Origin: Escherichia coli
GTDB lineage: Bacteria; Pseudomonadota; Gammaproteobacteria; Enterobacterales; Enterobacteriaceae
DNA length: 20,556 nucleotides
Reading direction: 5' to 3' (one strand)
NCBI GenBank assembly: GCA_022664555.1
Contig: GCA_022664555.1_4839.2
The notes below the pieces were generated by a model. It was not told the origin of the DNA. It ran no database searches and saw only the letters and a list, made by a program, of their open reading frames with translations. The translations under genes and the position numbers were made by a program. This document shows, one piece after another, positions 1 to 20,556 of the stretch (positions are counted from its first letter, which is position 1; each line of letters begins with the position of its first letter).

Positions 1-1
1 C

Positions 2-154
2 ACCCATACCCGCGAACAGGGATTCATCGACAACCAGGGCAACTTCCTCACTCGTGAAGAGGCATGCATCGTAGCCCGTGAAGCTGGACAGATCAATCAG
101 GTGCGCCTGAAGACAACCCCGTTCCGCGAACTCTTTTCCGAAGACCTCTATTGA
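2..154 (+). CDS. 3' end of a gene truncated by the window edge (C-terminal ~50 aa), function unknown
   Basis: Frame 2 is open from the window edge to TGA at 152-154 (...GFIDNQGNFLTREEACIVAREAGQINQVRLK...). Not in the ORF track because it has no start in the window. Confidence 0.35.
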   Translation, partial: THTREQGFIDNQGNFLTREEACIVAREAGQINQVRLKTTPFRELFSEDLY

Positions 155-160
155 AGAAAA

Positions 161-194
161 AGGCGGTATTATACCGCCTCGACCTCTTGTTTGG
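161..194 (+). terminator. Possible intrinsic terminator after the truncated upstream gene
   Basis: Stem aggcggta/taccgcct (161-168 / 172-179) followed by a weak T-rich stretch (ctcttgtttgg). Confidence 0.3.
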
Positions 195-203
195 TAACAT
201 CAA

Positions 204-446
204 ATGAACCCAGAATTTGAAAATCTGTTCGAGCGATGCTTCGAACCAGGTTCTGTGTCCGGTTACATGGACCGCCTTTGCACTGCCATTGTAATACGCC
301 TTGCTGCCAAGGGTATCGTTGTCAACACCATTATCCGCAATGGGAACAACTTTATCATGCAGATGACTGATTATCACCACCGCACAGGCATCATCCAGGT
401 GTCATGTGTTGACAACAGCATTATTGAATGGAGACAGTACGCATGA
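204..446 (+). CDS. Hypothetical protein (80 aa)
   Basis: ATG at 204; stop TGA overlaps the next ATG (ATGA at 443-446), suggesting translational coupling. No clear SD upstream. Confidence 0.4.
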   Translation: MNPEFENLFERCFEPGSVSGYMDRLCTAIVIRLAAKGIVVNTIIRNGNNFIMQMTDYHHRTGIIQVSCVDNSIIEWRQYA

Positions 447-1042
447 CCACATATGTAATCAATGGTGGCGATCTACTGAAAGCCGCCTGTAGCTTCAATC
501 TGATCGACATCTTTGCCCACGGTGCCAACTGTTGGTCTACCATGGGCGCGGGTATTGCCCTGCACATCGGCAACAACTTCCCAGCGCTGCGCGAAGTCGA
601 TGCGAACGACCCTCGTGGTCCAGAGCAACGCCTGGGTGGTATGTCCTATGCATTTGACCACAGCAAGGGCGTTTGGGGCGCGAACCTCTACACTCAGTTT
701 TATCCAGGCCCTAACGCTCGCATGCCGTCTGTCATCAGTTCTGTTCAGACCCTGTTTGAGCAGGTGCATGAAATTGTGGAAGCAACTAAAGACGAAACTG
801 TCTATGTCGGCCTGCCTGCTATCGGCTGTGGTATTGGTGGTCTGAACCTCTACAGTGTAGTGCGCCATATCAATCGAATCTCTGAAAGCGTGTATGAAGA
901 GACCCGCCGTCGTGTCGTCCCAGTCTTCTATATCAGGGAAGGAGACGGATTCGATGATGATCTGATGGAACTTTCTCATCTGGACACAGAAGGTATCATG
1001 ATTGTCGAAGATGAGCAAGAAATCATCGACGAGGAGGGGTGA
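443..1042 (+). CDS. Macro-domain (ADP-ribose binding/processing) family protein
   Basis: ATG at 443 with GGAGA 7 nt upstream. Motifs IDIFAHGANCWSTMGAGIALHI and VYVGLPAIGCGIGGL resemble the two glycine-rich macro-domain signatures. Acidic C-terminal tail. Confidence 0.6.
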   Translation: MTTYVINGGDLLKAACSFNLIDIFAHGANCWSTMGAGIALHIGNNFPALREVDANDPRGPEQRLGGMSYAFDHSKGVWGANLYTQFYPGPNARMPSVISSVQTLFEQVHEIVEATKDETVYVGLPAIGCGIGGLNLYSVVRHINRISESVYEETRRRVVPVFYIREGDGFDDDLMELSHLDTEGIMIVEDEQEIIDEEG

Positions 1043-1045
1043 ATA

Positions 1046-1297
1046 ATGATATGCGCGTTTGATCAAGAATTTTATAAAAAGGTCAATATTCTAAAACTTG
1101 TCATGTCTGGAACTAGTTCGAAAGAAGTATCAGAAATTTATTGTATTTCACAGGCCAGGGTGAGCCAGATTTTGAGGGAAACTATAGGGTTACTTTGCCC
1201 AGAGATAGAAATTAAGCGCGTCAACAAAAAGTTCATTGATGAAAATTATTATACAGTAAAAGCCAAAATAAAGTGTTGGGAGAATAAGCATGTATAA
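1046..1297 (+). CDS. Small HTH DNA-binding protein (sigma-70 region-4 / NUMOD1-like helix-turn-helix)
   Basis: ATG at 1046 preceded by GAGGAGG. HTH-like segment SSKEVSEIYCISQARVSQILRE. The ORF lies in a visibly AT-rich island compared with its flanks. Confidence 0.55.
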   Translation: MICAFDQEFYKKVNILKLVMSGTSSKEVSEIYCISQARVSQILRETIGLLCPEIEIKRVNKKFIDENYYTVKAKIKCWENKHV

Positions 1298-1922
1298 ATC
1301 AAATTTTTTGGCTGTGGCTGACAGTGAAACCTTGGGGCGCTGGGATGATGCAGTCATGCTGTCTTGGGCGCACACCATCGCCGATCTGACCAAGCGTTAT
1401 ACACTTCAGCAGCTGGTTGAGGAGCGCACGACGTTCATTAAGCTGAATGTCAAAGAGCAGCTCGAACTTGGTCGCGTGAAGGACCAGGGGACGGTAGAAT
1501 GGTGGTTGGGGGCGGGTAAACGTAACCCGTGTGATGCGGCTCGCGCAGTCAGTCTGTACCCCAAGGAAGATGACATCTCTATCTTCCAATTGGCCGATGA
1601 AATCCGCAAGGGTTGCCATCGTCTTGGGGTAGACCCGCGCTCGGTTGACTGGTGTGATCGCAACCTGTTTGATCTGCGCAAGGCTCAGCACATCATTGAG
1701 GTGACATGTAAGCAGGACTCCAACGAGCCTTGGGACTACCACCACACCTTCGACATCGTGAGCTGGCTGAAGGGTGTTGGACAGCAGGATCGGTATGCTG
1801 GTATCAAGGCGTGGGAACTGGAAGGTATGGTCTATCATGACCCTCGTTATGACGCTGCGCTTGACTGGCTGCGTATTCAGAAGACCATGGAAGATCTGAT
1901 GGGGCTGGAGGTTGTGGGATGA
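1290..1922 (+). CDS. dexA: DEDDh-family 3'-5' exonuclease (T4 DexA-like)
   Basis: ATG at 1290 with GGGAGA upstream. Exo I motif AVADSETLG, Exo II-like NLFDL, Exo III motif HDPRYDAALDW (H-x4-D). Length and motif order match phage exonuclease A. Confidence 0.75.
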   Translation: MYKSNFLAVADSETLGRWDDAVMLSWAHTIADLTKRYTLQQLVEERTTFIKLNVKEQLELGRVKDQGTVEWWLGAGKRNPCDAARAVSLYPKEDDISIFQLADEIRKGCHRLGVDPRSVDWCDRNLFDLRKAQHIIEVTCKQDSNEPWDYHHTFDIVSWLKGVGQQDRYAGIKAWELEGMVYHDPRYDAALDWLRIQKTMEDLMGLEVVG

Positions 1923-2221
1923 TTGTATTCACTGTCATCGGTGTGATCGTAACAGCTGGGGTGTTCACAGCCATATTGGGCTACCTGTACTTCATGTTCC
2001 TTCATCCGTTATTTCAGGCGTTCAGTCTCACGAATTGGTACTTGGCCTGCCTAAAGGCCGACGGCGGCGTGAACACAGCCTCTCTTCCTTACTGGCGGCT
2101 GGTAGCGCATTACTACTCGGTCGGTGGATGGCCTGGGGAAAGGACATGGAACTCTATCGGTGAGTGGTATGGAATAGGTCGATGGCGTATATTCCCTGAT
2201 GAAGACGATCAAGCCCCGTGA
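1919..2221 (+). CDS. Small membrane protein (N-terminal transmembrane segment)
   Basis: ATGA overlap with the dexA stop. Hydrophobic N-terminus IVFTVIGVIVTAGVFTAILGYLYFMF. Terminator immediately downstream. Confidence 0.5.
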   Translation: MIVFTVIGVIVTAGVFTAILGYLYFMFLHPLFQAFSLTNWYLACLKADGGVNTASLPYWRLVAHYYSVGGWPGERTWNSIGEWYGIGRWRIFPDEDDQAP

Positions 2222-2234
2222 GGGGCTTTTCTAT
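2211..2234 (+). terminator. Rho-independent terminator
   Basis: agcccc-gtga-ggggct stem-loop (2212-2227) followed by TTTTCT; overlaps the stop codon of the preceding ORF. Confidence 0.6.
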
Positions 2235-2285
2235 ATCCGGGGTAGAGTATCATTGGTTCACCAATGAATCCTCGGGAGAGGTGAT

Positions 2286-2627
2286 ATGAAACGTTCGGTT
2301 GTCGTAAATGACATCACGAGATTGATAAACCTTGTCAAAGATGTGTTTCCACAACAGGTGGATGTCGAGTACGTGGGGAAGAACGGGAAGTGTTACCAGG
2401 TCGCTCTGTTGTTGAAGCACGTGTATCCCCAAGCAGAGATCCATTACAGTCAGACCGAAGGTCATGTGTATACTCTGATTGATGGGCATTACTACGACAT
2501 CGACGGCATCCACTTCAGTGTCCCACCGGACACGTGTTTGCTCGAACACAACAGAGGCCATAAACCCCATCGCTGGCATAAAGGATTTGTGAACGTACCA
2601 ATTTTAGAATGGTTGAGGAGACCATAA
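2286..2627 (+). CDS. Hypothetical protein (113 aa)
   Basis: ATG at 2286 with GGAGAGG 5-6 nt upstream; stop TAA overlaps the next start (TAATG). Confidence 0.55.
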
Positions 2628-3187
2628 TGGCAGGAATTGTGAAGTACCTGGGCGACACCCACCTCGGGCACAAGAAGATCTTCAAGCCCCGTGGGTTCGA
2701 CACGCAGGAAGCCCACGACGCTGTGGTCATCGACAGTATCTTTCAGGGGCTGAAGTCCCGAGACGTCCTTGAACTTGCAGGCGACATCTGCTTCATCGGG
2801 GCTGAGGGGTTCATTCGCCTGATGCGCGAGGGTGCCAAGCGGAATATTGATGAGTTCAAACGCCGCCCGGTTCCCGATGACTGGCGACCGAACTTTATCA
2901 TCAGGGTGGCGCAAGGCAACCATGACAATTTCAAGATGTTGATGCAGCTGTATCAAGAGGGATGGATTAGCTCCTTTGGTGCGATGTATGAGCGTGATAC
3001 TCCGGTTGGTCGTGTGCTGACCACTCACGTTCCTTATCAATTAGACCGCTGGGCGTATAATATCCATGGTCATCTTCACAGTGAAATGCGTGAAGAACGT
3101 GAATACCTGAACTGTAGTTGGGAACAATTCAAGCGCCCTGTAACCCTGTCTGAGTTGTTATACACCAATCTGGGGATTGAAATATGA
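2627..3187 (+). CDS. Calcineurin-like metallophosphoesterase
   Basis: ATG at 2627 with GAGGAG 6 nt upstream. Metallophosphatase motifs GDTHLG (GDxHG), GNHD (GNH[DE]) and HGHLH. Confidence 0.7.
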
Positions 3188-3501
3188 AAATTTATTTTCC
3201 TGGCCAAAAAGTGCCTTCTGAAGTGCAGAAGGTCACAATCACAGGCTACCGGAAAGGGGATCCATATCTGCGCTTCTCCTCTCCATGTATCGTGAAGCAA
3301 ACTAAAACGGGTTATTATATCAGGCCGATTGTGTTGATGGGCTGTGTAATGACGTTCAGAGCTTCCTGTGAACACGTTCTTATACAAGGAAGCCCGAACA
3401 TCGAAGGTGGAGAAACCCACACGAACTGCAAGCCGATTATCCCGACATGGTTGATTATTGGTGTGCTTTCCGTTTTAGCTCTGAAAGGAATATTGTCATG
3501 A
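3184..3501 (+). CDS. Hypothetical protein (105 aa) with hydrophobic C-terminus
   Basis: ATGA overlap with the preceding stop. C-terminal TM-like segment [18 protein letters not shown]. Confidence 0.45.
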
Positions 3502-3827
3502 AAAAGCCGCGTATTACAGGACACCAACTCTTGGTTCTCTACGGGATAGAGAACTTTGAGAAAGGTCATTACCGTTATGTTGAATGGTACTTGCATCCCA
3601 TATCCTGTACCAATGAGAAGTGCTACACGGTGTGTACGTTCAAGTTATTCACGATTTCTTGTGGTTTCACCTCCGTCAAAGGCAACCCCCGCACTGGGGC
3701 TTCCCTGCTCGCCAAGGGGTTGATCGAACCAGCTGGCTCAATGGTTCATGACGGTTCTTACGTGAACTGGCCGAACGCTGAGGTGACGTTCTATCGCCTG
3801 ACCGAACTCGGTAAATCTTATCTCTGA
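3498..3827 (+). CDS. Hypothetical protein (109 aa), possibly winged-helix-like
   Basis: ATG at 3498 (AAAGGA upstream), ATGA overlap with the preceding stop. The ORF-track start at 3447 looks like an upstream extension. Confidence 0.5.
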   Translation: MKKPRITGHQLLVLYGIENFEKGHYRYVEWYLHPISCTNEKCYTVCTFKLFTISCGFTSVKGNPRTGASLLAKGLIEPAGSMVHDGSYVNWPNAEVTFYRLTELGKSYL

Positions 3828-3851
3828 ATAAAGATTCAGCGGTTATTGAAG

Positions 3852-3883
3852 AAGGGGGAGTATATACTTCCCCTTAGTTTATT
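3852..3883 (+). terminator. Rho-independent terminator
   Basis: 10-bp stem aagggggagt/acttcccctt (one G-U pair) with loop atat, followed by agTTTATT. Preceded by the 10-mer gttattgaag. Confidence 0.6.
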
Positions 3884-3897
3884 AAGAGGAACCGGAA

Positions 3898-4212
3898 ATG
3901 ACCCCATTAAAAGAAATGTATGAGCGCCTGGCTGAACTACAGGCGAAGGAAAAGCGCTTCTCAGAAGAAGAGTCTGAAATCTCCGAGCTGAACACTTTGA
4001 TCGCCACTCGCGAGAAGTACCTGCAGCGCTACATTAATCACCCACCGCGCATGGTAGACCGCGTCAGCACTATCATGGACCTGGATGAAGTTACTCCTGG
4101 CAAAGAAATCATTGTCAGGGAAGTCCATCAGATGGTCGCCATGGGTCAGATCTTTGGTCGTGCAGACCAAGACGACATGATGTTCCTCCTTGAAAAGAAA
4201 CTGGTGATGTGA
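3898..4212 (+). CDS. Hypothetical protein (104 aa)
   Basis: ATG at 3898 with AAGAGGA 7 nt upstream; stop TGA overlaps the cd start. Confidence 0.55.
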   Translation: MTPLKEMYERLAELQAKEKRFSEEESEISELNTLIATREKYLQRYINHPPRMVDRVSTIMDLDEVTPGKEIIVREVHQMVAMGQIFGRADQDDMMFLLEKKLVM

Positions 4213-4718
4213 TGGCTATCAAACCCCGTATGTTGTTTGCGCATATGCGCTCGGCTCATGCATACGCTCTGTCCAGCTATGCCCAGCGCCTGAAGGTCGG
4301 CTGTGTTATCGTTGACCCGCGTGTTGACCAGCCCCTGTCTATCGGTTGGAACGGGACTGCTCCTGGCGCTCCTAATGTCTGTGAGAAGGAAGTAGACGGT
4401 CAACTGGTATATGTGGGTGTTATCCACGCCTAGGATAATGCTCTGATCAAACTCCCCCAGCACACCGAAGACTGTTGTGGCCTGGTGATGTTTGTCACTC
4501 ATAGTCCATGCCCAGAGTGCACCCGTCGTATTATCGACAGTGGCAAGATCGCTAAAGTGTTCTATGACCGACAATATAGTATCACAGACTGTATTATTGA
4601 AATGCTGGCTGCTGGAATTGAAGTATATCGCATGGTCGATCAGGTTGTTGTAGTCCAGCATTCTGTGAAGAACGGCGAACTGGTATCCACCCCTGTTTTA
4701 GTGAACCCTGACAAATAA
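4212..4718 (+). pseudogene. cd: dCMP deaminase (cd) interrupted by an in-frame amber codon (TAG at 4431-4433) at the catalytic-Glu position
   Basis: Single 168-codon frame. N-part VGCVIVD...SIGWNGTAPG...VIHA, then TAG, then DNALIKL...THSPCPEC. This matches the deaminase zinc motifs H-A-E and PCxxC, with the stop where E is expected. ORF-track fragments are 4209..4433 and 4485..4718, in the same frame. Confidence 0.75.
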
Positions 4719-4728
4719 GGAATTTATC

Positions 4729-5136
4729 ATGCGTTATGTAGATCGTATGCTCGGCAAAGACGAGCACGTTATTGCCTTCACCCGCCCGACTTGGTGGAGC
4801 GGTTTTTGGATTTATGTTCTGGTTATTTTAACGTTTATTCCAACATTTGGATTCAGCTTGTTATTTCTGATACCAACAATTTTAAATGTATTGACAACTG
4901 AATTCGCTGTGACTAACAAGCGCGTCATCGTCAAGCGCGGGTTCATCCGTCGTGATGCTGATGAGTTGCGCATTGGTAAGGTGGAGACAGTGAAGGTTGA
5001 TCAGTCCATCACAGGCCGCATCTTGGGTTTCTCAACAATCAGCGTGATCGGTACGGGCGGCACCCGCCTGCTGGCCAAGGGTTGTGCTGGTGGTAATGCG
5101 TTCCGTCAGAAGATCTACGATCACCTAGAAGACTGA
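4729..5136 (+). CDS. Membrane protein with bacterial PH-like (DUF304-type) domain
   Basis: ATG at 4729 with AAGGA upstream. Two hydrophobic segments followed by a TNKRVIVKRGFIRRDADELRIGKVETVKVDQSITGRILGF pattern. Confidence 0.55.
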   Translation: MRYVDRMLGKDEHVIAFTRPTWWSGFWIYVLVILTFIPTFGFSLLFLIPTILNVLTTEFAVTNKRVIVKRGFIRRDADELRIGKVETVKVDQSITGRILGFSTISVIGTGGTRLLAKGCAGGNAFRQKIYDHLED

Positions 5137-5138
5137 TC

Positions 5139-5351
5139 ATGATCATTTCAGGTTACACCATCGATCTTTATTGTGAATGCTCAGATTGCAAGGCATGCAG
5201 TTGGGCTTGGGAAGAGCATCACCCCAAGTGCGGGTTCAAACAATACACTGGTGAGACTTGGGGTGAGTGTGTCAAACAGGCGCGAGCAGACGGCTGGCAA
5301 ATTGGGCGCGACAGGCATACCTGTTACGCCCCTGGCCACAAGAGAAGTTAA
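5139..5351 (+). CDS. Small cysteine-rich protein (possible zinc-binding)
   Basis: 70 aa with CECSDCKAC ... HHPKC ... C ... C spacing; follows the previous stop by 2 nt. Confidence 0.45.
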   Translation: MIISGYTIDLYCECSDCKACSWAWEEHHPKCGFKQYTGETWGECVKQARADGWQIGRDRHTCYAPGHKRS

Positions 5352-5962
5352 GGTAAGAGCAGTCCATCATCCCGCTCCGTTGGGGCGGGTTTAATCTCCT
5401 TCCGCATCTGTTCTTTCAAGAATCTGACACGCTCGGCATGTCGGCGATCTTGCATCTCCATATCCCGTTTCTTTTTCGACTTCAATTCGAACTGTTTACG
5501 AACATCCGGATCTTCACCTGGAACAAGATGCTCTTCGGTCCAGATAATGAACTTCCAGTTCTTCTTGGCACACAGTTCGCGGGTGGCCTCCCACTTGGCA
5601 GAATTGACCAACCAGGTTCGCATCGCATTGTTGAACGTCGACTCCTTCATGTTCGGAGTCTTCTTCGGCTGCTTGATCTGGTCTTTGGGCTTGATCTCAA
5701 TGAGGGTGACCTGTAGTTCCTCTTGCCCTTCACGGCGCGTCCAGACCTTGAGGTCCATGAAGTAACGATGGGTGCGCCCGTCTACTGGGGAAATGTAAGG
5801 GATTACGGTCTCCTCGTTTTCCCAGAAAATGATCGCAGGATTAGTATCACAAAACTTGAAAGCCACAAGTTCCAAAGAAGATCGAAATACGATTTTGTTT
5901 GGGTTGCCTTTGTACTTTTTAGGATTGACAGGAACATATTTCCCTTGAAGATATTGCGCCAT
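5348..5962 (-). CDS. Hypothetical protein with PD-(D/E)xK-like nuclease motif and lysine-rich C-terminus
   Basis: ATG at 5962 with GGAGGA upstream, overlapping the seg stop (TAATG). Motif ...PYISPVDGRTHRYFMDLKVW... (D ... D-L-K). Confidence 0.5.
   Translation of the reverse strand: MAQYLQGKYVPVNPKKYKGNPNKIVFRSSLELVAFKFCDTNPAIIFWENEETVIPYISPVDGRTHRYFMDLKVWTRREGQEELQVTLIEIKPKDQIKQPKKTPNMKESTFNNAMRTWLVNSAKWEATRELCAKKNWKFIIWTEEHLVPGEDPDVRKQFELKSKKKRDMEMQDRRHAERVRFLKEQMRKEIKPAPTERDDGLLLP
5371..5395. terminator. Possible bidirectional terminator hairpin between convergent genes
   Basis: cccgctcc-gtt-ggggcggg stem-loop followed by TTTAAT. It lies in the last codons of the minus-strand ORF, so the assignment is tentative. 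Confidence 0.3.
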
Positions 5963-6699
5963 TATGCTTTCCTCCAACCTTTATGCTGTAAATTGCGACC
6001 CTTGTTTACGTGGCCCATGGAGCCTTCGCTCAAACCGATTTCTTTACAAAATTTTGCCAGGTTGACAATTGTCACCAACTGCCCTTCTGGGTTGATGAAT
6101 TTGAATTCTCGGGAATTGGCCTCGGATATTCTCTCGCGCCCTTCTTTCGTCACAGCCCCTTTGCAATTAGAGTAATCTACCAACCCCAATTCAACAAGTC
6201 GCTTATTTGAATTTCTTATTTTGTCCCTGGTTTGCTGGTCTACAACACAACCAAATCTTGGGTTATTTTCTCCCGAACGATCTTTTCCAAACCAAAAATT
6301 TCTAGAACCGTTTAGCGCTCTTGAACGATAAATTCTTTCCAGTTCTTCTTTTGGTTTAGAGAGTAATGTGTTCAGAGCTTTGGTAGACGCCTGCTTTCTA
6401 GCCTCTGGGTCTGAATTGATGTGGTCGAAGGATCCACATCCACCCAGCGTCAAATTGTATGTATCTTCCCTTTCTATAAAATCTTTGGTTACTATTCTGG
6501 ATTCTTCTAGGTACATTTGTTCCTGAGTTTCACACTCCAATAAAATATCCTTTCTGAAGTTTTCAACTCCATGTTTCTTGATTGCTCTGGTTATCATAAC
6601 ACCAGAACCCATATAGCCATCATCCGGTTCGCCTTTGTGGGCACCAACATATATCTTACCGTTTAGAAGATTGGTTATCTGGTAGACGAAGTATCTCAT
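5962..6699 (-). CDS. GIY-YIG homing endonuclease (Seg-like)
   Basis: N-terminal YFVYQITNLLNGKIYVGA ... GYMGSG ... E ... N matches the GIY-YIG catalytic module. C-terminal half has NUMOD-like DNA-binding repeats. GC is visibly lower than in the flanks. Confidence 0.8.
   Translation of the reverse strand: MRYFVYQITNLLNGKIYVGAHKGEPDDGYMGSGVMITRAIKKHGVENFRKDILLECETQEQMYLEESRIVTKDFIEREDTYNLTLGGCGSFDHINSDPEARKQASTKALNTLLSKPKEELERIYRSRALNGSRNFWFGKDRSGENNPRFGCVVDQQTRDKIRNSNKRLVELGLVDYSNCKGAVTKEGRERISEANSREFKFINPEGQLVTIVNLAKFCKEIGLSEGSMGHVNKGRNLQHKGWRKA
5962..6699 (-). mobile_element. Free-standing homing endonuclease gene inserted between nuclease and baseplate genes
   Basis: Same ORF as the Seg-like CDS; intergenic placement and compositional difference from neighbours. 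Confidence 0.55.
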
Positions 6700-6749
6700 A
6701 ATCTAGTCCTAAATAGTCATAACACTCTATCTATTTAAGGGCTGAGACC

Positions 6750-7718
6750 ATGGCCGACTTCAAGAAGACAATCGATAAGATCAAGGTTCTGAACACCAAG
6801 GGATTGTCCCAGGCTCAGAAGCAATTGTCTTATCCCCTGGACGTCACTGGGGGTAAGACCTTAGGACACTATGTCCTATTCAACATCAACCGCATCTCCG
6901 GTTCATCTTATGGCAATACGGCTACTCAGACTATCGAGAACCCAATACAGAACCCTCTGGGGAATACTCCTGTGGTCTATGGGTCCAAGTCTGGTTCCAT
7001 CACCAAATATGCATGGGCGCGTCACGTTCGTTCAAACGAGTCCATCGTCTTGTGTATGCCAGAGTCCATTACAACCAACTATGGTGTTGGCTGGAACGGT
7101 AGTGAGCTGGGGCTGGCTGGAATGGGTGCACAGTTCCTTTCCCGCGCCGCCCAAGACATGACTCAGTTTAAACTGGGTGATGCACTCAACGTCGGGAAGG
7201 AGATGGGGCGATTCGCTGCCACCAAGGCTATCCAATCTGCATCGGAGGCTATCCCGTTCCTGCCGAGCATTAACGCCCATGACACCCTTGAGTTGTTCAC
7301 AGGCACCATGACCAACCCATATGTGGAGATGATCTTCCAGGGTGTTCGCAACCGTGAGATTCCATTTACATTCAAATTCACGCCGCGATCTCAGAAGGAA
7401 GCCAAGATGGTCCGTGAGATCATCCGCATGTTCAAGATGCATATGTACCCAGAGTACAAGTACAACAAGAATTCCAGCGCGTTTTACTTGCATCCTTCAA
7501 CATTCGACATTACGTTCATGGTCAATGGGGAGCGTAACCAGTGGCTACACCGCATCTCCACTTGTGTACTTTCCAACATGTTCGTCAACGAGACGCCGGA
7601 CAGTTCATACGCGGTTCACAAAGATGATGGTATCGTGTCCACGCAGGTTGACATGACCTTCATCGAACTGGAGCCTCTGCATAAAGGGCGCTTTGAAACC
7701 GAAGGCGATAGCTTCTAA
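6750..7718 (+). CDS. Baseplate/tail-tube junction protein with tail-tube fold (gp19-family; gp54/gp48-like by size)
   Basis: 322 aa. C-terminal REIPFTFKFTPRSQKEAKMVREIIRMFKMHMYPE resembles the conserved tube-protein motif. First gene of a + strand structural operon. Confidence 0.6.
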   Translation: MADFKKTIDKIKVLNTKGLSQAQKQLSYPLDVTGGKTLGHYVLFNINRISGSSYGNTATQTIENPIQNPLGNTPVVYGSKSGSITKYAWARHVRSNESIVLCMPESITTNYGVGWNGSELGLAGMGAQFLSRAAQDMTQFKLGDALNVGKEMGRFAATKAIQSASEAIPFLPSINAHDTLELFTGTMTNPYVEMIFQGVRNREIPFTFKFTPRSQKEAKMVREIIRMFKMHMYPEYKYNKNSSAFYLHPSTFDITFMVNGERNQWLHRISTCVLSNMFVNETPDSSYAVHKDDGIVSTQVDMTFIELEPLHKGRFETEGDSF

Positions 7719-7729
7719 GAGAGGATGCC

Positions 7730-8284
7730 ATGAAATATTTTGAGAAGTTTCCACTTGTTTGGCATCAATTGCAAGATGTCAAAGAGAATCATCAGTTGTT
7801 GTTACAGAACTTAACGCGCCGGGTGATGATCTTACAGAAAATTAAGGACATCGAAGGGCTTCTCCTGCCGTATACGATCCAAGAGGGGGAAACCCCAAGG
7901 TCTTTCGCAGAACGCGTTTACGGATCCTTCGAGTTGTTTTGGATACCTTGTCTGATAAACGGCATCATGGACATCAATAAGGACTGGCCAAAACCGGAAC
8001 GTCGTATTGTTGAAGAACTGACTGCAGACTATGGCATCGATGGTATGTGGGATACAGCCTATTATGTAGACCAGTTCAACAATGTGACCGACGCCCGTGC
8101 TATCAAATTTGCATATAACCTAGACCTGGATGAGCCGTCCATAATTGCTAACTATGGTCTGACGGCAGTTTCATATCATGATGATGCAATCAGTAAGAAT
8201 GAAGCCAAACGGAACATCCGAGTACTCGACCCAGATTATGTGTCTTCGTTTGTCAATCAGCTGGAGCAGGAGTTGGCGAAATGA
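7730..8284 (+). CDS. Small baseplate hub-associated protein (gp26/gp28/gp51-like by position)
   Basis: 184 aa; ATG at 7730 with AAGAGAGGA upstream; ATGA-coupled to the next gene. Assignment is by synteny only. Confidence 0.45.
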   Translation: MKYFEKFPLVWHQLQDVKENHQLLLQNLTRRVMILQKIKDIEGLLLPYTIQEGETPRSFAERVYGSFELFWIPCLINGIMDINKDWPKPERRIVEELTADYGIDGMWDTAYYVDQFNNVTDARAIKFAYNLDLDEPSIIANYGLTAVSYHDDAISKNEAKRNIRVLDPDYVSSFVNQLEQELAK

Positions 8285-9669
8285 TCGAAAACAGAGAGAC
8301 CCAAGACGGTATTGTAACACCGTCAACAACATTTGACCTGAAGTATATGGCGATCCTCCCTCATACACCCCAGGGTGGAACACCAACGCCATATGATCTG
8401 ACGGCGTTGTTTGAGGAGTTCAACGTCTTCCAGGATCTGGGTCTTGAAGGGAAGTCATCTCCATCACTTACAGCCAATGTCTTGATAAAAGAAGTGTGTG
8501 ACATTCTTGACACAATGCCTATCTTGGGTGGTGAAGAAGTTGTGGTGTCATTCAAGAGTCCGGCGGCCTCGGAATACCCCACTCTCTCCCTGCGCGTAGC
8601 GCGTGTTGGGCGCGTAGCTGATGAGTCCAACAGCTCGTCCAAGAAAGCATTCTGGTTGCACATGGTGACCACCGATGCCTATAAGGACAGCATGATCCGA
8701 TGCTCCCTCGGTCTTGACGGTTCGTATTCTGACATGGCGAAGGCAATCTTCAATCAGTTGGAGTCGCGCACCAAGTTCGAAGACATCGACCCGTCGTATG
8801 GAATTCAAGAGCGGTTCGCCACCCCGCTCTGGCCTGTGCTGCGATCTATTGATTATATGGCGAGCCGTTCTTATGACGAATTGTTCATGCCATTCGTGTT
8901 CTATGAAGACTTCAATGGCTATCACTTCAAGAGCCTGACGACGTTGTTCAACCAGGGTAGCCAGTCATTGACAGCAGAAGAGAAGCAGGAACTAGCTCAG
9001 CAGAACAAGTTGTTCCGTGATCCTCAGGACGCGCCGCTCATGCAGGATAACAACTTCAACTCTGAGCGCTTTATGCGCACGATCATCAAGGCAGAGAAGA
9101 AGCTGGCGCGTGACCAGTTCATGGCAAACTACCGCGATGTCCTGGCGGTGAACGAGCGCGTCTACGACTTTGAGACCAAGACAGTCACCCCAACACAGCG
9201 CATCTATACTGAGTGGTTTGCAGAGACGGCTCACCTTGATCCGTTCCCGATGTTCTCAGATGAATTCAATCGTCAGAACGTCCGTTACATTGAAGCCCAG
9301 CCGGATGGAGCGGAGCAGATTGATTATGCTCGTCGTGTTATCAACTTCAGTCTTGCCAGCACTGTGATGCGCGTGTTGCTCGTTGGTGATAACCGCCTGA
9401 ACGTCGGTCAGGTGTTCTACGTCGAAGACCAGTCCAACCGTCCTAAGAAGAACGAAAACCTGGCAGAGTTAAGTAAGCTATCGACAGGCCACTATATCGT
9501 GACCAAAGTGCGTCACAAGATTTCCCGCCTAACCAAAGATTATCAGTGCATCGCTGAGATTGCCAAGGACAGTTTGCTGGAGCAGGTGCTTCCACCTCAG
9601 ACCAATCAGACAACTGCTTCCACCACTACTCCTCAGGCGATTGAGAAAGGCCAAGCACAGAAGGTTTAA
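8281..9669 (+). CDS. Baseplate hub subunit, gp27-like (tentative)
   Basis: 462 aa. Segments PLWPVLRSIDYMASRSYDELFMPFVFYEDFNGYHFKSLTTLFNQ and GDNRLNVGQVFYVEDQSN resemble remembered gp27 hub motifs. Immediately upstream of the tape-measure gene. Confidence 0.55.
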   Translation: MIENRETQDGIVTPSTTFDLKYMAILPHTPQGGTPTPYDLTALFEEFNVFQDLGLEGKSSPSLTANVLIKEVCDILDTMPILGGEEVVVSFKSPAASEYPTLSLRVARVGRVADESNSSSKKAFWLHMVTTDAYKDSMIRCSLGLDGSYSDMAKAIFNQLESRTKFEDIDPSYGIQERFATPLWPVLRSIDYMASRSYDELFMPFVFYEDFNGYHFKSLTTLFNQGSQSLTAEEKQELAQQNKLFRDPQDAPLMQDNNFNSERFMRTIIKAEKKLARDQFMANYRDVLAVNERVYDFETKTVTPTQRIYTEWFAETAHLDPFPMFSDEFNRQNVRYIEAQPDGAEQIDYARRVINFSLASTVMRVLLVGDNRLNVGQVFYVEDQSNRPKKNENLAELSKLSTGHYIVTKVRHKISRLTKDYQCIAEIAKDSLLEQVLPPQTNQTTASTTTPQAIEKGQAQKV

Positions 9670-9680
9670 CGAGGTGACCC

Positions 9681-11627
9681 ATGGCACAGGAAGCAACGAA
9701 CAATGATGTTGTCAAAGTTCTAGACAAGATCAAGGCGGAGATGATGCAGCGCAAACAACTCCGCGCTCAGAATGAAACCAACAAACAGCTTGACCGGATG
9801 AACAAGAATCTGGCCAAGCTGGAATCTGCCACTAAACAGGGCACCAAGGCCGAGTCCAAGCCATTTGAAATCCGTATCCCGACAGTCAATGAGATCGTCA
9901 TGGGATTCGCTCGCATGTCTCCGATCTTCACCCGCGACTTCAGCGTATGGATGAAGGATACTGTCGATGTGGGTAACGAAGGTAATCGGGAACTGGAGAA
10001 TATCGCAGGCAAGATTGACCGCCTCGGTGAGATCACCCGCATGCCAACAGATGACACGTCCCTGGAGTATCTTAACCTGATCTCAGACCAGCTGAAGTCT
10101 GCCAATGATGACACCCTCAAGCGCATGGACGAGCAGAGTGTGTCTCTGGTCCGCGTGGGATCATTCTTGAACATGATCGACGGAGTGATGATCGAGGTTC
10201 GTGACAATGTTGCTGAACTGAAAAAGAACTCCGATGACACCCTTACTCGCTTGTCTAGCATTGAAAACAAGATTGGACGCACGGGCGGTCATATCGTTGG
10301 AGTGTTGACACGCATCTTTGATGAAGACCAGAAGTGGCGTGAGAAGGACGAGATGCGCCGTGGGGAAACAGACAAAGAAACGGGTGGTCATCCTCAGGCG
10401 GGTTCTGTTATACCCAAAGACGATGACCAGAAAGACGATTCCTCCGGTATCGGGGCTGCTGTGGCGGCCATGCTTGGCCTGAATGCACTGAAGGGCTTCT
10501 TGCTCAAGCCGTTCAAGATCATCGGTGGTGTTGTCGGGACTTTCCTCGGCATGTTCTCCAAGCTGGGAGAAGGTATCACCAAACTTCTGGGTCCATTTGG
10601 GAAGGTGTTCAAGTTCCTGAAAGTCGGCCCACTGGCTCTCCTGTCTATGATCTGGGACTTCGGTAAAGGCTTCATTGATGCGAAGGAGATCCTAGGTAAA
10701 GGTGCTGTCACGATAGTTGACCGAGTACGGGCGGGGATATCAGAACTGGTTGGTGGATTTGGTGATCTATTTGACTGGGTGTCCAAGATCTTTGGCTTTG
10801 ATACCGAGGCGGGTGAAACCCTGCGCAAATACACCCTCATGATCACAGAGGCTCCCGCTCGTTGGCTGAATGGTATTATCGACTGGATTAGCAACGACTT
10901 GTTTGCAGGGATCGGGAGAGACACGTCTCTTACGGATATCCCTGGCAAGTTAGCAGACAACCTACAGTCCGAGTTGATAAAGCTGGTAGACTGGATCACA
11001 GGGGGTATCAGTAGTGTGATCGACGAGGGCATGGGTGTGGCCAACAAGGTCATTGACGATATCAAGAAGGGATTTGCCGAAAATGTGAAGAAACCTTTCT
11101 TCAACATGCTGAACACAATCACCAATGCGATGTTCGATATCGTTGACAAGTTCGTCAGCATCATCCCTGACGCTCTGGGTGGACAGGCTGCGAAGCAGAA
11201 GATGGATGAGGCTCGCCAGTCTATGCTGATTGACACTGATGAGAATCCATCTCCTAATGTGACAGAGACCCAGCAGCCACAGACGCCAGCACAACCGAAC
11301 ATCGATCCACAAACGCTGACTCCAATACCTTCTGGTGCGTCTTCGGATGACAAGAATATGACTAATGACCGCACCTCTCAGCTGAAAGCTGCGTATGGTT
11401 CTATCGGGGGTGGTACTCTGGGCGGGGCCATGCCATCACAAGGGAGGGCGCTGTCTAATATTGAGCAAGTACAAGGCGGCTATTCACCGCCTCCGGCCAG
11501 CGTCGTGATGCCAGTACAGCAGAATGTGGATGCTTCTAAGAGGATCAACACGACCAATAACTTCAACAGCTCATATCTTGAGCCTGAGAACAAAACAGAT
11601 AATTCCCGCATCCTGTGGGAATGGTAA
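9681..11627 (+). CDS. Tail tape measure / baseplate hub protein, gp29-like
   Basis: 648 aa. N-terminal coiled-coil-like region, a long Gly-rich hydrophobic segment (GIGAAVAAMLGLNALKGFLLKPFKIIGGVVGTFLGMF...) and a Ser/Pro-rich C-terminus. ATG at 9681 with GAGGTGA upstream. Confidence 0.6.
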   Translation: MAQEATNNDVVKVLDKIKAEMMQRKQLRAQNETNKQLDRMNKNLAKLESATKQGTKAESKPFEIRIPTVNEIVMGFARMSPIFTRDFSVWMKDTVDVGNEGNRELENIAGKIDRLGEITRMPTDDTSLEYLNLISDQLKSANDDTLKRMDEQSVSLVRVGSFLNMIDGVMIEVRDNVAELKKNSDDTLTRLSSIENKIGRTGGHIVGVLTRIFDEDQKWREKDEMRRGETDKETGGHPQAGSVIPKDDDQKDDSSGIGAAVAAMLGLNALKGFLLKPFKIIGGVVGTFLGMFSKLGEGITKLLGPFGKVFKFLKVGPLALLSMIWDFGKGFIDAKEILGKGAVTIVDRVRAGISELVGGFGDLFDWVSKIFGFDTEAGETLRKYTLMITEAPARWLNGIIDWISNDLFAGIGRDTSLTDIPGKLADNLQSELIKLVDWITGGISSVIDEGMGVANKVIDDIKKGFAENVKKPFFNMLNTITNAMFDIVDKFVSIIPDALGGQAAKQKMDEARQSMLIDTDENPSPNVTETQQPQTPAQPNIDPQTLTPIPSGASSDDKNMTNDRTSQLKAAYGSIGGGTLGGAMPSQGRALSNIEQVQGGYSPPPASVVMPVQQNVDASKRINTTNNFNSSYLEPENKTDNSRILWEW

Positions 11628-12287
11628 TCAGATTCCGTGGGCTTGTATTAGCTCACGGAGTCTCTGTTTTGAATATGTTGTATCCTCATCCGGAACCACA
11701 GCATTCGTCTTCCTGAGCAAGAACGCCTCCGAGTTCCAATAGATGTCATCACGCAGAATCGTATCGTACAGATGAATGAAACCAACGATCTTGTTCAGAC
11801 CGACAAGGAACCAAATCGGGAACTTCTTGATGATGATGTCTGTTAGCAACGGCGGATGACGTGTACCCGTCCCCTTGATGTACTCAATGAAGGTGCAGTT
11901 GCGCTCCCTTATGGCAGGGATCATCTCCCGCTCGAACTCCTCTAGGAAGTTATATGTGAATTTCTCTTACAGCTTACGGTATTCATCATAATTGGCCTGA
12001 GCCTGGCGTGTAAGCAATGTCGTCACCCAGGTCTTGGGTGATTTGATGAAGTTGGCAATGATGTAGTTCTCTACCACTTCACCCTGTGATGACTCGAACC
12101 GACGGGCAAGGCGAGCAAACTGTTTGCACACGGCCTCCTTCGCCAAGAACGTCTCGAACTTGTAATTCATCGGCCCATACAAGCTGTAATCGAAGTCCTT
12201 AGTGGTGAAGTGCAGCTTGATCGCCATGAATACACAGTAAACGTTGAACGCCCGCTCGAACTCCATCTTCTGCCACTCTGTTAGCAT
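11628..12287 (-). pseudogene. 59: gp59-like helicase loader interrupted by an in-frame ochre codon (TAA at 11967-11969)
   Basis: ORFs 11967..12287 and 11628..11924 are in the same frame, separated by one TAA and 14 sense codons. N-part VYCVFMAIKLHFTTKDFDY...NFIKSPKTWV and C-part IYWNSEAFLLRK resemble gp59 N- and C-domains. Combined length is about 219 aa. Confidence 0.5.
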
Positions 12288-12535
12288 TTGCGTTCCTCTT
12301 CTTTAATAAATTGCAATAACTCTTCCATCAGCCCTTTCTTCTTGATGAACTGTAACACCAGGATGAAGCGACGGAAGGAGCGGGGGACAACACGATAACC
12401 CTTCGCCCAGTAGTTCACAACATTAGAACAATCCAATAAACGAGCCAGCCCAGATTGTGACACCCCGAGGCTCAGCAGAACCTTGTACATGTACTTCTTG
12501 TCATTTACCGGAAGCTCTTTCATTCTTAAACTCAT
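12281..12535 (-). CDS. Small XRE/Cro-like HTH protein
   Basis: HTH-like GVSQSGLARLLDCSNVVNYWAKG. Start uncertain (ATG at 12535 or 12523). Overlaps the gp59-like start by 7 nt and contains its RBS. Confidence 0.45.
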   Translation of the reverse strand: MSLRMKELPVNDKKYMYKVLLSLGVSQSGLARLLDCSNVVNYWAKGYRVVPRSFRRFILVLQFIKKKGLMEELLQFIKEEERKC

Positions 12536-12758
12536 GATACTTGTCCGCTAATGTCTTATAATATTTGTTAGGATTATACTCCTGTTTGGAATAGTGAAGA
12601 GTAAGGGAAGCACTCAGACCTAGGATAATCACGACAACGAGCGCCTTGTGGTTATTGATCTCGGGAATAGCTATCCACACCAGCAGCATCACAAGCGAGC
12701 TGATAATCAAGGACAGCAAGAACGTTAATGCAATCACCAATGCGAATAGCTCGTCCAT
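12501..12758 (-). CDS. Small membrane protein (two hydrophobic segments)
   Basis: ATG at 12758 with AGAGGTG upstream. LFALVIALTFLLSLIISSLVMLLVWIAI and ALVVVIILGLSASL. Confidence 0.45.
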   Translation of the reverse strand: MDELFALVIALTFLLSLIISSLVMLLVWIAIPEINNHKALVVVIILGLSASLTLHYSKQEYNPNKYYKTLADKYHEFKNERASGK

Positions 12759-12762
12759 CAGA

Positions 12763-12984
12763 TCACACCTCTTTGTGATTCTTCATCTTGCGGACAGTGC
12801 CCACAAACCCAAGATCCTTCCCGCAATGGGTGCAGATAGCATGGCAAGCATGGTTCTCACGATAGGTGCTGTGTTTGCAGCGCCATTGCTTGAACGCCGA
12901 ACGGGCAACTGGGATCACGGCGATCAAGAAGACGATGCCGGATATCTGAAGTTCAACCAAGAACTTCGCCCACCAGAAACTCAT
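12763..12984 (-). CDS. Small protein with N-terminal TM helix and C-terminal Cys/His cluster
   Basis: ATG at 12984, just downstream of the ligase stop (the ORF-track start at 13086 lies inside ligase). FLVELQISGIVFLIAVIPV then CKH...HACHAICTHCG. Confidence 0.4.
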   Translation of the reverse strand: MSFWWAKFLVELQISGIVFLIAVIPVARSAFKQWRCKHSTYRENHACHAICTHCGKDLGFVGTVRKMKNHKEV

Positions 12985-12988
12985 GTAC

Positions 12989-14419
12989 TCACCCATTATC
13001 CTTCTCCAACAGGAATGCGATGTTTTCGATGTACGCTTTCTGTATCGCATAGACTTCATCCAGTGTGTTGGCCACTTTCTTGTCAATGCGGACTTCTACA
13101 AGGCGAGGTAGGAACAAAGACTTCATCGCATCATCTGTCTTATCCTGTACGCCATTGGAGAGCACTGCGGCGATCTTGCCAATGTAGTCGCCCTGGTTCT
13201 CCCACATATGGCGTCTCAGCTCATCTGAGATCCCTGATACGCCAACAACAAGCAGGCTGTCGGAAGTTTTACAAATCAGTGAGCCAAAAGTCTTGGCGTG
13301 TTTACCCTTCTTGTCGGCCTCGTTGAAGCCCACGATTTCAAGGTCACACTCAACCTCCATCTTCAGCTTCAGACCTTCAGAAGAAGTACCATCTTCCCAA
13401 GGCATGTCGGCGGCCTTACATATCGTACCTTCTTCTTTGCGAGCCAGCGCGTCTTTGAAGTGGTCGACGGCTTCGGCAAATGAGTGAACAACACGAGTTT
13501 CCTGAACCTGAACCAGACCGTCGTCTTCACAAAACATTTGCATGATCATGTCGAAGCGGGTTTCATACGGGGTGTCCACGCGCTGGGCGTTGAACCAGTT
13601 GTCGTACGGGACAACATCCCACACCCGGTAGATCACCCGATAACGATCTTCTAGGGGTTCTCCTGTCTGAATCACGCTGTTGAGTTTACCGTTACCGACA
13701 GCACGAGGCAGGATGGTATTCGACTTGAGGTCAACAACGAGAAGTTCACCATGGAACACACTCTCACCAATCCCCGCATCGTAGATGATGTCCTTGAACA
13801 CCAGTGACAGGTTGTCAACCGAACCGCCTGCGATAAGGGAACCGGATCGAGAGCGAATCTCAGGCTCTTTATTGTACCGACATATGATGTTGGCGAACAT
13901 GCCGTCTGACTTCAGCTGGCTGTAGACAACACGCTTGAAGTCCATCTTCTTCAGCAGGTCAATCGTCATGTTGTCATAACGATGATACGGAAGAATGTTG
14001 ATCAGGCGTCCAGTGCCTCCGGCGGCGTTGAATGCAGCGTTGATGCCCTTCTCAGCGATACCCGCCTTGATATCACGGTCTAGGATCATCTGAATGAGTT
14101 CGTGGTATTGGGGATCCATCTTCAGGGCGACAGAGGCCAACAGGGCATCAGCCTTTTGGCCACCGACAAGGCGCTGCGCCATCTGGTCGAGGACGCCATA
14201 GACTTCGCTAATGTCATCAGTCTTCTCACGGACGAGCATGCGAGGGTACGCGCTGAGCTTCAACTCAGTCCGATAGAACGACGTCATTGGGTCATAGACA
14301 TACTGCAGGAAGTCTGCCAAGTCTGGGTTGTTCTTGAATGCTTCGGTCAGCACGGCTTTCTTCGCATTGCTGCCTTTGGTTTCGCGAAGTCGGTGGACTG
14401 TTTCAAGGATAGGGATCAT
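12989..14419 (-). CDS. 30: ATP-dependent DNA ligase (T4 gp30-like)
   Basis: 476 aa. Adenylation motif KSDG (YSQLKSDGMF), HGELLVVD, EGTICK and C-terminal OB-like region. ATG at 14419 with GGAG upstream. Confidence 0.9.
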   Translation of the reverse strand: MIPILETVHRLRETKGSNAKKAVLTEAFKNNPDLADFLQYVYDPMTSFYRTELKLSAYPRMLVREKTDDISEVYGVLDQMAQRLVGGQKADALLASVALKMDPQYHELIQMILDRDIKAGIAEKGINAAFNAAGGTGRLINILPYHRYDNMTIDLLKKMDFKRVVYSQLKSDGMFANIICRYNKEPEIRSRSGSLIAGGSVDNLSLVFKDIIYDAGIGESVFHGELLVVDLKSNTILPRAVGNGKLNSVIQTGEPLEDRYRVIYRVWDVVPYDNWFNAQRVDTPYETRFDMIMQMFCEDDGLVQVQETRVVHSFAEAVDHFKDALARKEEGTICKAADMPWEDGTSSEGLKLKMEVECDLEIVGFNEADKKGKHAKTFGSLICKTSDSLLVVGVSGISDELRRHMWENQGDYIGKIAAVLSNGVQDKTDDAMKSLFLPRLVEVRIDKKVANTLDEVYAIQKAYIENIAFLLEKDNG

Positions 14420-14424
14420 GTGGT

Positions 14425-14465
14425 GTCTCCAGGGTTATATGTGCTGCTATTATAACCCTGGGGAC
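14425..14465 (-). promoter_or_regulatory. Stable hairpin in the ligase 5' leader that sequesters the Shine-Dalgarno sequence
   Basis: Perfect 11-bp inverted repeat ccagggttata / tataaccctgg with 11-nt loop, extendable to about 15 bp. The minus-strand GGAG SD lies within the 3' arm, 6 nt from the ATG. Confidence 0.5.
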
Positions 14466-14532
14466 TTCAATAGATTATTGGTGGGTGCGGGATTTTGCCT
14501 GGCCGATAATGAGGTCAGTGTGTAGTCCTCGG

Positions 14533-14874
14533 TTATTTCTTCGGGGGTTCAATTGAGGTGAAAGAATCCTTCCAACTCTTGAATTTTTCAACCAGGGCTT
14601 CTTTACCCAGCTTGTCATTTGACACGCTGTGAATATAGGCAAATGCTCCATAGCCGGATCCTGGCATAGCCTTGCAGATGCGCAGACTGACCAAAGAATC
14701 TCCTACGGAAACAAGATAGTGGTCACGACGATTGTTCGGGGCATAATGGTTGTCGTGAAACTTGTCAATAACAACACAGTTCTGAGGTTCGACGTCAATC
14801 GGTAGCCCGTTGGCTTCGGATCCGCCGCGCCCAAGTACGCAGCCTGGGAATAATGTTTCTAAGAGTGTAGTCAT
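14533..14874 (-). CDS. Hypothetical protein (113 aa)
   Basis: ATG at 14874 with AAGGA 7 nt upstream; preceded by a ~250-nt non-coding region. Confidence 0.55.
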   Translation of the reverse strand: MTTLLETLFPGCVLGRGGSEANGLPIDVEPQNCVVIDKFHDNHYAPNNRRDHYLVSVGDSLVSLRICKAMPGSGYGAFAYIHSVSNDKLGKEALVEKFKSWKDSFTSIEPPKK

Positions 14875-15127
14875 GGACTGTTCCTTCTTTAAGTTCCCAA
14901 GAATTAAATGGGTGAATAGTTTATTGAATTATTTGTTGTGAAACCCAGAGCCTTGTGGACTTCTTCACGATTTTAATTTCGGCCTGAGCCTCTGTGCGAT
15001 TAATCTAGCGCTTGTGATGTCGGGAGAGGGCTTTGTAAACAAGCCTTGGCGTCAATGGCATCGATTAGACAACGGATCTCAGCGCATCAGAGGCTTGCCC
15101 AACAGCCAGTTGAAATACTTGCGCATG

Positions 15128-15340
15128 TCACTTCCTCATCAGTGAGAGTAGGTTGACCGTAGCCGGGCGCGCATCAGGGGCGTAGAAGACGTCCTGAGAG
15201 TGCCTCTTACAGCACGGGCAATCCTTCGTGGCGATTACACAGGGAGCCTTGCTTACGGCAAATCCGGCGGCTTCGGCTTCCTTCACAGTGGTGAATGGCA
15301 GGTAAGCACTTGTGCCCTGCCCTCCGCATGAACATTCCAT
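15128..15340 (-). CDS. Small cysteine-rich protein (CSCGG ... C ... CPCC)
   Basis: ATG at 15340 with GGAGGA 6 nt upstream; 70 aa with 7 Cys. Confidence 0.5.
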   Translation of the reverse strand: MECSCGGQGTSAYLPFTTVKEAEAAGFAVSKAPCVIATKDCPCCKRHSQDVFYAPDARPATVNLLSLMRK

Positions 15341-15540
15341 CAGAAATCCTCCAACGTGATACCATTGACTTCCGACATTAACCCAAGGCGCTTAACCCGA
15401 CGAGCGTGGCGGTGCTCCTTCTTGATGCTTTTAGAGCGTTGTGCTTTGGAACGTCGATTCTTGTAAGTGTCAGACGGATACTTGTCATGTCCTGGACAAC
15501 AAGATCCTGGCTCGTATACATACATGATTTCACGTTTCAT
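15340..15540 (-). CDS. Small basic protein (66 aa)
   Basis: ATG at 15540 directly after the upstream stop (TGAATG); Lys/Arg-rich with a CCPGH motif. Confidence 0.45.
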   Translation of the reverse strand: MKREIMYVYEPGSCCPGHDKYPSDTYKNRRSKAQRSKSIKKEHRHARRVKRLGLMSEVNGITLEDF

Positions 15541-15657
15541 TCATTTCTTCCTCTTAAAGGGGACGACCAGGGCTATGATGAGAAGCATAGCTGTAATCAT
15601 CCCACATGCTATCAGACCGAAGGCGAACGACTTCAGAACAAACTCAATCAAATTCAT
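15541..15657 (-). CDS. Very small hydrophobic membrane peptide (38 aa)
   Basis: Hand-translated: MNLIEFVLKSFAFGLIACGMITAMLLIIALVVPFKRKK. ATG overlaps the stop of the 368-aa gene (ATGA). Below the ORF-track size cutoff. Confidence 0.35.
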   Translation of the reverse strand: MNLIEFVLKSFAFGLIACGMITAMLLIIALVVPFKRKK

Positions 15658-16760
15658 AATTTCCTCAATTTGGCTCTGGTGACCTGAGTTTGTTTAACGC
15701 CGTTGTACTCAGTCAGTTCTTTGACACGACCACGGATGATCATATCGCCCTGCAAGAACTCTGTATCCATATAAGAGGTCTTCCAGGTAATTGTATTGCC
15801 TTCTGCTGTTTTGAAAGTAAACAGGTAGCTATCACCATATTCATTGGAGAAGAGGAAGGTGCGCTTGTCGAACCTGACTTGCACTTCCAGCATTTCACCG
15901 ACTTCACCCACCCATTTGTTCTCCGCCTTGCGGTCAGTACGAGGACGATGGATGTAATCGTAATACTTCTTGGCACCCCAGCGGACTGTGTTGTTATCCT
16001 TGATGAGGTGATAGCCGGGTTCACACATGCGTTTCAGGCGAACATTGAACTCATTAGATTCGGACAGCGCACTGATGAAGAGCTTCATATGGTACATTTC
16101 CGACTCGGCATCTTCACGGTATTCGTGTGCCTTGTTTACGAAATACTCTTCATCGGAACCTGCTTTTGGTTTCTGGTGAGACCGGACATAGCCCAGGACT
16201 TTGTCAAACAGTTCAGACTTGATATCCACGCCTGCCAACATCACCTGGAAGCATGCGCGCAGGAAACTGTGGGTGTCGACGAAGCGCTCATTTTGGACGC
16301 GATATATACCCTCTGGGTCGTCCTCGTCTGGCATGAAGAACTCTTGGATTTCCAGATAGTAAGACATAATCGCGTCAAGCGATTTCTGATGAGGTACATA
16401 ATGATGCATACAGGTGCTACCAATCAGCATCTGGGTGTGCGTTTCCTCATTTTCAATCACATACGTGTTCTTGCGACGGATGACTAGATTGCAATGCTGA
16501 CACCAAGAGACGTTCTCTGTCTCGAAGCGACGGATGAAGTCAGGATTGATGTTGTCAGACAGGCGGTTAAGAATAACTTTTGGATATTCGTGATTGAACT
16601 GACCGATGATTTTCCAGCCACCATAAGAGACGGGGCGGTCAATGCCTTCGCCTTCGAGAGTAACAGGTTTCCACCAGTGAGTAAGGATCTCACCAGTGAA
16701 GTCGCGGGTGTGGGTTTTGAAGGGTTCACCATAAGTCACAGTCGGAAACGGAACACCCAA
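15654..16760 (-). CDS. Hypothetical protein (up to 368 aa) with Cys/His cluster and OB-fold-like C-terminus; start codon uncertain
   Basis: Long ORF with no ATG in the first ~117 codons (the track start is TTG at 16760). Cluster WCQHCN...STCMHHY. C-terminal beta-rich segment VGEVGEMLEVQVRFDKRTFLF...ITWKTS. Confidence 0.55.
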   Translation of the reverse strand: MGVPFPTVTYGEPFKTHTRDFTGEILTHWWKPVTLEGEGIDRPVSYGGWKIIGQFNHEYPKVILNRLSDNINPDFIRRFETENVSWCQHCNLVIRRKNTYVIENEETHTQMLIGSTCMHHYVPHQKSLDAIMSYYLEIQEFFMPDEDDPEGIYRVQNERFVDTHSFLRACFQVMLAGVDIKSELFDKVLGYVRSHQKPKAGSDEEYFVNKAHEYREDAESEMYHMKLFISALSESNEFNVRLKRMCEPGYHLIKDNNTVRWGAKKYYDYIHRPRTDRKAENKWVGEVGEMLEVQVRFDKRTFLFSNEYGDSYLFTFKTAEGNTITWKTSYMDTEFLQGDMIIRGRVKELTEYNGVKQTQVTRAKLRKL

Positions 16761-16900
16761 CCTTTCGGCAGTGCGCTAGAGCTTCTTCAGTCTCTAAACT
16801 ACAAAAAATTCATTGTATAACGGAATATTGAAAGTTTTTAAGTTCATTTCCAGACTCATGATGTAGTTGTAACTCTTCAATACAGATTAAATATTAGGCG

Positions 16901-16928
16901 ATTATTTCTTGAAAGTAAAGTTATTGAA
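16901..16928 (-). promoter_or_regulatory. Candidate sigma70-like promoter for the 368-aa gene operon
   Basis: Minus strand: TTCAAT (16923-16928), 16-nt spacer, AATAAT (16901-16906); immediately downstream of the terminator hairpin. Confidence 0.3.
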
Positions 16929-16933
16929 GTTAA

Positions 16934-16956
16934 AAGCCCAGTACTTGACTGGGCTT
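16934..16956 (-). terminator. Rho-independent terminator after the 104-aa gene
   Basis: 9-bp stem aagcccagt / actgggctt with loop acttg. On the minus strand it is followed by TTTTAACTTC. Lies 18 nt downstream of the stop codon at 16974-16976. Confidence 0.55.
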
Positions 16957-16973
16957 CTTGGTGTTCGATTGAC

Positions 16974-17288
16974 TTATTCGCCACTGACATTCGGGTCTCG
17001 ATCGGGCTTGGCGTTCGGGAATAGAGACTCGTATAGGTCTTGATATTTCTCGCTCGTTTCGATCGTCTTATGGTAAGTTCCATTGGCGCGGTCGGATACA
17101 ACCTTGCGCAGGTCGCTGGCCTTGATGCCCGTCTCTTTCGCCAGCTCGGCCAGAGTCTCAGTAATGAAAGTCTGTTCCGACTTGATGCGGACCTGGGCGG
17201 CACGACAGTTTTCAATTGCACCTATCAGCTTGCGACGGGATTCAGGATCAGATGGTAGTACATAAAAGCCGATTTGTTCTACAGACAT
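16974..17288 (-). CDS. Hypothetical protein (104 aa)
   Basis: ATG at 17288 with AAGAGGAA upstream. Confidence 0.55.
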   Translation of the reverse strand: MSVEQIGFYVLPSDPESRRKLIGAIENCRAAQVRIKSEQTFITETLAELAKETGIKASDLRKVVSDRANGTYHKTIETSEKYQDLYESLFPNAKPDRDPNVSGE

Positions 17289-17303
17289 TTGGTGTTCCTC
17301 TTG

Positions 17304-17639
17304 TTAAGATCTCATAGCTTGTGGGATCAGATTAGTCCCGCAACGGCGTAAAAAGAAGTTTACGATTGAGTGATACTGGAACTTCGGGATGATCTCTACA
17401 CCATCTTCCGTCGTATACCATTCCACTGTGTTGGTGCGCACTGGAAGGGGAAATGACGGTAGATCCAGCTGTACGAGTTCACCCTCTTGGCATATCATAC
17501 CAATTCCATATTCCTCCCAGATTTTACGATTGTTGAAGAACTCCAGAGTCTGCTCCGGACTCAGCTCAATCGCTTGTTTGGTGTGGCACACCTGTTTGGC
17601 GGCCTGCACCAGGCCAGCCATAAAATCATTGTGTGACAT
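17304..17639 (-). CDS. Hypothetical protein (111 aa)
   Basis: ATG at 17639 with AGGAG 6 nt upstream; candidate promoter just upstream. Confidence 0.55.
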   Translation of the reverse strand: MSHNDFMAGLVQAAKQVCHTKQAIELSPEQTLEFFNNRKIWEEYGIGMICQEGELVQLDLPSFPLPVRTNTVEWYTTEDGVEIIPKFQYHSIVNFFLRRCGTNLIPQAMRS

Positions 17640-17671
17640 GATGTGCTCCTGGTTTATATTCAGATCATAGA

Positions 17672-17699
17672 ATTATACCCTATGACCCGCTTTATTGAA
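17672..17699 (-). promoter_or_regulatory. Candidate sigma70-like promoter downstream of gene 41
   Basis: Minus strand: TTCAAT (17694-17699), 16-nt spacer, TATAAT (17672-17677); about 30 nt upstream of the AGGAG/ATG of the 111-aa gene. Confidence 0.35.
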
Positions 17700-17703
17700 T
17701 TAC

Positions 17704-19128
17704 CTAGAATTTCCAATTATTGACCGTTTGGGCTTTCTGCTCATCGCTGGCAGCAGCCCCGGACTTGTTGAGGTCATGTTTGATGTGTACGTTTTCGACA
17801 TATTTGGCCTCAGCCTCAGTCAGGTCCTTCTTAACTTCGTTCCAGTCCAGGTCAAACAGGATCTGTTTGTCTTGGTCCATACCAAACAGGAATGATTTCA
17901 GCTTCTGCTTGTTGGCATAACGGTTCTTGAGTATTGAGGCTCGGGCTTTCTTGACCGCCGCCAGTTCGTCAGGAGCATAGAATGCCATGATGAAGTCGGC
18001 CACCTTCGGAATACCGATAGCATCTGCCAGATCACTGATTCCACCATCAGTGCTATTCTGATTCTCACGATTGAACTGCATACCAGTCCATACAGGGACA
18101 TCAAACTCAAATCCCAGCGCACGAAACTCACGAGCCACAGACGTGTAATAGACGTTCGTGTTCTGCATCAGGTGGGAAGGCAGGCGCGAGGAAGCAGCTT
18201 CACCAAGATAGTCAATAACGATAACATCAGGAGCACGACCGGTCGCCTGGATGTACTCAAGGATGTCACGGCGGAATAAACCTGTGTGTCCAGCGCCGGA
18301 CGGATATTCCTTGATGACGATATCGCCCTTGGGTGCGCCATCTTGGCGACTGCGGAGCTTCTCTATCGTTGCAATATACTCGTGCCTTGTGAGTTTCTCT
18401 AAAGACTCAAAGTCGCGACGCATGATACGGGCATCAAGACGGTGTCGCCAGACGTTCTCGGCCACTTCGAGGGTGAAGACAAAGACGTTCAGCCCCTGCT
18501 CCGAGTACCCTGCGGTCAGGTCAATCAGCGTTGTGGTCTTACCTGCGTTGATCGCACCTGTTACGATGTTCAGTGTCTTCTTACCAACGCCACCACGTGT
18601 CGCCTTATTGAAGATCTCAACTGCGAACGGGATCTTGGCCTCGTTGGAGTTCATGTGGTCATACTGCTCTGCCGCCATCTCCCAATAGATGTGACCGAGG
18701 TATGAATCAAATCGGATCGCCAGGGCTTCCTGCAACAGGGTCGGGATGTTGTTCATCTCGTCCTTGCGCTTCTCGTCACCGTAGATGTTGACGGCGGTCT
18801 TGATTGCGTTGTGTACAGCCTTTTGCCGCGCCCAAGCCTCGGTTTCCTTCGCCAGCCACTCTTCATTGAAGGTGTTGTCGTTGATGTTCTCTAGGGCAGA
18901 TACCGCCTGGTCAAACACATATTCGTTCAGCTTTGTCCGTTCAAGAATGATAGACAGTGCTTCGATAGACGGGCGGGCATTATACTCTGAGGCATAACTG
19001 TCAATCAGGCCAAAGATGACCTTTTCGCCTTCGTTGTCAAAATAATCGGCTTTCAGGTACGGCAGGATCTTTCTTTGATAATCTTCATTGTAAATCAACT
19101 GTGAAAGCACGACAGATTCGAGTAACAT
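17704..19128 (-). CDS. 41: Replicative DNA helicase, DnaB-like (T4 gp41-like)
   Basis: Walker A GAINAGKTTTL, Walker B-like VIVIDYLGEA, DnaB-type N-terminal domain. First ATG at 19128 (the track start at 19134 is TTG). Stop is TAG. Confidence 0.9.
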   Translation of the reverse strand: MLLESVVLSQLIYNEDYQRKILPYLKADYFDNEGEKVIFGLIDSYASEYNARPSIEALSIILERTKLNEYVFDQAVSALENINDNTFNEEWLAKETEAWARQKAVHNAIKTAVNIYGDEKRKDEMNNIPTLLQEALAIRFDSYLGHIYWEMAAEQYDHMNSNEAKIPFAVEIFNKATRGGVGKKTLNIVTGAINAGKTTTLIDLTAGYSEQGLNVFVFTLEVAENVWRHRLDARIMRRDFESLEKLTRHEYIATIEKLRSRQDGAPKGDIVIKEYPSGAGHTGLFRRDILEYIQATGRAPDVIVIDYLGEAASSRLPSHLMQNTNVYYTSVAREFRALGFEFDVPVWTGMQFNRENQNSTDGGISDLADAIGIPKVADFIMAFYAPDELAAVKKARASILKNRYANKQKLKSFLFGMDQDKQILFDLDWNEVKKDLTEAEAKYVENVHIKHDLNKSGAAASDEQKAQTVNNWKF

Positions 19129-19134
19129 TGGCAA

Positions 19135-19464
19135 CTACCCCACCAAAAATTTATTGTATTCCTGAGCATTACGCTGCATGAGGGTTACAAGGATATCCCC
19201 TGTCACCTCAGTGAACAAGTCATTTTCTTTCAAATTCACAAACATCAGACGTAATGGTTTCTTCAATATATCGGTCACAAAGGACAGGCGGGGTTCGCCG
19301 TCCACTTCGTTGATGGCAACCTTGCCGAACCGGAATTGAACGCCACGGAATTTGCCAGAAGTGATCTTGATGATCGCCAGCTGATCAGCACCAGGGTCGA
19401 TGATTGTGTAGTTATTGGGGGAGTTGCCTCCCCCTGCGTTGTCACTCGGATGTGTTGATAACAT
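19135..19464 (-). CDS. Conserved hypothetical protein between uvsX and gene 41 (position of T4 gene 40)
   Basis: First ATG at 19464 (the track start at 19515 is GTG); overlaps the uvsX 3' end by 23 nt; stop TAG abuts the gene 41 start region. Confidence 0.5.
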   Translation of the reverse strand: MLSTHPSDNAGGGNSPNNYTIIDPGADQLAIIKITSGKFRGVQFRFGKVAINEVDGEPRLSFVTDILKKPLRLMFVNLKENDLFTEVTGDILVTLMQRNAQEYNKFLVG

Positions 19465-20527
19465 GGTCCATTTGCTCCAGCATGTTCGCAGGCATAACAG
19501 TACCGTTAGAAACACCGAACATCTTCTTCACGTCATCGGCGAAGTCGACATTCTCCAGAAGCGGATACCAGAAATCATCATCCATCTGACGCTTCTGATA
19601 TTTCTTTTCCTTCTCAGGATCGAAGCCGCCCTTGGCTGTACGCACATACCAGCCGGAAGACGGCATATCAACGTAACCCAGAGCACGAGCGATCTCAAGC
19701 AGGCCGCTCCAACGGTCAATGCCGCCGTCGTACAGCACTGTCACAGGGAGTTTGGCTTTCTCTTTGACATGACGGCCTTTCATGATGCCGATGTTGAAGT
19801 TCCAGCCCAGCAGATCTTTGTCTTCCTTCACCTGAGAACGGGTGATGAACCAGATCAGGTTGGACGACAGGAAGCCCTGCTTGCCGCCTTTGATGTTAGG
19901 CTCGGCATACTGGTTGCCGATCTCATCGTAATAGGAGTTGATCCACACCAGCACGAGGTCTTTGCTGTTGATCTCAGGGGTGATCACGCGCCAGAAGCTG
20001 TTGAGGGCACGGGCGCGGGTCATATCCTGTGTATCTTTCCCAGCGATGGCATCTTCAACTTCTTTCGTAGAAGGCAGCTGGCTGATGGAGTCAATGAAGA
20101 CGATAACATGGTCGCCTTTCTTGACTTCCTGAAGGATTTGCAACAGGCGGATCTTGGTCTGCTCAACGTTGTCAATCGGCACGTACAGGACGCGATCCAT
20201 GTCAATACCCATAGACGTCCAGTAATCGGCGTTGGCACCTTTCTCAGAGTCCGCGAAGATACACAGGGCATCAGGGAACTTGTCCATGTACGCCTTGACA
20301 TCTACCAGACCGAACATCGTTTTGAAGGTACGGGAATCACCCACCATCATCTTGATACCGGAGATCAGGCCGCCGTCAATACGCCCGGACCAGGCGATGT
20401 CGATCAGGGGAATACCAGTAGAACAGATGATAGACGGTTCCAGAGCGTCTGATTGGGACAGCACTGAAGCCTGGTCGTCGTGTTTCTTGGCAACCTTCAG
20501 CATGCGGTCCATTAATGAACTGGCCAT
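19442..20527 (-). CDS. uvsX: RecA-like recombinase UvsX
   Basis: 361 aa. Walker A-like GDSRTFKT, Walker B-like HVIVFIDSIS, RecA-fold order. ATG at 20527. Confidence 0.9.
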   Translation of the reverse strand: MASSLMDRMLKVAKKHDDQASVLSQSDALEPSIICSTGIPLIDIAWSGRIDGGLISGIKMMVGDSRTFKTMFGLVDVKAYMDKFPDALCIFADSEKGANADYWTSMGIDMDRVLYVPIDNVEQTKIRLLQILQEVKKGDHVIVFIDSISQLPSTKEVEDAIAGKDTQDMTRARALNSFWRVITPEINSKDLVLVWINSYYDEIGNQYAEPNIKGGKQGFLSSNLIWFITRSQVKEDKDLLGWNFNIGIMKGRHVKEKAKLPVTVLYDGGIDRWSGLLEIARALGYVDMPSSGWYVRTAKGGFDPEKEKKYQKRQMDDDFWYPLLENVDFADDVKKMFGVSNGTVMPANMLEQMDHVINTSE

Positions 20528-20556
20528 TTCACTTCATCTTTATTGTTGATCGTCGT

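What the first reader, a model, noticed from the sequence alone, without database searches (positions are those of the whole stretch)
17672..17702. Recurrent TTTATTGAATTA / TTATTGAA motif at candidate promoters
The 12-mer tttattgaatta occurs at 14920-14931 and 17691-17702, both in gaps upstream of minus-strand genes. On the minus strand it supplies a TTCAAT -35-like hexamer spaced 16 nt from TATAAT (17672-17677) or from the weak TAATTC (14901-14906). The 8-mer ttattgaa also occurs at 422, 3843, 4595 and 16921 on the + strand, and I did not see its reverse complement on the + strand in my by-eye scan. This could be a phage-specific promoter or regulator-binding element.
Basis: seen in the sequence. 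Interest (0 to 1): 0.45.

Follow-up and report, generated by a model that had tools for sequence, protein, structure and literature searches.

The report
Known ViI-like phage promoter box TTCAATAA
The repeated TTATTGAA motif (TTCAATAA on the gene strand) is a real, conserved promoter box of ViI-like (Ackermannviridae) phages upstream of their non-structural genes. It has already been published as TTCAAT[N14]TATAAT, so the finding is correct but not new.

Summary
TTTATTGAATTA is at 14920-14931 and 17691-17702. TTATTGAA occurs 7 times, all on the + strand (421, 3843, 4594, 14921, 16921, 17692, 18605), against about 0.6 expected.

The window is an Agtrevirus-like Ackermannviridae phage. In the closest complete genome, TTCAATAA is the most enriched 8-mer upstream of genes: 24 of 31 copies lie in the 7.7% of the genome that is intergenic, and 20 of those point toward the downstream gene. 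None precedes a virion gene. TTCAAT-to-TAnnnT spacing peaks sharply at 14 nt.

The copy after the gp41 helicase gene (17692-17699) is exact in 20 of 22 relatives, with an invariant TATAAT. The intragenic copy in gp41 is just Phe-Asn-Lys codons and is not conserved.

This matches the published ViI-like phage motif TTCAAT[N14]TATAAT. It most likely marks pre-late promoters that use a sigma-70-type -10. The box sits about 3 bp too close to be a normal -35, the geometry of a T4 MotA box, yet no MotA or AsiA homologue was found. Many sites nest the -10 in a stem-loop, like PeSL cassettes.

No transcription start sites are available. Verdict: real, already known, low-to-moderate interest.

The parts
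17692..17699 (-). It starts 5 nt after the gp41 helicase stop codon (TAG, 17704-17706).
   Evidence: The box is exact in 20 of 22 Ackermannviridae loci at the orthologous position; L007 has TTCAATAC and L025 has ATCAATAA.
17672..17677 (-). Site A -10 hexamer TATAAT, 16 nt downstream of TTCAAT.
   Evidence: GTATAAT is invariant in all 15 aligned sequences. The spacing at this one orthologous site is 16, 15 or 14 nt in different genera.
17663..17687 (-). Inverted repeat that encloses the site A -10. The arms are GGTCATAG (17680-17687) and CTATGATC (17663-17670).
   Evidence: 87% of cells pair, against 29-45% when the partner is slid. Three pairs show changes on both sides. RNA fold is -15.8 kcal/mol, z = -2.7.
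17637..17650 (-). Shine-Dalgarno AGGAG (17646-17650) and the ATG (17637-17639) of the first gene served by site A. That gene is a 111-aa protein of unknown function (phrog_3733). A 104-aa predicted transcriptional regulator follows at 16974-17288.
   Evidence: The leader is conserved across genera.
14921..14928 (-). Site B box TTCAATAA (12-mer 14920-14931), upstream of the 113-aa gene 14533-14874. The DNA ligase gene lies beyond it.
   Evidence: The orthologous sites in fGh-Ecl02 (128574) and L009 read TTCAAT-N14-TATAAT.
14903..14908 (-). Site B -10-like hexamer TTTAAT, 14 nt from TTCAAT. It is TATAAT in relatives and was degraded here by substitutions private to this window.
16921..16928 (-). 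Site C box TTCAATAA. It follows a terminator hairpin directly and abuts a -35-like TTTACT.
   Evidence: The box is present at the orthologous position in 18 of the 19 loci where the downstream gene was found. It is absent in L023, where that gene match is weak, and duplicated in tandem in some Kuttervirus-like loci.
16891..16919 (-). Site C core promoter: TTTACT (16914-16919), a 17-nt spacer holding a degenerate second box TTCAAGAA (16906-16913), then TAATAT (16891-16896).
   Evidence: Read from the sequence. It aligns with TTTACT-N17-TATCAT in Kuttervirus-like loci and with TATTAT in L007, L008 and L024.
16930..16956 (-). Terminator-like hairpin (stem AAGCCCAGT / ACTGGGCTT) followed by a run of T, just upstream of the site C box.
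   Evidence: One search found the stem on the + strand. It is conserved across genera.
3843..3850 (-). Site D box. It is intergenic but points away from the flanking + strand genes.
   Evidence: It is conserved in Ag3 and fGh-Ecl02.
3852..3875 (+). Site D hairpin AAGGGG...CCCCTT with TATACT (3863-3868) in its loop. TATACT lies 12 nt from the box and 30 nt before the ATG at 3898. This is a probable promoter with the box in reverse orientation.
   Evidence: Read from the sequence. The architecture is the same as at the fGh-Ecl02 sites.
18605..18612 (-). Intragenic copy inside gp41 (codons Phe-Asn-Lys). Not part of the element.
   Evidence: The peptide FAVEIFNKATR is invariant, but the Asn codon is AAC in 19 of the 20 loci recovered. 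Only the window and L006 have AAT.
421..428 (-). Intragenic copy, antisense to the + strand gene that ends at 446. Probably chance.
   Evidence: Intragenic copies in the whole fGh-Ecl02 genome (7) are close to the roughly 5 I estimate from base composition.
4594..4601 (-). Intragenic copy, antisense within the dCMP deaminase gene. Probably chance.
   Evidence: It is absent from fGh-Ecl02, which reads ATTATTGAC at this place.

Best explanation
TTCAATAA, read on the strand of the downstream gene, is the conserved upstream box of the promoters that Ackermannviridae (ViI-like) phages use for their non-structural, pre-late genes. Host RNA polymerase with sigma-70 reads the -10 hexamer (TATAAT or TATTAT).

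In the commonest arrangement the box lies 12 nt upstream of the -10 (TTCAAT-N14-TATAAT). That puts it at about -32 to -25, where it takes the place of a -35 hexamer. At 17672-17702 the spacing is 16 nt. That promoter serves a two-gene unit just after the gp41 helicase gene.

Many of these promoters are built into a stem-loop that encloses the -10. One short cassette then ends the upstream transcript and starts the next one.

Shown: enrichment, orientation, preferred spacing, conservation at orthologous sites, and the hairpins. Inferred: that transcription starts there, that sigma-70 holoenzyme is used, and the early or middle timing. I also infer that the box is more likely read by a phage factor, or by a remodelled sigma, than by sigma-70 region 4 alone. 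The reasons are that the modal spacing is 3 bp shorter than the sigma-70 optimum, all eight bases are kept, and the box also occurs reversed or at other distances in promoters that have their own TTTACT -35.
For: - Identity of the window: an Agtrevirus-like Ackermannviridae phage, 96.8% identical to fGh-Ecl02 and 92% to Ag3.
- Enrichment in fGh-Ecl02: of 31 TTCAATAA copies, 24 are intergenic although only 7.7% of the genome is intergenic. Twenty of these point toward the downstream gene.
- Unbiased k-mer test: TTCAATAA is the top 8-mer in upstream regions, binomial p = 1e-21. Next comes CTAAATAC, which lies 27-85 nt upstream of the next gene at 11 of 12 copies, mostly virion structural genes.
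- Downstream genes: the 20 sense-oriented sites precede small hypothetical genes, a tRNA gene, an HU-like gene and nucleotide-metabolism genes. None precedes a virion gene.
- Spacing: TTCAAT-N-TAnnnT peaks at N14, with 13 hits of which 11 are intergenic. N16 to N18 give 2, 3 and 2 hits, only one of them intergenic.
- Conservation: site A has the exact box in 20 of 22 loci and an invariant GTATAAT, while the flanks diverge. Site C has the box in 18 of the 19 loci where its downstream gene was found.
- Control: the intragenic copy in gp41 is not conserved at the synonymous position.
- Hairpins: 10 of 20 sites are followed at once by a significant hairpin, usually enclosing the -10. At site A the helix shows covariation.
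- Literature: TTCAAT[N14]TATAAT and CTAAATAcCcc are reported as the two regulatory motifs in Agtrevirus phage EspM4VN.
Against: - No transcription start site or expression data exist for any of these sites, and none was found in the literature searched.
- TTCAAT matches only 3 of 6 positions of TTGACA. A generic sigma-70 scan misses all the sites.
- The distance from box to -10 varies from 6 to 14 nt among sites, and from 12 to 14 nt at the single orthologous site A. This does not fit a rigid core-promoter element.
- Two fGh-Ecl02 copies (61026, 94916) are followed by a hairpin and have no -10 in range.
- Four intergenic copies in that genome are reversed.
- In this window the site B -10 is TTTAAT and lacks the key A at position 2.
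Confidence: 0.7

Rival explanations
1. Plain host promoter. TTCAAT is simply a weak -35 hexamer read directly by sigma-70 region 4 with no phage factor, and the sites are immediate-early promoters.
For: Site A has an allowed 16-nt spacer and a perfect TATAAT. Kutter et al. note that many early promoters must exist in these phages and were not found with the TTGACA consensus. No activator candidate was identified.
Against: The modal spacing is 14 nt, and the sigma-70 range of 16-18 nt is almost empty. The two A's after the hexamer are as conserved as the hexamer itself. The box also occurs inside the spacer of, or upstream of, separate TTTACT-N16/17 promoters, and in reverse orientation.
Confidence: 0.3
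2. Operator. TTCAATAA is the binding site of a phage-encoded (or host) DNA-binding protein that represses or times these promoters. It is not part of RNA polymerase recognition.
For: The position relative to the -10 is variable, and both orientations occur. Inverted pairs TTATTGAA-N13-TTCAATAA flank TTTACT in fGh-Ecl02 at 15966/15987 and 101251/101272. The eight bases are strictly conserved. The phage encodes a weakly DsbA-like regulator (Pfam match below threshold) and an HU-like protein.
Against: A sharp spacing peak at N14 is more typical of a polymerase-linked element. In the N14 class no other -35-like element is present. No binding protein has been identified.
Confidence: 0.2
3. RNA-level signal. 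UUCAAUAA in read-through transcripts marks a processing, stability or termination site next to the hairpins, and the -10-like hexamers are incidental AT-rich loops.
For: The orientation bias is explained equally well. Ten of 20 sites are followed at once by a hairpin, some with a run of U. Two copies have a hairpin but no -10.
Against: GTATAAT is invariant at site A, whose hairpin has no run of U. Sites without any hairpin still have a -10 at 13-14 nt, for example upstream of tRNA-Asn and at 72812. Reversed copies sit in promoter contexts. No Rfam family matches.
Confidence: 0.08
4. Chance or base composition. An AT-rich 8-mer recurs in AT-rich gaps without any function.
For: Within the window alone, the count of 7 is matched by some 8-mer in 11 of 300 simulations. 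The 12-mer repeat is not unusual. Three of the seven copies are intragenic and look accidental.
Against: The genome-wide enrichment has p = 1e-21 with a 20:4 orientation bias. There is a spacing peak. The box is exactly conserved at orthologous sites while the neighbouring bases diverge.
Confidence: 0.02

Closest known systems
The conserved 'Viunalikevirus' / Ackermannviridae regulatory motif TTCAAT[N14]TATAAT. It is reported for Agtrevirus phage EspM4VN in PMC7283392. From memory, it was first described by Adriaenssens et al. 2012, Arch Virol, a paper not held in the library.
   Same: Same hexamer, same -10, same phage family, and the same companion motif CTAAATAcCcc. Site B has the N14 spacing, and the genome-wide spacing peak is at N14.
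   Different: The conserved unit is the 8-mer TTCAATAA. Some copies lie in or upstream of TTTACT-type promoters, or are reversed. The published motif is also only an in-silico prediction.
T4 middle promoters, which work by MotA/AsiA sigma appropriation (Hinton 2010, PMC2988021).
   Same: Both have a sigma-70-type -10 plus a phage-specific box that replaces the -35. The box lies 12 +/- 1 bp upstream of the -10, which is the modal geometry here. Both serve pre-replicative genes.
   Different: The box sequence differs: TTCAATAA against (a/t)(a/t)(a/t)TGCTTtA. No MotA or AsiA homologue was found in the closest complete genome, and Kutter et al. report none in ViI-like phages. The spacing here is looser.
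PeSL (promoter-early stem-loop) cassettes of T4-like phages (Arbiol 2010, PMC2839356; Comeau 2014, PMC4122927).
   Same: Both are short intergenic cassettes that combine a promoter with a stem-loop lying between the -35 and -10 or overlapping the -10. Stems are often runs of G and C. Site B is present in some relatives and absent in others, as expected of a shuffled cassette.
   Different: PeSL promoters match the E. coli TTGACA/TATAAT consensus, while these carry TTCAATAA. Terminator activity, recombination and mini-circles were not tested here.
T4 early promoters. Their -35 consensus GTTTAC is quoted from memory and was not verified here.
   Same: A subset of sites has TTTACT-N16/17-TATACT or TATCAT, a sigma-70-like geometry.
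   Different: The TTCAATAA box in or next to these promoters has no T4 counterpart that I know of.

Membership tests
Ackermannviridae TTCAAT[N14]TATAAT regulatory motif | The genome belongs to the ViI-like phages (Ackermannviridae). | tested here: met
   96.8% identity to fGh-Ecl02 and 92% to Shigella phage Ag3 (Agtrevirus) over 90-95% of the window.
Ackermannviridae TTCAAT[N14]TATAAT regulatory motif | A TTCAAT hexamer in an intergenic gap, oriented toward the downstream gene. | tested here: met
   Sites at 17694-17699, 14923-14928 and 16923-16928 on the minus strand, each upstream of a minus-strand gene.
Ackermannviridae TTCAAT[N14]TATAAT regulatory motif | A 14-nt spacer. | tested here: inconclusive
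   Site B has 14 nt. Site A has 16 nt (15 or 14 in other genera). Site C has 26 nt to TAATAT, with a degenerate second box in between. The genome-wide mode is 14.
Ackermannviridae TTCAAT[N14]TATAAT regulatory motif | A TATAAT -10 hexamer. | tested here: met
   Site A has a perfect TATAAT that is invariant across genera. Site B has TTTAAT, which is TATAAT in relatives. Site C has TAATAT.
Ackermannviridae TTCAAT[N14]TATAAT regulatory motif | Co-occurrence with the second family motif, CTAAATAcCcc, upstream of late genes. | tested here: met
   CTAAATA at 6709-6715, 35 nt before the gp48 baseplate gene. In fGh-Ecl02, 11 of 12 CTAAATAC copies lie 27-85 nt upstream of the next gene, mostly virion structural genes.
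Canonical sigma-70 promoter | A -35 hexamer matching TTGACA in at least 4 of 6 positions, a 16-18 nt spacer, and a -10 TATAAT. | tested here: not met
   TTCAAT matches 3 of 6. The generic scan finds none of the sites and finds no excess over shuffles. The modal spacer is 14 nt. Only the -10, and the 16-nt spacer of site A, fit.
Canonical sigma-70 promoter | A mapped transcription start 5-9 nt downstream of the -10. | not testable with these tools
   No transcriptome or 5'-end data for Ackermannviridae were found.
T4 middle promoter (MotA/AsiA-dependent) | An excellent sigma-70 -10 with a phage box 12 +/- 1 bp upstream. | tested here: met
   The modal class is TTCAATAA-N12-TATAAT/TATTAT. Site A itself has 14 bp.
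T4 middle promoter (MotA/AsiA-dependent) | The MotA box sequence (a/t)(a/t)(a/t)TGCTTtA. | tested here: not met
   The box is TTCAATAA.
T4 middle promoter (MotA/AsiA-dependent) | The phage encodes MotA and AsiA. | tested here: not met
   tblastn and phmmer with T4 MotA and AsiA against the fGh-Ecl02 genome and proteome gave a best E-value of 0.04, inside the topoisomerase gene, which is noise. Kutter et al. report none. Structural analogues cannot be excluded.
PeSL composite promoter/terminator cassette | A stem-loop placed between the -35 and -10, or overlapping the -10, of an intergenic promoter. | tested here: met
   Site A helix. Ten of 20 fGh-Ecl02 sites have z below -1.5. Site D hairpin.
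PeSL composite promoter/terminator cassette | [quoted passage not shown] | tested here: not met
   The upstream element is TTCAATAA or TTTACT, not TTGACA.
PeSL composite promoter/terminator cassette | Terminator activity and recombination between cassettes (gene shuffling, mini-circles). | not testable with these tools
   There is only an indirect hint. The site B cassette, with about 250 nt of non-coding DNA, is present in the window, fGh-Ecl02 and L009. It is absent in the other loci that carry the 113-aa gene. In the Kuttervirus-like ones the 70-aa gene runs directly into the 113-aa gene.

The most novel reading that the evidence does not exclude
TTCAATAA is the DNA target of a still unidentified phage protein that redirects sigma-70 RNA polymerase to box-N12-(-10) promoters. 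This would be a functional analogue of T4 MotA/AsiA sigma appropriation in a family that has no MotA or AsiA homologue. The promoter/stem-loop cassettes that carry the box would also move between genomes as PeSL elements do.
Probability: 0.25. Interest if true: 0.6.

Novelty: already known. Interest (0 to 1): 0.25.

Why it matters
How ViI-like phages control early and middle transcription is still unknown experimentally. Kutter et al. (2011) could not find their early promoters and noted the absence of MotA, AsiA, Alt and ModA.

The box gives about 20 concrete sites per genome. One of them, after gp41, is conserved across genera with small natural changes in spacing. That makes it a ready test case for start-site mapping, in vitro transcription and pull-down of a binding factor.

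These phages are used for biocontrol and as reporter phages, so well-defined promoters have practical value.

The motif itself is already published, so this finding adds detail rather than discovery. The added details are the 8-mer core, the spacing profile, the hairpin nesting and the reversed copies.

Tried and rejected
- Pattern scan of IMG/VR with TTCAATAA-N12-TATAAT.
- Generic sigma-70 and terminator scan. It found none of the sites and no excess over shuffles.
- Rfam. No family matched.
- Literature searches for Ackermannviridae transcriptomes or start-site maps. None was found. The original Arch Virol paper is not held in the library.
- Candidate trans-acting factors.
  - T4 MotA and AsiA have no homologue.
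  - The two genes downstream of site A gave no PDB sequence match. One has only a sub-threshold Pfam DsbA match plus phrog_639 'transcriptional regulator'.
  - The 672-aa protein annotated by similarity as 'putative RNA polymerase' in a relative has no Pfam or functional PHROG match. A phage RNA polymerase as reader of the box is therefore unsupported.
- My crude ORF-based gene caller recovered only 149 of 196 annotated stops. I relied on the annotated genome for the statistics instead.
- Considered from memory only and rejected on sequence: an IHF site and a sigma-32 or sigma-28 promoter. The box does not fit those consensus sequences.

Full report
**1. What the window is**

The window is 96.8% identical to Enterobacter phage fGh-Ecl02 and to several E. 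coli phages (AV101, A221, ZQ1). It is about 92% identical to Shigella phage Ag3. Ag3 is an Agtrevirus of the family Ackermannviridae, the former 'ViI-like' or Viunalikevirus phages.

The gene layout follows Ag3:
- Plus-strand early-type genes up to about 5350 (DexA, phosphatase, dCMP deaminase).
- Head completion gp4, on the minus strand.
- Baseplate and tail genes at 6750-11627, on the plus strand.
- A minus-strand block from 11628 to the end: helicase loader, DNA ligase, small genes, gp41 helicase and UvsX.

**2. Check of the observation**

The 12-mer TTTATTGAATTA is exactly at 14920-14931 and 17691-17702. On the minus strand the second copy reads TAATTCAATAAA. TTCAAT occupies 17699..17694, 16 nt follow, and TATAAT occupies 17677..17672.

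TTATTGAA occurs seven times on the + strand and never on the - strand. The copies start at 421, 3843, 4594, 14921, 16921, 17692 and 18605.

Shuffles give 0.64 copies on average, and none of 100 reaches seven. Allowing for post-hoc choice of the word weakens this. TTATTGAA is the commonest 8-mer on the + strand, yet some 8-mer reaches seven copies in 11 of 300 Markov simulations. A repeated 12-mer is not unusual either. The window alone is therefore only suggestive.

**3. Genome-wide test in the closest complete genome**

I fetched all of fGh-Ecl02 (153,282 bp, 196 annotated features). On the gene strand the motif reads TTCAATAA.

- It occurs 31 times. Of these, 24 are intergenic, although only 7.7% of the genome is intergenic, and 20 of the 24 point toward the downstream gene.
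- The seven intragenic copies are close to the roughly five I estimate from base composition.
- In an unbiased comparison of all 8-mers in upstream regions against the whole genome, TTCAATAA ranks first (20 of 31 copies, binomial p = 1e-21). CTAAATAC ranks second.
- CTAAATAC lies 27-85 nt upstream of the next gene at 11 of its 12 copies. Most of these are virion structural genes such as baseplate wedge, tail spikes, neck and scaffold.
- The 20 TTCAATAA sites precede small hypothetical genes, tRNA-Asn, an HU-like gene, a deoxyribonucleotidase and the thymidylate-synthesis cluster. None precedes a virion gene.

The two motifs therefore mark different gene classes, as expected for pre-late and late promoters.

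**4. Link to a -10 element**

Counting TTCAAT-N-TAnnnT at every spacing from 6 to 23 gives a sharp peak at 14 nt. There are 13 hits at that spacing, and 11 of them are intergenic. The usual sigma-70 range of 16-18 nt gives 2, 3 and 2 hits, only one of them intergenic.

The -10 hexamers in the N14 class are TATAAT, TATTAT or TATATT. A generic TTGACA/TATAAT scan of the window's minus-strand block finds none of the sites and finds no more hits than shuffles do.

**5. Conservation at orthologous sites**

Using gp41 as an anchor, I collected 22 Ackermannviridae loci whose gp41 is 70-99% identical to the window's.

*Site A (after gp41).*
- The box starts a few bases after the gp41 stop codon in every locus. 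It is exact in 20 of 22; the other two differ by one base.
- In a 15-sequence alignment the invariant blocks are TCAATA and GTATAAT, while the bases between and around them vary.
- The TTCAAT-to-TATAAT distance at this single orthologous site is 16 nt in the window and in Kuttervirus-like loci. It is 15 nt in Taipeivirus-like loci and L026, and 14 nt in L023.

*Site C (16921).*
- The box follows a conserved terminator hairpin in 18 of the 19 loci where the downstream gene was found. L023 lacks it, and its gene match is weak.
- In some Kuttervirus-like loci the unit CTTTAC-TTCAATAA-AA is duplicated in tandem, which gives TTTACT-N17-TATCAT.
- In the window the proximal copy has decayed to TTCAAGAA. 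The core reads TTTACT (16914-16919), 17 nt, then TAATAT (16891-16896).

*Site B (14920).* Only fGh-Ecl02 and L009 share it, and both read TTCAAT-N14-TATAAT. In the window the same register reads TTTAAT (14903-14908).

*Control.* The intragenic copy at 18605 encodes Phe-Asn-Lys within the invariant peptide FAVEIFNKATR. The Asn codon is AAC in 19 of the 20 loci recovered, and only the window and L006 have AAT. That copy is not under selection as a motif.

**6. Architecture around the box**

At site A an inverted repeat (17680-17687 with 17663-17670) encloses the -10. Across genera 87% of cells pair, against 29-45% when the partner is slid. Three pairs change on both sides, for example TCATAG/CTATGA, TCGTAG/CTACGA and TCATGA/TCATGA. 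The RNA fold has z = -2.7. Covariation of this kind fits either a nucleic-acid hairpin or a palindromic protein site, and I cannot tell which.

In fGh-Ecl02, 10 of the 20 sites are followed at once by a hairpin with z below -1.5. The hairpin is often G/C-rich, sometimes followed by a run of T, and usually carries the -10 in its loop.

This is the layout described for PeSL promoter/terminator cassettes of T4-like phages. There the stem-loop is most often between the -35 and -10 or overlaps the -10.

The box is not always at one distance.
- A second group of sites has its own -35-like TTTACT, 16-17 nt from TATACT, TATCAT or TATTAT. The box then lies in the spacer or just upstream.
- Reversed copies lie 4-6 nt upstream of TTTACT, at fGh-Ecl02 15966, 81822 and 101251.
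- The window's 3843 copy is reversed too. It lies 12 nt upstream of TATACT (3863-3868), which sits in the loop of hairpin 3852-3875, 30 nt before the ATG at 3898.

So four of the seven copies in the window (3843, 14921, 16921, 17692) are in promoter-like contexts and three are inside genes. The all-on-one-strand pattern is partly accidental.

**7. How it most likely works**

The evidence above shows a cis element tied to the promoters of non-structural genes. The -10 hexamers point to sigma-70 holoenzyme.

With the box 12 nt from the -10, it covers about -32 to -25, roughly 3 bp closer than a -35 hexamer. This is the geometry of T4 middle promoters. There a MotA box lies 12 +/- 1 bp from the -10 and replaces the -35.

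The sequence is different, however. I found no MotA or AsiA homologue in fGh-Ecl02 by tblastn or phmmer; the best E-value was 0.04 and is noise. Kutter et al. also report none in ViI-like phages.

My best reading is therefore a family-specific upstream box of pre-late promoters. It is probably read with the help of an unidentified phage factor, and it is packaged with stem-loops.

The rivals are:
- a plain weak -35 read by sigma-70 alone;
- an operator for a regulator, which the variable position, both orientations and inverted pairs would fit;
- an RNA-level signal;
- chance, which is excluded.

No start-site or expression data exist to decide among the first three.

**8. Comparison with what is known, and novelty**

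[quoted passage not shown] From memory, these motifs were defined by Adriaenssens et al. 2012 (Arch Virol) as a hallmark of the proposed genus Viunalikevirus. That paper is not in the library.

This analysis adds:
- the conserved unit is the 8-mer;
- the spacing profile;
- the natural 14-16 nt variation at one orthologous site;
- the hairpin nesting;
- the reversed and upstream copies.

None of it is experimental.

**9. Verdict**

The feature is real, correctly interpreted in outline, and already known. Interest is 0.25. The most novel reading that remains open is a MotA-like appropriation system without MotA or AsiA, working on mobile promoter cassettes. I give it a probability of about 0.25.

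**10. Seen in passing**

Relative to both fGh-Ecl02 and Ag3, the window has 283 private substitutions. They are biased from G/C to A/T (168 against 73).

Short patches consist almost entirely of changes to T (and some to A) on the sense strand. They lie at 3580-3695, 4411-4447, 4573-4592, 14862-14907 and 16778-16854.

These patches have three visible effects:
- They create a stop codon in dCMP deaminase, at 4431-4433, in place of the Glu of VIHAEEN. From memory, that Glu is the catalytic residue of the deaminase HAE motif.
- They create two TAG codons in gene 15654-16847.
- They turn the site B -10 from TATAAT into TTTAAT.

No phage record matches the tested patch at 16750-16870 at better than 88.4%; nine relatives all tie at that value. 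The 4380-4620 stretch peaks at 95.4%. I cannot say whether the patches are real or sequencing artefacts.

Two further points:
- A GIY-YIG homing endonuclease gene (5962-6699) is inserted between gp4 and gp48.
- A late-promoter-like CTAAATA sits at 6709-6715.

Noticed in passing
window 16776-16796 (minus strand), in gene 15654-16847: Two in-frame TAG codons (16794-16796 and 16776-16778) replace Glu codons near the start of a 397-aa conserved gene (phrog_2319). The window reads VV*RLKKL*RT where fGh-Ecl02, Ag3 and L024 read VVERLKKLERT. The gene is left with a 368-aa ORF that starts at a TTG.
   Followed up: partly
window 4431-4433 (+), dCMP deaminase gene 4212-4718: An in-frame stop codon replaces a Glu: the window reads VIHA*DNAL where relatives read VIHAEENAL. 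From memory, this is the catalytic Glu of the deaminase HAE motif. The gene looks inactivated in this genome.
   Followed up: partly
window 3580-3695, 4411-4447, 4573-4592, 14862-14907, 16778-16854: These are patches of substitutions private to the window, judged against both fGh-Ecl02 and Ag3. Almost all are changes to T (some to A) on the sense strand. Private changes overall are biased from G/C to A/T, 168 against 73. No phage record matches the tested 16750-16870 patch at better than 88.4%, and the 4380-4620 stretch peaks at 95.4%. The cause is unknown: a real mutational process or a sequencing or assembly artefact.
   Followed up: partly
window 6709-6715 (+): CTAAATA lies 35 nt upstream of the gp48 baseplate gene (6750). 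It matches the second published ViI-like phage motif, CTAAATAcCcc. In fGh-Ecl02, CTAAATAC lies 27-85 nt upstream of the next gene at 11 of 12 copies, mostly virion structural genes. It is probably the late promoter.
   Followed up: partly
window 5962-6699 (-): This 245-aa ORF has SegE-like GIY-YIG and NUMOD3 matches, so it is a homing endonuclease. It is inserted between gp4 and gp48 where Ag3 and fGh-Ecl02 have no gene, and it sits in a dip of G+C (0.43-0.45).
   Followed up: partly
window 14932-15127: About 200 nt without any ORF of 30 codons or more on the gene strand lie upstream of site B. In the Kuttervirus-like loci that carry the 113-aa gene, other than L009, the 70-aa gene runs directly into that gene. 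The promoter cassette and this spacer therefore look like a lineage-specific insertion, shared with fGh-Ecl02 and L009.
   Followed up: partly
L009, L011, L022 around 12200 (orthologues of window 16900-16930): There is a tandem duplication of the unit CTTTAC-TTCAATAA-AA upstream of TATCAT. In the window the copy nearer the gene has decayed to TTCAAGAA.
   Followed up: partly
fGh-Ecl02 record coordinates 15966/15987 and 101251/101272 (L002, L004): Inverted pairs TTATTGAA-N13-TTCAATAA flank a TTTACT hexamer. The two half-sites are 21 bp apart, which could suit a dimeric binding protein.
   Followed up: no
window 16974-17288 (-): The second gene of the site A unit encodes a 104-aa protein. It matches phrog_639 'transcriptional regulator' (E = 4e-31). 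It also has a sub-threshold Pfam match to T4 DsbA, a double-stranded DNA-binding protein (E = 0.07). No PDB sequence match was found.
   Followed up: partly
fGh-Ecl02 72906-74924 (L003:22906-24924): This 672-aa protein is annotated by similarity as a 'putative DNA-directed RNA polymerase'. It has no Pfam match, and its only PHROG matches are families of unknown function. It lies directly downstream of a TTCAAT-N14-TATATT site.
   Followed up: partly
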